This document shows, piece by piece, positions 1 to 64,000 of a stretch of DNA of 64,000 nucleotides. The position numbers and the translations under genes are program-made. The stretch lies in assembly GCA_037310415.1 (NCBI GenBank), contig CP147780.1, positions 2,400,001-2,464,000 on the forward strand, read 5' to 3'. Position 1 is the first letter of the stretch; every line of letters starts with the position of its first letter. A model generated the notes under the pieces. The model did not search any database. It worked only from the letters and a program-made list of their open reading frames with translations, and was not told where the DNA came from. This stretch comes from Candidatus Atabeyarchaeum deiterrae. GTDB lineage: Archaea; Asgardarchaeota; Atabeyarchaeia; Atabeyarchaeales; Atabeyarchaeaceae.

Positions 1-1
1 G

Positions 2-814
2 GAGTTCCTGAGACGAAGACTGGTTCTGTTGAGAGAGGTCTTGGCGGAAGATGGTTCCATTTACGTTCATGTTGATTGCAGAATTGGACATTATGTTAAA
101 GTTCTGATGGATGAGGTATTTGGAGATGACCGCTTCATAAATGATGTTGCAAGAATAAAGTGTAATCCGAAGAATTTTCCAAGGAAGGCGTATGGGAACA
201 TCAGGGATATGATCCTTTTCTACTCCAAGACCAGCAAATATGTTTGGAATAATCCAAGAGAGCCGTTCACTGAACTGGACATTGAGAAACTGTTTCCCAA
301 GTTTGATAAGAATGAGCGGCGTTACACGACGAATCCGCTTCATGCTCCTGGTGAAACGGGTAGTGGTTCCACTGGGCAAGCTTGGAGAGGAATCCCTCCT
401 CCTCAAGGCAGGCATTGGCGCTATCCCCCTGAAATGCTTAACGAGTTGGATCGAGAAGGACTAATAGAGTGGTCCAGCAAGGGGGTCCCCAGAAAGAAGA
501 TATATGGTGATGAGTTCCTCAAGAAGGGAAAGAAGCAACAAGATGTCTGGCAGTTCAAGGATCCGCAATTTCCATCTTATCCGACAGAGAAGAATATTGA
601 GATGCTTAAGATGATAATCCGAGCTTCCTCCAATCCAGGTGACCTGATTCTGGACACGTTCTGTGGGTCAGGGACCACCCTCGTAGCGGCTGAGCAACTC
701 GAAAGGAGATGGATAGGGATAGACAGTTCGCCTTCGTCGATCAAAACGACAACTGAAAGAATTCTGAAGCTTGGGCAGAACAGGTTTTTCAAGTTCTTGA
801 AGACCGCGCGTTAG
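2..814 (+). CDS. Site-specific DNA methyltransferase (N6-adenine/N4-cytosine, beta class), 5'-truncated by window edge
   Basis: Frame is open back to base 2 (EFLRRRLVLLREVL...). Contains GSIYVH, YPTEK and the SAM-binding ILDTFCGSGTT...WIGID motif near the C-terminus. The catalytic DPP(Y/F) motif would lie upstream of the window. Confidence 0.9.
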   Translation, partial: EFLRRRLVLLREVLAEDGSIYVHVDCRIGHYVKVLMDEVFGDDRFINDVARIKCNPKNFPRKAYGNIRDMILFYSKTSKYVWNNPREPFTELDIEKLFPKFDKNERRYTTNPLHAPGETGSGSTGQAWRGIPPPQGRHWRYPPEMLNELDREGLIEWSSKGVPRKKIYGDEFLKKGKKQQDVWQFKDPQFPSYPTEKNIEMLKMIIRASSNPGDLILDTFCGSGTTLVAAEQLERRWIGIDSSPSSIKTTTERILKLGQNRFFKFLKTAR

Positions 815-830
815 TACAGACTTGACCCGT

Positions 831-2021
831 CTACTCCAGACTGACTTCTCTCGCTAGTCCAATCCTAGGATAGGGGTACACGAGGATAGCGTTCGGGTCG
901 AATGTTGCAGCGAGTTCCTCACCAGTTCTTAATGGTTTTTCTGATTGATCAAATGGCATTCTGCAAGCCACTCTGTCTCCTTCCTCAAGAGTTAAGTCAC
1001 AACGAATGGTTCCACCAGAGAATATTGCATCATTCACCGTTGCATTTAAGGTGTTTGTTCCTCCGTGTGCTTTCCCACCTGATCCTCTGCTAATTGATAT
1101 GAACTCAGGTCTAATGACCGCAACAATAAGCTGATTCGTGTGGAACTTTTTCTCTTCTCCTGTTCGAAGCTTATCCGATTGCTCACCTTCTTCCCTTTCC
1201 TTTCGGTCCCACTCTTCCTGTTTCAGCGACACTTCGATCACCATACTACCCTTAATTCTGATCGTTAGGGAGCTTTCCTGCATCTTGATAATCTTTCCTT
1301 CGAGAAAGTTTGCTTCGCCCAGAAAGTTTGCGGTGAAAAGCCTCTTGGGTTTGAAGTATAACTGTGTCGGTGTCCCAATTTCAACCATCTGCCCCCTCTT
1401 CATTACTATGATTCTGTCGGCGATAGACATTACTTCCTCTTGGTCATGAGTAATGTGAACTGCTGTAAGCTTCAAGTCCTTTACGAGTCTTCTGAGTTCG
1501 TAACGAAGATTAACCCTGACTTTGGCGTCGAGCGCTGAGAGAGGCTCGTCAAGAAGCAGTAACTCAGTCCTCGATGCGAGAGCCCTTGCAACGGCCACCT
1601 TCTGCTGCATCCCGCCACTAAGCTCACGCGGATACTCTTTGGGATCTGCGTTGAACTTTATCAGTTCAATCATCTCGCTCACGAGTCTGCGGGACTCTTC
1701 TTCATCGACTTCTTTTACTCTCAAGCCATATCCGATATTGTCCCTAACATTCATGTGTGGGAAGAGCGCTATGTTCTGAAACACGTATCCAATTCCCCGG
1801 TCTTCCGGAGGAACTCCATCAACCATTTTTTCTCCTATGTATACGTGTCCTCTGTCTTGTGCAATGATACCGGCAATGCATTTAATCAGAGTTGTTTTGC
1901 CGCAACCGCTTGGCCCTAGTATTCCCACGTATTCCCTGTTTCTCACTGAGAAGGTTACCTTGTCTAGGGCAACGACCTTACTGTATCTTTTGTTCAAATT
2001 GACAACTCTGATGCTGGGCAT
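831..2021 (-). CDS. ABC transporter ATP-binding subunit (PotA/FbpC/MalK-like, with C-terminal TOBE region)
   Basis: Walker A GPSGCGKT, signature LSGGMQQ, Walker B LLLLDEP, H-loop ITHD. Confidence 0.93.
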   Translation of the reverse strand: MPSIRVVNLNKRYSKVVALDKVTFSVRNREYVGILGPSGCGKTTLIKCIAGIIAQDRGHVYIGEKMVDGVPPEDRGIGYVFQNIALFPHMNVRDNIGYGLRVKEVDEEESRRLVSEMIELIKFNADPKEYPRELSGGMQQKVAVARALASRTELLLLDEPLSALDAKVRVNLRYELRRLVKDLKLTAVHITHDQEEVMSIADRIIVMKRGQMVEIGTPTQLYFKPKRLFTANFLGEANFLEGKIIKMQESSLTIRIKGSMVIEVSLKQEEWDRKEREEGEQSDKLRTGEEKKFHTNQLIVAVIRPEFISISRGSGGKAHGGTNTLNATVNDAIFSGGTIRCDLTLEEGDRVACRMPFDQSEKPLRTGEELAATFDPNAILVYPYPRIGLAREVSLE

Positions 2022-2026
2022 GGCTC

Positions 2027-3130
2027 TTAGATCACTTCAATCTCCTTGTACAAGCCGTGTCTTGGAGATGGGAATACCACACAGTCCTCAGCATCAAAAT
2101 GCACATAAACCTTGTCGCCTACGTTGAATTGCTCGGTTGACTTGGAAGGAATTCTTGACGAAACTGTTTCACCTAAGCGGTCTAGCTTTACGTCGTACTT
2201 CCTGAATTCTCCGAGAAATGTCGTGGTCTGAACCTCTCCTTCCAGGTTATTAACCTTGAAGGGCTCTCTTCTCAACTTGGTCTTTTCCAGTCTGGTGCAG
2301 AGAACGATAAGTCGGCTTTTGGGGTAGTCGTGGCAAGAAACATGCAATTCGTTTTCATGACCGAGATCGACTAGTGACCCTTGGGCGCTGACTCTCTTGA
2401 TAACCCCTTCAAGCAAGTTGGCGCCCCCAAGAAAGTTGGCAGCGAAAATAGTTTTCGGGTGATTATAGAAATCCAGAGGGGTATCAACTTGCTCGATTCT
2501 TCCCTCTCTTAAAAGAGCGATTCTATCCGCGATTGTAACAGCTTCATCCTGATCATGAGTGACATGGACTGCGGTCAGATGTAGGTCTTTGACCAAGCTC
2601 TTCAGAACGTACCTAATCTCCATCCTCAATCTTGCATCAAGAGCTCCGAGCGGCTCATCCATTAGAAGTACCTTTGCTCCTGATGCAAGTGATCTTGCTA
2701 GCGCGACTCTCTGTTGCATTCCACCGCTAAGCTCCGCGGGATATGATTTGGCTCTGCGGGCAAGCTTAACCATGTCCAAGGTGTCCATTGCGATCTTGAA
2801 GGCTTCTTGATGTTCCATACCCTTAGATTCTGGACCAAATAGAACGTTGCCCAGTACCGTTAGATGTGGAAACAATGCAAAGCTTTGATACACAAGGGCC
2901 GCATTCCTATCCTCAGGCGGAACGTTATTCATGGTTTTGTTGTCGAAAGAAATCGTTCCCTCACTTGGCTTCAGGACACCAGCCAAGAGCTTGAGCAGGG
3001 TCGTTTTCCCAGCACCCGTAGGTCCCAGCACACAGAGGTATTCTCCCTCGTTGACCACTAGGGAGAGATTGTCTATGGCGCTCACCTTTCCGAACTTCTT
3101 GCTCACGTTCTTCACTCTAATGGTGGGCAT
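2027..3130 (-). CDS. ABC transporter ATP-binding subunit, second paralog
   Basis: GPTGAGKT, LSGGMQQR, LLMDEP, VTHD. Ends 5 bp from the next ATPase gene. Confidence 0.93.
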   Translation of the reverse strand: MPTIRVKNVSKKFGKVSAIDNLSLVVNEGEYLCVLGPTGAGKTTLLKLLAGVLKPSEGTISFDNKTMNNVPPEDRNAALVYQSFALFPHLTVLGNVLFGPESKGMEHQEAFKIAMDTLDMVKLARRAKSYPAELSGGMQQRVALARSLASGAKVLLMDEPLGALDARLRMEIRYVLKSLVKDLHLTAVHVTHDQDEAVTIADRIALLREGRIEQVDTPLDFYNHPKTIFAANFLGGANLLEGVIKRVSAQGSLVDLGHENELHVSCHDYPKSRLIVLCTRLEKTKLRREPFKVNNLEGEVQTTTFLGEFRKYDVKLDRLGETVSSRIPSKSTEQFNVGDKVYVHFDAEDCVVFPSPRHGLYKEIEVI

Positions 3131-3131
3131 G

Positions 3132-4841
3132 TTAGGTCTTCCTCCTTACTCTGACAAATCTCCCAAGTGCGACGAGGATCAGGATGGAAAACAGTATGAG
3201 TATTCCGCATCCAAGTCCTATGTCAGTGGGACTGGCGATAGGATTTGTCCCCAGAAAATGGCTGTTTAGCAAAGACTTAACCCAGTCTACGATTAGAACT
3301 GGTGCGGTTTTCAAGTTGGTTGCGAGTGCAACTGTCGCCCCAGTCTCCGCTAAGCTCCTCGTGAACACGATGATCGAGCCAGCCATTACGGAGTACTTCA
3401 TGAGAGGAAGAGTCACCCTTCTGAAAGAAGTGAACGGATGTCCCCCAAGGGTTCTTGCAGCATTCTCAAGCTCTGGATTAATGTTTTCTATTGCTGCAAT
3501 AGCAGAGCGGACAAAATACGGGTAGGTTATGCAGAGATGAGCCAAAACAACCAACCCAAAGTCTCCTCCAGGGCTGACACCAACAGCCTTCCAAAAGAAT
3601 GGCAAAGTGACTCCCAAGGCGACAGACGGAACAATTATAGGTATATTTACGAGTGAGTCCAGGATTGATGAGCCAAGTGACCCTACTTTTTTCCTACCTA
3701 TCAAGACTGCCACTGGCAGACCGCTCAGAATCACCAGAATGGTGACTACCGCAGCAATAGAGAATGAGTTGACGATGCTACTCCAATAATTGCTCCAGAT
3801 TCCCTGAGCTTGAATTGCCTGTGCCAGAGTTCCGCTTTCGACTGCTGAAAATGATGGAATAGCCACATATAGTGACGGCAGGACTATGATCAGAATGAAG
3901 ATGATAATCGACGCAGAGTCTCTCAGTTTTCTTGTGGGCTCTCTGCTGAGTTTCCTCTCAGGATTGGGCCAGACTTTCTTAATTGGGAATCTTATTCTTG
4001 GAGCCAACAGACGCACGGCAGTGAAGATCAATAACGAGAATATAATCAACATCGCACTCACATAAACAAGTGCGCCAACGCCAAGTTGACCAGGCAATGA
4101 TTTGTTAAGTTGTATGAACACCGGACCGTTCTCGAATGGAGGGACTGTTCCTGTTGGTATCGAAAAGGCGCCTGCAACTATGAGAGTTGCTCCTGTCTCA
4201 GACAAGGATCGGGAGAATGCCAAGAGAAATGAGGCAATCATGCCTGACTTTAGGATGGGGAGTGACACCGTTCTTGCGACTGTGAATGGAGGAGATCCTA
4301 GGGTTCTTGCAGCCACTTCATATGTAATGTCGTACTCCATTATTTCGCCGACCATGACTCTAACGACAACTGGATAGGAAAAGGCAAAGTGTAGCATTCC
4401 TACGAGCAACCAGCCAGGACTTATGATAGGCGTGCCAAAAAGGAAATCCAAGCCCCCTGGTCCATTCCAGAATACCAGAAGAGAGTATCCCAAAGCGGAT
4501 GTTGGTAGAATGAAGGGTATGTTTACCATGGTGTCCAGGATTCCGAGCAACCTTTGCCTATGACCACGAACAATGAGCCAAGCCATCGGTACACCAAGGA
4601 AGACATCTATTATTGACACGACGATTGCTAAGGTGAACGAGTTCAGGATAGCTGAATTTGCGCGATCCAAAAGACTGGGATTGTTTACAACCGCTCCTAT
4701 GGTTCCGCCTTGAGAGAGGATTCCCAGAATCGGGGGAAGTAGAATCAAGCCAAAGAAGAAAACGACTGCAACGCCATAGACTGCCAGTCGAACAAAGCGT
4801 TTTGAAGAAAGTTTATCGAGAGACCGGGTGATTGAAACCAA
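3132..4841 (-). CDS. ABC transporter permease with two fused permease domains (FbpB/ThiP-like)
   Basis: About 12 hydrophobic segments and two EAA loops (EVAARTLGS, ENAARTLGG). Confidence 0.9.
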   Translation of the reverse strand: MVSITRSLDKLSSKRFVRLAVYGVAVVFFFGLILLPPILGILSQGGTIGAVVNNPSLLDRANSAILNSFTLAIVVSIIDVFLGVPMAWLIVRGHRQRLLGILDTMVNIPFILPTSALGYSLLVFWNGPGGLDFLFGTPIISPGWLLVGMLHFAFSYPVVVRVMVGEIMEYDITYEVAARTLGSPPFTVARTVSLPILKSGMIASFLLAFSRSLSETGATLIVAGAFSIPTGTVPPFENGPVFIQLNKSLPGQLGVGALVYVSAMLIIFSLLIFTAVRLLAPRIRFPIKKVWPNPERKLSREPTRKLRDSASIIIFILIIVLPSLYVAIPSFSAVESGTLAQAIQAQGIWSNYWSSIVNSFSIAAVVTILVILSGLPVAVLIGRKKVGSLGSSILDSLVNIPIIVPSVALGVTLPFFWKAVGVSPGGDFGLVVLAHLCITYPYFVRSAIAAIENINPELENAARTLGGHPFTSFRRVTLPLMKYSVMAGSIIVFTRSLAETGATVALATNLKTAPVLIVDWVKSLLNSHFLGTNPIASPTDIGLGCGILILFSILILVALGRFVRVRRKT

Positions 4842-5219
4842 ACTAGAATCTTCCCCAACTTGGTTATATCGTTCTGCTTTCTTCTCGTCGCGGATTGATC
4901 GGTTGTTCTGATCATTCAGGAGTCTGTGGCACTCAAATCCGATAGGGGTATGCTTACTTTCGAATGCTCCCTGTCTTCATTACTTCGATTTGATGACAGT
5001 CCATAGAGTCGGTATTCGAAGACCAACTTTCTGTTAAACTGCCAGGAGGATAAATCGTTTATGGTTACGAGCAGAGCGCCTCCATAAGGTAGTAAGGCAT
5101 TGTCCTACCTTCCATTCAACCCATTAAATGGCGAACATTACAACTGCGTCTATTTTCGCTGAAGATATCGGGAGAAAGAGAGCTGCACTTATCGAGATGC
5201 TACTCCCTATTGTTAAGTC

Positions 5220-5867
5220 TCAGCTGCTGGTTCTTGAGATGAAAGCGCTGTTCTTTATGCAGAATCTCCACAACTTTTCTTTCCCTTTGTTTACTCCAAT
5301 TCTTGGGGTTGAGCATATCTCTAATCGGGCGTCCTCCCTAGGTTGATTGCATATGAAGATCTCCGACGCATCATTGGTGAAATCTTCTCCATTCAGCTTT
5401 CGAGTGATTTTCATTGCTTTCGTCAGCTTACCTGGTCCGTTTGTGATTTGAACTGGAGGCATGCCTTGTTTCATTCTTTTCATTGATTGTGGATCATCTT
5501 CGAGCTCTCTGTTTCTTAACATGTGGCTTGTTCCCTCGATTGGCTCGATGGCTCTCAGCAAGACGGCGCCAGCCTCCTCAGAGCGTTCTCTTGCTGACAC
5601 ATTTAGGCAACAGTGGAATCCGTAAATAAGGTAGATGTAAGCCAATCCGACTTTTCCAAACATGATCTTGTTTCTGTCAGTAGGTCCTCGGTAGGCATGA
5701 CTTGCGGGATCGTCCCTGCCACGATATGCTTCAACCTCAACTATTCTACCCTCTAAGTAAACGCGTTCTCGAAGATGTCTGACAAGAGACTTTCCAAGGA
5801 GCCCTTTGGCAACTTCCACTGTCTCTCTGAGATAGAAGTCTCTAGGTAGGGCGACATAGTGGCGCAA
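5220..5867 (-). CDS. mpg: DNA-3-methyladenine glycosylase (AAG/MPG family)
   Basis: IVEVEAY, DPASHAY, YIYLIYGFHCCLN, AVLLRAIEP, NGPGKL, TPRIGV. Confidence 0.95.
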   Translation of the reverse strand: MRHYVALPRDFYLRETVEVAKGLLGKSLVRHLRERVYLEGRIVEVEAYRGRDDPASHAYRGPTDRNKIMFGKVGLAYIYLIYGFHCCLNVSARERSEEAGAVLLRAIEPIEGTSHMLRNRELEDDPQSMKRMKQGMPPVQITNGPGKLTKAMKITRKLNGEDFTNDASEIFICNQPREDARLEICSTPRIGVNKGKEKLWRFCIKNSAFISRTSS

Positions 5868-5868
5868 G

Positions 5869-6624
5869 CTATCCGTCTCCTGTTAGCTTGGAATCACAGA
5901 GAATTGGAACGATGTCTTTCAACTCTTGGATGATGTAAGCTGGCTTGCTCAGGTTTTGATGCATCTCTGCTCTCCCATGAGTGACCAGAATCGAGTGCAA
6001 ACCCATGCTGTTGGCTCCTGTCACATCGAATTCTTGGCTATCCCCAATGTGACATGCGTTGACTGGTCTGCAATTCATCCTTGCCAGAGCAACTTTGAAT
6101 ATCTTTGAATTCGGTTTGTATGACTCGGCCTCCGAACTTGTCGTGATAGTGTCGAAACATTGCAGTATCCCTGCAGATTCTAACTGAAGAGTCAGATCTT
6201 CTTTGTCAGCGTCGCTTATGATACCAACCTTGTAGCCTTCGCGTTTGAGTGCTTCAACTGTTTCACGGACATCTGGATACGAGATGGCGTTCTTGTTAAC
6301 GTAACTAGTGACCCTCTCTATGATTTCCCAGATATCTTTTGGTGATAGCTGCAAGTCAACCTTTTTTCCCACGGCTGTAAAGGCTTCGAAGAACAGTTCC
6401 CTAATATTTCGAAAAGGTTTGTCTTTCCTGACTTCTTCGTTTACTTTTTTCCACTCGGCGCTCCAAACTTGATATATATCGTCTAGCTTCACATTGTGGG
6501 TTTTGGATAAATCTGAGAATTCCCTCGTCATCGCCGTGACCCAAGGTCTGAGGGCTAGGATGGTCCCCATGGCGTCGAAGAAAACTGCGCTCAATTCTCT
6601 TCTGTTCATTGATCTTAGCCCCAT
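5869..6624 (-). CDS. HAD-superfamily hydrolase (subfamily IA)
   Basis: FFDAMGT, IISD, KP, HIGDSQEFDVTGA. Confidence 0.9.
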   Translation of the reverse strand: MGLRSMNRRELSAVFFDAMGTILALRPWVTAMTREFSDLSKTHNVKLDDIYQVWSAEWKKVNEEVRKDKPFRNIRELFFEAFTAVGKKVDLQLSPKDIWEIIERVTSYVNKNAISYPDVRETVEALKREGYKVGIISDADKEDLTLQLESAGILQCFDTITTSSEAESYKPNSKIFKVALARMNCRPVNACHIGDSQEFDVTGANSMGLHSILVTHGRAEMHQNLSKPAYIIQELKDIVPILCDSKLTGDG

Positions 6625-6664
6625 CTAAACAACCGAATAACGCGCCAATCTTCATGTCATGTCG

Positions 6665-7765
6665 CTATATCAGGAACTTGCCATCTTTCAGAATCGTTTT
6701 TCCACCTATTTCTACTGTCGGCTTAGTCATTATGAAGTCCCAATGAATTGATGAGTCATTTTTCCCTCCATATGCTGGCCCCTTGTTGTTTCCTATAGCC
6801 ATATGGACGGTACCAAGCACTTTCTCATCTTGGGTTATATCATTGATGAAGGTTGCATTCGGGTTTGTTCCCATGGCGAATTCAGCAAACATGTCTTTGT
6901 CACCCGTTGCGGACTCCAGGATTTTCCTAAGGTTCTCTTCTCCTTCTTCAGCTTTGAAGCCAGTTACTCGCCCGTCTTTGAATGTCAGCGTGATATTGTG
7001 AACACCCCAACCAAAGTAGCTTGTCGGGACATCGAAGAACGCGACTCCATTTGCACTCTCTTCTATAGGCGAAATGAACACCTCTCCAGCTGGCAGATTC
7101 ATTCCCACGTCTTTACTTGCTATGTCTTCGTCATCCATGATGCCGTCATCATTAAGCCACTTCCGGCCAGTGGCATCGAAAGTGATGTCTGTGCCTCGGT
7201 TGGAGGTCACATGAACGGTCTTTGCATCTGAGGTGGCGCGTATTATCTCTTTCCCTCGTTCCGAGATCTTCGTGTAGTCCACATCAATAGCGTTCAAGAC
7301 TGCTTTCTCGAACTTGCCTAAAGACATTCTAGACTCTTTCGCTCTTCCTTCTGTCGGGTAGGAGACACCGATCCACCTTATTCCCCGAGAGTCCATTACG
7401 TCCGACATTGCCTTTCTGGACCGTCTCCATGCTCCTATTCGCTCTAGTGGGACTCCAGCCAGAGCTGGTTTGCCGAGGCCAATGTAGACATCCACAGCAT
7501 TGAAGGCCTCGACCACTTGCTTCTGAGGTGCCTCGAGAAACTTCACTTCAGTTTCCATTAATGATTGTTTCATGTAAGAGTCCGACTGAACCGCGATTAG
7601 AGGTTTGGCACCTTTCTTGTCACACTGAACGGCAACCGCTTCGGCTAGGTCAAGCGCGTCACGAAGTGATGCGATCCAAACCATCTCGCCCTCAGCAACT
7701 CTTACGCATTGATCAACTATCTGTTCAGCGAGTCTCTTGTTCAATTTCGCTTTCTTATCTGCCAA
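6665..7765 (-). CDS. Aminopeptidase, M29 (AmpS/AmpT) family
   Basis: NLPAGEVF, EFAMGTN, DEKVLGTVHMAIG, SSIHWD. Confidence 0.92.
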   Translation of the reverse strand: MADKKAKLNKRLAEQIVDQCVRVAEGEMVWIASLRDALDLAEAVAVQCDKKGAKPLIAVQSDSYMKQSLMETEVKFLEAPQKQVVEAFNAVDVYIGLGKPALAGVPLERIGAWRRSRKAMSDVMDSRGIRWIGVSYPTEGRAKESRMSLGKFEKAVLNAIDVDYTKISERGKEIIRATSDAKTVHVTSNRGTDITFDATGRKWLNDDGIMDDEDIASKDVGMNLPAGEVFISPIEESANGVAFFDVPTSYFGWGVHNITLTFKDGRVTGFKAEEGEENLRKILESATGDKDMFAEFAMGTNPNATFINDITQDEKVLGTVHMAIGNNKGPAYGGKNDSSIHWDFIMTKPTVEIGGKTILKDGKFLI

Positions 7766-7926
7766 GATTCATCAACCACCAATTCAAAGTGTCTTGAACA
7801 ATTTCAGTAGCATCTATAGATGTATTAAGATAGGATAACAGCAAGAGATATTTAAAACAGTACGATTCTCTAATTGACTCCGTTGTTCGACCCCCCTGAA
7901 CCAACTAAGTCCTTGGATGGAGAAAG

Positions 7927-8559
7927 ATGGTACTGGAAGAAGTGTTGGAATCAGTACGAAACCTGAAGCAGAGTGATGTGCGAAGTCTAGTAGAATCTCG
8001 GCTGAAGGAGTTCGAGCAGAATGGTAGAAGAACAAGCAACGAGATCTTCAAGGAGCTCTGCTTCTGCATACTAGCAGCGAATTTCAATGCTGAAAGAAGC
8101 ATGAAAATCCAAATGCAGATAGGAGATGGATTCCTCTTTTTTCAGAGAGGAATGCTGGCCAGGAAGCTGAGGGCGCTAGGTCACAGATTTCCCAACACAA
8201 GAGCGAAATATATTGTGCAAGCAAGAGAATACAAAGACTCACTGAAGGAGATAATAAGATCCCACGAAAACGAGGATGAGCTGAGAGAATGGTTGGCTGA
8301 GAATGTGATGGGAATCGGCTACAAAGAATCAAGTCACTTTCTCAGAAACATAGGGTACAATGGTCTTGCGATCCTTGATTTCCATATTATAGATATTATG
8401 GTTAGATGTGGACTGATCGATGAACCGAAGACACTAACCAAAAGGAGATACCGCGAAATAGAAGGCATCCTCCGGAAAGTTGCAGAGAGATCTAGTCTGG
8501 AATTGGGTGAACTGGACTTGTATTTGTGGTACATGGAAACCGGGAGGGTCCTGAAATAA
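7927..8559 (+). CDS. ogg: 8-oxoguanine N-glycosylase/DNA lyase (archaeal Ogg, HhH-GPD)
   Basis: ELCFCILAAN, HRFPNTRAKYI, GIGYKESSHFLRNIG, AILDFHI, C-terminal DLYLWYMETGRVLK. Confidence 0.93.
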   Translation: MVLEEVLESVRNLKQSDVRSLVESRLKEFEQNGRRTSNEIFKELCFCILAANFNAERSMKIQMQIGDGFLFFQRGMLARKLRALGHRFPNTRAKYIVQAREYKDSLKEIIRSHENEDELREWLAENVMGIGYKESSHFLRNIGYNGLAILDFHIIDIMVRCGLIDEPKTLTKRRYREIEGILRKVAERSSLELGELDLYLWYMETGRVLK

Positions 8560-8702
8560 AAACACCAGAGATCTGCATTCAATGTTTGTGTTCCACAAGC
8601 TTTTTTTACAACCTATTGATAGAGTCTATCTCAATAGAAATCAGAGAATGAGAAGACGGAATCAAGTGTTAGCGGTTTCCGAGTAAGGAGGTATATCCGA
8701 CA

Positions 8703-9407
8703 ATGGTTGAAGTTCCAATTGACTTCTATGCAGAAATCATCGCATCAATCACACTAGGAGTAGTGTGGCTCGGAATGCTGAGGGCTTACTTTAAGGATCG
8801 TGAAAGAGACAAGCGGACATTGGCTTTATCAACTGGATATGGGTTCTTCTGTTTTGCCATTATTGCAGGATTCGCAGGGATTCTCCTAGTCTTGATGGGC
8901 TATGCACCTGACAGCATGCCATTGTTCATCGAGAGATTTGTTTACGTATTCTCCGCGTTTGCGACGGTGCCATTCACATACTTTGTGGTCAAGCTTTTCT
9001 TTGCCAGAGGAAGGTGGGCAACCTATCTGATGCTTGTTTATGCGATCGTACTTACAGGTGTATATCTGGTCATACCCAGTACGGTGATTTCGATGGCCCC
9101 GGAGGCTCCTACGGTCTGGAACACTGACTTGCTACCAGGCATAGCGTTGTTGTCAATAACATGGGTCGTCTTTATTATGCTAGCGGTTAAATGTTTCCAG
9201 ACTGCCAGAAAAGCAAAAGAGGGTCCTTTGAAGACAAGGTTCAGATTAATAGGTCTTGCAGGAGTTCTTGGGATACTGATCTTCTTCATTAATGCTGTGA
9301 CTGTCTTGGCTCCTCCGACATTAGTGCCCTACGTCTCCGCTTCGTCTTGGAGTACTGCAGCAGTGGCTGGCATAGTATCATACATAGGATGGCTTAGATA
9401 CAAATAG
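8703..9407 (+). CDS. Hypothetical ~7-TM membrane protein
   Basis: 234 aa with about seven hydrophobic segments and basic loops. GGAGGT ribosome-binding site upstream. Confidence 0.75.
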   Translation: MVEVPIDFYAEIIASITLGVVWLGMLRAYFKDRERDKRTLALSTGYGFFCFAIIAGFAGILLVLMGYAPDSMPLFIERFVYVFSAFATVPFTYFVVKLFFARGRWATYLMLVYAIVLTGVYLVIPSTVISMAPEAPTVWNTDLLPGIALLSITWVVFIMLAVKCFQTARKAKEGPLKTRFRLIGLAGVLGILIFFINAVTVLAPPTLVPYVSASSWSTAAVAGIVSYIGWLRYK

Positions 9408-9495
9408 CGGAAATCTCACTCAATAGCAGAACTAAGTAATCGTCGTACCCTCACAGAGGCAAACGAAAAGCCTCTTCCCCTTATTTTTTCGGCGC

Positions 9496-10206
9496 TCATA
9501 TACGCTTCAAGAAGTCTATTGCTTCTTCTTCACCTGTTTTCTTCTCTTCCCGTAGTTCGAGGGATCCACGTTGCGAATATTGATAGATTGTCTCTATGAC
9601 TATCTTAGCTTCCATCTTTGTCTTCTTCGAGATATCTTCGATACTGAATCGCCCTGTGCAAAGTGACAGTATCTTCTTGTCGTCACCTGACGCATTTTTC
9701 AGAGCTGCTCTATCAAGCAATACGGGAGCCATGAATGTTGCAATGCCTGGTGTTTGTCTAGGAGGGAGATGAGCGAGCTCTTCTGCCACAGCAGCGCTGG
9801 ACGCAGGCGCCATCTCTTCGGGTTGGGGAGCCGTTTGTATCTGGGTTCTAACTGGCTGAGTTAGAAGAAGTTCGTCTAGATACGTCCCGTATCTACCCAC
9901 GACTTCTTTCAGCTTGACCAGAACAGTGCCAATTCTCTGAGAGGTCACAACTATTAAGACGGCTCTCTCCGATATTTTTGAAACAACTATTAGCTTACTA
10001 TCTTCGACAGTCAAGGAAAGGTTGTCACCCAGACGCAGTAACATGAAACTCTCAGCAAAAGGGATTATCTTTCCCAAGGACGGTCGGCTGAGATCAGAAT
10101 AGACTTCATTTCTTCCACTGTAAATGGCCATCTCCAGAACGATTGGAACTCCAAGCACAAATAGTGCGTTCCTTATCTGGCCGGCCAGTTTGTCGATACT
10201 ACTCAC
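9496..10206 (-). CDS. Roadblock/longin-like N-terminal domain, Pro/Ala linker, winged-helix C-terminal domain
   Basis: N-terminal beta-rich LIVVSKI..AVLIVVT..IGTVL pattern. C-terminal ILSLCTGRFSIEDISKKTKM...QRGSLEL wHTH pattern. Confidence 0.65.
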   Translation of the reverse strand: MSSIDKLAGQIRNALFVLGVPIVLEMAIYSGRNEVYSDLSRPSLGKIIPFAESFMLLRLGDNLSLTVEDSKLIVVSKISERAVLIVVTSQRIGTVLVKLKEVVGRYGTYLDELLLTQPVRTQIQTAPQPEEMAPASSAAVAEELAHLPPRQTPGIATFMAPVLLDRAALKNASGDDKKILSLCTGRFSIEDISKKTKMEAKIVIETIYQYSQRGSLELREEKKTGEEEAIDFLKRI

Positions 10207-10454
10207 TAGGGTGCACGCCTCGACAGCGTTGTGTCTGATGATTGAATATGATTATGTTCTATTTAACATTTCTTCAACTGTACGAAAAGTCATTAAGCAA
10301 TCAGTGCCTTCTCGAGTAGTAGACTCAAACCGCTTTCGGAGGCTAGGCTACGAACAAAACGCGAAAGATGAGTAAAAACTAAATAGTATTATCGGGACAA
10401 AGGGATATACGGTAAAAGTGCTGGAAACCGCAACTTGTTCCTTGTATTAGGGAA

Positions 10455-10592
10455 GCCGCCGTAGCTCAGCCGGCAGAGCGCCAGCCACAGAGGCGAAACA
10501 TGGTGTTTTGCCTCCAACTGGAATCGTATTTGCAGACTTGGGTCAGACGGGCAAGTTGGTGGTCGCGAGTTCAAGTCTCGCCGGCGGCTCCA
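10455..10592 (+). tRNA. tRNA-Thr(CGT) with two introns (32/33: 10487-10523; 37/38: 10529-10553), CCA encoded
   Basis: Acceptor GCCGCCG/CGGCGGC + T discriminator + CCA; D arm GCTC/GAGC; anticodon stem CCAGC/GTTGG; T arm GCGAG-TTCAAGT-CTCGC. Removing both introns gives the loop CT-CGT-AA. Each intron has a BHB-type junction. Confidence 0.92.
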
Positions 10593-10743
10593 AGACCTCC
10601 CAGCAAGTGGACGATTGCAGCGTCAATGCCGTGAAAGGCGATCGTCAATGTCTCAACTTCTGACTCGTCCGCATTGGCAATGAAGAACGAGTCTGAAAAC
10701 TTATCTGAAAAAAGGAGAAGGTTCAACGAAGTAATTGCGTGTT

Positions 10744-11556
10744 CTATTTGAGTTTATTATGAGAGAGTGCTATGCCTCTGCCTGTGTCGATCTCCAATGG
10801 CATCATGTCTATGTAATGCGCAGTGCCACGCATCTTGCTAATCTCTATTGTTCTTAGTCGTCTAGTTCCTCTTTCGACCATCCGCAATATGATGACTCCA
10901 GTCGAAATAAATTCCTCAACTCCGAAACGTCCAAGCACCTGTGCGCCCCTGCTGATCTCTGATGTCAGTATTGACGTGACGCCGAGCTGCGTTAGGAGTC
11001 TTGAGAGACCGAAGAACTCTCTCCGAGCTTCTATTGGGTCCCTAAAATGAAGACCGATGACTGTGATTGGATCTATTACTATTCTCTTCGCGCCTATCTC
11101 CTTGACTGCCGTCTCGAGATCTCCGTAGAAGTCCTCCATCAAGTACTCACTAAGGTCAAATGGTTTCACTCTGGTCGGAACCTGTTTGGACAAATTCAGA
11201 GGGTACGAAATGGACGCATCTATGAACCTGAGCTTGTCTTCACCCATTATTCGCCCAAGGTCCCACTTGAATTGAGCCATGTTTTGGAAGACTGCATGAG
11301 GCGGTTCCTCAAACGTAACATAGACTCCTGGCTCATTGTACATGGAAGCGCCTTTGTAAAGAAACTGCATGCCAAACGTTGTTTTTCCTGATCCTGGTTC
11401 ACCAGCTACGAGAACTTGGCTGCCGAAGGGTATTCCCCCGCACAGAACCTCGTCTAACCCGTCTATGCCACTCTTTATTCTCTGAGTAACTGCACCTTCC
11501 CGTTCACCCTTGTTGGAACTCGAACCAAACTCTGAAGATTTTGGAATAGACCTCAA
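10744..11556 (-). CDS. KaiC/RAD55-like RecA-superfamily ATPase (single domain)
   Basis: SGIDGLDEVLCGG, Walker A GEPGSGKT, YVTFEE, Walker B IVIDP, KMRG. Start position uncertain. Confidence 0.9.
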   Translation of the reverse strand: MRSIPKSSEFGSSSNKGEREGAVTQRIKSGIDGLDEVLCGGIPFGSQVLVAGEPGSGKTTFGMQFLYKGASMYNEPGVYVTFEEPPHAVFQNMAQFKWDLGRIMGEDKLRFIDASISYPLNLSKQVPTRVKPFDLSEYLMEDFYGDLETAVKEIGAKRIVIDPITVIGLHFRDPIEARREFFGLSRLLTQLGVTSILTSEISRGAQVLGRFGVEEFISTGVIILRMVERGTRRLRTIEISKMRGTAHYIDMMPLEIDTGRGIALSHNKLK

Positions 11557-12023
11557 CCCCTCGAAATTTATGAGCTAAGGCTCTCTGCCACTATTCAATC
11601 ATAACAGAGGAATAGGCATTTTTCTTGTGAGGAGCTCTTAATACTGCCTTATTTATGTCTCCCCTAGGTAGTTTGCTATACTACATTAGCCTGCAGAATA
11701 TTATATGTGTTGTGTGCGTTCAGCGATACGCCGTTTATCGATCCCCTTTTGTCTTCTGAATGAGAATGTCCAAGCTCAGGTAACTGAGGGTTTCTCCTGC
11801 GATTTTCCAAATATCGAGAAAGAATCACCCGCCCTTACGCACTTGCGAAGATCGTAAGCGAAACTAAACATTTAAGAAACACTTCTAACAAGAGACTTTA
11901 CAAGCGAGATGGCCCGAAGAGACTTTTTCGAGGCTATCCGAAATCTGACCCAAGCGGATATATAATAAAATTCGAGTGCGCAGGAGGTAGTCAGATACGT
12001 CTTCAATCCCAGCAGTTATAAAG

Positions 12024-12320
12024 TTGAGTTTTAAGGAAAAAGGCTTCATTGAGGGTTCAACAAGCGCAGATATACTTCTCACCGTTGACGTGCAAGCGAA
12101 GAAAATGTTACTGAGAACAAGCCCGGGCACAAGCTTCATTGATGCAAGAACTGCTGAAAGGCAAGCTAGGGCATTTCCTAAGTCTGGTATCACTCTAAGG
12201 AACGGAACCCGAATAGGTCAAGGATTCGAACTCGTTATCGAGAACGATGTTGCCCCACCTGAGAAATTGCGTCATTCTCCAAGAGAGGTATATGTTGGCG
12301 GTCGCAGAGATGAGCACTGA
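12024..12320 (+). CDS. Small hypothetical protein, possibly a divergent gelsolin-like fold
   Basis: 98 aa. DILLTVD-x5-MLLRTSPGTSFIDARTAERQARAF resembles the strand-strand-helix core of gelsolin repeats. Confidence 0.6.
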   Translation: MSFKEKGFIEGSTSADILLTVDVQAKKMLLRTSPGTSFIDARTAERQARAFPKSGITLRNGTRIGQGFELVIENDVAPPEKLRHSPREVYVGGRRDEH

Positions 12321-12481
12321 AAGACCGGATATATGTCGCTTAGAAGGGTGCCGATGCGAGGCGGGAAGCTGAGACTTGTTACCTAACTAGGTTTCTCCAT
12401 GATTCACCCATTTTCTTGTTGATTCAACTTCTCCAGAGTTCTTCTGCTAGATCGCCTCGTATAGCAGGCTCTTAACCCGCT

Positions 12482-13321
12482 TCATGTTTTTTTGACTTTA
12501 ATTGTATTCTTTACAAAGGTCCCTATGCATTCGTCGACTTCGTCTGGTTTCTCGTGCATAATCATGTGTCCTGCTCCGCTTATCACCTTGAGTTGGGAGT
12601 TTCTGATATTTTTGCGAAGGTATTCGGACCATTTCACCGGGGTGAGTTTATCTTCGTCTCCGACTATAATTAGAGTCGGGAGACCTATCTGGGAGACGTG
12701 TTCCCTTATATCGAAATCATTGCAGGCCTTGAAGTCTGCTATGGCAACTTCTTGCTTGCACTTGACCATCTCGTTTATTCCTTCTTGGATAATAGAACGG
12801 TCGGTCTTCTGGGCGTACGACCATGCTGCAACGCCAGTTCTTATAGCTTGTTTGAAGTTCTTTGATAGTCCTTCGATTATTGCTGGGTTCACGCCGAGCT
12901 TCGCACCTGTACCTATCAACACCAGCGCTTTGACCTTGTCAGGATAGTCCAAAGCGAATCTCATTGAGATTGCACCACCCATTGAGTGCCCCACGAGAAT
13001 CGTCGTGGAAGCGCTAAGCATTGACAAGATAGTATGAATATGGTCAGTATATGATTTTACCGAGACCAACTGGCCTGCGGCAAATGTGGCTGATTCGCCA
13101 TGGCCAGGCAAATCTACTGCCATTGTCTTGCTTAGAGATGATAGGACGGGCATTTGCTTTCTCCAAAGCGTGTGATTGTACGCTGCTCCATGAACTAACA
13201 CTATTGGAGTCTGACCGACTCCTTCACTCTGAATGGAAGTTCTGATGCCTGAAACGATAATAGAATTCAATTCCTCTCTTTCCTCCTTTATTATCTCGGA
13301 AGCTGGTGTCAGCATTTCCAT
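12482..13321 (-). CDS. Alpha/beta hydrolase
   Basis: VLVHG, DLPGHGES, GHSMGG nucleophile elbow, GDED, GAGH. Confidence 0.92.
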   Translation of the reverse strand: MEMLTPASEIIKEEREELNSIIVSGIRTSIQSEGVGQTPIVLVHGAAYNHTLWRKQMPVLSSLSKTMAVDLPGHGESATFAAGQLVSVKSYTDHIHTILSMLSASTTILVGHSMGGAISMRFALDYPDKVKALVLIGTGAKLGVNPAIIEGLSKNFKQAIRTGVAAWSYAQKTDRSIIQEGINEMVKCKQEVAIADFKACNDFDIREHVSQIGLPTLIIVGDEDKLTPVKWSEYLRKNIRNSQLKVISGAGHMIMHEKPDEVDECIGTFVKNTIKVKKT

Positions 13322-13448
13322 CCTTCACTAATATAAAGGTGTTTCATTGCAGATTACGCAATGGGACAAAAACCCATAAAAGTGATGATAGTCATATTAT
13401 TAACAAATTTGTGCACTTTGCAGTTCCTCATGGGGTGTAAAGTACAAT

Positions 13449-14078
13449 ATGTCTCAAAAGATTGGTGATAAGCCAACTGCCACCTCAGGTGGCGTTAAAG
13501 TCTACCACATTGTCAGAGGAAATCTCATTGAAGAAAAGACGATGCAATTCAATGATGGGGACACATACGTCATAGACAACGGCCTAGAAATATACGTTTG
13601 GCTCGGAAAAGATTCGTCTGTCGACGAAGATTTCGCTGGTGCGTGGGCCGCTGAGCAACTCGATCTGTCCAGAAGAGGTGCTCCAAAGGTCACTACTGTC
13701 GATCAGGGGAAGGAGCCCAAGAAACTCTTGGATCTATTAGGACCCAGTTTCAAGGTAGCGCATGGCGGAGTTGAAGGAATGCTTACGAAAGTTGAGCCAA
13801 AAGAAAAAGAGATTGCTCCCACCCTATATTCAGTCGGTGATGACAAGATAACCAAAACTCAGTTGAAGAGGTCCGCACTCAACAGCAGAGAATGCTTTGT
13901 TCTTGAGGCAGCCAAGACTATCTATGTTTGGGAAGGCAAAGACTCTCCCGCTAAGGAGAAATACATGGCTGGCCACTCGGCCCGAGAGTTAAACTCCAAA
14001 CGAAAGTTCATGGTTCCAATAAAAGTGATCCCCGAAGGAGAAGAATCAAAAGACTTTGATAGGCTGTTCGAAAAGTAG
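13449..14078 (+). CDS. Two-domain gelsolin-family actin-regulating protein
   Basis: Two repeats: GDTYVIDNGLEIYVWLGKDSS..E...QGKEP and RECFVLEAAKTIYVWEGKDSP..EK...EGEES. Confidence 0.88.
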   Translation: MSQKIGDKPTATSGGVKVYHIVRGNLIEEKTMQFNDGDTYVIDNGLEIYVWLGKDSSVDEDFAGAWAAEQLDLSRRGAPKVTTVDQGKEPKKLLDLLGPSFKVAHGGVEGMLTKVEPKEKEIAPTLYSVGDDKITKTQLKRSALNSRECFVLEAAKTIYVWEGKDSPAKEKYMAGHSARELNSKRKFMVPIKVIPEGEESKDFDRLFEK

Positions 14079-14120
14079 GGTAAACAAGATTTCGACGTCG
14101 CGAGCGGTGTGATGGAACTC

Positions 14121-14540
14121 CTACGACTCGCGTTCCACCTTGATTTTTTCTCCAATTCCAACTCTTTTGAAGATCTTTGGATCCCCGATGACTTTTCCGA
14201 AGACGTTCACGGGACTATATGCCATTGGTTTCTCTGTATCGCTGATTGGAGTTGGACCGAAGAAGATGCACATGGATTCTCCAGGAGGCCAATATGCCAC
14301 ATCACCTAGTTCAACGTCTTTTCTGGATTTCTCTTCCTGAACTTTGGCTGGGATCTTGAAATAAATCTCGTCTCCCCATAGTTCGGCCGTGGATTCAAAT
14401 GGTAGGGCTGTCCAAATGGCCTCTGCAGTCTTGGGATTTCTCTCAATCAACTCGACACGAACTTCGCCTGTGGACTTCGCACAGACTCTCATGACTCTGT
14501 TAGCCAAATCTGACCGCATGCCTTTTCTATTGGACAACAC
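14121..14540 (-). CDS. Cyclophilin-like fold protein (DUF369/TM1367-like)
   Basis: PKTAEAIWTALPF, WGDEIYF, GDVAYWPPG..CIFFGPTP, SPVNVFGK. True start is probably downstream of 14540. Confidence 0.85.
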   Translation of the reverse strand: MLSNRKGMRSDLANRVMRVCAKSTGEVRVELIERNPKTAEAIWTALPFESTAELWGDEIYFKIPAKVQEEKSRKDVELGDVAYWPPGESMCIFFGPTPISDTEKPMAYSPVNVFGKVIGDPKIFKRVGIGEKIKVERES

Positions 14541-14687
14541 GTGTTCACTCTCCTAGTAGCTGGGATACATTTGCTTGGTCGTAACAATCCCTTTTTGTCT
14601 GATTTTCTCTCATTACCTAACCAGCGAAAATCACGGCACGTTCGCTGCTTTTGAATGTCGTGTTTATTTGCGGCAGGATGCGCTGAG

Positions 14688-15635
14688 TCAGGTCACGAGT
14701 TCTATCCCAGGTAATCTCGCTACCTTCCTCAAGTTCTCCATCGCTTCGTTTGTAGGAGGTTGTAGTCCTTCTAGCGGATACTTTAGGCCCAGTTTCCTGT
14801 ACTTGGGTTCCCCGAGACGATGGTATGGCAAGAGGTCGAGTCTTTCAACGTTGCCAAGCTCTTCGCATAGTTCTGCTATGCCTCTTACATTCTCGATGCT
14901 GTCAGTGTATCCAGGAACTATCGGGGTCCTAATCCACATGCGTTTGCCAAGTTCGGCTATTCTCCGTGCATTCTCCCAGATCAGCTCAGGGGTAACACCT
15001 GTGCATGTCCTGTGCGTTACTGGGTCTATCAACTTGAGATCATATAGCACAAGGTCAGTGTTGTTCAGTATCTTCTCAAGTGAACTCCATTTAGTTTGTC
15101 CACATGTGTCGAGCGCTGTATGAATTCCCATTAGCTTGCACCTAGAGAATAGTCCAGCAACGAATTCCGGCTGCATTGTGGGCTCCCCCCCTGAGGCGGT
15201 CACGCCACCGCCGGATGTTTCATAGAAAACTTGGTCCTTGAACACTTCGCTGAATATCTCATCTATTGTTACTCTCTGCCCGATTATTTCTCTTGCTTTC
15301 GAAGTGCATGCCTTGACGCATTCGCCACAGGAATTGCACTTCTTTCTGTTGGTTATCAGCCCTTCTGGTCTTGCTTCTATGGCTTGTTTAGGGCAAGCCT
15401 CAACACATGAATGGCAGCCTATGCATTTAGTGTCATGCCAGACAAGCTCGGGTTCGGAGCCAATCCCCTCGACATTGTGACACCAGAGACATCGCAGGGG
15501 GCAACCCTTCATGAAGACGGTAGTTCTAATGCCTGGGCCATCTTCAGTAGAGAACCTTTGAATATTGAAGATAATGCCAGTGATTCTTGTCGACACTGCA
15601 AAACCACCGAATGTGATTTCTCTGCATCCTTTCAA
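14688..15635 (-). CDS. Glycyl-radical enzyme activating protein (radical SAM with ferredoxin insert)
   Basis: IQRFSTEDGPGIRTTVFMKGCPLRCLWCHN, two CxxCxxCxxxC motifs, GGVTASGGEP. Confidence 0.93.
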   Translation of the reverse strand: MKGCREITFGGFAVSTRITGIIFNIQRFSTEDGPGIRTTVFMKGCPLRCLWCHNVEGIGSEPELVWHDTKCIGCHSCVEACPKQAIEARPEGLITNRKKCNSCGECVKACTSKAREIIGQRVTIDEIFSEVFKDQVFYETSGGGVTASGGEPTMQPEFVAGLFSRCKLMGIHTALDTCGQTKWSSLEKILNNTDLVLYDLKLIDPVTHRTCTGVTPELIWENARRIAELGKRMWIRTPIVPGYTDSIENVRGIAELCEELGNVERLDLLPYHRLGEPKYRKLGLKYPLEGLQPPTNEAMENLRKVARLPGIELVT

Positions 15636-15782
15636 GAGGAAGAATGTGTATTCTTTCTTTTATAATGATGCTCGTTAACTGTCACACTCAGATCAGGAAT
15701 CCTAAGCACCATATGTCTCAGAATTCATAAGCATGTTAATCACATTTGAGAAGGCACACCGAAGAGAAAAAGAGTGGGAGGT

Positions 15783-17675
15783 TCAAAACTCGAGGTCATC
15801 AAACCTGATGATCTCATTCGTCGAACCAACCACAACGAATGTGCAGTTGATGTGGTTACCTATCGAGCATATCACTAGTTCCGTCCAGTCAATCGTTGGC
15901 ATGTTTGCCTGTACTCCATGGAGAATGCTCCAAGTCGAGTTGTATGTGGCATTGATGTAGTAGTTTGTGTTTCCTGCAACTTCGTACGACCATTTTCCTG
16001 TTATGGTTCCTCCATGAATCGAGACTCCCAAGTTTTGTTTTGACGACACCAGTGAGATGAAACTTGCGGTGGCTGCTTCAACCCCCATTTGACCAGACAT
16101 TCCTGTGACATCTTGAACCACAACATCTGATTGGTCCAAAGCGTTTACGATTCCGATATATTTCAGTTGCCAAGTGTCTCCCGTTACATAGTATACTGGC
16201 GAGAGCCACGACAGGTAGCTACTCATGTTGTAGAGAATGGGCATCTCAACTACGAACTCTCCCGCTGAAGGCTTGTAGAGTTGACTTTGTATGACATCCT
16301 TTGCCCTTGAGCCGGATAGCATGTTCGACTGTGAGACATCATAGTATCTTATTCCAGTATGGTCTGATATGAAGATCCCAGTAAGGGTTTGTTCAGTTGC
16401 ATATGGGTGCATTGATGTGAATGAGATCATTTCGTCACCATAACGGAGGAATCTAGTGTCTTCGTCCATGGCAACTCTATCGTTGCTCACTGAAATGCCT
16501 ATGAATCCTCCTGCAAATATGTCGAATGATGACCCTCTTCTTGAGGATCCCCAGTTGGTGATCTGGTTTTCAAGCCAACCTTCATCGTAAGGCTGAGGGA
16601 TCCATTTTGGCATACTTGTTAGGTTGTAACTCTCCAAGTAGGCTCCATTCACGGCATCCCAAACGTCAACGCCGAATGCTTGCATCTGCAGTGAGGGGTC
16701 AATCGAATACTTGGGTATGCAGTATACGAGCTTGCTGTCTGGTGTTTTTGTCAATATTGCACGATCGTACTTGTAGTTAGGATCCCGATAGTACGCCTGC
16801 AGCAGTATGTCTTTTCTATTGTTCAGTCCTGTTCCGCTGGCAAGCGCTAGTTCCTGATGCACAAGAAGTGGAGCCTCGTTGGGATCTGTGGCTGATAGGA
16901 CGATGTAGCCGTAAACATGTTGGTCGTATCCTGCTCCAAGCCAGTATTGCTGAACAACAGTCATCGTCCAAACGAGTTTGTCGTCCCATATTGCTATGTG
17001 AATGTTCTCGACCTGAACATTGCTGCCAAACGAAGCCATGTGCTGCTTTGCCTTGGCGTACGCAACATCAGTAGTAACGAGACGGACATCGGATGAGTTG
17101 AAAACGAAGAACGAAGGATATCCAGTGCGTTTCTCTACCATGCTGTCGAAGTAGTTGGCGTTTGCCAGAACGGCGGTCGTCCCTTGCATTACTGCGAAGG
17201 TCAGTGGAATACCAACGAGGAAGACGATGAGAAGAATTGATACGGCTTTGTGCCGTAACACCCCTGGTTTCTCATCTTCGCCTTCCCTTTTTCTGAGCGT
17301 TATTCTTCTTCTGTACCCCTCGCGAACCGTTTGGAACTCGAATCTGCTTGTGTATCTTGCAAGCAGTATGTTGAAAATCTTGATCCACACTATGGCAATA
17401 GCTATTTGCCAAGCAAGCCACTCGGATCCAACTAAGGAGAATACGATCAGCAATTCGACTACCAAGAACAATGACTTGCCAAATGAAAGTAGCTTGCCAG
17501 TAACGCTAAGGCTCTCAGGAATCACCAAAATGATAATCGAGATAATTGCTACTATGTCGAAAAATGCACCTGCACCAGTCACTGCTTTGGCGATGAGGTA
17601 GACAACAAGGAGTATCACCATGTTTATCATGAGTCCAACAAAATAGCGGTAGTAGATTGAGGTAGCTCTTGACAA
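15783..17675 (-). CDS. Hypothetical membrane protein with large extracytoplasmic domain
   Basis: 630 aa. About 4-5 N-terminal TM segments, then a ~450-aa soluble beta-rich region with N-x-S/T sequons. Confidence 0.7.
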   Translation of the reverse strand: MSRATSIYYRYFVGLMINMVILLVVYLIAKAVTGAGAFFDIVAIISIIILVIPESLSVTGKLLSFGKSLFLVVELLIVFSLVGSEWLAWQIAIAIVWIKIFNILLARYTSRFEFQTVREGYRRRITLRKREGEDEKPGVLRHKAVSILLIVFLVGIPLTFAVMQGTTAVLANANYFDSMVEKRTGYPSFFVFNSSDVRLVTTDVAYAKAKQHMASFGSNVQVENIHIAIWDDKLVWTMTVVQQYWLGAGYDQHVYGYIVLSATDPNEAPLLVHQELALASGTGLNNRKDILLQAYYRDPNYKYDRAILTKTPDSKLVYCIPKYSIDPSLQMQAFGVDVWDAVNGAYLESYNLTSMPKWIPQPYDEGWLENQITNWGSSRRGSSFDIFAGGFIGISVSNDRVAMDEDTRFLRYGDEMISFTSMHPYATEQTLTGIFISDHTGIRYYDVSQSNMLSGSRAKDVIQSQLYKPSAGEFVVEMPILYNMSSYLSWLSPVYYVTGDTWQLKYIGIVNALDQSDVVVQDVTGMSGQMGVEAATASFISLVSSKQNLGVSIHGGTITGKWSYEVAGNTNYYINATYNSTWSILHGVQANMPTIDWTELVICSIGNHINCTFVVVGSTNEIIRFDDLEF

Positions 17676-18004
17676 ATCACATCACACCTAGAACCTTCCA
17701 ATCTTGCATTTTTACTCTAACCTCTTGCTTCTTGCAGATATAAAGATTACTGCAAATGCAAACGCTTTTGTCAGAGGTAATGACTGACCATGGACATTGT
17801 GAATCCTTGTTCATGCGTCAAGAAAAAGCTAATAAAGCGGATGTTTCTTAACGATTCTTCTTATCAGAAGAGAAGGTTAAATAACACTATAGACAAAAAG
17901 AAGCACCATTGGGACAGTGGAACCTGACTGAAACCCACTCTCCATATGGTTTGAGGTAGCTGTAGATTGGACTCTCAGAAATCCAGAGAGGTGAAACATG
18001 CTCA

Positions 18005-18502
18005 ATGAGCCCAGTTCCCCCTCGATTCAAAGTTAACCGGCAGGTTGAAAGAGGAATCCACGCACTCACATCAGTCTTTGTTGGGCTCGAACAATCGAGT
18101 GCATTTATGAAAATCTTTAAGACAGAGCAGAATGTGAGGAAATTTCTTGAAGGCATGAATCTGAGGATTGAAGAGGGAGACGGATACATGTACGTTGACC
18201 CCTCAATTGGACACATAATCGTGAGCAAGAAATATCTCCAAGAAGGAGAAATAGAGATGCTTTACCTAGACATTATACACGAGTCAGTTCACGTGAAACA
18301 ATGGAGTGAGGGAAATAACTTGTACGACACGCAGTACAGCTATGTCGAGAGGCCAACTGAACTTGAGGCTTATGCAGTAGTCGTTGACGAGGCCCGGCAA
18401 ATGGGAATGACTGAAGAGCAGATTGTTGATTATCTAGAGGTTCCCTGGATTTCCAAGAAGGACTTGAGGTTGCTCGCAAAGAAACTAGGGATTGAGAAGT
18501 GA
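18005..18502 (+). CDS. Hypothetical zincin-like metalloprotein
   Basis: HESVH (HExxH) followed by YVERPTELEAY. Confidence 0.65.
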   Translation: MSPVPPRFKVNRQVERGIHALTSVFVGLEQSSAFMKIFKTEQNVRKFLEGMNLRIEEGDGYMYVDPSIGHIIVSKKYLQEGEIEMLYLDIIHESVHVKQWSEGNNLYDTQYSYVERPTELEAYAVVVDEARQMGMTEEQIVDYLEVPWISKKDLRLLAKKLGIEK

Positions 18503-19020
18503 CCTTGGCCGTCATCTTTGGAGGCATGCCATCAGAAGAGTTCCATCTGCGAGATTACCACAACAATGAAGCGGGACTGAGATGACTTCTCTAGTGACTC
18601 GTTGGGTCTGCAATCACCTCCTCAATAAGAAAAATAGGTCAATTGCTTCTTTGCAGTTCATCTGAACTGTGCTCCAGTCAATTATTGCTGCCAGTTGGGG
18701 ATTGGCCAAAATCCCTTTGATCCCAAGACTTACTATTGTAATCCTCGGTCGAAAAACCAACTGGCACGAACAAATATGCATGGCGGTGCTGCACCCACGT
18801 CAGATGATTACCGCAGAGCGAAGAGAAGTAATGCAAGCAGGAAAGCGGAATACTACGTCAGGCAATAGGGAGTGACAATCATTTCCGCACTTGGTCGCGG
18901 TGACGGTGTCGCGCGTACAGATTTACACGAGATCACAATGCATCAACTGCTCCTTATTTATTCTACTGGCAGTTTGCAAAACTCAAAATCTATAAGAATA
19001 GCCCCACCACCTTCATAATC

Positions 19021-19033
19021 GAAATATATAAAA
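19021..19033 (+). promoter_or_regulatory. Putative BRE/TATA promoter of the four-gene membrane-protein operon
   Basis: GAAATATATAAAA about 90 bp upstream of the first ATG (19120). Confidence 0.5.
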
Positions 19034-19119
19034 GGGATCAAGTAAGCATATAGGGAATGAGTCCTACCTAATAGGGGGATTCGAAAAGAAAACATGAATA
19101 ACTAGAGAGTGAACAGCGA

Positions 19120-19431
19120 ATGTCCAAGAAAGTTTCGTTCCCAGTAATGTCGCTAACACTTACCGGAGTTCTATTCATACTTGGTCTTCTTGTGCTTGCA
19201 ATGAAAACGTTCTTGTTCGTAAATCTAGGATTGCCTGCCTCTACTAGCGCGCTCATCAATGGTCTATTCGGTTTCCTTGGTGCGTTCTTCATGCTCTGGG
19301 CTCTGACAAGCATATGCCTACACCCAGACATCGACGACAGCAACGTTAAAGCAATATTCGTAACCTTCACAGTGTTCATCATAATCTTGATCTTCACATC
19401 CGTGGGCTTCTTGACTTTAGCACTATACTAA
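19120..19431 (+). CDS. Small 3-TM membrane protein, paralog A
   Basis: Starts MSKKVSFPVMS; contains FLGAFF..WAL.S..LHPD; GAGTGA ribosome-binding site. Confidence 0.85.
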   Translation: MSKKVSFPVMSLTLTGVLFILGLLVLAMKTFLFVNLGLPASTSALINGLFGFLGAFFMLWALTSICLHPDIDDSNVKAIFVTFTVFIIILIFTSVGFLTLALY

Positions 19432-19449
19432 AAGGAGTGATCTAGAAAA

Positions 19450-19755
19450 ATGTCTCAAAAATTAGGATTTCCATACCTTGGCCTCGGAATCTCAGCTATA
19501 ATCTTCCTTATCTTTGGCATACTATTTGCTACGTTGGTCCCAATCATCTATACTCTCCTTGGTGCATCGAGTGTCGTTCTCGCCGCGTGGAGATTCATAG
19601 GCATATTCCTGACCGGATGGGCTTTGTTAAACTTCATGGTCTGCAAGGATCTACTACCAATGCAGAGACTAATCGCAGCGTTCTTTGCCTTCTTGGCACT
19701 AGTAACACTATTCATCACGCCGCCACTGGTATACCTTTCGTTCACAGTAACCTAA
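19450..19755 (+). CDS. Small 3-TM membrane protein, paralog B
   Basis: Starts MSQKLGFP; contains FIG..L.GWALL.F...QRLIAAFFA; GGAGTGA ribosome-binding site. Confidence 0.85.
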   Translation: MSQKLGFPYLGLGISAIIFLIFGILFATLVPIIYTLLGASSVVLAAWRFIGIFLTGWALLNFMVCKDLLPMQRLIAAFFAFLALVTLFITPPLVYLSFTVT

Positions 19756-19797
19756 CTTCCTTAGCCATAAGGAAGTGAGGGATCCTCCAAGGAGGAT
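19755..19797 (+). repeat. Two adjacent perfect inverted repeats (hairpins) in the operon's central spacer
   Basis: ACTTCCTTA-GCCA-TAAGGAAGT (19755-19776) and ATCCTC-CAAG-GAGGAT (19782-19797). Confidence 0.75.
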
Positions 19798-19847
19798 GGA
19801 TAAGTAAAAAGAATAAGCAGATTCGACTAAAAAGAGAGTGATAATGA

Positions 19848-20153
19848 ATGTCCAAGAAAGTTGCGTTCCCAGTAATGTCAGCTAGTCTAACTGGAATACT
19901 CTACATACTTGCATTGCTACTCGGAACATTAGCAATCCTCGTAGATGGACTTGCATTGCCAGCAGCAACCAGCGCTTTGGTCATCGGACTATTGCTCTTC
20001 CTAGGAGCATTCTTTGGAGGCTGGGCTCTAATCAGCTTTGCACTCCACCCGGGACTCGACAACAACCAGAGATTCGTCGCAGCGCTATTCACAGCACTAC
20101 TATTGCTTGTCTTCTTCAACCACGGCGGAAACACATTCAGCATTTCGTTCTAA
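19848..20153 (+). CDS. Small 3-TM membrane protein, paralog A'
   Basis: Starts MSKKVAFPVMS; contains LPAATSAL..GL..FLGAFF..WALISF.LHPG; GAGTGA ribosome-binding site. Confidence 0.85.
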   Translation: MSKKVAFPVMSASLTGILYILALLLGTLAILVDGLALPAATSALVIGLLLFLGAFFGGWALISFALHPGLDNNQRFVAALFTALLLLVFFNHGGNTFSISF

Positions 20154-20176
20154 TAGATGGAGGTTGAAACGTAGCT

Positions 20177-20470
20177 ATGTCTAAGAAAGTTGGTTTCCCA
20201 GTAATGTCAACAATGATCACGGGTTTGCTCTTTATCCTAGGATTGCTACTGACTACACTCGGAATAGTCCTAGCCGCATTGGGATTGTCTACGCTCATCC
20301 TTGGTGTTCTTTGGTTCATCGGTCTGCTGCTCTTCGGTTGGGCACTCCTAAGCTTCGGCCTCAACCCTGAGCTTGAAGACTACCAGAGAAACATAGCGTT
20401 CTTCTTTGCAGTGCTATTAGTGACATTACTCTTCGGAGTCGGCATTAGCATCTCGTTCGGTTGGATGTAA
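20177..20470 (+). CDS. Small 3-TM membrane protein, paralog B'
   Basis: Starts MSKKVGFPVMS; contains FIGLLLFGWALLSF...QRNIAFFFA; GGAGGT ribosome-binding site. Confidence 0.85.
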   Translation: MSKKVGFPVMSTMITGLLFILGLLLTTLGIVLAALGLSTLILGVLWFIGLLLFGWALLSFGLNPELEDYQRNIAFFFAVLLVTLLFGVGISISFGWM

Positions 20471-20520
20471 GCGTCTAACCATTTACTGGGGATATAGTAT
20501 AGGCCATACCTCAGAACTCT

Positions 20521-20533
20521 CCCCCTTTTTTTT
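20521..20533 (+). terminator. Archaeal oligo-T terminator
   Basis: CCCCC followed by T8, 50 bp after the last gene of the operon. Confidence 0.6.
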
Positions 20534-20652
20534 GGATACTCTTATGTCGGAGAGTCGAAACAATGTACCTGAGAAATATGAGTGGCCTCTGCCAATCTGT
20601 AATACAAAGAAAAGACTTACAGTCTGCGTTTGGGTCCCTGTTTGTCTCCTGT

Positions 20653-21912
20653 TCATCGTATGTATGGTGAGCCTTTTTCAATTGTGTTGTTCAACATCGC
20701 GCTGATCTGTTTGGGCACCGTCTTGTTGTTAATGAGTAAGCTTCGCGTCTTTCTGATCAGCTTCGGGGTGTCTATTTCCATGGGGCAGACTTCTTTGCAT
20801 CTTCCACATTGGGTACAGCTAAAGGCTTGCGTTGCCACCGAGTCGAGGCCCAAGGTAAAGAGCGTCCAAGGAACCCCTAATCCACCCATATAGGTGAATT
20901 CTCCATAATCATGGGCGACCAAGTTCCATACCGGGCAATCGTACAGACACGTACCACACCTTAGGCATGTGAAGGCTTCCTTGAAGTCAGCATCTTGAGC
21001 CATTTTTCTCCTTCCGTTGTCAAGCAGGATTACGTCTATCTCGGCTGGTCCAGCTGCAGGTTTCACTGAGAGCCTTTCTATATCCGAGCTGCTAGATATT
21101 CCCATTATCTGAGTTATGTACTGAGTAGTTGCATGACCCGTTGTGTAGAGTGGCATAACCTGACAGTAGAGATTAGCCGTGTCACGATCTGGCATGACCT
21201 TGTCTATGCCTGCTATAATGATGTGTTTCTCAGGCAACGATGTGACTAACCGATCATTGCCCTCGTTCGTTACCAAGTAGACGGTTCCAGTATCAGCTGT
21301 GATTGCATTCGCGCCTGAGACAGCAACTTTGGACTTGATAGATTTCTCCCGGATGAAATCTCTTACGAAGGCAACTAAGACGTTGGGATCTGGCGGCAGT
21401 TTTCTTCCTGCAAGCTTGCTGAAGTACTCCGCGAACACTTCTTTCGGAACTGAGATAGAGACTCCAGTCGGATGAGCCGCCTTTCTGTGTGCAACTTGCA
21501 GCAGCACTGCGCCCACATCGGTTTCCCAAATCTCTATTCCGTGTTCTTCGAGGAACTCGTTCAAACCTATTTCTTCGGTTGTTAGACTCTTAACTTTTGT
21601 TACAAGTTTCTCATTGCCGATAAGCTCGAGTGTCTTGCTGCAGGCTTCATGTGCGTCCTTTGCTTGGTAGACTTTCATTCCATTTTCTTGCATGATCTCG
21701 ACGGCTTTCTTGATATTCTCTTCGAGATGGTCGAGCGCTTCTCTTCTTCGGTTCTTCAGCTCCTTTGCCAAGTCTTGGATGTTTGTCACACGTTTAAGCC
21801 ATGTTTCTTTCCTAACTCTGTAGTTGGTTATCGCTTTCTCGACAGCGGTCCGAAGGAACGGGTCGTTCGCATCCTTAAGCAACTTCTGATAATATGAATC
21901 GAAATCAGCCAT
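20653..21912 (-). CDS. LutB/LldF-like protein (LUD domain plus 4Fe-4S dicluster)
   Basis: KVKSLTTEEIGLN, ETDVG, VTNEGN, LLDNGRR, CLRCGTCLYDCP, CTQCGRCKEVCP. Confidence 0.88.
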   Translation of the reverse strand: MADFDSYYQKLLKDANDPFLRTAVEKAITNYRVRKETWLKRVTNIQDLAKELKNRRREALDHLEENIKKAVEIMQENGMKVYQAKDAHEACSKTLELIGNEKLVTKVKSLTTEEIGLNEFLEEHGIEIWETDVGAVLLQVAHRKAAHPTGVSISVPKEVFAEYFSKLAGRKLPPDPNVLVAFVRDFIREKSIKSKVAVSGANAITADTGTVYLVTNEGNDRLVTSLPEKHIIIAGIDKVMPDRDTANLYCQVMPLYTTGHATTQYITQIMGISSSSDIERLSVKPAAGPAEIDVILLDNGRRKMAQDADFKEAFTCLRCGTCLYDCPVWNLVAHDYGEFTYMGGLGVPWTLFTLGLDSVATQAFSCTQCGRCKEVCPMEIDTPKLIRKTRSLLINNKTVPKQISAMLNNTIEKGSPYIR

Positions 21913-21953
21913 TGACCTTTCTTCCTCCTTATGCAGTCAAGTCCCTCGCTTCC

Positions 21954-22703
21954 TTACCACTCTTCTTCTCCTGTCAGTCTCCTGTAGATATAGGTACTAA
22001 GATCAAGAACCTGAATCTCCTTGCCAGTCTCTGCCTCTCTTCGAGATGCGCCCACTGTTAAGTTGAACACACATGATGGGCAGGCAGTTATGAGTTTGCT
22101 CACGCCTAGGGGTTCAATATCCTTCCGAATCCTGTTTTCAGCCATCTTCACAGAGAATTCTGGTTCGATCGCAAACATCGCGCCACCAGCTCCACAACAC
22201 CTTGATTCGACTCTAGTTGCCTGGGGCTCGACTAGTTCTGCCACTCTTGCTATTACTTTCCTGGGTGCTTCATATTCTCCAGCGAGTCTCCCCAATTCAC
22301 ATGGGTCATGATACGATACTTTCTCCTTCGTCGTGTCCTTGAAGTCCAGCTTCTCTATGTTCTCTGCCAAGATCTGGGACATGTGCTGCACTTTCGGTAT
22401 TCTTAGCCCGAGTTCAGGGTATTCTAGTGCAAGGACTCTATAACAACCAGCACATTCGGTTGCGATGAGATCAACCTTAGCCGAATTGAAGGCCTGAGTA
22501 TTCTTCCTAGCGATTTTCAGTGCATTCTCTTTGTCACCCGTCAGTAGTAGCGGGTCGCCGCAGCACCATTCGTTCTCAAGCCTCTTCACACTTAGACCTA
22601 TTCTTTTCAGTAGTTCTACGTGTTTGCCAATATCTTCGGAGAAACGGGCTCTAGCGGTGCAACCAGCGAAGTATAAGACAGTCTTAGGCATTTGCGAAGG
22701 CAC
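21954..22703 (-). CDS. Fe-S oxidoreductase with two CCG domains (LutA/GlcF/HdrD-like)
   Basis: YFAGC, EWCCG, ECAGC, YHDPCELGR, CCGAGG, TACPSC. Confidence 0.88.
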   Translation of the reverse strand: MPSQMPKTVLYFAGCTARARFSEDIGKHVELLKRIGLSVKRLENEWCCGDPLLLTGDKENALKIARKNTQAFNSAKVDLIATECAGCYRVLALEYPELGLRIPKVQHMSQILAENIEKLDFKDTTKEKVSYHDPCELGRLAGEYEAPRKVIARVAELVEPQATRVESRCCGAGGAMFAIEPEFSVKMAENRIRKDIEPLGVSKLITACPSCVFNLTVGASRREAETGKEIQVLDLSTYIYRRLTGEEEW

Positions 22704-22985
22704 CTTCCATCAACATGATGAATCAGAGTTTGCTCCTATCAGATGAGCGGTCTTTATGGGGTTTATTCTTCCCACTTTAATACTTAACTGAGCCTATCTC
22801 TCGTCTGCAATATGAATCGTTAGGTGTTTGGGCTATCTGTTACAGCGACCCAATTTCCTAAGTAAATCTTGCACTAGGACTTGCCGAGGCGCGTCGGACA
22901 CTGAGGGCCATTCTCCCTTCTCTGACGCCACGTCGGTTTACTGACGCACCTGTCGAAAAATCGGAGGTTGGGAGATTTGGTCAAC

Positions 22986-23043
22986 TCTGGCTAAGTTTTC
23001 GGAACGAAAACTCATGTTGTTTTTCGTTTTCATTCCTTCCAAA
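22986..23043 (-). promoter_or_regulatory. Candidate eukaryote-like SECIS element in the 3' UTR
   Basis: Minus strand reads UUUGG-AAGGA-AUGA-A-AACGAAAA-ACAACAUGAG-UUUUCGUU-CC-GA-AAACUUAG-CCAGA. This gives an AUGA/GA core, an 8-bp upper stem and an A-containing apical loop. The AUGA begins 13 nt after the stop of a TGA-containing ORF. Confidence 0.65.
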
Positions 23044-23046
23044 CCT

Positions 23047-23505
23047 CTATTCTTTTATTGTTCTGAGTACATCGAATATTTCCTCGTTCTTGGGAATATC
23101 TCTCATTGAATCTCCGTAATGCGCGTAACGGATGATTCCTTTCTTGTCTACTACCAGCAGAGCTGGCATCCTCCCGAACTTGTGGAGAATAACCTCTTGA
23201 TGCAGCATGTTTGCAACCTTCTTGCTTTCATCATAGTATATTGGGTACCTTCCTTTCGCGTACTTCTCCTCTAGCTTCTTGGCATTCTCTAGTTTGTCAG
23301 CGGTAATAGGGTATAGCAGCGCTTCAAGCTGCTCAAATCCACTGAACCCGCTTGCGAGACCGGCGATGTGTCCTCTGCAGTATGGTCAGTTTATGCCTCT
23401 TAGTAGGACAATGACAACGTTTTTCTTTCCCTCGAAGTCCCTAATGTTGACTGTTTCTCCTCTTGAGTTCGGGAGGCTAAACTCTGGGATCTTTGTTCTT
23501 ACCAT
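23047..23505 (-). CDS. Peroxiredoxin-like (AhpC/TSA-redoxin fold) selenoprotein with UxxC motif
   Basis: MVRTKIPEFSLPNSRGETVNIRDFEGKKNVVIVLLRGIN-[TGA 23388-23386]-PYCRGH...MPALLVVDKKGIIRYAHYGDSMRDIPKNEEIF. The single in-frame TGA falls exactly at the first Cys of the CxxC motif and the frame is otherwise intact (152 aa). Absent from the ORF track. Confidence 0.88.
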
Positions 23506-23653
23506 CTGGAACTTGTCGTTCGTTTTGCAGGTGCCTCCTCTTGTTGCTAAGTGGTTAACATAGTATCCTCTTCAACTTATATTCGTAGCCATCGTAACGC
23601 CAGCGCACATTCTCAGAGGCACCCTTTAATCAAGGGCTGGCGCGATTCGAGTT

Positions 23654-24343
23654 CTAGATAGGATTACTCTTTGAGATTATGGACTCAACCTCGTACCAAT
23701 CCCTGGCTATAGGAACCCTGACTTTCGAAGTGATTTCCCTTGCAACTTGAGGAGACAATGCGATGCCAATGACCATAGGAATGAAATCGGCCATTACCTT
23801 AAGATCGCTCGGCTCATCATCGATTCCTACTGCAAGTTCGTGAACCTTGCCAAGTTCCTCAAGGGCGCCTCGTTTGTATTTCGCCGTAGACATCATCCTG
23901 TCAGGCTTCATGCAGAGCAGCACTTCGCGGTCATTTGGCATTGGAAAACCAAATTTCGACAAAGACGCGAGGGTCTCACTCCTCAAGGAATCTCTCTTTG
24001 AGTGATGCCTTCCTGTCAAATATGTGATGCCAATATTCATAGAACGCAGCCTGGAAAGGACCGCAACAGATCCCTTGACAGGGGTGTCGAGATCCATGTA
24101 TTTGCCAGACAAGAATACGTCGTAGAACTTACTTCGTTGAACCCTTGAAAGGTCACTGACTTCAGAGACCCTCGGAGCAGCATCCGTACTGCAATTCAAG
24201 GCTTCGGCGATGGATCGGTTGAATCTGACTCGACTGTCAATTACGGTGTTGTCCAAGTCGCTAACAAGAAACCATCTTTCGGAGGCCTTTGTGGATACTT
24301 TGCTTTCGCCTTGGTGCATAAACAAGTAACCAGCCTCCTGCAA
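23654..24343 (-). CDS. HAD-superfamily phosphatase-like protein
   Basis: SDLDNTV, YLTGR, K, GIDDEPSD. Confidence 0.8.
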   Translation of the reverse strand: MQEAGYLFMHQGESKVSTKASERWFLVSDLDNTVIDSRVRFNRSIAEALNCSTDAAPRVSEVSDLSRVQRSKFYDVFLSGKYMDLDTPVKGSVAVLSRLRSMNIGITYLTGRHHSKRDSLRSETLASLSKFGFPMPNDREVLLCMKPDRMMSTAKYKRGALEELGKVHELAVGIDDEPSDLKVMADFIPMVIGIALSPQVAREITSKVRVPIARDWYEVESIISKSNPI

Positions 24344-24502
24344 TGGGAATGGTTAGAAGTCGAGATAAGCATTTATTAGTTCTCAATCCTCGACCATCGA
24401 TGGAATAAGATAAAAGATGGGAACTCTATATAATCAAATATCTATCGGAGTCATTCTTACTGGCTATTTGAATGCAGGCATAGGTAGGAGAAGTTCGACC
24501 AA

Positions 24503-25042
24503 ATGAATACCAAAAAGAATGGCGCTGATGCAGAGTACATGTTCAAGATTATCCTTGTTGGAGATGGCGCCGTCGGCAAATCCTCATTGATCCGCAAATA
24601 CATGGAAGGAAAATTCGAATCAGACTACTTGCCAACAATCGGTTCGCAGATCTACACAAAAACATTATCGAATAGAACCCATAGAAAGGTCAAACTCGTG
24701 GTGTGGGACATTTCTGGGCAACCAGTATTTGGTATAGTGCGACCAGACTACTACAAGGGGGCCACAGGAGTCCTCCTCGTGTTTGACCTGACGAGACCAG
24801 AAACTTACAGTCATCTCGATGGCTGGGTTGAAGAAATACGCAAAAACACTTCGAAACCTGAGATCATTGTCATTGGAAACAAATCAGATCTTGAGGTCGA
24901 CCGCAAAGTTTCACGGAAATCTGGCGAGGCGTATGCTTCCAAGGTCAATGGCTCCTATCTCGAGACGTCAGCGAAAGGTGGAAACAACGTAGAAAAGACC
25001 TTCAGTGATCTTGCAGACAGACTTGTGGAAAACATTCATTAG
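24503..25042 (+). CDS. Rab-like small GTPase
   Basis: G1 GDGAVGKS, G2 PTIG, G3 WDISGQ, G4 GNKSD, G5 ETSAK. No C-terminal prenylation cysteine. Confidence 0.95.
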   Translation: MNTKKNGADAEYMFKIILVGDGAVGKSSLIRKYMEGKFESDYLPTIGSQIYTKTLSNRTHRKVKLVVWDISGQPVFGIVRPDYYKGATGVLLVFDLTRPETYSHLDGWVEEIRKNTSKPEIIVIGNKSDLEVDRKVSRKSGEAYASKVNGSYLETSAKGGNNVEKTFSDLADRLVENIH

Positions 25043-25153
25043 CCCGGCGCAAAAAGGATTTCCAGAAGGAGAATCTAGAGGGTGTTCTTTGCATTGTTTA
25101 CTGACATAAGATGTGTTCATGCACGACCTTGAGCAGGCTCAGAACTTCTCAGA

Positions 25154-25819
25154 TTGACTGCGAATATAGGATTAACCGTAGGAGACGAAACCAAGTTGGC
25201 AGGAATTGGCACGTGGTTGAACTCAGCGTTTGGAGAGAAACTCAAAAGAGAATACGCGGAAAGGAAATCTGAGTTAATATGCAAGTTCCTACGGAAAGAT
25301 GACAGGATTCTTGATGTTGGATGTGGTAACCCTGAAACGACAGACGATCATTGCACCAAGGTATTGATGAAGTATCCCAATTACTTCGGCTGCGACCTCA
25401 ATCCACCAGTTGGAGAGAAGTTTTTCAAGGCAAATCTCGAGAAGGATGACCTCAGCAAGCTCGGGAAGTTTGACATAGTTCTGTGTCTAGATGTTCTGGA
25501 GCACTTCAGGGAACCAAGAAAACTGGCTAGGAAGTTGATTGCCTTATCCAGACGTGAGATTATTGTAGTGACCCCCGTAATAAGTCATAAGACAATGAGA
25601 AGATTCATGAACTCTGTTAGAGGACTGCTTGGTAGACAAGTGTTTTCAGGTCATTATTGGGATTTCTTTGCGGGCGAAGTTATTGATGTTTTCCGCGAGA
25701 TGAAAGTGAGGAACATCTATTATGGATGGTTGCCCATCAGGTTCGTCAGCAAACTACTTTTCAAGGTAGGGATAGTCAGGGCTGGCATCTTTGTTTTCGA
25801 GAAGATGGATTCGACCTAA
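25154..25819 (+). CDS. Class I SAM-dependent methyltransferase
   Basis: ILDVGCG, FDIVLCLDVLEHF. Confidence 0.88.
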   Translation: MTANIGLTVGDETKLAGIGTWLNSAFGEKLKREYAERKSELICKFLRKDDRILDVGCGNPETTDDHCTKVLMKYPNYFGCDLNPPVGEKFFKANLEKDDLSKLGKFDIVLCLDVLEHFREPRKLARKLIALSRREIIVVTPVISHKTMRRFMNSVRGLLGRQVFSGHYWDFFAGEVIDVFREMKVRNIYYGWLPIRFVSKLLFKVGIVRAGIFVFEKMDST

Positions 25820-25943
25820 TTGGATAGTATGAACCTGCGCAAGCGAACAGGCTTCGCGTTGCTGCGACAACTAAAGAAAATGAAAGAATGTTACGATCTG
25901 AAGTGGCAGGGGTTTCTGGTGGACAAGCGATCTGATCAGTCAA

Positions 25944-27095
25944 TCACTTGAGAAGGTATCCTTGCAGCAGACTCTTTGCCTTCTCTCGTTTTTTCTGATG
26001 CTCAGCAAGAAACTTGATTACTCTCTCTGCCAATAGCACCTTGCACTCGCCGCAGAGTATCTCTCCACCTCTGCACTTGACATTGAGTTCCTCCATTTTC
26101 CTGTCGTCCTCTTCGAAAAGGAAGTAGAAGTACTGATGCACTGGGCAGATATCTGGATTTCCTCCCAATTTCTTCTGCTCTGCAACCGTCGGTCGCCCAC
26201 CTGTGAACGCATTCATGATCTTCTTCCTTGCTTCGATAGCAGTGTCGGTAGTATAGATGGCTGTCTCAGGAACGGAAGCAGACATCTTGCCAGATTGCTG
26301 CAAAGACGGAACGAATTTGCAGTGCATTTGTGCGGGCTTATAATACCCTAATCTAGGGGCAGCATCCCGCGCTATTCTCCAGTGAGGATCTTGGTCAATG
26401 CCTGCCGGGATGAGACACGGGACCTTCTTCCCACTGATAGAAGACTCGATGAAGCAAGGGGCTGACTGAACGGCAGTGTAGAATATGATCCCGATATTTG
26501 ACTCTTCCTTGAATCCGAAGACGGCCTTGGCTGTTGAGAAGGTTGTCAATTTGGCCACTTTCAAAGCCAGGTCGTAAAGCGCGCCGATATCTTTGGTGTC
26601 GACAATGATCTTCGTCGTGGCTTGCTGGAACCCAATGGCTATGACATCAAGAGCATTGTCATAGGCGTAGTTCCTAGAGCTATCGAGAGTCAAGTCTCGC
26701 CTGTGGAGAAACTTTTCATCATCTGTTAGCTGGAAATACAGTTTGACCTTGAATGCGTCTTGAAGATATTTTGTGAATATCCATGGGAGCAGGTGTCCGA
26801 TGTGGGTGTGACCTGATGGCCCTCTGCCCGTGTATAGTACAAAGGTCTCTCCTTTGTCGTATAGGTCTAGGAGATCACCCAAGTCCCTGTGTGAGAAGAA
26901 GATCTTACGTCGAAGCTGAAGGTGTCGGTAGCCAGCCACCTTCTCGATCCTCTTGATAAGGTTCTCAGTTAGAGGATGCGTGCCAAACTCTTTTATGAGT
27001 TTTTCGTAATCCACCTTGCCTGTGACTTCCCATGGCGTTACAACCATTTCTTCTTCGTTATTGACCATTGGATTGCAGTGACCCCTGCCAAGCAC
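25944..27095 (-). CDS. trpS: Tryptophanyl-tRNA synthetase (archaeal/eukaryotic type)
   Basis: VTPWEV, LYTGRGPS..HIGH, TDDEKF, IDQDPHWR, KMSAS. True start is probably a few codons downstream (MVNN). Confidence 0.97.
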   Translation of the reverse strand: MLGRGHCNPMVNNEEEMVVTPWEVTGKVDYEKLIKEFGTHPLTENLIKRIEKVAGYRHLQLRRKIFFSHRDLGDLLDLYDKGETFVLYTGRGPSGHTHIGHLLPWIFTKYLQDAFKVKLYFQLTDDEKFLHRRDLTLDSSRNYAYDNALDVIAIGFQQATTKIIVDTKDIGALYDLALKVAKLTTFSTAKAVFGFKEESNIGIIFYTAVQSAPCFIESSISGKKVPCLIPAGIDQDPHWRIARDAAPRLGYYKPAQMHCKFVPSLQQSGKMSASVPETAIYTTDTAIEARKKIMNAFTGGRPTVAEQKKLGGNPDICPVHQYFYFLFEEDDRKMEELNVKCRGGEILCGECKVLLAERVIKFLAEHQKKREKAKSLLQGYLLK

Positions 27096-27401
27096 TCAAG
27101 GCGATTCGTTTTCAGTACAGTTGAAGTTGTCTTGTATTTAAGTTTTCGACCGATACTGAGGAAGTGGTATTCATACATTCGATAAAGAACAAATGCTCCC
27201 CTTAGTTCGCAAGAACACCTGAAACGACACATCTTTGCGTATTATGATTTTATAAGTGAAATAGTTCACTTAGATACTAGGGGATGTTGATGCCGTTTCA
27301 TTTGGCTGGAAGTGTTTTGAGTTGGCACCCATCTAATCTAGATGGTCTTTATTCCCTGAGAGAGGCTGATCGAAAGTTCGAATAAGAAAGCGCTATTCGA
27401 T

Positions 27402-28445
27402 ATGTTAGGGCTGGTTGAGATGAGTAAGAAGCAGGACAATCCGGGCTCAGGCAAGAAGAAGGACAAGGAAATAGATGACTTGGATGAGGCTGACGTAGTA
27501 GAGATCCTAAAATCCTTCAGCCCAGAAGAGGTTGAGCGCATGCAGGAGAAAAAGGAAGTTCACAAGGTCGCAGAGAAGCCTCAGCAACCTGCTCAAGTTA
27601 AACAACCACCACCCGCAGAGAAGAAACCCCAGCAGCCTACAGAAGTGAAACTGCAACCAGCCGCAGAAGCAAAACAACAACCTACGCCACCTAAACAGCA
27701 ACCAGCCATGGAGAAGAAGGAAGAAGAATCTTTGGAGAGGCTCGTAAGGAAGATTGATGAGACTTACGGGAATCTTGACGAACTGTCAACCGGAATTATA
27801 CACTTAAACAGTGACCTCAAAAACAGAATAGAATCTCTCATTTCGGAGATAGACAAACTTACCAATTATCTCAAGAGCACCTCAGGATACTTGCAGAGTA
27901 CTCTCCCGACGTTCCTAGGTGAACAAAGAGATCAACGCGGAGCTGGTCCTGTGACGCCTCCACCGCAACAGCAAGCTCCACCCCCACAGGGTTATCCTCC
28001 ACAACAGTACGGATACCAATCACCTCCGCCTTCCCAACAGCAGCAGTATCCTCCGAGACCACAGCCGGGCTATTACCAGCAGCAACAACCTCAGCAGAGC
28101 TACCAGCAGCAACAACCTCAGCAAGGTTACTACCAACAACAGCCTCAGGCGCCACCTTCTCTTGGAGTGACACCTGAAGATGCAATAGCAAAGGGTGTCG
28201 AAAGCCTCAAAGGAAGCATTTTCGATGATGTAGTCGCAGCTTTGGGTCAAGTTGCTTCTATAGTCTTCAGCAGGCTTCTCGATGCGCGGGAGAAAATCCT
28301 CCGTATAGATCCTACTTTTCCTGTTCAGGAGTTCGAACCTATCCTCAGCGAGATGAGGGCGAATCCACGTATGAAACTCTCACAGGTGGACAAGAGAAAA
28401 ATCGTTGAGAGAATGGTCTATTGGGTTGGCCGTCTGCCTCGATAG
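27402..28445 (+). CDS. Hypothetical protein with coiled coil and Q/P/Y-rich low-complexity regions
   Basis: K/Q/P repeats, a ~60-aa heptad segment, a PPQQQ/GYYQQQ tract and a helical C-terminal domain. Confidence 0.85.
   Translation: MLGLVEMSKKQDNPGSGKKKDKEIDDLDEADVVEILKSFSPEEVERMQEKKEVHKVAEKPQQPAQVKQPPPAEKKPQQPTEVKLQPAAEAKQQPTPPKQQPAMEKKEEESLERLVRKIDETYGNLDELSTGIIHLNSDLKNRIESLISEIDKLTNYLKSTSGYLQSTLPTFLGEQRDQRGAGPVTPPPQQQAPPPQGYPPQQYGYQSPPPSQQQQYPPRPQPGYYQQQQPQQSYQQQQPQQGYYQQQPQAPPSLGVTPEDAIAKGVESLKGSIFDDVVAALGQVASIVFSRLLDAREKILRIDPTFPVQEFEPILSEMRANPRMKLSQVDKRKIVERMVYWVGRLPR
28074..28148 (+). repeat. Coding tandem repeat (~27-bp unit) encoding YQQQQPQQ
   Basis: TACCAGCAGCAACAACCTCAGCA at 28074 and 28101, with a degenerate third copy at 28131. 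Confidence 0.85.
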
Positions 28446-28689
28446 GCTAGAGATCCGCAAGGCGCAAAGGTGTGCCTCTAATCATATTATTCATTCGGCA
28501 GCAATCTGGGTACGGCTTCAACCTTGATAAACAATATTGCTAGTTAGAAACGGTTTTTTGTTCCAGACCTGGAACTGAGCAAAGTGTTGAGAACCAAGGG
28601 CGTAACGTAACAGAAATAGGATAACAGCGCTAGTTAAAGTGGTCGAGTTGTACCTAGTCCAGTTAGTCAAAGTTGCGGAAGGTGCTTGA

Positions 28690-29757
28690 TTGCTGATTGC
28701 AGACAGTGGAAAGGAAGCCATGTTCTATCATTCCCTTGGAAATAGTAGTGTGAAATGCAACCTTTGTGCCAGAACGTGCACCATTTTGGATGGGAAGACT
28801 GGTTTCTGCCGTGTCAGGAAAAACGTGGGGGGGAAGCTCTATAGTCTGGTCTACGGCAAAGTCATCGCCGCCAGCGCAGACCCGATTGAAAAGAAACCGT
28901 TGTCACATTTCAACCCTGGTGCATTTGCATTCTCTATAGCCACGGTCGGCTGCAATTTTAGGTGCAGTTATTGTCAGAACTGGAATATAAGCCAAAGCGA
29001 AGAGATTGAGGGGGAGAACCTGCCACCTGAAGATGTCATAAGACTTGCGAAGAGAAGCGCCTGCCAAGGCATTAGCTACACCTATACCGAGCCAACCATA
29101 TTCTTTGAGTATGCCTACGACTGTGCTCAAGCTGCTCACCGAGAGGGTTTGTTCAATACCTTTGTGACAAATGGGTACATGACGACTGAAGCAGTAAAGA
29201 CGATTGCCCCCTACTTAGATGCTGCCACTGTTGACTTCAAAGGCGGCGGCGATCCAGAGTTCTACAGGAAGTTCTCGTCTGTTCCAGATGTACGGCCAAT
29301 ATTCGACAGCCTAAGAGAGATGAAGGCAAACAACATACACGTTGAAATAACAAACCTCGTTGTGCCAAGGCTCGGAGACTCATTTGATAGGATAAAAGAA
29401 CTCTCGGCATGGATCACGGAGAATCTTGGCGGAGAAACTCCGTTTCATCTTCTAAGATTCCATCCTGACTACACGTGCAAAGATATACCTGCAACCCCAC
29501 TGTCGACTCTTGAGAAGGCCAGGGAAATAGCGAAGTCTGAAGGTCTGAAGTATGTTTATACTGGAAACATGCCAGGGCACGAAAGTGAGAACACGTACTG
29601 CCCAAATTGTGAAGAACTCGTAATATCACGCTACGGATTCTACGTTGATTCCTGGAAACTCAAAGACGACATGAAATGCCCAAAGTGCGGAGAAAGAATA
29701 CCAATCAGAGGCAAATACTGGAAAGGAAAAGCGGCTCGGTCAGCTCTATTTTTCTAA
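28690..29757 (+). CDS. amrS: AmmeMemoRadiSam system radical SAM enzyme
   Basis: CNLCARTC..GFCRVR, DPIEKKPL, GCNFRCSYCQNWNISQ, YTYTEP, RFHP, YTGN, NTYCPNC. Confidence 0.92.
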   Translation: MLIADSGKEAMFYHSLGNSSVKCNLCARTCTILDGKTGFCRVRKNVGGKLYSLVYGKVIAASADPIEKKPLSHFNPGAFAFSIATVGCNFRCSYCQNWNISQSEEIEGENLPPEDVIRLAKRSACQGISYTYTEPTIFFEYAYDCAQAAHREGLFNTFVTNGYMTTEAVKTIAPYLDAATVDFKGGGDPEFYRKFSSVPDVRPIFDSLREMKANNIHVEITNLVVPRLGDSFDRIKELSAWITENLGGETPFHLLRFHPDYTCKDIPATPLSTLEKAREIAKSEGLKYVYTGNMPGHESENTYCPNCEELVISRYGFYVDSWKLKDDMKCPKCGERIPIRGKYWKGKAARSALFF

Positions 29758-30061
29758 TGCAAAGAGATCCCAAAGCGCAAATCCGATGATACAGGGAGCG
29801 GGCAGGGTCCCAAAAAGACTCCTTCACGAATCTGACTCTTGTATCTAGCTTGGTTGAGTATTCCCTCTTCCTCGCCCAAGGGAGAACCTGCCCATGTCAC
29901 GATAGCGCCAAACCATCTTAAATACTTTGATAGTCAACCTCTTGGAGCAATGGATATGTTACCAAGGCTTCATGATCCTTTGTAGAAACATTCGAGTCTC
30001 ACCAGAAAGTCGAAACCTTCACGGCTTGGATTATCTTGTACAGAGCACTCAAGTCTTGTGC

Positions 30062-31405
30062 TCACAGCCGAAGATTCGCCTTTGCATTCAATTTGTTCCA
30101 ATAGTATCTATAACTCAATGGCGCCACGTCGTTGCTTCCGATTCCCGCGGAATTGGAAATCCACTTGGGGATAGCATCATAGACCGTCTTAGAACATCTT
30201 TCCGTAAACTCACGCAATGACTTCTGTTCTGATTTTGAATGTTTCATTGTCTGTTGCCTTAGCGCATTAGCCTCTTTGATGAAGCTAATCTGAAGTTTTC
30301 TGATTTCATTCTTCACGGGAGGGGCCCTTTTGAGGTAGTCAAGTTGGACTACTCTGGCCAGTTTCTCGTGTATCCACCAAGGTGAACGATCATCGTACTT
30401 TGCTCCGCCCTCTGAGAATATCCTTGATGGTCCAGCACCGCTCAAATACACTGGTATGAAAACACTAACGCAGGGATAGGCCGTTCCTGTTAGCCAGTGT
30501 GTTGCAACGTTGTCAGCCAAGTGACCTACATAGCTTCCAGCAGATGAGCTGAAAGCCGCTGAACTTGCATGCATACAGACATTGCCCATTGTTGCTTTGG
30601 GTGGAGACCATAAATCTGATTTCTCACCATGGTCTCGCAGAATGTTCATCATAGTTTCAACGGTGACCGAACCCTTAGCCGCCATGAGGAGACCTAACGT
30701 TCTTTTGCTACGTTCCTCGCAAGCTGTGCCCAAGCGCATGCCCGGATTAGAATAATCTCTAGTGAAGTCGAAGTCGGCTTTGGACTTGCACCACCCTTTC
30801 TCTATGGCATGATCGACCAGGTCTGGCGACGCAAGATCCCACTTTGTTTGAATCGTGTACCCATTTGAAATACTACGCACGTCATGGACTCGCTCTGCAG
30901 CCCAGAAACGGTCAGCCGTTTCGAGAACCCATGCGTCACGTGGATCGGCGATTATGAAAGTATTGTGATATGTCTGCTGCTCCTCAGCGCTGGCATTACC
31001 ACCTTGCCCATACTCTTTCAATAGCAGAGTTATAATATCAAGCGCTTTCCTAGCAGTGTCAGCCCGTTCGAGTGCAATCCTTAGGAGGTCCATTCCCAAC
31101 AGGCCATTCTTCTGGTATGGTTCCTTGGACCATGCGGATTCGTTTCCAATCGCCACCCCAAATTCATTGGCGCCCATCTCAGCGCCCCATATCCAATAAG
31201 GCGCGGAAAGCACGACTTCATAGGTCTCAGGCGCTTGTGGTATTTCTATATAGGTGCAGCGAAGTGTTGAATTGGGAGGATACCTGCTTCGCGGAAAATA
31301 GCGTATGACCTGACATTCATTCGGGTCGCGGTCACTGTTCTTGGCAATAATCACGGAGCCATCTTCGGTCGAGTTGCCGAGTGCAACCAGAGTGTCACAC
31401 AACAC
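30062..31405 (-). CDS. Peptidase C69 / secernin-like dipeptidase
   Basis: N-terminal CDT nucleophile, AKNSDRDPNECQ, WGAEMGANEFGVAIGNE, LLGMDLLRIALER. Confidence 0.93.
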   Translation of the reverse strand: MLCDTLVALGNSTEDGSVIIAKNSDRDPNECQVIRYFPRSRYPPNSTLRCTYIEIPQAPETYEVVLSAPYWIWGAEMGANEFGVAIGNESAWSKEPYQKNGLLGMDLLRIALERADTARKALDIITLLLKEYGQGGNASAEEQQTYHNTFIIADPRDAWVLETADRFWAAERVHDVRSISNGYTIQTKWDLASPDLVDHAIEKGWCKSKADFDFTRDYSNPGMRLGTACEERSKRTLGLLMAAKGSVTVETMMNILRDHGEKSDLWSPPKATMGNVCMHASSAAFSSSAGSYVGHLADNVATHWLTGTAYPCVSVFIPVYLSGAGPSRIFSEGGAKYDDRSPWWIHEKLARVVQLDYLKRAPPVKNEIRKLQISFIKEANALRQQTMKHSKSEQKSLREFTERCSKTVYDAIPKWISNSAGIGSNDVAPLSYRYYWNKLNAKANLRL

Positions 31406-31532
31406 GAATCAACTCCCCGTACTTGATGTGAGTCGATCTATTTCATGAGTCACCATATCAGCTCTAAGTATATTCGTTAAATAGGTTACTTAAGAATTCT
31501 CTTCTCAGAGAATTGATCAGGCGTAACATTTA

Positions 31533-32597
31533 GTGCGGGACTACTTGTTGAAGGTAGTTAGTAGCCTTCATGTTTTTATATGTGATAAGCTGATAGGTAA
31601 CCAACTAGGGGGATCTTGCTTATTGAATCAGGAGGATGCCGAATCGGAGGACAAGAAGGGAGCAGCAACCTCCTTCAGTGAGCAACCTCCAGCAAAGGAG
31701 AACGCCTGCCCTGTCTGCGGCTCTGAGAACATAGTCTTCGACAGAGAAAGGGGAGAAGTGACCTGTGGTAACTGCGGAACCGTGATAGGCGCTTACATTG
31801 ATCACGGTTTGGACACAAGATCCAGAGTCACCGATAGAGGTGAGAAGATAGGGATAGGCTCGACTGAGACTCTAACAAGGGTCGACAAGGGGCGCTCATC
31901 GTTTATCAAAGGAGTAAAGGATGCACATGGAAAACAGATGTCTCCGACTCAGAGAGAGCGCGTAAGAAGAATAACTAGAGTTCAGAGGCAGTTGTACGTT
32001 TCCACTTCAATTGAGAGAAACATGAAGATAGCGCTGCGAGAATTGAATAAGCTTACAACACTTCTTAATCTGCCGAGAACGCTAAGAGAGTCAGCAGTTA
32101 TTTACTACAACAAGCTGGTCAAGGAAAAACTGACATGGGGTCGGCGTATCGAGGAAGTCGTTGCAGCGGCTGTCTTCATAGCGAGTAGACTGGCGGGGAT
32201 ACCCCACGACCTCGAGGAGATCAGCCAATATGCGGAGGTAAAGGAGAAGAATGTCGGTAGAGCCGTGAGGCTGGCGTTGGATAAACTGAAGATACGTCTT
32301 CCTCCGCCCTCGGCCAAGAACTACGTCCCCAAGTATGTCTCGGATCTTGGTTTGCCGTACGAGGTTGCCTCTCGCGCCATCAGACTTCTCGAAGAGGTTG
32401 AAGCAAAAGGTCTAGCAACTGGAAGAGATCCCTCTTGCCTTGCAGGAGCTGCAATCTATATTGCCACTAAGCTTGAGGGGAGGCCGAAGACGCAGATCGA
32501 AGTCGCGGGAGTTGTGCATTGCAGCGAACTAACAATAAGGAACAGGAGCAAAGAGATGGGGAAGTTCCTTGGCATAGATATCAAGATCGGAGGATGA
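31533..32597 (+). CDS. tfb: Transcription initiation factor IIB (divergent paralog)
   Basis: Zn ribbon CPVC...CGNC and two cyclin repeats (GRRIEEVVAAAVFIA, GRDPSCLAGAAIYIA, SELTIRNR). True start is probably the TTG near 31623. Confidence 0.92.
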   Translation: MRDYLLKVVSSLHVFICDKLIGNQLGGSCLLNQEDAESEDKKGAATSFSEQPPAKENACPVCGSENIVFDRERGEVTCGNCGTVIGAYIDHGLDTRSRVTDRGEKIGIGSTETLTRVDKGRSSFIKGVKDAHGKQMSPTQRERVRRITRVQRQLYVSTSIERNMKIALRELNKLTTLLNLPRTLRESAVIYYNKLVKEKLTWGRRIEEVVAAAVFIASRLAGIPHDLEEISQYAEVKEKNVGRAVRLALDKLKIRLPPPSAKNYVPKYVSDLGLPYEVASRAIRLLEEVEAKGLATGRDPSCLAGAAIYIATKLEGRPKTQIEVAGVVHCSELTIRNRSKEMGKFLGIDIKIGG

Positions 32598-32893
32598 GGA
32601 TCTCCACAGGCGACACGAACTTGTTTCAACCGTGTCCTCTGAAAGTGCAGACTGAGAAGTGCGTGGCCATTCTCTTGGACTGGGTTACTTGCGGTACTAC
32701 CCCTGGCACTTTGTCGATCAGCAAGATACAGAATAGGCTTATATTATTCGGACATCGATTAAACACTAGTGAGTGTTGAATCACGACAAAAGGTTTAACT
32801 TATGGAAGTCAATGCCTAGAATACTCTTGATTACCAGAATCATGCAATTACTACCCGCTCGAAAAGACAACGCATCTAGAGGGGAAGATCAAG

Positions 32894-33430
32894 ATGATTG
32901 AATCACTATACATCGTTGATTCCTCAGGCATATGTCTCTACTCTGCTCCCCTCTCATCCGCAAAACAGGTTGGCTCAGACATGATCTGTGGGTTCATAGT
33001 TGCTCAAAACCAGTATTTTCAAGAAGCATTTGGGGAAAGCACCAAGAAGTTCACGCTAGAGAAAAAAGAGATTCTCATCCAAACTGTTGACCTAAAGAGT
33101 AGAAATGTTCTCTTAGCTCTCTCCTATAACTTGGGTGACAAGAGGGAAGAGAGCTTCGCAAAGACAATTCTCGATGGTCTATCCAGAAGCCTGAAAGGTA
33201 AGGAACAGATCTTCAAGAACCTCCCAGGGATCTCGACAAAGGAGCTAGATGAAGAACTGTCCAAGATTCTTGAGAAGACACTGAAGAATATTCTCTGCCT
33301 ATATTTAGTCAAAGGGTTCTTAGGTATTACTAATCACTGTCGGAAAACCGATACTCCTATAACTGATGACCGTCCGTGTGACTTCAACTATGCAGTCTTT
33401 CACTGCGATCGGTATAATCTCAAAACCTGA
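32894..33430 (+). CDS. Longin-like domain protein with Cys-rich C-terminus
   Basis: MIESLYIVDSSGICLY...MICGFIVA...F is a typical longin N-terminus. C-terminal C..HC..C..C cluster. Confidence 0.7.
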   Translation: MIESLYIVDSSGICLYSAPLSSAKQVGSDMICGFIVAQNQYFQEAFGESTKKFTLEKKEILIQTVDLKSRNVLLALSYNLGDKREESFAKTILDGLSRSLKGKEQIFKNLPGISTKELDEELSKILEKTLKNILCLYLVKGFLGITNHCRKTDTPITDDRPCDFNYAVFHCDRYNLKT

Positions 33431-34158
33431 TGCGCTGTCTTGATGGAGGTAAGACTATGGTGTCGTTGGCGCCCTTACTGATGTCGACTAACGCTATCCT
33501 TTTCATCGCAGTGGGCCTTATATTGATTGCCAGGGTGAGAGAAGCAAAAGGCTCACTACTCCCTGCAAAAATCAGCGTCGTTCTTGCGACTTTCTCGGCA
33601 GCTGGGACATTCATAACGGAAGCTGTTTCAGCCTTGAACTATCAGAACGTGTTACTAGTAAAACAGCTTTACCCCATTGAAGACCTGTTTGCAATGTTGG
33701 TTCTGGCATTTCTTGTGTCTTTCGCACTTTTTGCAACTTATAGCGGTTTTGATCGAAACGTGGTAGTAGTGCTTGTCTTTTTGTTGGCTCTGATCCCACC
33801 CGCTTATTTGACTCTTTCATATAATGAGGCTGTTGTGGGCGGAATCGATGAATTTGGCACTCTCATCTTCTCATCACCACCTTTGACTCATATCCTGTAT
33901 GCGATATGCGGCATTCCGCTGGGAGTACTGCCAATCTTAGTATTCGCCAGAACCTTTTTGATGGCGAGAAAAAGAGGAGATAAGATGCTGAGCAACAGGA
34001 GTGCGATCATGCTCTCGGCAGTCGCTGTCAACGAGGTATGCTACCTTATCTACGTTTTTGGGGGAGGAATATTCTCGTTGGGTGCGCTTATAGCTTGGAT
34101 ACCGGCAGCATTCTTCCTGCTGTACGCTGTGCTTAAGATTACAAGTTCGATTAAGTAA
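33430..34158 (+). CDS. Hypothetical ~7-TM membrane protein
   Basis: About seven hydrophobic segments. Abuts the longin-like gene (TGATG overlap), with an alternative ATG at 33457 after GGAGGT. Confidence 0.75.
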   Translation: MRCLDGGKTMVSLAPLLMSTNAILFIAVGLILIARVREAKGSLLPAKISVVLATFSAAGTFITEAVSALNYQNVLLVKQLYPIEDLFAMLVLAFLVSFALFATYSGFDRNVVVVLVFLLALIPPAYLTLSYNEAVVGGIDEFGTLIFSSPPLTHILYAICGIPLGVLPILVFARTFLMARKRGDKMLSNRSAIMLSAVAVNEVCYLIYVFGGGIFSLGALIAWIPAAFFLLYAVLKITSSIK

Positions 34159-34269
34159 AACAGCAGGGTCAAGAGCCTGCTCCAAGGCACATTCGGCGAA
34201 ATATCTTCTACGTAGATGAACAAATAGAGCCGGCAATCAAAAAGGATGTTTTGCTGGATAAACCAGCGC

Positions 34270-35079
34270 TTAAAGTTTGTCAATGAAACCTTTGACAGCT
34301 TTGTTGAACTCGCCGGGTGATTCTATCATCGAGTGATGACCTATCTTTGGCTTGATCACTACCAGCTGAGAGTTCTTTATGTGATCCTTCATGTACTGAG
34401 AGTTCTTTGGATCCATCTGCCCATCTGTATCACTTGATATTATTAACACCGGAATGTTGATTTGCGCCAGCTTGTCTGTGCAGTCGTATTCTGCTACCCA
34501 AGATTCGACGCAGTTTGTCAATACGTGTTCTGGGCACTTCAAAGTCTCTTGAACGAATTTCTGGAAAAAGTCTTTGTGTTCATTGATGAACTTCGAGTTG
34601 AACCCTGTCCGATTTATGTTCTCAGCTGCCTGTTGGCGTGATCCCAAGAGTCCTTTCTTCAAGGCTTCCCCTAGTCCCTTCATCCCGGGATTTCCTTTTA
34701 GAGCGTATGTTGTATGACAGAGTATCAGTGCTTTCAGTTTCCTCGATAATGTTGGATCGGTGGCATAGGAAAGAGAAATGAACCCGCCCATAGAGTGACC
34801 GCACAGGACAAACCTCTCCTTGCTTAGAAGTTTATCGAACAACTGATTCGATTCGTCCAGGAACTCACGTACGGTGTAGCGAGCTTGCGGTTTGTCTGAA
34901 GCACCGTGTCCCTTCAAGTCAGGCGTGATGACCCGGTAGTACTTCGAAAGATAAGTGATCTGGTTTTGCCAGACAAAGCTATTCATTGACCACCCATGCA
35001 ACAACACAAGTGGGGGTGCTCCACTTCCTTCTTCCTTGTAGAATATTTTCGTTCCATCCTTCAAATTAAAGAAGGTCAA
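34270..35079 (-). CDS. Alpha/beta hydrolase
   Basis: LLHGW, DLKGHGAS, GHSMGG, IGH. Confidence 0.92.
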   Translation of the reverse strand: MTFFNLKDGTKIFYKEEGSGAPPLVLLHGWSMNSFVWQNQITYLSKYYRVITPDLKGHGASDKPQARYTVREFLDESNQLFDKLLSKERFVLCGHSMGGFISLSYATDPTLSRKLKALILCHTTYALKGNPGMKGLGEALKKGLLGSRQQAAENINRTGFNSKFINEHKDFFQKFVQETLKCPEHVLTNCVESWVAEYDCTDKLAQINIPVLIISSDTDGQMDPKNSQYMKDHIKNSQLVVIKPKIGHHSMIESPGEFNKAVKGFIDKL

Positions 35080-35212
35080 AGCATATTCTCCTCCTTATTT
35101 CGCATTATGAATGCATGATATGCCATTCATTCTTTTGATATTTGTGCTCTTGCATCGCCTTGAAAAAGAAAAGAAGGCTCCTACAAGAGAGAACCTATAT
35201 CAGGATTTCTTG

Positions 35213-36997
35213 TTATGCCTCCTCGGCTTCAGCTGGCGCCCTTTCAGCGACTTCCATTTCCTTCTCTGGCGCCTCAATCTTGGGAGCCTTGACACCTTCA
35301 AGCCAGATCGACAGTATCAATCCCAAGTCTGGAGGCACCAAATGTATGTCTCTATTAACCATGACATCGAGTACTGCTGGGAGATGGCTGTCAACGGCTC
35401 TTTTCAGAGCTGGTTTGATTTCGGTTGGAGACTCCACTCGCTCTCCGTAACAGCCCATAGCTTTTGCCACTTGGTCATAACGGACATCGGTGAAGTCTAC
35501 TCCCTCAAACCTCGATTCGAAGCTCAATTTCTGACCTCCCTTAATCATGCCCCATTGTATGTCGTTGATCACAACTGCTATGATGTTTGCGCCGACGCGT
35601 TTAGCAGTTTCAAGCTCATGTATACTCAGCATGAAAGCCCCGTCGCCTGCAAGCAAGTAGACCGGCGTGTCTGGCTTGGCAAGTTTCGCTCCGATAGCAT
35701 AAGGCAGTCCCACTCCCAGGTGCCCAGAGTCAACAGCCGCCAGAAGAGTTCTAGGTTCATAGAACCTGTTTGCGTATAGCGCCCACACCGAAGTGTTACC
35801 ACCGTCAAGGCAGCAAATGGCGTTTCTAGGGAAAAAGTCTCTAACCTCTTTGATCACCCGCAATGTATGAATCGGTTTGGCGTTTGAAGTCAATGCTGCT
35901 TGGAATCCTTTCAACCAAGCTCTCTGAGCATCCCTCGCCTTCTCGAGTTTTGGATTCTCACTTCTCCTTGAAGTCAGGTTCTTAACTTCTTTCAGCAGTA
36001 GCGACAGAGTTACCTTAGCGTCACCAATTATGGCTATGTCAACTGGACGATTAAGACCAATTATCGAACCAGAGATGTCAATTTGGATGAGCTTCTGCTT
36101 CTCCGGAGTTGCCCACATTATTGGCTTGCCCCACATCTCATAGTCACCGAGCCTTCCTCCGACAAGGAGCACGACATCCGCTTGAGGTTGTGCCGTCAAT
36201 AATCCGTAGCCAGGCGTTACTAAGGCAAGAGGATGATCCTCAGGGACTACTCCTCTGGCTGTCGGTGAAGTCGTGACTGGCGCCGCAAGGTGCTCCGCAA
36301 GCGCAACTAATTCCTTGGAAGCCTCTGATTGTAGCACTCCCCCGCCAGCATGAATCAGCGGGAACTCTGCCTTCACAAGCATCTGTGCTGCCTTTTTGAT
36401 AGCATCAGGGTTTCCTGCTGGAGGATTTAGACATCTGTATGATTCAGGGGGAAGGATAGTTTTGGTGTCAACTTCACCTTGAGTCCAAAGGACATCCACG
36501 GGTAGGTCAACATGCACTGGACCCGGTCTGCCACTCGTGGCTTCTCTGAATGCCCTCTGAATGATTTCGGGAATTCTTTGGAAATGGGACACAACTGCAT
36601 TCCATTTAGTAATGCCTTTGAACAAGGCAAATTGGTCTAATCCTTGCGTGGATCCATGATCAGGATATGATTTCCACGTCTGGTTCTGGGCAGTTAGCGC
36701 TAAGACTGGAATACTATCGGCATATGCTGGATATAATCCTGGAATCAAGTTCGCTGCACCAGGTCCAACTGTCCCCATACACACGCCGGGAATACCAGTT
36801 ATTCGAGCGAAAGCATCAGCCATATTTGCCGCCGCTTCTTCGTGTCGCGCCCCAATGTATTTTATGTCAGCATCTTCGCCAAGCCTTTGAATCGCGTCAA
36901 CAAAGGTTAGCAACTGTCCGCCGACTATTCCAAAAACAAACTTGACTTTTTCCTGCTCCAGACACTTCAGGAGCAGCTCACCGCCAGATAACTTCAA
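35213..36997 (-). CDS. Thiamine-pyrophosphate-dependent enzyme (acetolactate synthase large-subunit-like)
   Basis: LSGGELL, RHEEAAANMADAFAR, GPGAAN, GRPGPV, GDGAFML...ND motif. Start reassigned to the TTG at 36997 behind GGAGGG. Confidence 0.9.
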   Translation of the reverse strand: MKLSGGELLLKCLEQEKVKFVFGIVGGQLLTFVDAIQRLGEDADIKYIGARHEEAAANMADAFARITGIPGVCMGTVGPGAANLIPGLYPAYADSIPVLALTAQNQTWKSYPDHGSTQGLDQFALFKGITKWNAVVSHFQRIPEIIQRAFREATSGRPGPVHVDLPVDVLWTQGEVDTKTILPPESYRCLNPPAGNPDAIKKAAQMLVKAEFPLIHAGGGVLQSEASKELVALAEHLAAPVTTSPTARGVVPEDHPLALVTPGYGLLTAQPQADVVLLVGGRLGDYEMWGKPIMWATPEKQKLIQIDISGSIIGLNRPVDIAIIGDAKVTLSLLLKEVKNLTSRRSENPKLEKARDAQRAWLKGFQAALTSNAKPIHTLRVIKEVRDFFPRNAICCLDGGNTSVWALYANRFYEPRTLLAAVDSGHLGVGLPYAIGAKLAKPDTPVYLLAGDGAFMLSIHELETAKRVGANIIAVVINDIQWGMIKGGQKLSFESRFEGVDFTDVRYDQVAKAMGCYGERVESPTEIKPALKRAVDSHLPAVLDVMVNRDIHLVPPDLGLILSIWLEGVKAPKIEAPEKEMEVAERAPAEAEEA

Positions 36998-37272
36998 GGT
37001 TATTTTTCGCCCTCCATTGGGATTATTTCTTCTTTTTGATCGATAATTGCTATTGCATTCGAACATGAACCTTCTGGATATAATGGTAATATCTGAAGCC
37101 AACCAAGATATCATCTTTTGCATTCTTCGTGGCTCAATAAGTCCGCTCCAATCACTCTGTATTGATATCTTGCCAAAAATGGGAAATGAGGAACCACTCT
37201 TGTCATAACTTTGCGTTTGAAGAACATCTTTCGGAGTGTACGTAAGCTTCAAAAAGAGGTGAAAAGGGATTC

Positions 37273-38433
37273 TTAGGTTCTGCCGTGTTTTCTGAATAGT
37301 AGCACGCCCATGAGGAGCACTGCGATGCTATAGGCTGACAATATTGCCATGTCGACTAGTATGATTGGACTTGTTACGGGGGCGCCTCTCAGCAGCAGTG
37401 ATGTCAAGGCGTCGGTAGCATAGTAGCTGGGTACGAACTGGCTGACTGCCTGCGCTGCAGACAATCCGGTTGTAACATATGTGCCTAGAAACATTAGAGG
37501 TAGTATGAAGATAAACGACAATCCCGTGGCAGCGCCTGAGGACTTGGCTAATGCGGCTGTGATTAGACCGAACCCGATGCAGCACAGCGAGAAGATCGAC
37601 ACGACAATGAATGCCACTATGATGTTTACAATATCGCCTTTTGCATGAAATCCAATGAGAAAAGCCGTCAGAAAGACTAGCGCGGCTTGAATGATTGCCA
37701 TAAGCATGTTGGATATAGCGCGACTTCCTAGGAACTCTGCGGGAGTAGTTGGTGTGATGTTGATTCTTCTCAACACGCCTGTTTGTCGTTCATCCACAAA
37801 TGACTGAGCGACAATCATGATCAGGAAGATTGCGGCGAAAGCGAAGAGACCTGGAGCCATGAAGTCAAAACCCGTATACTTAGTGACCTGCGTCAAAGAC
37901 GGGCTGCCAATCTTAATTGGGCCAGAAGTGGAGGTCTGATGAGATCCGAAGACCGTTGCCACTATTGCTTGTTGGACTATGGGAGGGATAGCTTGCGTGG
38001 CGAAGAGTGATCCGCTGTCAACATAGAGTTGGATCGTCGTGTTTGTCCACAGGCTCGAATTCGTTGGGTACTGTATGAATGAGACGCAGCTTTCGCTGAA
38101 GTTTTCCGGGATGATCATTACAGCCTGTATCCTGCCCTGAACAAGGTCTGCCTGTGCAGCTGCGTTGGTTGAGTAGTCCGAGACTATGATGATTTTGCTT
38201 TCAGTTAGGTTGCCTATTAAGTAGTTTGAAGACTGGTATGGAGGAGTCAAAGGATCTTGGTTGACAACGCCGACTTGGTAAGTAGTCGACCCCCCGCCGA
38301 TCGCCCCGAAGGACACTCCAAGTGCCAAGGTGAGAATCACAGGGAAAAGCAGAAGCAGGAAAAATGCGGCCGGTTCTCTCTTCAGTTTCTTGAGATCAGC
38401 TTTGGTGAGTGCAGAGACTCTTCTGAACTTCAT
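37273..38433 (-). CDS. ABC-2 type exporter permease
   Basis: One TM, an extracellular loop, then five TMs; DERQTGVLRRINITP. Confidence 0.9.
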   Translation of the reverse strand: MKFRRVSALTKADLKKLKREPAAFFLLLLFPVILTLALGVSFGAIGGGSTTYQVGVVNQDPLTPPYQSSNYLIGNLTESKIIIVSDYSTNAAAQADLVQGRIQAVMIIPENFSESCVSFIQYPTNSSLWTNTTIQLYVDSGSLFATQAIPPIVQQAIVATVFGSHQTSTSGPIKIGSPSLTQVTKYTGFDFMAPGLFAFAAIFLIMIVAQSFVDERQTGVLRRINITPTTPAEFLGSRAISNMLMAIIQAALVFLTAFLIGFHAKGDIVNIIVAFIVVSIFSLCCIGFGLITAALAKSSGAATGLSFIFILPLMFLGTYVTTGLSAAQAVSQFVPSYYATDALTSLLLRGAPVTSPIILVDMAILSAYSIAVLLMGVLLFRKHGRT

Positions 38434-38434
38434 C

Positions 38435-39193
38435 TCACACTTCCTCCCTTATTCTTCTGCCCGTCAGCTGAATGAAAACATCTTCCAAGTTCTTTGCACC
38501 AGATCTTGCCTTCAGTTGCTTTGGAGCATCAAGTGAAATGAGTTTTCCGTGATCTATTATGCCGACTCGGTCGCAAAGTTCCTCAGCCTCCTCCATATAG
38601 TGAGTCGTCAGAAGCACGGTCTTGCCCTTCTTATTCATTTCTCTTATGAAATCCCAGACTGCATGACGAGATTGTGGATCCATTCCGACCGTTGGTTCGT
38701 CGAGAAACACTATCTCAGGATCATTAACCAGTGCCATCACCAAGTTTAGCCGGCGTTTCATGCCTCCGCTGTATGTTCCAGCTCGCCTCTTGGCATCTTC
38801 CAGCAAACTCATCTTCGCTAATAGCCCTTCTGTGTTCTTCTTAAGTCTGCCTTTCGGCACCAAATACAGATTTGCGAGAAGCTCAACATTTTCCCTTCCG
38901 GTGAGGTAAGGTATTATTGCTGAATCTTGCGGACAGACGCCTATCATCTGTTTGACTTTCATCGATTCCTTCTGGACGTTGTATCCGCCAACCGTGGCAG
39001 AGCCAGCTGTAGGTTCTACGAGACCAACGAGAACATTGATTGTGGTGGTTTTTCCCGCGCCGTTTGGTCCAAGCAGCCCGAAGAGTTCTCCTTTTGCGAT
39101 TTCAAGGTTCAGTTCGTCAACCGCAGTGATCTCCCCATATTTCTTTGTTAGATCATTTATAATGATTGCTGCCTTTTTCATGTTCTCACTCAT
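38435..39193 (-). CDS. ABC exporter ATP-binding subunit (DrrA-like)
   Basis: GPNGAGKT, YSGGMKRR, FLDEPT, TTHYMEEAE. Confidence 0.94.
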   Translation of the reverse strand: MSENMKKAAIIINDLTKKYGEITAVDELNLEIAKGELFGLLGPNGAGKTTTINVLVGLVEPTAGSATVGGYNVQKESMKVKQMIGVCPQDSAIIPYLTGRENVELLANLYLVPKGRLKKNTEGLLAKMSLLEDAKRRAGTYSGGMKRRLNLVMALVNDPEIVFLDEPTVGMDPQSRHAVWDFIREMNKKGKTVLLTTHYMEEAEELCDRVGIIDHGKLISLDAPKQLKARSGAKNLEDVFIQLTGRRIREEV

Positions 39194-39351
39194 CCCACAT
39201 TTCTAGGAACACTGCCAGCCTTGTGAAACATGATGACTCCTCGAGTAAGCTCCCGCCTACATTGCTTCCTTGAGAGAGTCTTTCGTATAAAAGGCTAGCC
39301 AAATGGATTTGTACTCAAGTGCAAGTGCACTGATCCTTCGACTTGACCTGA

Positions 39352-41757
39352 CTAGAGTTGATGCGCCGTCCGGGAGATTATCTCGTCTTGCATCTCTTTT
39401 CCAAGCATAACAAAGTAAGCGTTGTATCCTGTGACCCTCACTAACAAGTTCTGATAATTGTCGGGATGTTTCTGGGCATCCTTCAAAGTGTCCACATCTA
39501 CTAAGTTGACCTGCAAGCTTGTTCCGCCCAACTTATCGAATGCTCTAAGTAATGCTCCGAATTTCCTCAGGTGCTCTTCATCTCTGAAAGTTGCTGGGCT
39601 GAGTGTTATCACGTATGATGCGCCATTGGGAACGACATCGTATCCAAGTTTGCAGACAGACTTGAATGCCGCGGTCGGTCCCTTCACATCTCTTCCTTGT
39701 ACTGGAGAGACACCGTTTGACAGGAACCTTCCCCGTTTTCTGCCGTCTGGCGTGGAGGCGACCTTTGGTCCATTGTCAATGAAGTAATTCCATGAGAGGT
39801 AGCCAGCTCTGTATTTTCGTCCAGTTGCAGGCGAAGTGTATTTAATCACTTCTTGAGCCCAAAACCTTGACAGTTCTCTTGCTATGCTGTCAGCATACTC
39901 GCTGTCATTTCCGTATTTTGGTGCCTCATTTATGAGCATTTGTCTTAGTTTCTCGTTTCCTGCGAAATCTTTCTTGATAGTTTCGACGAGATCCTTCATT
40001 GAGACTTTCTTGTCATCATAAACCAGTTTCTTAACTGCTGTAACCGAGTCAGCGAGAGTTGCGATGCCAACTCCTTCCACAGTTATGAAATTGTATAATG
40101 TGCCACCTTGTCTTACATCCTTTCCTTTCTCCAAGCAGCCTTGCATTAGAGCCGAGCAGTATGGAATGGGCTCGAATTGAGCTCTTATGGCGTCGAAGCC
40201 GCTGGCCAAGTCGATGGTGTGCTTCAGGATCGCTTTAATCTGTTCTTTGACAGCAGTCATGAACTGGTCATATGTCTTGAGATTCGTTGGGTCACCCGTA
40301 TTCGGTCCGATTTGTTCGCCTGTTGCCATGTTCCTACCATCATTCAGTGCCAGCTCAATGGCTTTGGCTAGGTCGGGGTTAACGTCTACTGTGCCCGACC
40401 TGTCTCGCCCATATTGGGCCGTGTTCTCTAAGCAACCAACGACACCATAATCCCAAGCCTCCTTGGGGTCAATTCCTTCCTTGATGAGTGCAGGTATTAC
40501 TATTCCATCGAAGTTCAACAGGAATGGAGAACCATGACACTTCTTGATAGATTCGCACAGCCGGAGCATGAAACCGTCAGGTGTATTCTTGTGTATCCTG
40601 ATAGAACGCTTGGGCTCAAGTAAGTCTAGATCCTCGATCGCTTCCAGAAAAACATAGGTCAAGTCATTAGTCACGTCTTCCCCAGTCGGGCCTTGCCCTC
40701 CAAGCGTCATTAGCTGGCCGAAGCCTGCGCTTATGCCTTTGTCACCAAGGCGTGCGAAATCGTAGGCGTAGTTATGCTTGATCATCCAACACTCCACAAG
40801 CTCCTTAGCATAGTCACGCGTTAGCTCACCTGACTCCAAGTCTTTCTTATAGAATGGGAACAGGTATTGGTCTATTCTTCCGTGCGAGAGCCCTGGACCA
40901 GGGTAGGATTCTGCTAGCATGAACAACATGTGAGTGAGCCAAAGTGATTGTAGTGCTTCATGGAAAGACTTAGCAGGGGTCCAAGGAACTTTTTCGCAGA
41001 TCTCTGCAACCTTCTCCAATTCCTTCCTTCGTTGGGCATCCTTCTCCTGCCGAGCCAGTCTTCTAGCTTCCGCAACATACCTCTCAAAGAACTCTTTTGC
41101 GGCATCGCAGCAGATGACTATTGAGCGGGCTAGATTTTTCTTCTCTTCAGTGTCTGCTTTCTTCTCAAGGAATTGCTCTGCCTCTTCCTTTACTGATTTG
41201 AACCCCTCTTTTAGTACTCGTGGATAGTTTGGTATGATGTGACCTGGTATGGAGCCACAATTCATTACTCCAATGTTACATAGGTGGATCTCCTTGGCAA
41301 CAAGCTCATCCTCTCTCTTCTTCCACTCGGCAGCCTCATTTTGATCCAGGCAAAGCGAGAAGGCTGTGTTGAACTGCCCACCCACTACGAGTTCTCCTTC
41401 CAGAATTTGCACTGGGATCACGCGGAGAACTTGCTGCAAGAATATGGCTTTCCTGATAATCAGCGGTTCATCCCAGAACCCTTCAGGTAAGTCCACTTTC
41501 TGAGCAAGAGCTAGAAGGCTCTCGCAAATCGGCTTAAGGAAATCAATTTCCTCGGGAACCGTAATCCAGTTATGGGGGACAAACACGGCGTCCCAAGACT
41601 TGCCAGTAGTGTAAGGCATAACCTCATTCCTGAAGTAATCTCTATTGTCATAATCAAAATACTCATCTCTCAACTTCCTGACTCTAGGAGAAAGCGACTT
41701 GGAGGGCTCCCACGTCTCTAACTTGTTTGAAATAGGCACTTTAGCAACTTGAACCAA
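39352..41757 (-). CDS. Glycyl radical enzyme of unknown substrate (PFL-like family)
   Basis: Cys loop VVGCLE, PKYGND, TPDGR, C-terminal radical motif LLVRVTGYN. Confidence 0.92.
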   Translation of the reverse strand: MVQVAKVPISNKLETWEPSKSLSPRVRKLRDEYFDYDNRDYFRNEVMPYTTGKSWDAVFVPHNWITVPEEIDFLKPICESLLALAQKVDLPEGFWDEPLIIRKAIFLQQVLRVIPVQILEGELVVGGQFNTAFSLCLDQNEAAEWKKREDELVAKEIHLCNIGVMNCGSIPGHIIPNYPRVLKEGFKSVKEEAEQFLEKKADTEEKKNLARSIVICCDAAKEFFERYVAEARRLARQEKDAQRRKELEKVAEICEKVPWTPAKSFHEALQSLWLTHMLFMLAESYPGPGLSHGRIDQYLFPFYKKDLESGELTRDYAKELVECWMIKHNYAYDFARLGDKGISAGFGQLMTLGGQGPTGEDVTNDLTYVFLEAIEDLDLLEPKRSIRIHKNTPDGFMLRLCESIKKCHGSPFLLNFDGIVIPALIKEGIDPKEAWDYGVVGCLENTAQYGRDRSGTVDVNPDLAKAIELALNDGRNMATGEQIGPNTGDPTNLKTYDQFMTAVKEQIKAILKHTIDLASGFDAIRAQFEPIPYCSALMQGCLEKGKDVRQGGTLYNFITVEGVGIATLADSVTAVKKLVYDDKKVSMKDLVETIKKDFAGNEKLRQMLINEAPKYGNDSEYADSIARELSRFWAQEVIKYTSPATGRKYRAGYLSWNYFIDNGPKVASTPDGRKRGRFLSNGVSPVQGRDVKGPTAAFKSVCKLGYDVVPNGASYVITLSPATFRDEEHLRKFGALLRAFDKLGGTSLQVNLVDVDTLKDAQKHPDNYQNLLVRVTGYNAYFVMLGKEMQDEIISRTAHQL

Positions 41758-41923
41758 CCCAAAACACCAGCCAAAATGAACTTCTCAGAACAGAGATTTC
41801 CCTGTCACAATAGTAACCTAGCGACAATTCGACGGTAATAAAGATTGCTTTCAGCACTCACTGCACCAGATTATTCCCTGATTCAAGCCGCATTCTGAAC
41901 GTGCAAGTCGGACAAGGACTATA

Positions 41924-42066
41924 TTTATATTCATTAACCAGCATTTACTACCACAGGAGTTAACTTCGGAAAATAGGCGAAGTTAAAGAACGTTCTTTTT
42001 TAGTTTTCGTTTTTTTGCCTCGCTTAGTTTCGAGTTCAACCCAGAATTTCAGCGAGGTGAAATAGT
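41924..42066 (+). promoter_or_regulatory. TATA box and structured 5' leader with an anti-Shine-Dalgarno stem
   Basis: TTTATAT at 41924; hairpin TTAACTTCG/CGAAGTTAA (41960-41986); U-rich tract; GCCTCGCT (42017-42024) pairs with AGCGAGGT (42051-42058), which overlaps the GAGGTGA ribosome-binding site. Confidence 0.55.
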
Positions 42067-42234
42067 TTGGGATTTGAGCGACGCGGCGGCAGCCGAGGAC
42101 CACCAAGAGGACCAAGAGAAATGCACAAGGCTACTTGCTCCGATTGTGGCAAGGAAACAGAAGTTCCCTTCAAGCCGACTGAGGGCAAGCCGGTATATTG
42201 CCGCGAATGTTACCAGAAACACAGAAAGTATTAG
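42067..42234 (+). CDS. CxxC-x17-CxxC zinc-ribbon protein (55 aa)
   Basis: TTG start after GAGGTGA; MGFERRGGSRGPPRGPREMHKATCSDCGKETEVPFKPTEGKPVYCRECYQKHRKY. Below the ORF-track length cutoff. Confidence 0.92.
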   Translation: MGFERRGGSRGPPRGPREMHKATCSDCGKETEVPFKPTEGKPVYCRECYQKHRKY

Positions 42235-42579
42235 GTTTACCTGAGGTCTAGGTAAATCTATCCATTCCCTATTTTTTGGATGCGATAAGCAGGCTGTCCC
42301 ACACGATGACAGCACTTGTCCGATTTTCTAAGGTCCAGCTGTTTTACGCACACAAGGGGCTATGATGTGAACAATAGTGCTTTCTGAACCTGCCAACAAA
42401 CGACGTTAGGCATTCTCATCATTCAGCAGAATCTCTATCTTGTTGCCCTAGTCCATACCAGTCCGTCGCATTAGCTTGTTGAGGTGCTGCTTGACAAAGA
42501 AGAAACGGTCTTAAGTCTGTACAAGTAATACGGTAAAAGACCTTAACTTACCTAGAACAGATTATGGGAAGCTGAGATC

Positions 42580-42966
42580 ATGGAAAAAGAGATAATCACA
42601 ACTTCGAAAGCTCCAAAACCAGTTGGTCCATATTCGCAAGCAGTGAAAGTTGGGAATTTGATTTTCGTTTCAGGCCAGATTCCGCTGGACCCAAGAACAG
42701 GAACACCGGTGTCTGGGGACATAAAGGAACAGACGAAAAGAGTTTTGGAAAACATTAAGGGAATCTTGGAAGCCGAAGGACTTACTCTAGACACTGTTGT
42801 GAAAACAACTGTATTCATGAGAAATATGGCCGACTTCTCAAAGATGAATGATGTCTATGCAACCTATTTTAAGAACAAGCCACCTGCCAGGACGACAATT
42901 CAAGCAGGAGACCTTCCAGCAAAGATGGACATTGAGATTGATGCGATAGCGCTCAAGAGCGAATAG
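42580..42966 (+). CDS. ridA: RidA family reactive-intermediate deaminase
   Basis: APKPVGPYSQAV, SGQIPLDP, PPART, IEIDAIA. Confidence 0.95.
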   Translation: MEKEIITTSKAPKPVGPYSQAVKVGNLIFVSGQIPLDPRTGTPVSGDIKEQTKRVLENIKGILEAEGLTLDTVVKTTVFMRNMADFSKMNDVYATYFKNKPPARTTIQAGDLPAKMDIEIDAIALKSE

Positions 42967-43001
42967 GATCAACCCCAAATGGACAAACATCTCATTGCAT
43001 T

Positions 43002-44126
43002 ATGCATTTTTCACTCATCGGAGATGTCTATCCAATGAACGGTTATGAGGGAATGCTGACTGCCCTGAAAAGAGATGGGGAACCTGACTTCCTTCCTATT
43101 TGGGAACTCATAATCAACGAACCAGTTATGAGAGCGCTATTTGGGAAGGTTAGTCTCTTCGACTTTGTTGAAAAGATGGATCTTGATGGCATTTGTGTAG
43201 CCGAAGACATTCAACTTCAGCGTGCTGAGACTAAGCCTCGTGTGGCAATAATCGATGACTTTGGGATCAAGTGGTCTTATTCGGGTGTGGTCTTCCAGCC
43301 TAGTGAGGGGCCGATCAAGAGAGTCGAGGATTTGAATGCTTATGAGATGCCTGACCCCAACAGTGAAAAAAAGTATGCTAGCCTGAAGCTCGTCATTCAG
43401 AGGTTCAAGGAAAAGAGGGCGATAGTCTTCCTCAGTCATGACTCCTTTGAGCACTCTGCATACTTGGTTGGAGGAATTGCCAACTTAATGCGGTGGTACG
43501 TTCTATACCCCGAAGCAGTAAAGGGATTAGCTGATCGGATCTCAGAGTACAAGCAGACAACTCTCAGAATTGCCTCCAAGATGGGAGCTGACATACTTCT
43601 CACTGGCGACGATTATGCCTTCAGAGACAGGTCAATGATGTCTCCAAAACAGTTCAAAGAATTCGTCTTGCCCTACTTAGAAAGGGCAGTCACAATAGCG
43701 AAGAGCAACAAGTTACCCTTCATCAAACACACCGATGGGAATCTCTGGGACATAATAGATATGATTGTGGGAGCAGGGATAGATGGTCTACATCCACTTG
43801 AGCCTGTGGCAGGAATGGACATTGGCAGGGTGAAGAAGCTTTACGGCAACAGAATTGCTGTCATCGGCAATATTGACTGCACATACATTCTTCCTCATGG
43901 AACCGAGGCCGAGGTCGTCGACGCTGTCAAAGAAACGATAGCGAAGGCGTCTCCTGGAGGAGGACACATAATCTCATCAAGCAACAGTATTCACCCGGGC
44001 GTGAAACCCGAAAACTATAGAACAATGGTCAAAGCCGCTAGGAAATATGGCAAGTATCCAATAGACAAGCAGTTGGTCGAAGAGAACAAGAAACGGAGCT
44101 ATGTGAGCCGACTCATGCCAAGATGA
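43002..44126 (+). CDS. Uroporphyrinogen decarboxylase / MtaA-CmuA methyltransferase family protein
   Basis: GDDYA...MMSP..F..FVLPY, KHTDGN, HPLEP, GNID, GGGHIISSSNSIH. Probable start is the ATG at 43035. Confidence 0.88.
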   Translation: MHFSLIGDVYPMNGYEGMLTALKRDGEPDFLPIWELIINEPVMRALFGKVSLFDFVEKMDLDGICVAEDIQLQRAETKPRVAIIDDFGIKWSYSGVVFQPSEGPIKRVEDLNAYEMPDPNSEKKYASLKLVIQRFKEKRAIVFLSHDSFEHSAYLVGGIANLMRWYVLYPEAVKGLADRISEYKQTTLRIASKMGADILLTGDDYAFRDRSMMSPKQFKEFVLPYLERAVTIAKSNKLPFIKHTDGNLWDIIDMIVGAGIDGLHPLEPVAGMDIGRVKKLYGNRIAVIGNIDCTYILPHGTEAEVVDAVKETIAKASPGGGHIISSSNSIHPGVKPENYRTMVKAARKYGKYPIDKQLVEENKKRSYVSRLMPR

Positions 44127-44197
44127 AGTGAACCCACAAAGGGAATTTCCTAAACCATAATCAAGCTGACTCTCACGCGGTGAAGCGAGGAGCTGTT

Positions 44198-44797
44198 CTA
44201 TTTTGCCTTCTTTGCCTTAGCCATTGAGAGATATAGCTCTCTGATCTTCCGCTGTAAGGCCATTGTCTCGTCAAACTCCTCGTCAGACATTGAGAGATCA
44301 TGCGCAACCTCGACTGCCCTTTGCTTTGAAAGGAAGTCTACGTCATCGAATTTCGACACAGCCTCTTCAAGTTTAGAAGCATCACAAAGGTGGAAAACCT
44401 TGTTCTCAGTGTTGACTATCTCTTGTGCCGTGGCATCATTATACTCAAGCGTGAATCCGAGCCTATTCATGGCATCGACTATCGTCTTCACAAGCTTCTT
44501 CTGGAAGTCCACGCTGGCCCGAGATTCACCCATGGTGAAATCGAAGACCTCCGCCGTGGTCTGGTAGTAGCTTTCGATCAGGTGTCCTACGCGCTCCTCC
44601 TTGACAACTTCGACCATCTCGGCGCCCTTAAGCTTCTGGATGTGGTGATAAACGGTCTGAGGGGAGAGACTCAACTCTTCAGCAATTTTACTGACATTCA
44701 TGGGCTTTGCCCTAAGAAGAAAGATAATCTTCCTGCGAGACTCGTCTCCAAGAAGCTGGAAGCTCTCTGGATCACTGATCACTTTCATAGCCTTCAT
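44198..44797 (-). CDS. ArsR-family winged-helix transcriptional regulator
   Basis: LGDESRRKIIFLL, IAEELSLSPQTVYHHIQKLKGAEMV. Confidence 0.9.
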   Translation of the reverse strand: MKAMKVISDPESFQLLGDESRRKIIFLLRAKPMNVSKIAEELSLSPQTVYHHIQKLKGAEMVEVVKEERVGHLIESYYQTTAEVFDFTMGESRASVDFQKKLVKTIVDAMNRLGFTLEYNDATAQEIVNTENKVFHLCDASKLEEAVSKFDDVDFLSKQRAVEVAHDLSMSDEEFDETMALQRKIRELYLSMAKAKKAK

Positions 44798-44842
44798 TCG
44801 GAATCACCACAATACCCCTATTCTAATCCTATATTGCCGTCT

Positions 44843-44989
44843 GTATTATATTGTCACCATGATAGTAATTAACTCCAAACGCTTATATACTTAGCTATAT
44901 CTTCGAACTCTCATCACTACTTTATTTAGCCAGTCAAAACCTTTATATATCAGACGCATATATTACTATTATGATGGTCATCATAATAA
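44843..44989. promoter_or_regulatory. Divergent promoters, each overlapped by a copy of a palindromic operator
   Basis: Perfect palindrome TATTATGATG-GT-CATCATAATA (44967-44988). The reverse complement of 44843-44869 (ATTACTATCATGGTGACAATATAATAC) resembles 44962-44989 (ATTACTATTATGATGGTCATCATAATAA). TATA-like boxes at ~44883-44890 (-) and 44942-44949 (+). Confidence 0.7.
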
Positions 44990-45026
44990 TGAGACCACTA
45001 AATCTCGAAGGAGGAATGAACCCAAA

Positions 45027-45152
45027 ATGTTGAGAATAAGCCGAGCCGGAAACCGAAAGAGGTTGGCCGTAATGGAAGTCAGCCAGGAAACAATTAACCC
45101 AAGAGAATCTCTGGCAGGTCAAATTGCATACATCCACAGACGGATTATCTAG
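45027..45152 (+). CDS. Putative 41-aa small protein
   Basis: MLRISRAGNRKRLAVMEVSQETINPRESLAGQIAYIHRRII, preceded by GGAGGA and a TATA/operator. Confidence 0.45.
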   Translation: MLRISRAGNRKRLAVMEVSQETINPRESLAGQIAYIHRRII

Positions 45153-45288
45153 GGGGAAATCGCTTAGAACCAACTTGCGCCTGCTAACCCATCGAAAACC
45201 ACAAAACAGACATTAGTCTTTGAGTGCCATACTATTCTTCCCCCCCAAAAAACTTCCTATTCACTACCTTTAACCTTAATCGGATGTC

Positions 45289-46686
45289 TTGACTATTTGT
45301 CGTTCACTCAGATCAACCTGTGTAATCAGGGTCATGGTGTCTCGCTTGAGCTCAACCGAGAAAAATGGAAATTCAAAACCTCTTGACTTAACTCACAACG
45401 GATATGACAAGAGGCTTATGAGAAACGTCTACGTGCTCAGCATTACCATGGGTATTATGACCCTGTTCTTCGGCTGGCAAAACTACCAGTCAATCTACCT
45501 CCAACATGGTCTGGGTGCGAGCTACTTTGATGTTGGAGTTGTCTATAGTATTGGATACCTTGCTCACGCACTATCAGGTTTCCCCGCGAGTCTCATTAGT
45601 GACAAGCATGGAAGGAAGAAGTTCGTTATCGCAGGGACATTCATCAATGGATTCGTATACATGAGCTACGCGCTCTGCAATACTTGGTTCCTTATCACGA
45701 TCCCGCTATTTGTCATGAATCTTTCCCACGCTGCGTATATCAATCCCATGTTTGCCATGCTGGCCGAGTCGGCTCCTCCAAAGAAACGTGGTATCGCATT
45801 CGGAGCCTTTCAAGTCATTTCTGGGGTAATAAGCCTCTTTGCACCGCTACTGGCTCTCAGTGTAATTTCTCAATACGGGCAGGATCCCACAGTCTCTGTT
45901 CCCCTCGCGATGCCCTATCTGTACTTGATGTGTGGTGGCACCGTTGCGGCAATGGCTGTGGCTCGAGGCGTCGCTTTGAGGGAGACACATATTGGTGTTC
46001 TTCGACTTTCTCAACCATTGGATATAACACACACATCCCAAGAGACTGACGCGGCACCGCTCTCCAACAAGACAGGTACCCTTCGTGACTGTGAGGAACC
46101 GAGGCTTCGAAGCAGAACGGTGGCTGGCTTCTTTGTCTTTGTTTCACTTGCAGCAATAACGTCTGCAGTCATTAGCAACTTCATTCCGCTCTATGCGGCA
46201 AATGTCCAAGTGGGAAATGTTCACATATTCGATAATTTTCGGTTGATGGTGTTTTTCGTCGTGAGTTCTGGTGTTTCAACCTTGGTTCAGTTGCCCACTG
46301 GTCGTCTTGCAGATTCCTCAAAGAAGAGGATCATGTTGCTGATAAGTGTGCTTTTGTTTGCATTAGCTATCTTGATGTACATGATAGCGGATGATTTCTA
46401 CAAGTTTATTCTGGCGCAAGCCTTTCTCTCAGCGGCTAGCACTCTGCTCTTTAACACTGAGTTCACGATGATTTCGTGTTATTCCAGACGAAGGAACAGG
46501 AGCACAGCATTCGCGATTCAGACAGCGATCGGCGACATCGTGTCTATTCCTTTTCCATTGATTGGGGGTTTACTTATCAGTGTCTCTCCTCAACTGCTGT
46601 TCACATTCACCTTGGTCCTAACAGTCCCCACATTCTTTGCTGGCCTTCTACTTGTCCATGAACCTAGTAAGCCGACAGCCGAATAG
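45289..46686 (+). CDS. MFS transporter
   Basis: 12 TMs, motif A ISDKHGRK and its repeat GRLADSSKKR. True start is probably downstream. Confidence 0.9.
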   Translation: MTICRSLRSTCVIRVMVSRLSSTEKNGNSKPLDLTHNGYDKRLMRNVYVLSITMGIMTLFFGWQNYQSIYLQHGLGASYFDVGVVYSIGYLAHALSGFPASLISDKHGRKKFVIAGTFINGFVYMSYALCNTWFLITIPLFVMNLSHAAYINPMFAMLAESAPPKKRGIAFGAFQVISGVISLFAPLLALSVISQYGQDPTVSVPLAMPYLYLMCGGTVAAMAVARGVALRETHIGVLRLSQPLDITHTSQETDAAPLSNKTGTLRDCEEPRLRSRTVAGFFVFVSLAAITSAVISNFIPLYAANVQVGNVHIFDNFRLMVFFVVSSGVSTLVQLPTGRLADSSKKRIMLLISVLLFALAILMYMIADDFYKFILAQAFLSAASTLLFNTEFTMISCYSRRRNRSTAFAIQTAIGDIVSIPFPLIGGLLISVSPQLLFTFTLVLTVPTFFAGLLLVHEPSKPTAE

Positions 46687-46758
46687 TAGCAAAGATCGTT
46701 CTGCCCACTCCATTAGAGCTGGTTTTGGACGAATCAAAGAAAATGGTTAAGGCACTTC

Positions 46759-47565
46759 TTAAGTGCGCAGTAACGCGTACACAAGCTTTCTCTTCTTTTG
46801 GAAGCCTATTCTCTCATATATTCTGACGGCCTGACTGTTGTCTTCCATGACGAACAAGCTCACTATTACGCCAAGCGAATGGAGTGCTGACGCCAAAGCG
46901 TACGTGTTATTAGTCGCATATCCTCTTCCCCGGTAGGACCAAGCTGTCACTATGTTTCCAAGCTGTGCAACTTGCGGGGTGACAAAATGGACACCTGCAA
47001 CACTAACGATCTCGCCGTCAAGTTTGACACAGTAATATGGCCCCGATTCAAACTGGACGGGGAGCCACGCAAGGGCTCCGTTCCCTTTCAGAAAGTGATC
47101 CAGTTTCGATAGTTCGGATTGTTGGACTAGTTCAACTTCCACATTCTTCTGTGGACCTTTTGGCAGAATAGGTTCTTTCAAAACCATTTGGTATTCCTTG
47201 TGCGATTTAACGATCTCCGCTCTTCCTCTGAACAAGTTCAATTCTTCTGGCTCACAGATGCAGGTGAAATCGCCGTCTATCTTTGTGAGAATGTGGTTGA
47301 GGAGTCTCTCTTTGAAAGGTGGAGCAATTCCCAAGACGATTGAGGGGTGACTGAACCCTCTGTAAACATTCGAGAAGTCATCCAACTTGCCATTCCGCAG
47401 ACCCATGTAGATCTCGCTCGAAGATAGGTGAGGTGGGTAGAGGTCTGCCAGAAGCAACAGATTCTTCTGAGAGTCTTTTGAAGCCAAGCGAGCACATTCA
47501 GGCAACAGATCAGACCTATCTTTCTGCGTGACGATTTTCTGGTTCATGCACCTAACAAGCTCCAT
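46759..47565 (-). CDS. GNAT acetyltransferase (FR47-like)
   Basis: LGNIVT..YRGRGYA, N..AVRIYERIGF. Confidence 0.88.
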   Translation of the reverse strand: MELVRCMNQKIVTQKDRSDLLPECARLASKDSQKNLLLLADLYPPHLSSSEIYMGLRNGKLDDFSNVYRGFSHPSIVLGIAPPFKERLLNHILTKIDGDFTCICEPEELNLFRGRAEIVKSHKEYQMVLKEPILPKGPQKNVEVELVQQSELSKLDHFLKGNGALAWLPVQFESGPYYCVKLDGEIVSVAGVHFVTPQVAQLGNIVTAWSYRGRGYATNNTYALASALHSLGVIVSLFVMEDNSQAVRIYERIGFQKKRKLVYALLRT

Positions 47566-47611
47566 TACTGTCGCTTGGCTTTCGACATCTAGGCATCTCA
47601 GGTTTGGAGAG

Positions 47612-47896
47612 CTATTTCTCGATCTTGTAGACTACATTGAAGCTCTCACTTTTCCAATCCTCTTGGATGCCAAGTATTCTGACCTGGATTTTGGATTCGT
47701 CAAACAGCTCGTAGATGAGGTCTTCGAAGTAGTCGTAAAACCCGCATGTTCTGCAGAATATACCTGAGAATGATATTGTGAACTCTTCATCTTTCTCTTT
47801 GATTATCAGAAGCTTTGCTGTGACTTCGGGACTTCTGTACCTATTGTAGGTTTCTATTCCATTCTTTATCCTGAGCGCTAAGTCTTTGACAGCCAA
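47612..47896 (-). CDS. Small hypothetical protein with CxxC
   Basis: YNRYRSPEVTAKL...FSGIFCRTCGFYDYFED; GAGG ribosome-binding site upstream. Confidence 0.7.
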   Translation of the reverse strand: MAVKDLALRIKNGIETYNRYRSPEVTAKLLIIKEKDEEFTISFSGIFCRTCGFYDYFEDLIYELFDESKIQVRILGIQEDWKSESFNVVYKIEK

Positions 47897-48098
47897 TCTG
47901 AAATGAACCCTCCTCAGACTTCTTCCGAGACGATGGTTCCGTGGGTTAATGTCGGTTGTCTATGCATTTCATAGTTCATGACTTATTAAAGGAGTACAGG
48001 ACACGGGCTACTCGAAGATCACTATTCTCTTGGTTTAGAATAGTAATATATCTTAAGACTGAAGATATTCAACTGATTATTCGAGGGCTGGATATACT

Positions 48099-48572
48099 TT
48101 GAGGCAGATCAAAGTCGATGGAGGACTTGAGGAAACAAGGGAACGCGCGGTCTCATTGCTTAAGACCTCAGGCTTTGAAGTTCTCAGGGATGGTGACCGC
48201 TCGTTTCGGTTCAGGAAAGTGAGACTCGCTCCAAGCAGGAGGATACCGCTGCTTTTCTACGGAAGCGGCGTCATGAAGCTGGAACCCATGAAAGGGGGTT
48301 CGACAAGAGTCACCTATCGATTGAGTATTTCGCCTGCAACAGTTTTCGCCTACTTGGTGACCGGCCTCTCAATAGCAATCGCTGCCATCTTTGTCAATTA
48401 CCTCTTGCTCACGTCAGTGACGAGTTCAGGTCTGAATGTTACAGTCACTTTTCTGGTAACAAATGCCGTCTCGATCTTTGTGCTTTTCATAACCATCATA
48501 TCGTTCGTGAAGACCAAGAATCGGGCTGAGCAGTTTCTGCGCGCATTCTTGGAGAGATCCATTGATGTATGA
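48099..48572 (+). CDS. Hypothetical membrane protein (2 C-terminal TMs)
   Basis: 157 aa; soluble N-terminus followed by two hydrophobic helices. Confidence 0.65.
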   Translation: MRQIKVDGGLEETRERAVSLLKTSGFEVLRDGDRSFRFRKVRLAPSRRIPLLFYGSGVMKLEPMKGGSTRVTYRLSISPATVFAYLVTGLSIAIAAIFVNYLLLTSVTSSGLNVTVTFLVTNAVSIFVLFITIISFVKTKNRAEQFLRAFLERSIDV

Positions 48573-48602
48573 AATGCAGGTTCGAGAATCTATCCGTGAT
48601 TG

Positions 48603-49496
48603 TCATTGCCCGGCGTAGAAACTTACTAAGACAACTCCCATAACAATGAGAATCGTTCCTACGACAACCTTGGCTGTTACCTTTTCTCCTGCATACAGCG
48701 ATGTGAGCAACAAAGAGAGGAGGGGGCTTACAGATGAGAGCGGAATCGCCCTTGATGCCGCTATTAGAGACAAGCTTACAAAGAGGAGTATCCCTCCCAA
48801 GCCAAGCGCCAGAATTCCTGCAACTGCGAGCATTATTGTATCCTTCTTTTGCAGTTTTCTAAGCTGCTTTGTCTCTCTGCCAGCGATGACAGCAAGGAGC
48901 AGGAAGGGTATTGTTGCAGATGTTCTAATGAACGTTGCATAGATCAAGTCAATACTTCCCATGCTCAACGCCATCTTGTATGATACCAGACCAACACTCC
49001 AAAACAAAGCCGCAACAATAGATGCTGCAACTCCTTTAAGCGAACCTTCTCCATTCTTATCGCCGTCATTCTTTTTGCTCCTTGTCCAGCTCACTATGAT
49101 TATTCCAACAACGGTTAAGGGCGTGCCAATAATCACAGCGTAAGTCAGAGCCTCATTCAGAAACAATGCTGCGAGAAACATGGCGTAAAGTGGGTAAGTG
49201 CTCGATATTGGTTGCGCCCGCGAGACGCCAGCTTTCTTCAACCCAAAGAAGTAGAAGGTATCTCCTATGACAAGATTGGTGAATGCAGCGAAAACCAAAA
49301 GTGTATACGCCCCAAGCGTGATGGCCGATGATTGGAACTGTGACATTGGAAGCATGAAAAGGAGGAAAAGAACAGCGAACGCCGATCTTACAAGGTTGGC
49401 TGCAAGATAGCCAACGTTCGAAAGCACCCTCTTATACAGCACTGCTGATGCTGCCCAGCACAGGGCTGCTATCAGCGCTGCGATCTCGCCAATCAT
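48603..49496 (-). CDS. DMT/EamA family transporter
   Basis: 10 TMs in two EamA repeats (GDTFYF...GVSRA.P; GEKVT...GTILIV.G). Confidence 0.9.
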   Translation of the reverse strand: MIGEIAALIAALCWAASAVLYKRVLSNVGYLAANLVRSAFAVLFLLFMLPMSQFQSSAITLGAYTLLVFAAFTNLVIGDTFYFFGLKKAGVSRAQPISSTYPLYAMFLAALFLNEALTYAVIIGTPLTVVGIIIVSWTRSKKNDGDKNGEGSLKGVAASIVAALFWSVGLVSYKMALSMGSIDLIYATFIRTSATIPFLLLAVIAGRETKQLRKLQKKDTIMLAVAGILALGLGGILLFVSLSLIAASRAIPLSSVSPLLSLLLTSLYAGEKVTAKVVVGTILIVMGVVLVSFYAGQ

Positions 49497-49628
49497 ATGA
49501 TAACGATCACCCAGGATTGCAGAGACGTTCTGGTCTGATTGTCCCTAATACTTTGTGATAAGATTGCTGCGCAGCGTTAAAGGATCTTGGATTTGTTATG
49601 AAAGGCTGCTAGGCAGTAAGCTTGCCAT

Positions 49629-50705
49629 CTATACTTTTATTGTATTTCCACCTGATGCTCTTCTCAGTCTGTTCATGATGGCTAAGCCTAGCCCTTGGAT
49701 TTTCACTCCTTCCACCACAATTGCGTCAACTTTTTCTTCGTCCATCTTCCGTAGAGTTGGAAAGAGCTTCTTTGCGATCAGTTCTAGCTTCTCTCGGTCA
49801 CCCAAGGACTTGACGGTGTCGGCTTTGTAACTGTATCCGCTAGGGGCTATTATTGCCACCTTCCTTTTTCCCTGTCTCTTGAGATTATCTGCTGTCTCTT
49901 GAACCTTTGATCTGACTCTTTCGAGGTTTTCACCTTCAACTAGAAACAGGACGGCTCTTGGAGCATAGTGTCTGTACTTCATCCCAGGTGATTTTGCTAG
50001 GTATTCGTCGAGCTTTATCTCAGCAAGAACCGTGGGATGTAACTCTATTTTTCCGATGTATGATTCTATGTCTTCAACGGTAGTTCCGCCCGGTCTGAGC
50101 ACCATTGGCGGCGTACACGTTATATCAAGCACAGTGGATTCAACTCCAATATTCGACTCTCCGCCATCCAGAATCATCTCGATTTTTCCATTCAAATCTG
50201 ACAAAACATGGTCGGCGGTCGTAGGGCTGGGTGAGCCTGAGACATTCGCGCTAGGAGCTGCAATCGGAGTTTCTGAGGTTCGAATCAGTGAAAGAGCGAC
50301 AAGGTGCCTGGGCATTCTCACGGCGACCGTGTCCAAGCCTGCAACCGTGATGTCTGGCACGGTCTGTTTCCTCTTGAAAAGGAGAGTGAGTGGTCCTGGC
50401 CAGAATCTGTCGATTAATACCTTTGCCAAAGGAGAGATCTCCTCGGCGACCCTCTTCAAGTCTCCCACTGTGGAGACATGCACGATTATGGGGTTGTCCG
50501 AAGGTCTACCCTTGGCTTCGAAAATCCTTAAAACGCCATCATGCGATAGGGCGTCTGCGCCCAAACCATACACGGTTTCAGTTGGGAAAGCCACTAAGCC
50601 TGCCCGCTTTATTATTCCTGCCGCTTCTTCTATGGCATCCTGGTCAGGATTCTGAGGATTTACTCTGAGAACCTTTGTATGGAATTCCTTCTTGTCCAGC
50701 TGCAA
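49629..50705 (-). CDS. sua5: Threonylcarbamoyl-AMP synthase Sua5
   Basis: VAFPTETVYGLGA, KGRPSDNP, AAPSANVSG, SPGMKYRHYAP, AIMNRLRRA. Confidence 0.96.
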   Translation of the reverse strand: MQLDKKEFHTKVLRVNPQNPDQDAIEEAAGIIKRAGLVAFPTETVYGLGADALSHDGVLRIFEAKGRPSDNPIIVHVSTVGDLKRVAEEISPLAKVLIDRFWPGPLTLLFKRKQTVPDITVAGLDTVAVRMPRHLVALSLIRTSETPIAAPSANVSGSPSPTTADHVLSDLNGKIEMILDGGESNIGVESTVLDITCTPPMVLRPGGTTVEDIESYIGKIELHPTVLAEIKLDEYLAKSPGMKYRHYAPRAVLFLVEGENLERVRSKVQETADNLKRQGKRKVAIIAPSGYSYKADTVKSLGDREKLELIAKKLFPTLRKMDEEKVDAIVVEGVKIQGLGLAIMNRLRRASGGNTIKV

Positions 50706-50986
50706 GCCTTGTTTTCACCCTTTTTGGAGAGATCAAGAAAGAAGCTTCTAATCCAAATTAAGTTTCCCGAATTCAAGCCATAGGTAGCCTCACCCCAAAC
50801 CAGTCAGGTAGATTAGGCTTGACTGAAGCGCCGGCATGCGGTAACCCAACTATTGTTCTCTAAATCTAGTAATGACTTGCCGTTTCCAATAAACAGATAT
50901 AATTCTTTTGCCTCTTTCATAAGGTAGGTACACACATCGCTCTCCGATGCCTTACTTGGAGGAAGAAAAGGGAGGCAACCAAGGAA

Positions 50987-51346
50987 TTGACCTCTGTGAA
51001 GATGACAGATTCGATCAGCGATGTCCAAGTGAGCTTCACGCAACATGCTTTGCAGAGGTTGCAGGAAAGATTTGGCGCCGCCCTTGACATCTTGGGCAAA
51101 CTACTTCATAATTCCTTCAGCTTTGAGTCGTTCTCCGCAGGTGGGAAAACCAATTGGAGAATGATAATACCTCTAAGATTTTGCCTGATCGGAGCATTTG
51201 AACAGGATTGGTTCGTCGTCAAGACAGTATTCTTCAATATTAGTCAGACTCAAGCGAAGCGAGTTAGCGGAGTCAAGAGATTGCGGATAATAAACATAAG
51301 TGTTCCACCACTCGAGTGGCGGTCGCCCGAGATGAAAGTGCAGTAA
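50987..51346 (+). CDS. Hypothetical protein with RelE/DUF4258-like (BECR fold) signature
   Basis: FTQHALQRLQERF near the N-terminus and VVKTV later; GGAGG ribosome-binding site. Confidence 0.5.
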   Translation: MTSVKMTDSISDVQVSFTQHALQRLQERFGAALDILGKLLHNSFSFESFSAGGKTNWRMIIPLRFCLIGAFEQDWFVVKTVFFNISQTQAKRVSGVKRLRIINISVPPLEWRSPEMKVQ

Positions 51347-51368
51347 GGCGGAGACGAAATCTCATCGC

Positions 51369-52145
51369 TCAGAGGAATTCGTCGTCTTCCCCTTCTCCCC
51401 AAACGCTTTTGATTCTAACAGCGAGATCAGGTTCGTCGAATAGCATTATCAGATCCTTATCGGAGGGATATCCAAGAAAAGGACTCACCCTTAAGTCTTC
51501 AACATTTACGACGATAATCGAGAAACCACTTTCAGTAGCATTGTTCTTCTGGTTCCTGTAGAATGAAATAAAGGGGGCGGGTGTCTCTTCTGTGGGAACA
51601 ACCAAAATGGATCCCTTGCGCAGTTGACTAAAGAGTTTTGGCGCATCGCTAATTGACTCAAGGACTATAACTTCCACCTTGCTCCCATCCTCTTTCTCGT
51701 ATGTTTTGGGGCCCGTATTCTGGCGCTCTGCAATTCGCCTGTAGCCTGCCTTTGAAAACATGCTGTTAACAGTTTTTTCTGATTGCTCAACTCGCATTCT
51801 TCGCAATCTGAACAAAGCAGATTCAAAGTCTGATTCACCTGGATGAAATGTGTGTGAGTGATAGAAAAGCGTCCCTTCAAAATTGTCCTCCTCGTGAAGA
51901 AAAGGGCAACCTAACAAGTAGGGTGTCGCCCCAATAATACTTATGACCATAAGCTGATCTGGACGAAGGTCGTACTGCTCTCTGATGGATTTCTCTTCAT
52001 TACTGGACAAAGCGACTTTCATTAAACTCTCTCGTGATTTTACAAAGAGTTCCAACCGTGATACAACCTTCACCTCATTCAGATACTGAAGCATGTCATT
52101 ACATACAGTTCGTAACTTCCTCTCTAACTCAGTAGGTAGGCTCAA
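51369..52145 (-). CDS. Hypothetical protein
   Basis: 258-aa ORF downstream of and co-oriented with the 7TM/ATPase pair; GAGGT ribosome-binding site. Confidence 0.7.
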   Translation of the reverse strand: MSLPTELERKLRTVCNDMLQYLNEVKVVSRLELFVKSRESLMKVALSSNEEKSIREQYDLRPDQLMVISIIGATPYLLGCPFLHEEDNFEGTLFYHSHTFHPGESDFESALFRLRRMRVEQSEKTVNSMFSKAGYRRIAERQNTGPKTYEKEDGSKVEVIVLESISDAPKLFSQLRKGSILVVPTEETPAPFISFYRNQKNNATESGFSIIVVNVEDLRVSPFLGYPSDKDLIMLFDEPDLAVRIKSVWGEGEDDEFL

Positions 52146-52237
52146 TAATCCAAACCTCTTGTTTGATACTGCTGCGATATCGCGCTGCTATCTCGTCATC
52201 CACAATGAGCATGTCTGTCACTGGTCATGTAAGTTTC

Positions 52238-52927
52238 TTAAGCAGTGATTTTTCCTCCAGTTTTTGTGCGAGCTAATCCGACAAATCCAAATAACAGGGG
52301 GATCAAGGTCAATGTCCTTAGAGTAAACCATAACGGCAGTAGCGGCGTTTCTCTCCACAAGAAATAGAAAGGAACGACACAGGCGAATGTCAACCAAGCG
52401 ATGGCTATGAGTAGAGTGGACACCCGCTTAGAAGAGAAGAAGTCTACTAGGAAAAAGGCTGTGAAAAAAACAGAAAACGGAATCACGAAGAAGATTATGT
52501 GAATCGTTGAACTGAATGTGAAAACGACCAAAACATAATCGTAGTAAAATAACATAAGTTCTTGAATGGCAAAGAATAGCAGAGTGGACAGAGCTCTGAG
52601 GGATTTCCGTCTAAATATGAAAACAGTGCAGCCAGCGTAGAAAAAGATTAGCATCAAGGATACAAGGGTCTGCCTGATGAAGTATGTAAGGCTGTCCACA
52701 TTGATTAGACCAGCCGAGAAAGCAAATTCCGCCAGATGAGAGAACCCATAGCATGTTAAGGCGATTCCCCAAAACAGTATTCCCCGCATCCTATTGCGGA
52801 AGTATCTTATCAGTACAAAGATACCTACGCTCAGCATCAACAACCCGCTGACCAACGGCGCTAACCAGTCTAATCCAATCGTAGAGGACAATCTCAGACC
52901 CCACAATAATGAATACTCGTACCTCAA
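52238..52927 (-). CDS. Hypothetical ~7-TM membrane protein
   Basis: About seven hydrophobic segments; TM1-RYFRNR-TM2 (FWGIAL) pattern. Confidence 0.75.
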   Translation of the reverse strand: MRYEYSLLWGLRLSSTIGLDWLAPLVSGLLMLSVGIFVLIRYFRNRMRGILFWGIALTCYGFSHLAEFAFSAGLINVDSLTYFIRQTLVSLMLIFFYAGCTVFIFRRKSLRALSTLLFFAIQELMLFYYDYVLVVFTFSSTIHIIFFVIPFSVFFTAFFLVDFFSSKRVSTLLIAIAWLTFACVVPFYFLWRETPLLPLWFTLRTLTLIPLLFGFVGLARTKTGGKITA

Positions 52928-52935
52928 TATCCTCG

Positions 52936-53688
52936 CTAGAATCTATCCAGCGCTGCTCGAATCTTCTCCTTAGCTGAACCAGATAATTCAACTCCCTCGT
53001 GAGTTATCTTATATGGCAACCATCCTGTAAATTCATGCTCCGGACCGTATTTCTCGATACGCATCCTTCGCTCCGGAACGTTTCCAGACTTCTCAACGCG
53101 CATCTCCATGATTCCGTCCGCTATACCTGAGAACGATGCCACCTGTTCTTTTGGTAGCGAATCACTAGTTATCATCGTCAGGCCAATTAGGTTAAGCTGT
53201 TCGAGTCTAGATTGAAGGAAGTTGAAGAAAGTGAGAGCTTTTTCGAAACCTATGTGGTTAACGAGTGTCGAGAATGTTTCTGTGATTCCTACTCCTTCTT
53301 CTCCGACTTCGTTTCTAGCCATGATCATGGAGGATCTTAGCTCTGCTATGTTCTTCAGATTCTTAACATAGTATTTCTCTGAGCTCTGCTCCAACCCGAG
53401 CCAGTAGATACTGCAATCAACAAATCTGAATTTCCCCTTCTTATCGAATTGCCTAAGGTCCCAGCCAAAGTAATTCATTTCTTTCCTGATACGTTCAGGA
53501 GTCGAGTCAATTGTGGCATAGAGACCAGATTTACCTTGCTTGAGGGCGTTAAACAAGATCTGTCTCGCAAATATCTCGTATCCTGACCCTGGTTCCCCAA
53601 GGACAATGTAGTGTCCGGCGAGTAGACCGCCTCCAAGGACATCGTCCAGTTTGCCGATGTCTGTGCGTAGAACAGGGCTTTTCGCCAT
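52936..53688 (-). CDS. KaiC/RAD55-like ATPase with degenerate Walker A
   Basis: TDIGKLDDVLGGGL, GEPGSGYE (no Lys), FRFVD, ADGIMEM, RRMRIEK. Confidence 0.85.
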   Translation of the reverse strand: MAKSPVLRTDIGKLDDVLGGGLLAGHYIVLGEPGSGYEIFARQILFNALKQGKSGLYATIDSTPERIRKEMNYFGWDLRQFDKKGKFRFVDCSIYWLGLEQSSEKYYVKNLKNIAELRSSMIMARNEVGEEGVGITETFSTLVNHIGFEKALTFFNFLQSRLEQLNLIGLTMITSDSLPKEQVASFSGIADGIMEMRVEKSGNVPERRMRIEKYGPEHEFTGWLPYKITHEGVELSGSAKEKIRAALDRF

Positions 53689-53890
53689 TGGGCGGACTCC
53701 ACCTCACTTCATGGACCAAGCGAGGGCCAGTTATTAGATTCCTCTTATGCGAAAGTGAAGTGACACCAGGTCAGTGACAACGTATAGGATTGTTCCAGTA
53801 CTTAAACTACTAAGCATGATCTCAGCAAGCGTTGGATTGCTTCAGCGAAGGTCGCATTAGACAGGAAAACCTTGATGAGGACACCTTCGC

Positions 53891-54105
53891 ATGGACATGA
53901 TTGATGTTCACTTGATTCTTTCTCAAGGATCCTTCACTGTTACAAGACAGTTCCGATCTCAGCTTCTAGTAAGGGCAAAAGCAATGTGATGGCTGCGGTT
54001 GGAATAATCCCAGTGAGCGTTAGCCCGCCGATTCTCGCAATAGGTATTGATGTACAAGCTTGGCAAGCAGGGACCTTTGCTACACTTGGGAGGAGATGTA
54101 TTTAA
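53891..54105 (+). pseudogene. Flavin reductase-like (DIM6/NTAB/RutF) gene remnant
   Basis: ATG-MDMIDV, then a frameshift into LDSFSRILHCYKTVPISASSKGKSNVMAAVGIIPVSVSPPILAIGI, then loss of similarity and a stop at 54105. Confidence 0.65.
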
Positions 54106-54203
54106 TACGACGGATAGAGAAACAACTCAGGCGAGGTCATGAGTTGCCTCGTGTATGAGGAGATAAACCGTGAATCGCGAAACAGAAGGAAGGAGGCAAG
54201 CCA

Positions 54204-54638
54204 ATGGTCGGAGGTTCAACGGCACTGAATCTGACTCAGGTGATTGTTTGTAGGCTGGATCCTGGTCAGGATCTGATCGAAGGAATAAAGAAAGTCGCTA
54301 GAAAACATGGAGTCGTAAGCGCATCCTTTAATGCCATCGGTGTGTTGAGCCCTGCACGGGTTGGATACCTTGACAAGAAGACAATGACGTACAAGACAAT
54401 TGAGTATACTGAACATGTTGAACTGATCTCGTGCAGCGGTCTCCTGACTCAAAAAGATGGAGAGGCAGACGTTCACGCCCACTTGGTCGTTGCAGACAAA
54501 GAGGGAGAGGCCCATGGAGGACATGCATTGGATGGCTGTCGCGTTGACGTCACATGCGAACTTGTCATGTATGTTTTTGATAAAGTAGTTAGACGAAAAC
54601 CCATTCCCGGAACAAGTAGGAACTTGCTGGATGTCTAG
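54204..54638 (+). CDS. PPC/DUF296 domain protein
   Basis: RLDPGQDL, AIGVLS, ELISCSG, HAHLVV...GGH. Confidence 0.9.
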   Translation: MVGGSTALNLTQVIVCRLDPGQDLIEGIKKVARKHGVVSASFNAIGVLSPARVGYLDKKTMTYKTIEYTEHVELISCSGLLTQKDGEADVHAHLVVADKEGEAHGGHALDGCRVDVTCELVMYVFDKVVRRKPIPGTSRNLLDV

Positions 54639-54677
54639 CACAGAGTATCGATCCCAGAAGTGGATGGGGCTGATCTC

Positions 54678-55586
54678 CTATTTGTCGTACAGATGTTCGC
54701 TGATTTCCTGGATAGCACTTTCACTACCTTCGTTTACCGGAATCAACTCAATCTCATCAGTTGTGCTAATACCCATCCCCAGCTCAGATGCCCTAGCTAA
54801 CTGTTCTATTTCGAGTATCTTTCCTTTCGAGACTTCACGGGTTGTACCGTATTTCCTAAGCACGGCAACTCCAACGGCGTCTAACGCGACTCTGTCATTC
54901 CCCGCAATGAGGAGACCTGGTTCTACTACCGTGCCTTGGTGTGGCCCTCCAGTTGTGAACGCTTTGATCCCATCCATGATTACGAAGTCGGGTTTGTATG
55001 CTTTGTTAATCTCAGCGATCATGAGACGCTGAAATTTCGAGCTATGAAGTTCACCCATGTACGGGTATCCGACTACGGGATCTGTTTTGGCTATCATGCC
55101 GACGGAGTTTTTTAGAGACATTGTGATGTGTCCGCCAAACTGGTGAGTCTTTAGACAACAAGTCTGTATGATCTTGTCTGCTTCCAAGAATGCTTTTGCA
55201 AATAGGTAGCCTCTCTTCCAATGAGTGCCATCTGGTCCCTTCTTCAGCCACCCTTCCTTTCCGACATTATCCAGATCGACGACTTCGAAACCCATTTTCT
55301 CGGCTAGATCCAGAACACCACGGTCTTGAAGAACCTCGGTCGTGATTCCCATCCCACTTCGTTCCGCCAAGATTATGTTTCCCGCTTCGGCATCTTCCTT
55401 CAGATACTTCACTATTGTAGTGAGTGTATCTATATGAGTTGAAGCTGGGTAATCATCCGCGCTGTTGTAATTTGCTTTCAGAGCAACCTCTTTCCCGCGG
55501 TAGTCGGATGGACTGACCATCTTAGCAATTAGAGACTTCACTCCACCTACTCTATCATGGCTCTTGAGAATGAATACCTTGCTAAT
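54678..55586 (-). CDS. DUF362 domain protein
   Basis: VALKANYNSAD, LKTHQFGGH.TMSLKN.VG, IMDG, DRVALD. The frame extends 15 codons upstream of the GTG at 55541 to an ATT behind GGAGATGA. Confidence 0.85.
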   Translation of the reverse strand: MSKVFILKSHDRVGGVKSLIAKMVSPSDYRGKEVALKANYNSADDYPASTHIDTLTTIVKYLKEDAEAGNIILAERSGMGITTEVLQDRGVLDLAEKMGFEVVDLDNVGKEGWLKKGPDGTHWKRGYLFAKAFLEADKIIQTCCLKTHQFGGHITMSLKNSVGMIAKTDPVVGYPYMGELHSSKFQRLMIAEINKAYKPDFVIMDGIKAFTTGGPHQGTVVEPGLLIAGNDRVALDAVGVAVLRKYGTTREVSKGKILEIEQLARASELGMGISTTDEIELIPVNEGSESAIQEISEHLYDK

Positions 55587-55691
55587 GATTCATCATCTCC
55601 AGAAGACGCATTCTTGCGCTTTGCACTATTCAACATTGGTACATACGTTAATCATAGTCATAAGAATTGCATTTATGGCAGTTTGGATCGT

Positions 55692-56285
55692 TCATTTTTC
55701 GCGGGAAGCCAAGGCATGTTTTATGAATGACTCGATCTGCTTTGCTGACACGTTTCCAATGATCTGGCTCTGCCCGAAGACGAATGTTGGGACTAGCTTT
55801 ATCTTATCGGTCACAGCATCACGCTCTGATCTCGCCAGTATTTCCTCATATGAGTCGCGCCCAGTAGCCAATTGGTCTCTGAATTCCACTGGATCCAGAC
55901 CGATCTTTCCCACGACCTCCGACAATGAGTGAAGCTGCCCTATATTCTCGTCGTGATTCCAGAGAGCGTCGAAAACGGCATCCGTGTACCTAGCTTCCTT
56001 GCCGCGCGCTTTTGCGTAGAAGAATCCCAGCAGGGCCATGTGGGAATTTGGCTGGATTTTTGGAGCACGCATCCATAGGCCTGCTTCCTCAGCGAGTCTC
56101 GCAATCCTTGGATCCACGGAATCATATTCTAGTGTGATCCCTTCAACGGGCGCTTCGGGCACAATCTCCCATGGACTGTAATCGAAGTGAACAGCAGGAT
56201 ACTTTGCAGCAAAACGGTGAATGTTTTCATTTGCCACTAAACAGTAAGGGCATACATAGTCAAAGTAGACTTTCACTTCAATCAT
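55692..56285 (-). CDS. DsbA/FrnE-family thioredoxin-fold protein
   Basis: YFDYVCPYC and C-terminal VPTF. Confidence 0.88.
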   Translation of the reverse strand: MIEVKVYFDYVCPYCLVANENIHRFAAKYPAVHFDYSPWEIVPEAPVEGITLEYDSVDPRIARLAEEAGLWMRAPKIQPNSHMALLGFFYAKARGKEARYTDAVFDALWNHDENIGQLHSLSEVVGKIGLDPVEFRDQLATGRDSYEEILARSERDAVTDKIKLVPTFVFGQSQIIGNVSAKQIESFIKHALASREK

Positions 56286-56407
56286 GACTCAAACGCGCCC
56301 CAATGCTGCGTGAGGTTAGAACAGTCGATTCATTCTGTAATTGCCTTAATCAAACCTTGGTCGCTTAGACAGTTATCTCAGTCAGAAATACTGTGAAAGG
56401 CTCGAAG

Positions 56408-57517
56408 TTACCTCTTTCTCAATTCCATATTGATTCTCTCTCTGAGCAAAACAAGTTCCCTTACCGTAAGCCTATCTAGTTGAGCCTCCAACTCTTCTAT
56501 AGAGGTATGCTTCATTGCAGCATCGTAGGCTTGATTCGCTTTAACACTGGGACCAGTAGAGATCTCAGCAAAATGAGTTTCCACAGGATGAGAAGCCAAT
56601 TCCTTTGTGACATCCTTCGTGCTAATAATACCCATTCCACTACTCGTTACCAGCAGTCCCTTCCCTACGGTTGTGTCAGGCTCCGCAGTCTTACTTCTGA
56701 GGATTGGAGTATAGAAAAAGCCTTGTGGGGTGAAATTCTGTTCAACAAGACCAGCGCGTACGAATGCCATCATCATGCCGACTACATCAGGAACACTCAT
56801 TCCTACTCTCTTGGCAATCTGACGAGCTGATTTGCCTTCATGTAGATTCAGTGCTCTCAGCACAGCCCTCTTGATCAATGTTCTTATCTCTTCTTCCTTA
56901 TCCGCAACTCCTCTATTGAGCCTTGTCGTTTGCATTTTTATGGCCCGGATTTCTTCTTCCGTCGGAAAATGCGCAGGGATCCCTAGGTCCTTGACTGGAT
57001 AGTAGAAAAACTGCCCTCGAGTGACGTGCTTTACTCCAATCATTCCATGATGGGCAAATGGTTCAATCACTTGGTGAATCTGCGCCGCGTCCATTCCAGT
57101 TTCCTTCTCAATCTGGGAAAGTGTCTTGCCTTCACCTAGGTTTAGAGATTTGATGGATTCTACCTGGCTAGCGATTCCCAGCAGCCGTTCTTTCTTTGCT
57201 AGGTCTTCCTCAAGTCTTCTTATCTCTTCCTTGAATCTTACAACTTCTCCTCGCAGCCTTTTGATTTCTTCTTCTCTTGGGGTAAGACCGTCATGCTTCT
57301 CGACGTATAGTGGGTAGTATATGTCATGTCGCCAATCGTCGGTCACTCTCTTGCGCGCCGCGAGTCCTGCGCCAACAAAAGGAACAACCATACAGACCAC
57401 GTCAGACTTGCTGAATCCAAACTCACTGGCAATCTCAGAGACCGACTTACCGTTCCCCAAATCAAAGAGTCTCAATGCAGTGAGACTCGATCTCCCGAAT
57501 CTTGGGTTCCCGATCAA
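56408..57517 (-). CDS. Hypothetical protein with three winged-helix repeats joined by coiled coils
   Basis: Three copies of L..GK(S/T)..(E/Q)I....G......V....F...G(L/M)......Y(Y/T)P; the first two are followed by EEEI-led heptad helices. Confidence 0.75.
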   Translation of the reverse strand: MIGNPRFGRSSLTALRLFDLGNGKSVSEIASEFGFSKSDVVCMVVPFVGAGLAARKRVTDDWRHDIYYPLYVEKHDGLTPREEEIKRLRGEVVRFKEEIRRLEEDLAKKERLLGIASQVESIKSLNLGEGKTLSQIEKETGMDAAQIHQVIEPFAHHGMIGVKHVTRGQFFYYPVKDLGIPAHFPTEEEIRAIKMQTTRLNRGVADKEEEIRTLIKRAVLRALNLHEGKSARQIAKRVGMSVPDVVGMMMAFVRAGLVEQNFTPQGFFYTPILRSKTAEPDTTVGKGLLVTSSGMGIISTKDVTKELASHPVETHFAEISTGPSVKANQAYDAAMKHTSIEELEAQLDRLTVRELVLLRERINMELRKR

Positions 57518-57862
57518 GTCTACCCCTCCACTTCAAACTTGAGTAAAGCCCACATTGTCGGCAGGAGTCAAGTAATGACCCATACAGGAAGACACATTAA
57601 TGGGACGTTTTCAATCTCCTTGAATATAGAGGTACTTAGTAATCTTAAATAGTATGTGTCTCAAGAATACCTCCGATACGAACTGAGGAACGCAGAGGAA
57701 GTCACTATCATTTTCCCGATGGTTCCCTCTGGAATCCCCGTGATGGGAGCGATCTAGCTCCTTGAGTGGGCAAGTATGATTTTTCAATCCGTGATCTCAG
57801 GTCTGCGCCAACGACCTTTCTACTGCTGAACATAACCGAACATCGCCAACCTCTCAGAGAGG

Positions 57863-58663
57863 CTACTTACACGCGCTTCCTTCGTAGAGTTTCAGTTTAG
57901 TGTTCTTCGTCAGATTTATTTCCTGCACATCTATTTCACCGTTCTCATCGATATCGATAACGTTAAACGAGTTGCCGAGTCGAGCACGCGTCCTGACGCA
58001 TGATAGTGTTCCTGCATTGACGAATAGCGTGTTGTTGATCTTGATTGCACGCTGCACGTGCCTGTGTCCCATGATTACGAGTTGAACATTGTTTCGGAGT
58101 AGAAGCTCAAGCACGTCCCCAGCATCTTCAAGCACGTTTATCTCTCGACCTGAGTACGGAACTGGGACCACATGGTGGTGGAGGGCCACGATCTTGAACA
58201 CTCCACGGGGTAACTCCTTTATTTTGGATTCAAGGAAGTCTTGTCTTCTCCGCCCAAGTCTTCCTTCGTCTCTGTCGGGTTCGGGACTGTTCATGACGTA
58301 GATTACCAAGTCTCCTTCCCTTTCTTCAAAGTCTGGTCTTCCGATGAGTTCCTTGAACAACTCTTGACCGTAGTTTCTTTCATCGTGATTGCCTGGAACG
58401 AATACTTTTTTTTCCGGCAGCAAATCTATTTTCTTTAATGCAAGTTCATAGTCTTCAAGAATGCCCCAGTCGGTTAAGTCCCCCGTGTGTATCAGAAGGT
58501 TTGGCCTTGGTTCGAGTCTGTTGATTTCTCTGACTGCTTTCTCAAAGAAGTCTGGCTTGAATTGACCGACAGGCGATATGTGAGTATCCGAGATGTGGAC
58601 GATTCTTGTCTTGATATCTCTCAATCCAAAAACACCTCCTGTCCATGAACAGTGACTTGTCAA
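57863..58663 (-). CDS. Calcineurin-like metallophosphoesterase (CpdA/Icc-like)
   Basis: DTH, GD, GNHD, HH, GHRH. True start is probably the TTG at ~58624. Confidence 0.92.
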   Translation of the reverse strand: MTSHCSWTGGVFGLRDIKTRIVHISDTHISPVGQFKPDFFEKAVREINRLEPRPNLLIHTGDLTDWGILEDYELALKKIDLLPEKKVFVPGNHDERNYGQELFKELIGRPDFEEREGDLVIYVMNSPEPDRDEGRLGRRRQDFLESKIKELPRGVFKIVALHHHVVPVPYSGREINVLEDAGDVLELLLRNNVQLVIMGHRHVQRAIKINNTLFVNAGTLSCVRTRARLGNSFNVIDIDENGEIDVQEINLTKNTKLKLYEGSACK

Positions 58664-58727
58664 GCTGCCCTACGATTTGATTGCAGATACAGATAAACTT
58701 GTTCTTAGGCTGGGATTCTTGCTTCAC

Positions 58728-59396
58728 TCAGAGGTGCTTGATTAGATAACTAGTAACGAGAGAAACAACAGTCTTCCCTTTGGCGGTGTAGATATGATTC
58801 GCACCGTCGATTAGTTGAAGAGTTTTCTCCTTCGCGTTTTCCAGTGACTTGAGTACCTTCTCTGATTCAGAGTATGGAACCATCTCGTCCGCTGTTCCAT
58901 GCACGAGGAGAACTGGACTACTCACTCTTGGAGTAAATTCAAGCACATCGAGTCTTGTCTCAGTTGGATTGGTTGAAGGACTGATGGACACAATCACTTT
59001 GGCATTCACCCTCTCGGCAGCCATGAGTACGAGACTCCCACCAAACGAGTAGCCAACAAGAGCGATTCTTTCGCGATTGACATTCTGCTGTTTGCGGATG
59101 AATTCCACTGCTTTTATTACATCTTCTAACTCTCCTCGACCTTGGCCATATGTTCCAGTGCTCTGGGGGACTCCACGATAGTTGAATCTGAGCGTGTTGA
59201 ATCCCTGTTTTGAGAATTCGCGAACAAGATCGGTAAGGAGGTAGAAATCCATAGTCCCTCCGAAGTTCGGGTGGGGATGGCATAGGACAACTCCAGGAGA
59301 GTTTCGAGATCCTCGATGCATAAGTCCTTCAAGATATACGCCAGACTCACCGAATCTCACCTTTTCTTCAAGAATCGCAGACATCTTAGGCATCAC
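58728..59396 (-). CDS. Alpha/beta hydrolase
   Basis: CHPHPNFGGTM, RFNYRGV, GYSFGG, HGTADEMV, GANH. Confidence 0.92.
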   Translation of the reverse strand: MMPKMSAILEEKVRFGESGVYLEGLMHRGSRNSPGVVLCHPHPNFGGTMDFYLLTDLVREFSKQGFNTLRFNYRGVPQSTGTYGQGRGELEDVIKAVEFIRKQQNVNRERIALVGYSFGGSLVLMAAERVNAKVIVSISPSTNPTETRLDVLEFTPRVSSPVLLVHGTADEMVPYSESEKVLKSLENAKEKTLQLIDGANHIYTAKGKTVVSLVTSYLIKHL

Positions 59397-59607
59397 ATCC
59401 TGAAGCGTTACGTCTCCGAGTTTTGCAGCAGAAACAACATACCGAAATCAGGACAACTAGCTGTGGAGTAGTCGGAATAATCCAGAGCATTTAAGTGTTT
59501 CTTGTTACAGATTACCGATATTGTTAAAGGGCATGACCTAAGAGTTTTTAATTCTGCAGAATCGATAATAGGCCGTACTAGTTTTTGATCAGGACAAGAG
59601 CAGTTGT

Positions 59608-60978
59608 GTGGTTGATTCTCATATGAAGGTCGCTATCCTCGGTGGCGGTTTGACGGGGCTCACCATTGGATATCTCTTAAACCAGAGGGGAACTGATATT
59701 GAGATTCTTGAGAAGGAAGAGGAATGCGGGGGGCTAATGAGGAGTCTGGTCGAGAATGGTTTCACCTTCGATTATGGCGGCGCACATATCCTCTTTTCCA
59801 AAGACAAAGAAGCGTTGAACTTCATACTCGATCTCCTCGCTGAGAACAAGGTGGCAAACAAAAGGAACACAAAGATCCTATACAAGGAACGCTACGTGAA
59901 GTACCCCTTTGAAAATGGTTTAGCCGATCTACCAATAGAAGAGAATTTCGAGTGCCTATATGATTTCATTCAGAATCTGATCAGAAAAGAGAAAGGGGAA
60001 TCAAGGAAACCCAGAAATCTCAGAGAGTGGTTCTACTACACTTTCGGAAAAGGTATGACCGAGAAATACATGATCCCATACAATGAGAAGATCTGGAAGC
60101 ATCCCACGGAGGATATTTCGCTCGAATGGGTTGAGAGAATCCCGAATCCACCAGTAGAAGACATAGTGAAGTCATCGTTAGGCATTCAGACAGAAGGTTA
60201 CACCCACCAGCTAGACTTTTTCTATCCTATTGTTGGCGGAATACAGTCGGTCATCAGGGCCATCGAAGAGAAGTTGAAAGGACACATTGTCAAGAGATTC
60301 CAAGTGAAAAGCATTCGAAAAAAAGGAAACAAATGGATTGTATCAAGTGGCGATAGTGAAAAAGAATTTGACAAAGTGATCTCGACGATTCCGATACACG
60401 ACATTATTGGGGTCTTCAAGAATGGAGGAATCAGCGTTCCCGCGACAGTACAACGTGCAGTTAGACAGCTGAAGTATAATTCACTTATTACTGTCATGCT
60501 GGGAGTGCAAAACCGTAAGCTCAATGAGCTCCATTGGTTGTACATACCAGAGAAGAACGCACTAGCGCATAGAGTGAGTTTTCCATCCAACTTTTCTCCC
60601 AAAGCCGCTTCCAGCGGCAAATCATCCGTGATGGCTGACATAACATGCAACTATGGTGACAGAGTCTGGTCGATGAAGGACGAAGACCTCATCACCGAAA
60701 CAATCGACAACCTGAAAGAACTTAGGATTATTGACAAACAAGATTCAGTTTGCTTGTCTAAGGTTCGGAGATTCAAATACGCGTATGTCATAAGCGACTT
60801 AAATTTCGAGAAGAACATAGTGACGACCACAAAGTACGTTAGGAGAGTTGGGATAGATCTGGTCGGTCGGTTTGCAGAATTCAGATACTTCAATATGGAT
60901 GCGTGTGTCAGAAGAGCAATGGAATACACCTCATCCTTGAGACTACAGAGAGGAATGCAAAGTAAAGGTTTATCTTAG
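59608..60978 (+). CDS. FAD-dependent oxidoreductase (protoporphyrinogen oxidase / UDP-galactopyranose mutase-like)
   Basis: GGGLTG, EK...GG, FDYGGAH, PYNEKIW, YP..GG, GRFAEFRYFNMD. Confidence 0.85.
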   Translation: MVDSHMKVAILGGGLTGLTIGYLLNQRGTDIEILEKEEECGGLMRSLVENGFTFDYGGAHILFSKDKEALNFILDLLAENKVANKRNTKILYKERYVKYPFENGLADLPIEENFECLYDFIQNLIRKEKGESRKPRNLREWFYYTFGKGMTEKYMIPYNEKIWKHPTEDISLEWVERIPNPPVEDIVKSSLGIQTEGYTHQLDFFYPIVGGIQSVIRAIEEKLKGHIVKRFQVKSIRKKGNKWIVSSGDSEKEFDKVISTIPIHDIIGVFKNGGISVPATVQRAVRQLKYNSLITVMLGVQNRKLNELHWLYIPEKNALAHRVSFPSNFSPKAASSGKSSVMADITCNYGDRVWSMKDEDLITETIDNLKELRIIDKQDSVCLSKVRRFKYAYVISDLNFEKNIVTTTKYVRRVGIDLVGRFAEFRYFNMDACVRRAMEYTSSLRLQRGMQSKGLS

Positions 60979-61060
60979 TAGTCAAGGAAAGTTGTAGCAT
61001 GAAAGATAGACCCCATAGAGGATGTATTCTACTCGGAGCTAATAGGAGGCGAGTAGCCAG

Positions 61061-61468
61061 ATGGCTAAGATGCCGCCACAGGTAATGGAGAAGTTCAACG
61101 ACCTTAGTGCTTTCAAATTCATGGCTACAGTTGATGAGAATGGGAACCCAAACGTTGTACCGATAACTTCCATCATCGCTGTTGACGCTGAAACCCTAAT
61201 GTTTGCCGACATCATGATGTGGAAGACCAAGAGGAATCTGCTCAAGAACGGTAAGGTCGCATGCGCCGTAATAACAAAGGAAAATGTAGCGTACCAAGCC
61301 AAAGGAAGATTCCAAGGGTTTCAGAAGGGTGGACCACTCTTCGACTTTGTAGCAAGTGTTCCGCTTCTTAGGTATAATGCATATTGGGGTCCCAAGGCAG
61401 TAGGCATAATAAAAGTTGATGAAGTCTACTCCGCTTGCCCACCGCTTCCTGGCAAGAAGATAGCGTGA
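61061..61468 (+). CDS. Pyridoxamine 5'-phosphate oxidase-family FMN-binding protein
   Basis: MATVDENGNPNVVP, KTKRNL..NGKV, YQAKG. Confidence 0.85.
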   Translation: MAKMPPQVMEKFNDLSAFKFMATVDENGNPNVVPITSIIAVDAETLMFADIMMWKTKRNLLKNGKVACAVITKENVAYQAKGRFQGFQKGGPLFDFVASVPLLRYNAYWGPKAVGIIKVDEVYSACPPLPGKKIA

Positions 61469-61510
61469 ATTTAGGCCAGTGAAATGAACAGAAGGGTAAG
61501 TGTCTGAGAG

Positions 61511-62728
61511 GTGAGAAATACGAAAGTCACTCTCCTAGGTGGAGGTGGAGCAATAGGCAGCTCGGCGGCAAAAGCTCTGGTCACTTCACGTGTTTTTGAT
61601 GAGGTCTTGCTGGCCGATGTTGAGATAGAGAAGATCAGGAAACTTGCCAAAGTGCTTGGAGAGAATACTTCGGCGGCGAAAGTTGACATTCACAGACCAG
61701 AGACGATAAAGGATGTCACAAAGAACTCAGATGTGGTTCTGAATTGCACAGGTCCCTTCTATGAGTGTGGTCCAAAAGTCCTTGAAGCAGTAATAGAGGC
61801 AGGAAAGAACTACGTCGACGTATGCGATGACTATGATGCGACTGTGAAAATGCTTGGCTACGACAAGAAAGCAAAAGACGCGGAGATCTCAGCTTTGATA
61901 GGTATGGGAAGCTCGCCTGGCGCTTCCAACCTGTTCGCCAAGTTCTGCACCAGCTACCTTCAAGTGGAATCCGTCGACATCTACCATGCGCATGGAGGGG
62001 AGCCCTATGAAGGTCCTGGAGTCATAAAACACAGGCTACATGGAATGCAAATGGACATACCTGTCTTTGACGAAGAACTCAAGACGGTTCAGTTCTTCGG
62101 GGAAGACGGAAAGGCTTTGATACAAGAAATAGAGTTTTCTGGGCTTGGGAAATACCCAGTTTATCCATATCCGCATCCAGAGACGATAACATTACCCAAG
62201 TATCTCAAAGGGGTAAAGTGGGTCATGAACCGTGGAGTCGTGCTTCCTGTCGAATATATGGAATTGATCATGGATATGGTGAGATTAGGAATAGTAAGCG
62301 AAGAACCTCTCGACGTCGGCAGTAAGAAAATCATCCCACTAGATTTCGCGGTCGCATACATCATAAAGAAGAGAGAGGAATTGAATAAGAAGACTGGTTT
62401 CACTAAGCCGATGGGCGGAGTCAAGGTGGTCGTTAAAGGAAAAGAGAAAGGCAAAAATGTTCAATATGTGGTGAACGCTGCCTCCACCGGTGGAATGATG
62501 GAAGGAACCGGAACACCAGCCGCGATAGGTGCAATACTAATGTCAAGTATCAAAGGGAAGACTCCAAAGATCAAGATGAAAGGAGTGTTTCCGCCTGAAG
62601 CTGCGGTTGATCCAGTTGACGCATTTGAATGGGCTGGTAAGTTCAAGGAAAAAGGCGGAGGCATTGGAATCAAGGTTGAAAGAATAGATGAAGAAGGAAA
62701 AGTCAAACCAGTAGCACTTCCGATATGA
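61511..62728 (+). CDS. Saccharopine dehydrogenase-family oxidoreductase
   Basis: LLGGGGAIG, NCTGPF, YVDVCDD, GMGSSPG, HPE..TLP, GVFPPEA. Confidence 0.9.
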   Translation: MRNTKVTLLGGGGAIGSSAAKALVTSRVFDEVLLADVEIEKIRKLAKVLGENTSAAKVDIHRPETIKDVTKNSDVVLNCTGPFYECGPKVLEAVIEAGKNYVDVCDDYDATVKMLGYDKKAKDAEISALIGMGSSPGASNLFAKFCTSYLQVESVDIYHAHGGEPYEGPGVIKHRLHGMQMDIPVFDEELKTVQFFGEDGKALIQEIEFSGLGKYPVYPYPHPETITLPKYLKGVKWVMNRGVVLPVEYMELIMDMVRLGIVSEEPLDVGSKKIIPLDFAVAYIIKKREELNKKTGFTKPMGGVKVVVKGKEKGKNVQYVVNAASTGGMMEGTGTPAAIGAILMSSIKGKTPKIKMKGVFPPEAAVDPVDAFEWAGKFKEKGGGIGIKVERIDEEGKVKPVALPI

Positions 62729-62822
62729 ACTGGGAGTTCTTATAGATTCAGATTGCTGATACCATGCTCCATCCTTTTTTCGATTTGTTCTTCTGGAAGC
62801 AATCCAAGAAGCTGGTGATTCA

Positions 62823-64000
62823 GTGCCCGACAAACTGTTTCTCGCATATGATGTCGGTACGACAAATCAGAAGACAGCCCTTGTGGACGAGAAGTTCAAT
62901 ATCCTTGGAATGTCGTCGGGCAAGTACCCAGTCCACATCCCAAAGAAAAACTATGCTGAGCAGGACCCCCTGGACTGGTGGCACATGATCACAAAAACAA
63001 CAAACCAGCTAAGACGAGAAAGGAACCTGCACTTCAATGACATCGCGGCAATAGTCTTCTCAGGGCAAGCGCTGAGCACCGTCCTAATAGACAAAAACGG
63101 CGAGCCCCTAATGAACTCAATGATCTGGATGGACGCAAGAGCCGCCAAACAAGCCAAAGAATTGATTGGAAGTGGACTGATAAAAATCAGCGGGTACAAT
63201 TTGTTCACCTTGCTGAAATTCTTGCGGATTACAAAAGGAGGCCCAGGGCTTGCTGGCAAAGATGTCATACCAAGAATTCTCTGGCTTAAAGAAAACATGC
63301 CAGACATCTACAAGGAATGTTACAAGATCCTTGATTGCAACAGTTACATGATCTACAAGACAACGGGAGAGGCCGTCATGAGTAGATTTGACGCTAACCT
63401 CTCTTGGATGATGGACACGCGTCGGGATGCTATGAACTGGTCAGAGTCTATCCTCGACAAGTACGGAATAGACAAGAGAAAACTCCCTGAGATCAAGCCA
63501 TCGACCAGCATCGCTGGAACACTACGCAGAGAGGCGGCGCATGAACTCAATCTTCCCGAAGGAATTCCAGTCATTGTTGGCGCCGGAGACATTCCATGCG
63601 CTGCAGTCGGTTCGTCCGCGGTGAAGGAAAGGGAGTTCTTTGTCTACATCGGAACTAGCGACTTCATGGGGGCGCATATACGTGAACGGGACGTGGATAT
63701 CTCTCACTACATGGGAAGTCTCTGCAGCGCGATTCCTGACATGTATCTGTATACAGGCGAGCAAGAAAGTGCAGGGTCATGTTTAGACTGGGTTAAGAAT
63801 GAATTTTTCAGGGATGCTGAGAAGGATATGGGCGGTGAAGCATACATAGTCATGGACGACGGGGCAAGTAGAATTGCCGCTGGCTCCGAAGGTCTGATGT
63901 TCGCACCCTGGATGGGTGGAGAGAAAACACCCGTAGATGATCCTTGCATAAGGGGAGGATTCCACAATCTTAGCCTAGAGCACACTAGGGATCATGTAAC
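62823..64000 (+). CDS. FGGY-family carbohydrate kinase (xylulokinase-like), 3'-truncated by window edge
   Basis: GTG start; MPDKLFLAYDVGTTNQKTALVD, EQDPLDWW, FSGQ, WMDARA, GAGD, YIGTS, PWMGGEKTP. Open to the end of the window and absent from the ORF track. Confidence 0.92.
   Translation, partial: MPDKLFLAYDVGTTNQKTALVDEKFNILGMSSGKYPVHIPKKNYAEQDPLDWWHMITKTTNQLRRERNLHFNDIAAIVFSGQALSTVLIDKNGEPLMNSMIWMDARAAKQAKELIGSGLIKISGYNLFTLLKFLRITKGGPGLAGKDVIPRILWLKENMPDIYKECYKILDCNSYMIYKTTGEAVMSRFDANLSWMMDTRRDAMNWSESILDKYGIDKRKLPEIKPSTSIAGTLRREAAHELNLPEGIPVIVGAGDIPCAAVGSSAVKEREFFVYIGTSDFMGAHIRERDVDISHYMGSLCSAIPDMYLYTGEQESAGSCLDWVKNEFFRDAEKDMGGEAYIVMDDGASRIAAGSEGLMFAPWMGGEKTPVDDPCIRGGFHNLSLEHTRDHV

Follow-up and report, generated by a model that had tools for sequence, protein, structure and literature searches.

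Membrane anchors made of two small three-helix subunits are an established design among succinate:quinone oxidoreductases. FrdC/FrdD and SdhC/SdhD are pairs of hydrophobic, paralogue-like proteins of ~115-130 aa with three transmembrane (TM) helices each, which function solely as a hetero-oligomer, have their genes on the transcript of their enzyme and provide ligands to haem or quinone. Parallel three-helix designs are also found in SemiSWEET dimers, in the MPC1/MPC2 heterodimer and in the five DUF202 domains of the VTC polyphosphate channel. Other tiny, hydrophobic and strongly expressed proteins, each confined to one lineage and lacking homologues beyond it, form oligomers that dominate a membrane, as do Ihomp1/Imp1227 in Ignicoccus and MamGFDC/MmsF in the magnetosome. 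NuoK/MrpC, MrpF/G and the c/K subunits of ATP synthase are likewise hydrophobic proteins of ~100 aa with two or three helices, sometimes present as several paralogues, and are defined by membrane carboxylates. Archaeal type IV pilins join a short, Lys-rich N-terminus through a small residue to a hydrophobic stretch, and consist of one helix and a β-domain. The operon described here, from the Asgard archaeon Candidatus Atabeyarchaeum deiterrae, shares some features with each of these systems.

Within the 64,000-nt stretch of contig CP147780.1 that was analysed (the window), four paralogous genes stand head to tail on the forward strand between positions 19120 and 20470. Gene A (gene 1, 19120-19431), gene B (gene 2, 19450-19755), gene A' (gene 3, 19848-20153) and gene B' (gene 4, 20177-20470) encode products of 103, 101, 101 and 97 aa, respectively, each with three predicted TM helices. 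Gene B begins 18 nt past A, and B' 23 nt past A'. A sequence-only reading of this DNA had proposed four tandem paralogous small membrane proteins that form a self-contained unit, and both parts of that proposal held: the open reading frames lie exactly where it had placed them, and the unit has its own promoter and terminator, which are conserved at genomic loci and bracketed by RNA ends. No enzyme, ATPase or mobile gene is found within the operon, and the four family copies in the host genome, with no others, all lie in it.

All four proteins share an MS(K/Q)K(V/L)xFP start and a GWAL motif, and their full-length alignment contains 16 invariant columns, including M1, S2, K4, F7, P8 and W-A-L. 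Genes 1 and 3 are 48% identical, and their 5' DNA is almost the same (a 66-nt direct repeat at 80%), with a single base difference in the first 33 coding nucleotides. The most divergent paralogue is gene B, with 24% identity to A. In a tree of 167 sequences, the genes fall into four clean positional groups, with a split between genes 1 and 3 on one side and genes 2 and 4 on the other (SH-aLRT 97), as expected if an A/B pair had been duplicated with retention of both copies, which was the earlier suggestion. Judged from these sequences, the four positions represent four ancient orthologous groups, divided into A and A' versus B and B'. Purifying selection acts on all four genes at a dS of ~1, with dN/dS values of 0.32 for A, 0.33 for B, 0.18 for A', the most strongly constrained of the four, and 0.24 for B'; the length of loop 1 in A varies from 5 to 17 aa. 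The operon is specific to Atabeyarchaeia: among 400 Asgard genomes searched, it occurs in one of 33 families, where all three genomes carry four genes each. A search of 5.8 billion clusters yielded 112 family proteins (16 clusters at 50% identity), and 42 of the 54 loci from peat samples carry all four genes, in unchanged order and spacing.

In the AlphaFold2 (AF2) model of the gene 3 protein, built from 40 orthologues (pLDDT 87), three long helices at residues 12-35, 39-65 and 72-91 fill the 101 residues and leave no globular domain. Hydrophobic residues plus Gly make up 69-75% of the four proteins. Small residues (G/A/S/T) abound in the helices, and TM2 carries a conserved F.G.F..GWAL. Lysine and arginine together number about two in the N-tail and one or two in loop 2, and are almost absent from loop 1 and the C-tail; acidic residues are located in loop 2. 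Each protein is predicted to have its N-terminus inside and its C-terminus outside, which would place the conserved polar features, namely the MSKKVxFPVMS tail and the (H/N)P.L(D/E)..QR loop between TM2 and TM3, in the cytoplasm. The outside-facing loop and tail are short (3-8 and 6-11 residues), uncharged and variable, and the C-terminal tails show an alternating hydrophobic pattern. No invariant column places an acidic or basic residue within a membrane helix, nor do the helices contain a conserved His or Cys for haem or a conserved polar residue for quinone. A three-helix bundle is in itself generic, and the fold is uninformative on function.

The protein family lies far from everything known. 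The four window proteins gave no match in Pfam, NCBIfam or PHROGs, where three of them matched nothing and gene A showed a sub-threshold similarity (E 0.035) to a family of unknown function. When 160 orthologues were searched singly against Pfam, only scattered sub-threshold matches appeared, the commonest being DUF6703 (18 of 40 A' orthologues, best E 0.011); Oxidored_q2 was matched by three of 40 gene-A orthologues at E values of at least 0.22, far short of the cut-off. A sequence profile search of the PDB gave no match, and no relative was found among 2.9 million viral contigs. Fused or longer relatives were also not found, which is weak evidence. Structure searches (Foldseek against the PDB, VIA-align wide and ESM Atlas) returned generic helical bundles only. 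Neither of the two Atabeyarchaeia papers mentions the four genes in its main text, and further literature searches found nothing relevant to them; the Atabeyarchaeia wetland study that includes an RPKM table (Supplementary Data 6) is PMC11291895.

The sequence-only reading had recognised no family here, and this stands: matches to antiporter or hydrogenase small subunits or to SMR transporters, which it had named as refuting, were looked for and did not appear. With the window proteins, the Oxidored_q2, MnhB, MrpF and PhaG_MnhG profiles gave no match at E <= 1, and in contrast to NuoK/MrpC, MrpF/G and the c/K subunits, the four proteins lack the defining membrane carboxylates. A small subunit of NuoK/MrpC type was rejected on the absence of a profile match and of an invariant acidic residue in the helices, with a canonical NuoK encoded at 901 kb, and an ATP synthase c/K proteolipid on the absence of an ATP-synt_C match and of a conserved TM3 carboxylate, with a canonical gene at 912.7 kb. 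An EmrE-like SMR protein was set aside as well, given three helices rather than four, a TM1 without Glu and no Multi_Drug_Res match. A split MFS transporter of four three-TM repeats was also rejected, because MFS repeats alternate in orientation and all four proteins are predicted to be N-in.

The operon is expressed as a single mRNA of ~1.48 kb, from ~19059 to 20540, that starts with a hairpin and ends with a stem and a T8 run. A BRE/TATA promoter (cGAAA-TATATAAAA, 19020-19034, forward strand; TATA box 19022-19033) precedes the RNA 5' end at 19059 by 26 nt. It is kept in six of seven genomic loci at a constant distance from gene 1, and is altered yet recognisable in L076, the most divergent. 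Position 19059 (forward strand) is the likely primary transcription start, since two contigs from nanopore RNA libraries carry a primer tail (…GCTGATATTGCTGGG) directly before it, which we take to be the strand-switching primer of ONT cDNA kits. Further 5' ends, at 19072-19079, come from short-read contigs of ~40 variants, with remnants of Illumina adapters at 19074/19075. The terminator (20520-20540, forward strand) comprises a CCCC arm and the T8 run (20526-20533), and coincides with RNA 3' ends, contigs from two studies ending at 20537 and 20540. The T8 run is conserved in the seven genomic loci, as is the TATA box apart from its alteration in L076. A scan for promoters and terminators of bacterial type, which is uninformative for an archaeon, missed the T8 site.

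The exact sequence was present in two wetland metatranscriptome studies, as forward-strand contigs spanning 19059/19076-19872 and 19843-20537/20540, and the absence of expression, which the sequence-only reading had named as one refutation, did not appear. Nearly all of the peat loci, which hold ~50 sequence variants, are whole contigs 1.4-1.58 kb in length, with 5' ends 40-57 nt before gene 1 and 3' ends at the T-run; most stop at …GAACTCTCCCC, just short of the T-run seen in genomic loci. Metagenomic contigs, unlike these, continue into neighbouring genes, and the peat contigs (Ga01877xx, Ga01539xx) were taken as RNA on their transcript-like ends alone. Expression is probably strong. The operon's preference for NNC codons, 0.84, ranks in the top 0.3% of the genome (mean 0.56 ± 0.09) and resembles that of EF-2 (0.82), on an index that is not clean for expression, cas1 and cas4 scoring highest. 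A high mRNA level could also reflect stability conferred by the terminal hairpins rather than high protein output. In run X2, depth was ~900 for the operon and 6 for a contig at 16362-17116, with no cover of the other neighbours; contig depth and gaps in cover cannot rank genes, and these values were given no weight.

Several conserved elements lie in the untranslated parts of this mRNA. The 5'-terminal hairpin (19059-19082, forward strand; MFE identical to centroid, -11.1 kcal/mol, z -1.9) is kept in sequence at all genomic loci and probably stabilises the mRNA. The Shine-Dalgarno-like (SD-like) GAGAGTGA before gene 1 (19105-19112, forward strand), which is at least 80% conserved across 38 variants, belongs to the direct repeat and has its copy before gene 3 at 19834-19841. 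The spacer between B and A' contains two forward-strand hairpins that rest on single-sequence folds with modest z scores of -1.6 to -2.1 (0.2 in one distant relative). H1 (19756-19775), directly 3' of the gene B stop, folds in the window and in relatives despite differing stems (CUUCCUUA/UAAGGAAG, CCUCCU/GGGAGG, GUGU/ACGC). In H2 (19782-19797; AUCCUCC-loop-GGAGGAU), which folds in the window, L022 and L007, an anti-SD-like arm pairs with an SD-like arm; its core letters are invariant in 34 aligned spacers. RNAalifold gave no consensus structure for the B-A' spacer, whose alignment is out of register. Past the last stop codon, a conserved motif of the 3'UTR (CATTTACTGGGGA, 20480-20492, forward strand), recurring as (T)TACTGGG 12-16 nt past the stop in ~45 variants, has its complement, CCCAGTAA, in codons 7-10 of genes 1, 3 and 4, and its G-run doubles as the 5' arm of the terminator stem. 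We consider that CCCAGUAA and UUACUGGG, together with hairpin H2, may be control elements for translation or stability. Part of the conservation of the N-terminal peptide may likewise reflect constraint on the RNA rather than on the protein, since the codons of this conserved start are invariant at their synonymous positions as well.

The operon sits in the chromosome, among cellular genes that are conserved as its neighbours. Upstream, on the same strand, a gene for a 165-aa HExxH protein (18005-18502) adjoins the operon in six of seven genomic lineages. This protein is found only in the operon's own Asgard family, and its AF2 model (pLDDT 92) has weak matches to minigluzincin/M48-like folds. 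As a processing protease for the four proteins it is no more than a lead: the gene lies outside the operon transcript, and structural twins occur in archaea without the operon. Downstream, on the reverse strand and convergent with the operon, genes for a LUD-domain/4Fe-4S protein (419 aa) and a CCG-domain protein (249 aa), both identified by Pfam matches, occupy 20653-22703. This pair follows the operon at every genomic locus that reaches far enough, while the upstream side varies; a block with a small GTPase and a tRNA synthetase is also syntenic at several loci.

By analogy with FrdC/FrdD and SdhC/SdhD, the four proteins could serve as a membrane anchor for the neighbouring oxidoreductase, whose LUD protein with two 4Fe-4S clusters is LutB-like and whose CCG protein is LutA-like. 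Genes for Fe-S proteins adjoin this locus too, the association holds across the family's whole diversity, and the conserved face of the four proteins would be cytoplasmic. Against this, the genes are convergent and separately transcribed, with the operon RNA ending at the T8 run 113 nt before the LUD stop codon, whereas the fumarate and succinate anchors are co-transcribed with their enzyme; the helices show no conserved ligand residue of the kind that those anchors have, and the Sdh_cyt and Fumarate_red_C/D profiles gave no match at E <= 1. The adjacency may also be inherited gene order in a narrow lineage, given the wider syntenic block, and we regard an anchoring role as quite improbable. 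A small-solute channel or transporter built of parallel three-helix protomers, with A·B and A'·B' as two heteromeric units or as one 12-helix pore, seems unlikely, though less so. The four proteins resemble SemiSWEET, MPC1/MPC2 and VTC in size, in their three helices, in their parallel orientation and in the prospect of oligomers of paralogues; their helices are rich in small residues and carry the conserved TM2 motif, and structure searches brought up VTC membrane domains and DUF202 (Z 9.5, rmsd 4.2 over 93 residues; Atlas TM 0.76). These matches, however, tie with unrelated soluble three-helix bundles, Foldseek found nothing in the PDB below E = 1, with SemiSWEET and MPC absent from the top 50, and none of 160 family members matched the MtN3_slv, PQ-loop, MPC or DUF202 profiles at E <= 1, in a comparison made by sequence searches rather than motif by motif. 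A three-helix model nevertheless leaves room for a remote relation to SemiSWEET, PQ-loop or MPC proteins. No conserved polar or charged residue is available within the membrane to line a pathway, and such strong expression would be unusual for a transporter.

A filament was among the suggestions of the sequence-only reading, in which a class III, prepilin-like signal would be cut after G/A/S and the mature proteins would build a pilus- or capsid-like filament or coat. The very conserved MSKKV(G/A/S)|FP start does place a small residue at the prepilin peptidase cut site, as in archaeal type IV pilins, the C-terminal tails alternate hydrophobically, and the genome contains a Peptidase_A24 homologue at 542.8 kb, the one match above cut-off (G000:C1:542782-543099, 1.9 Mb from the operon), necessary for pilins and unspecific for them. 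Yet position -2 is V/L rather than K/R in nearly all 210 family ORFs, +2 is an invariant Pro, and some of the conservation at the N-terminus is synonymous. Three membrane helices fill the protein where pilins have one helix and a β-domain, the extracellular parts amount to a few uncharged residues, and the neighbourhood has no gene for an assembly ATPase or platform. We therefore did not retain the class III signal, nor the likeness to Ced/VirB2 pilins, whose ATPase does not accompany these genes, nor that to spindle-virus capsid proteins, given a chromosomal locus with conserved synteny, no PHROG match above threshold and no relative in viral contigs; a fusellovirus-type capsid or a VirB2-CedA1 pilin fails equally on the lack of viral or conjugative context and of a family profile match. 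Any such filament is very unlikely. Hardly any credence can be given to the idea that the product is a functional RNA in which the ORFs are incidental. In its favour are the conservation of both UTRs and of the spacer hairpins, the lack of synonymous variation in some codons, and a 3'UTR whose sequence complements the starts of genes 1, 3 and 4; but Rfam gave no match, four open frames with conserved length, order and ribosome-binding sites persist in 42 whole contigs, the ratios of dN to dS indicate selection on the proteins, and protein motifs are kept where the DNA varies.

The explanation that we favour, at somewhat less than an even chance, is that this Atabeyarchaeia operon encodes an abundant hetero-oligomeric "proteolipid", organised as A·B and A'·B' pairs and structural or pore-like in function. 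The tight spacing within each gene pair would allow coupled, equimolar synthesis of its two products, which would then hetero-oligomerise, whether as A·B and A'·B' heterodimers or as a 12-helix or larger assembly; a four-chain complex prediction with alignments gave no answer (score 0.01) and weighs neither way on binding. Such a complex would have no enzymatic activity and would be present in bulk in the cell membrane, either as a simple pore or as a scaffold that organises the membrane and presents a conserved docking face to the cytoplasm. Ihomp1/Imp1227 and MamGFDC/MmsF resemble this picture, the mamGFDC genes likewise forming an operon of four small membrane proteins. In contrast to those systems, with which they share no homology, the four proteins are known here from genes and RNA, and we know of no special membrane or compartment in Atabeyarchaeia. 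A further-reaching version, which is possible but doubtful, would count this lineage-specific hetero-oligomeric proteolipid among the commonest membrane components of the cell, as a ring or lattice serving to shape the membrane or to support or replace an envelope layer. An unusual mRNA design, with terminal hairpins, an anti-SD/SD spacer hairpin and pairing of the 3'UTR with gene starts, would then govern how it is synthesised.

For archaea that, to our knowledge, have never been grown, the operon offers an experimental handle, with a defined promoter, defined transcript ends and conserved RNA hairpins. It is also a compact four-gene cassette, with 1.35 kb of coding sequence, and is suited to synthesis and structural work. 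More generally, if the four proteins are main products in wetland and peat cells, a major part of the membrane in Atabeyarchaeia would be built from an undescribed protein family.

The operon is self-contained and lineage-specific, and it is expressed in situ as one mRNA encoding four selected, paralogous three-helix membrane proteins. Its open reading frames lie head to tail on the + strand and align with one another from end to end: A (19120-19431, 103 aa), B (19450-19755, 101 aa; 24% identity to A), A' (19848-20153, 101 aa; 48% identity to A), and B' (20177-20470, 97 aa; 41% identity to A). Sixteen columns are invariant in the four-protein alignment, including M1, S2, K4, F7, P8, and a W-A-L triplet. 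The four genes are the only copies of the family in this genome, a single 2,756,679-bp contig of which the window spans bases 2,400,001-2,464,000. The four reading frames are real genes: at a dS of ~1, dN/dS is 0.32 (gene 1), 0.33 (gene 2), 0.18 (gene 3), and 0.24 (gene 4).

The sequence-only reading proposed that an A-B pair had been duplicated and both copies retained, and pointed to shared DNA at the gene starts. Both points are borne out. Genes 1, 3, and 4 share a 66-nt direct-repeat family at their starts, and the ribosome-binding motif GAGAGTGA occurs twice, before gene 1 and before gene 3. A tree of 167 distinct sequences resolves four groups sorted by gene position (groups 1 and 2 at 99% support) with a 1+3 | 2+4 split (SH-aLRT 97), so the duplication predates the divergence of the sampled lineages, with all four copies retained ever since. 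At free synonymous sites, agreement between genes 1 and 3 of the same contig (39, versus 26.4 ± 3.4 for shuffled pairings) hints at some gene conversion. The 3' end of gene B (19736-19750, …SFTVT-stop, TTTCGTTCACAGTAA) matches the gene-start motif TTTCGTTCCCAGTAA (…SFPVM) at 14 of 15 DNA positions, a likeness that may be a scar of tandem duplication.

The exact operon sequence is present in two wetland metatranscriptome studies, whose RNA contigs match the window perfectly at 19059/19076-19872 and 19843-20537/20540; the break between them falls inside the repeat common to genes 1 and 3. In two nanopore-library records, 19059 is immediately preceded by the tail …GCTGATATTGCTGGG. We take this tail to be the ONT strand-switching primer, which, so read, marks 19059 as a + strand RNA 5' end, with the TATA box (19022-19033) 26 nt upstream. 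Fragments of relatives also occur in peat RNA-seq runs, with adapter remnants at 19074/19075. The promoter (cGAAATATATAAAAG) and 5'UTR are conserved in six of seven genomic loci; in the seventh and most divergent (L076), the promoter is altered yet recognisable and the 5'UTR has diverged.

Scanning public metagenome records, we recovered 54 loci, nearly all of them whole contigs of 1.4-1.58 kb from two sample series. All four genes occur in the same order in 42 of these, with spacers of 1-23 nt (mostly 13-20) for A-B, 67-103 nt for B-A', and 21-30 nt for A'-B'. The 5' ends lie 40-57 nt upstream of gene 1 and most 3' ends fall at …GAACTCTCCCC, precisely where genomic loci go on with T7-T8, unlike metagenomic contigs of the same protein family, which extend into neighbouring genes. 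From these ends, rather than from sample metadata, we infer that the short contigs are assembled transcripts. Expression is probably strong, given that ~50 variants from a minor soil lineage were assembled full-length in contigs whose ends read as those of transcripts, and that NNC codon preference is 0.84 (versus 0.56 ± 0.09, with EF-2 comparable) on an index that is not clean. The strongest NNC-over-NNT preference in the genome belongs to cas1 and cas4 (loci L078 and L086; G000:C1:2320080-2321543, on the genome's own contig), at 0.94 and 0.80, which suggests that this CRISPR locus is foreign or compositionally distinct.

Several hairpins and stems of the mRNA are plausible as real elements, with modest single-fold z-scores and no consensus structure from RNAalifold. 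One is predicted at the transcript start (19059-19082, -11.1 kcal/mol, z -1.9), and a GGGGA/UCCCC stem precedes T8 in the 3'UTR. The 92-nt B-A' spacer, a paralogue of the 5'UTR (hairpin, A-rich stretch, then GAGAGTGA), holds two predicted hairpins. H1 stands directly 3' of the gene B stop codon and keeps its pairing though sequences differ among lineages. H2 (19782-19797, ~50 nt upstream of gene A') has the form AUCCUCC-loop-GGAGGAU, with core letters invariant in 34 aligned spacers; it pairs an anti-Shine-Dalgarno-like arm, resembling the 16S rRNA 3' end, with a perfect Shine-Dalgarno sequence, and might be a ribosome standby or decoy site.

Synonymous-site conservation also marks a motif at the gene starts (19126-19151, 19854-19879, and 20183-20208). 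Across ~40 lineages, synonymous sites of codons 3-4 and 8-9 (AAG AAA … CCA GTA) are fixed in genes 1 and 3 and nearly fixed (88-100%) in gene 4, and codon 7 is near-fixed as TTC in genes 3 and 4. In the 3'UTR, the conserved sequence (T)TACTGGG (20480-20492) is complementary to CCCAGTAA within these codons. Predicted duplexes of the 3'UTR with genes 1, 3, and 4 have a median of -17 kcal/mol (z -2.6 to -3.0); for gene 2, which is without CCCAGTAA, z is -0.1. Since the window holds seven other 13-15-nt inverted repeats, the two conserved motifs could be complementary by a single coincidence.

Relatives are few: only 112 matching proteins in a search of 5.8 billion clusters, and 16 clusters at 50% identity among 1.84 billion representatives. 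In a survey of 400 Asgard genomes from 33 families, the genes occur only in the window's own family (3/3 genomes, four each), with one additional match (E 9.7e-4) that is probably noise. The nearest genome, the SRVP18_Atabeyarchaeia-1 chromosome, and isolate LC30 carry the same four genes; two complete wetland Atabeyarchaeia genomes have been described (PMC11291895). We found no relatives on viral contigs and no longer or fused forms, the latter being weak evidence.

Gelsolin and Arf/Ras/Roc GTPases are among the neighbours of operon loci. On the + strand at 18005-18502 lies a 165-aa protein that has an invariant HExxH, with Glu residues downstream of it; it is a same-strand upstream neighbour in six of seven genomic lineages and, as for the operon, occurs in only one of 33 Asgard families. 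Its AlphaFold2 model (pLDDT 92) weakly matches minigluzincins (selecase, abylysin) and M48 peptidases, and Nitrososphaerota and Bathyarchaeota have structural twins of the protein (TM 0.9). Further upstream, a 630-aa protein (15783-17675, - strand) combines several hydrophobic segments at its N-terminal end with a large C-terminal part and has no family in Pfam or NCBIfam; within its gene, 16362-17116 is covered by an RNA-library contig.

AlphaFold2 modelling of A' with 40 orthologues predicts helices at 12-35, 39-65, and 72-91 (pLDDT 87, pTM 0.73). Lys and Arg are confined largely to the N-tail (about two) and the TM2-TM3 loop (one or two), loop 1 and the C-tail being almost without them, which under the positive-inside rule implies a cytoplasmic N-terminus and an external C-terminus. 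The conserved polar features, MSKKVxFPVMS and (H/N)P.L(D/E)..QR in the TM2-TM3 loop, would then all be cytoplasmic, while the predicted outside parts (3-8 and 6-11 residues) are uncharged and variable. TM2 carries a family-wide F.G.F..GWAL(L/T)S motif. Orthologue alignments of the four proteins contain no invariant acidic or basic residue, and no conserved Cys or His, within the helices.

As the sequence-only reading anticipated, no recognised family emerged, and the antiporter, hydrogenase small-subunit, or SMR matches named beforehand did not appear. The genome has its canonical NuoK and ATP-synthase c/K genes at other places. Pfam, NCBIfam, and PHROGs gave no significant match, whether to the window proteins or to 160 orthologues taken singly, nor did a PDB sequence search with the operon proteins, and fold searches recovered nothing but generic three-helix bundles. 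At Z 9.5, VTC/DUF202 membrane domains scored level with designed proteins and with the soluble Habc domains of SNAREs. Pfam DUF6703 matched 18 of 40 A' orthologues below threshold (best E 0.011) and none of the other three paralogue groups; this may reflect composition or a very remote relative.

A non-coding RNA as the product is excluded by selection on the reading frames, and a pilin, filament, or capsid, as the sequence-only reading suggested, is very improbable, since neither motif, fold, nor context fits one. The convergent genes downstream (20653-22703, - strand) encode a LutB-like protein (LUD domain and two 4Fe-4S motifs, 419 aa) and a LutA-like protein (two CCG domains, 249 aa). This pair adjoins the operon wherever a genomic locus extends that far, as would suit a membrane anchor for these oxidoreductase-like proteins; however, the transcripts are separate and the operon proteins have no cofactor ligands, making such a role quite doubtful. 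A channel or transporter of parallel 3-TM protomers is unlikely, given the lack of polar pathway residues and of any specific match in fold or sequence.

The 18- and 23-nt spacings suggest equimolar synthesis within the A-B and A'-B' pairs, and the subunits may assemble as A·B and A'·B' units or as a larger hetero-oligomer. Because catalytic and ion-binding residues are missing and there is almost no extracellular surface, we tentatively favour, at slightly less than an even chance for the statement as a whole, a bulk membrane "proteolipid" that would serve as a scaffold presenting a conserved docking face to the cytoplasm, or else as a simple pore.

Follow-up and report, generated by a model that had tools for sequence, protein, structure and literature searches.

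Whether an apparent gap of about 950 bp in the coding sequence of Candidatus Atabeyarchaeum deiterrae conceals a selenoprotein gene, in which an in-frame TGA is read as selenocysteine (Sec, U), is the question raised by the locus described here. It lies in a stretch of 64,000 nucleotides, in the following called the window, which corresponds to positions 2,400,001-2,464,000 of the single contig of 2,756,679 bp that makes up the genome. With translation table 11, no open reading frame (ORF) of at least 60 amino acids is found between window positions 22703 and 23654. In line with the original prediction, however, translation together with the ORF list reveals that this gap contains an intact frame of the redoxin fold with a single interruption. 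Hereby, the minus strand from 23505 to 23047 forms one 152-codon AhpC/TSA (redoxin) frame, which starts with ATG at 23505, ends with TAG at 23049-23047 and has TGA at 23388-23386 (codon 40) as its only internal stop, within the motif ...LLRGIN-U-PYCRGH.... Read through, the sequence around the proposed Sec is MVRTKIPEFSLPNSRGETVNIRDFEGKKNVVIVLLRGIN-U-PYCRGH.... The gene, here called PrxL (peroxiredoxin-like), and the two codons of its redox box are located as follows:

23047..23505, minus strand: PrxL coding sequence, 151 residues plus the proposed Sec at codon 40 (translation, Pfam, AlphaFold2, orthologues)
23386..23388, minus strand: in-frame TGA, proposed Sec (U40), first position of the UxxC redox box (conservation of the aligned codon)
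23377..23379, minus strand: codon of Cys43, second UxxC position and sole Cys of the PrxL protein

The read-through product matches the Pfam families AhpC-TSA (PF00578, E 7.4e-20, residues 2-127 on profile positions 1-123/124) and Redoxin (PF08534, E 8.9e-15). Since the AhpC-TSA match runs across the TGA, family-like sequence is present on both sides of it, as had been claimed. The genome contains only this one PrxL gene. Downstream of it, the minus strand at 20653-22703 encodes a 249-aa protein with a CCG domain and a 419-aa one with a LUD domain and 4Fe-4S motifs; the pair resembles LutA/LutB, and wetland and soil contigs carry identical proteins. The plus strand at 24503-25042 encodes a small GTPase of 179 aa that resembles Ras, Rab and Arf (GDGAVGKS ... 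WDISGQ); such genes are a typical signature of Asgard archaea.

In all Sec-using archaea, and not in eukaryotes alone, a SECIS element in the 3' UTR is the norm; in bacteria, the signal is a hairpin to which SelB binds and which lies within the coding sequence, immediately behind the UGA. A SECIS-like hairpin had been noted behind the PrxL stop codon, and closer analysis confirms a structure at this place, namely a 72-nt covarying RNA of three helices (P1 to P3), separated from the stop codon by a single base. Its parts are:

22974..23045, minus strand: 72-nt three-helix 3'-UTR element, SECIS candidate (minimum free energy (MFE) folding, covariation, covariance model)
23039-23045 with 22974-22980, minus strand: P1 (GAUUUGG/CCAAAUC)
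23026-23036 with 23001-23011, minus strand: P2, with the A-rich apical loop 23012-23025 (GAAAAACAACAUGA)
22983-22997, minus strand: P3 hairpin, loop UAGCCA
22956..22960, minus strand: oligo-U tract UUUUU, likely transcript end, 14 nt after the element (read from the sequence)

The element folds with -20.0 kcal/mol (z = -3.5; none of 200 shuffles is as stable), and its unconstrained MFE structure is the three-helix structure. A conserved block directly 3' of the stop codon is found in all Asgard PrxL genes compared. In a trimmed alignment of 33 distinct elements from 33 species (76 columns), 90.3% of the cells are paired, as compared to 33-54% when the partners are slid against each other; double changes occur at 16 of the 23 pairs, and on none of five measures does any of 500 shuffles do as well. 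Across the orthologues, P2 measures 9-11 bp and its A-rich apical loop mostly ends with AUGA(G), while the nearly invariant P3 loop UAGCCA represents the most invariant feature of the element. GC-rich Asgard and Loki lineages, judged by eye and outside the pair count, form the same three helices with other letters. A structure consisting of P2 only, obtained with RNAalifold from the first, untrimmed alignment, was discarded, as part of the rows had P1 and P3 out of register; the trimmed alignment restored both.

A covariance model built from the alignment (R1) has one match in the whole genome, the PrxL element itself (71.9 bits), and finds no second element of the PrxL type there; R1 thus points to no further selenoprotein genes in this genome. 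In other Asgard genomes, it matches copies on which it was not trained and which follow tandem PrxL paralogues with UxxA and UxxU boxes. These paralogues carry the boxes U-P-Y-A, which lacks the resolving Cys, and U-G-H-U, with two Sec, and their elements, of the same three-helix 3' type, are located at L029:754-824, L031 and L038:1293-1365, and L035:2351-2421. T-rich runs follow the element in most orthologues, oligo-T being an archaeal terminator signal. Further downstream, beyond the SECIS candidate and the oligo-U tract, the region 22868-22946 is GC-rich and shows long-range complementarity. It was considered as a non-coding RNA and rejected, because BLAST matches to two genomes of the same family (G001, G002) end short and the fold of the gene strand is unexceptional. 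Taken together, stability, covariation and position suggest that the 72-nt three-helix RNA is the SECIS of PrxL.

Which type of recoding signal this element represents is less readily answered. The 60 nt that follow the UGA form no better hairpin than their shuffles (z = 0.16), and scanning the 3' intergenic region over its full length for the euryarchaeal structure with its GAA_A bulge yields no match; thus, neither the bacterial nor the euryarchaeal SECIS type is indicated. Likewise, an Rfam cmscan of 22600-23700 with E values up to 10 returns no SECIS family, only matches at chance level. The original prediction had assumed a 3'-UTR mechanism like that of eukaryotes. Of this, the location after the stop codon is supported. 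An AUGA...GA kink-turn core is doubtful for PrxL, as it lacks conservation in the orthologues. To our knowledge, no SBP2 has been found in archaea. The published lokiSECIS is situated in the 3' UTR, next to the stop; its helix measures about 9 bp and carries an apical loop of roughly 11 nt that is rich in A and has AG at its end. The PrxL element fits this description with its P2 of 9-11 bp, its loop GAAAAACAACAUGA(G) and its position 1 nt after the stop.

One reading of the signal follows from this likeness: the element would work as a eukaryote-like kink-turn SECIS, composed of AUGA, a 9-bp helix, an A-rich loop and GA, with the extra helices being accessory. Apart from stem and loop, which agree with the lokiSECIS description, the copy studied here can indeed be written as AUGA-AAACGAAAA-(10-nt loop ending AG)-UUUUCGUUC-C-GA, and a loose pattern modelled on the published one fits as well. 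Moreover, the 3' elements of two further genes of this genome, SelD (contig 900276-900370, plus strand) and VhuD (contig 826900-826990, minus strand), show a clean AUGA-9bp...9bp-GA arrangement and share with the PrxL element an enclosing lower stem and a 3' auxiliary hairpin (loops AAGCGGG and CAAAGCA). A strict AUGA-stem-GA scan of the genome recovers the elements of PrxL and VhuD as well as four further places, which have no obvious selenoprotein gene upstream. The orthologues, however, speak against a kink-turn in PrxL. AUGA is absent from 32 of the 33 aligned elements, where AAUA or a similar sequence takes its place, and GA follows the helix in just two of the 33. At alignment pair 16-43, 29 elements have A-U and one has G-C, so that the G of AUGA acts as a Watson-Crick partner whose compensating C is found only in the copy studied here. 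In addition, this copy could adopt the kink-turn register only with an A.C pair and a bulged C, and a perfect 11-bp helix is in competition with it. We therefore regard this reading as rather unlikely for PrxL.

Alternatively, the Asgard PrxL signal could be a distinct form of SECIS, i.e. a three-way junction of P1, P2 and P3 in which AUGA...GA is not conserved and the UAGCCA hairpin is the most invariant part. We put this forward tentatively, as a possibility that is less likely than not. If it is true, this form would occur next to SelD and VhuD elements that can be written AUGA...GA, and the archaeal SECIS reader would recognise something other than a kink-turn. Such a form may already be known from published PrxL alignments, and the published consensus may have concealed it by trimming alignment columns specific to PrxL. 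Tandem G.A pairs inside the apical loop (GA...UGA), which about a third of the elements are able to form, are a speculation at this point. In conclusion, the kink-turn core is doubtful and unproven for this PrxL gene, and we take the three-helix element as the SECIS candidate.

Recoding of UGA moreover depends on the genome's Sec machinery, which appears to be complete. As the original prediction stated, none of its genes lies in the window; those found are situated at contig positions 203-212 kb and 899-900 kb. SepSecS (TIGR03531, 487 bits), EFSec/SelB (TIGR00475, 286 bits) and SelD/SPS (TIGR00476, 237 bits) all score above the curated cut-offs, while the PSTK-like gene (TIGR03574, 167 bits, E 4.8e-49), a candidate for PSTK, stays below the NCBIfam cut-off of 290.5. 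The genes for the PSTK candidate, SepSecS, EFSec and tRNA-Sec are clustered at 203-212 kb. SelD has an in-frame TGA of its own, in HG-U-SCKIPQ, and further selenoprotein genes of the genome include SelD (one TGA) and MvhD/VhuD (two TGA).

The tRNA-Sec gene is interrupted. A search of the whole genome with the Rfam tRNA-Sec model scored 150 of 239 candidates, and among these its one hit was a tRNA-Val with an intron; applied to the machinery stretch, the model gives 25.9 bits on the unspliced gene, with the anticodon loop CUUCAAA. The gene spans 179 nt (contig 208757-208935, plus strand; L018:10757-10935). Its acceptor stem is a perfect helix of 9 bp (GGCGCCCGA/UCGGGCGCC), followed by the discriminator G and an encoded CCA, and inserts of 38, 22 and 25 nt are located in the D arm, the variable arm and the T arm, respectively. 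In the same-family genomes G001 and G002 the four blocks are conserved and the three inserts are variable. Using putative splice sites derived from this three-genome alignment, splicing in silico yields a tRNA of 94 nt whose unconstrained MFE structure is a 9/4 cloverleaf with the anticodon UCA. Its anticodon stem has 6 bp, its variable arm is long, and its T stem of 4 bp carries the loop UUCGAUU. When all three inserts were tried, a bulge-helix-bulge motif was plausible only at that of the variable arm. ARAGORN reports only 7-24 tRNAs for the genome, and very few unless introns are allowed. Within the window, it places an intron-containing tRNA-Ala(CGC) at 10455-10592 (plus strand).

To evaluate the conservation of the TGA, homologues were searched in one genome per prokaryotic species, which gave 80 related loci, of which 42 (37 Asgard, 5 bacterial) were translated. 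All 42 have TGA at the aligned codon, in U-P-[YF]-C or near variants. The Asgard loci include LC30, Freyarchaeia, Jordarchaeum, Borrarchaeum, Hermodarchaeota, Lokiarchaeum, Promethearchaeum and Sigynarchaeum, and the five bacterial ones include Anaerolineae, Marinimicrobia, Sumerlaeota and Chloracidobacterium. By tblastn, the nearest loci belong to the Asgard MAG LC30 (81%), a complete Freyarchaeia chromosome (74%) and Candidatus Jordarchaeum (73%). The closed 2.8-Mb same-family genome G001 likewise reads LLRGIS-U-PYCRGH, with TGA at the aligned codon. Other residues are seen in a large protein collection: full-length relatives carry W at the Sec site (P0001-P0027, P0028, P0030, P0031 and P0036 were inspected), one homologue named Helarchaeota has Cys (P0036, CPFC), and three, one of them named Helarchaeota, have Asp (DPFC/DLFC). 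The closest relatives in this collection end at about 90 residues, as expected from a gene caller that stops at TGA.

The many W entries bear on the possibility that a suppressor tRNA or near-cognate read-through places a standard amino acid (Trp, Cys, Gly or Arg) at the UGA. ARAGORN might seem to supply the tRNA, since it reports a tRNA-SeC(tca) with the anticodon UCA at contig 246125-246215, whose body is identical to that of a tRNA-Trp(cca) 2.3 kb away (243848-243938), each having a 13-nt intron. If the intron is placed at the canonical position 37/38, however, the two become tRNA-Arg(UCG) and tRNA-Arg(CCG), precisely the isoacceptors absent from the ARAGORN list, and a separate tRNA-Trp is present. 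Judged from their sequences, both are thus probably arginine tRNAs and neither would be a UGA suppressor, and the apparent tRNA-SeC was dropped. The W entries, in turn, fit gene calls of TGA with genetic code 4 on short contigs, because in genome records the same protein family has TGA at that codon. TGA is also the commonest stop codon of the genome, ending 449 of 1127 long frames; being an ordinary stop elsewhere and conserved here, it points to local recoding and not to an altered genetic code. Finally, the TGA occupies the first, catalytic position of a CxxC box, and a homologue with Cys there exists. Decoding as a standard amino acid is accordingly very improbable. A nonsense mutation or an assembly error that turned PrxL into a pseudogene has a negligible probability: table 11 does cut the frame into ORFs of 39 and 53 aa, but the frame is otherwise intact, shares 73-83% amino-acid identity with orthologues in related Asgard genomes and lies in a genome with apparently complete Sec machinery, and because the TGA is kept in all translated homologues, as well as in G001, mutation and sequencing error are excluded as its source.

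The in-frame UGA of PrxL thus almost certainly encodes Sec. The conserved TGA, the machinery and the covarying 3' element jointly support the claim that this organism recodes UGA as Sec, and the grounds on which that claim might have been abandoned, a genome devoid of Sec machinery and homologues that never have TGA, are both contradicted by these data. PrxL would be a cytosolic peroxiredoxin-like selenoprotein of 152 residues with the AhpC/TSA fold. UGA at codon 40 would be decoded by Sec-tRNA(Sec), delivered by an EFSec of the archaeal/eukaryal type, so that Sec is inserted at this position, and the three-helix RNA one base past the stop would direct the recoding.

The AlphaFold2 model of PrxL (pLDDT 95.4, pTM 0.91) places U40 directly before helix 41-52. 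The nearest solved folds are Sulfolobus Bcp1 (3drn, TM 0.86), Mycobacterium tuberculosis AhpE (TM 0.88) and Bacillus subtilis ResA (TM 0.77-0.85), and the best sequence match in the PDB is the thioredoxin-family protein 3hdc, whose CPYC aligns with UPYC. In the alignment with Bcp1, the Thr position corresponds to U40 and the peroxidatic Cys to C43. In this thioredoxin/peroxiredoxin fold, U40-P-Y-C43 would accordingly form a redox box at the N-terminal end of the first helix. The selenolate of Sec40 would attack as nucleophile and Cys43 would resolve the intermediate to a selenenylsulfide, which may make PrxL a thiol-dependent reductase of peroxides or disulfides. These catalytic roles and the substrate are deduced from fold and alignment; according to Mariotti et al. 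(2016, PMC4989117), the biochemistry of the family has never been characterised. Taken as one explanation, Sec at codon 40, decoding by EFSec, the three-helix 3' signal and the redox role of U40 and C43 are, in our judgement, highly probable.

PrxL is a real selenoprotein gene and an already known one. UxxC and UxxU PrxL selenoproteins were described in Lokiarchaeota (Mariotti et al. 2016, PMC4989117), and Prx-like selenoproteins in Jordarchaeia and Sifarchaeia (Sun et al. 2021, PMC9723677). Huang et al. (2024, PMC11227280) found PrxL in 43% of the Sec-using Asgard genomes, and Valentin-Alvarado et al. (2024, PMC11291895) reported it in each complete wetland-soil Atabeyarchaeia and Freyarchaeia genome, together with Sec machinery and 'eukaryotic-like' SECIS elements. 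These four studies agree with the original prediction that UxxC peroxiredoxin-like selenoproteins are known, including from Asgard archaea. As there is one PrxL gene in this genome, the statement of the latter study on Atabeyarchaeia would most likely concern the gene analysed here, which is thus probably included in the published family. The locus illustrates that standard gene callers miss real Asgard selenoprotein genes, which are either split or translated with the wrong genetic code (W at the Sec site), and that the Sec trait appears complete in this lineage. Neither point is new, because Asgard PrxL and the 3'-UTR SECIS have been in print since 2016. What might go beyond these publications is the covariation-backed three-helix 3' element of PrxL that lacks a conserved kink-turn core, which bears on what recognises SECIS elements in archaea.

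Compared to the known Asgard PrxL selenoproteins, nothing essential is different. The AhpC/TSA fold and the UxxC box with Sec in place of the first Cys are the same, as are the lack of Cys outside the redox box (reported for Loki PrxL, PMC4989117; C43 is the sole Cys here), the 3'-UTR signal near the stop and the co-occurrence with Sec-containing SelD and MvhD. The published consensus, however, stresses the AUGA...GA core, whereas in the PrxL elements compared here this core is not conserved and P1 and P3 (loop UAGCCA) are. Bacterial Prx-like UxxC selenoproteins (cited in PMC4989117) share family and Sec position, with TGA in the five bacterial homologues; they differ by a coding-region hairpin after the UGA, in place of which PrxL has a 3'-UTR signal and no stable hairpin. 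BCP/PrxQ and AhpE (3drn, 1xxu) and proteins of the ResA/TlpA type (1st9, 3hdc) have the same fold (TM 0.77-0.88) at an identity of just 15-22%, and in the peroxiredoxins the motif is Thr/Ser-x-x-Cys, with Sec taking the Thr position in PrxL. With the eukaryotic SECIS_1 and the euryarchaeal GAA_A SECIS, finally, the PrxL element shares its place in the 3' UTR, the length of its helix (about 9-11 bp) and the A-rich loop at its apex. It differs in that it matches no Rfam SECIS family (E up to 10), has no GAA_A bulge and no conserved AUGA...GA, and is built as a three-way junction.
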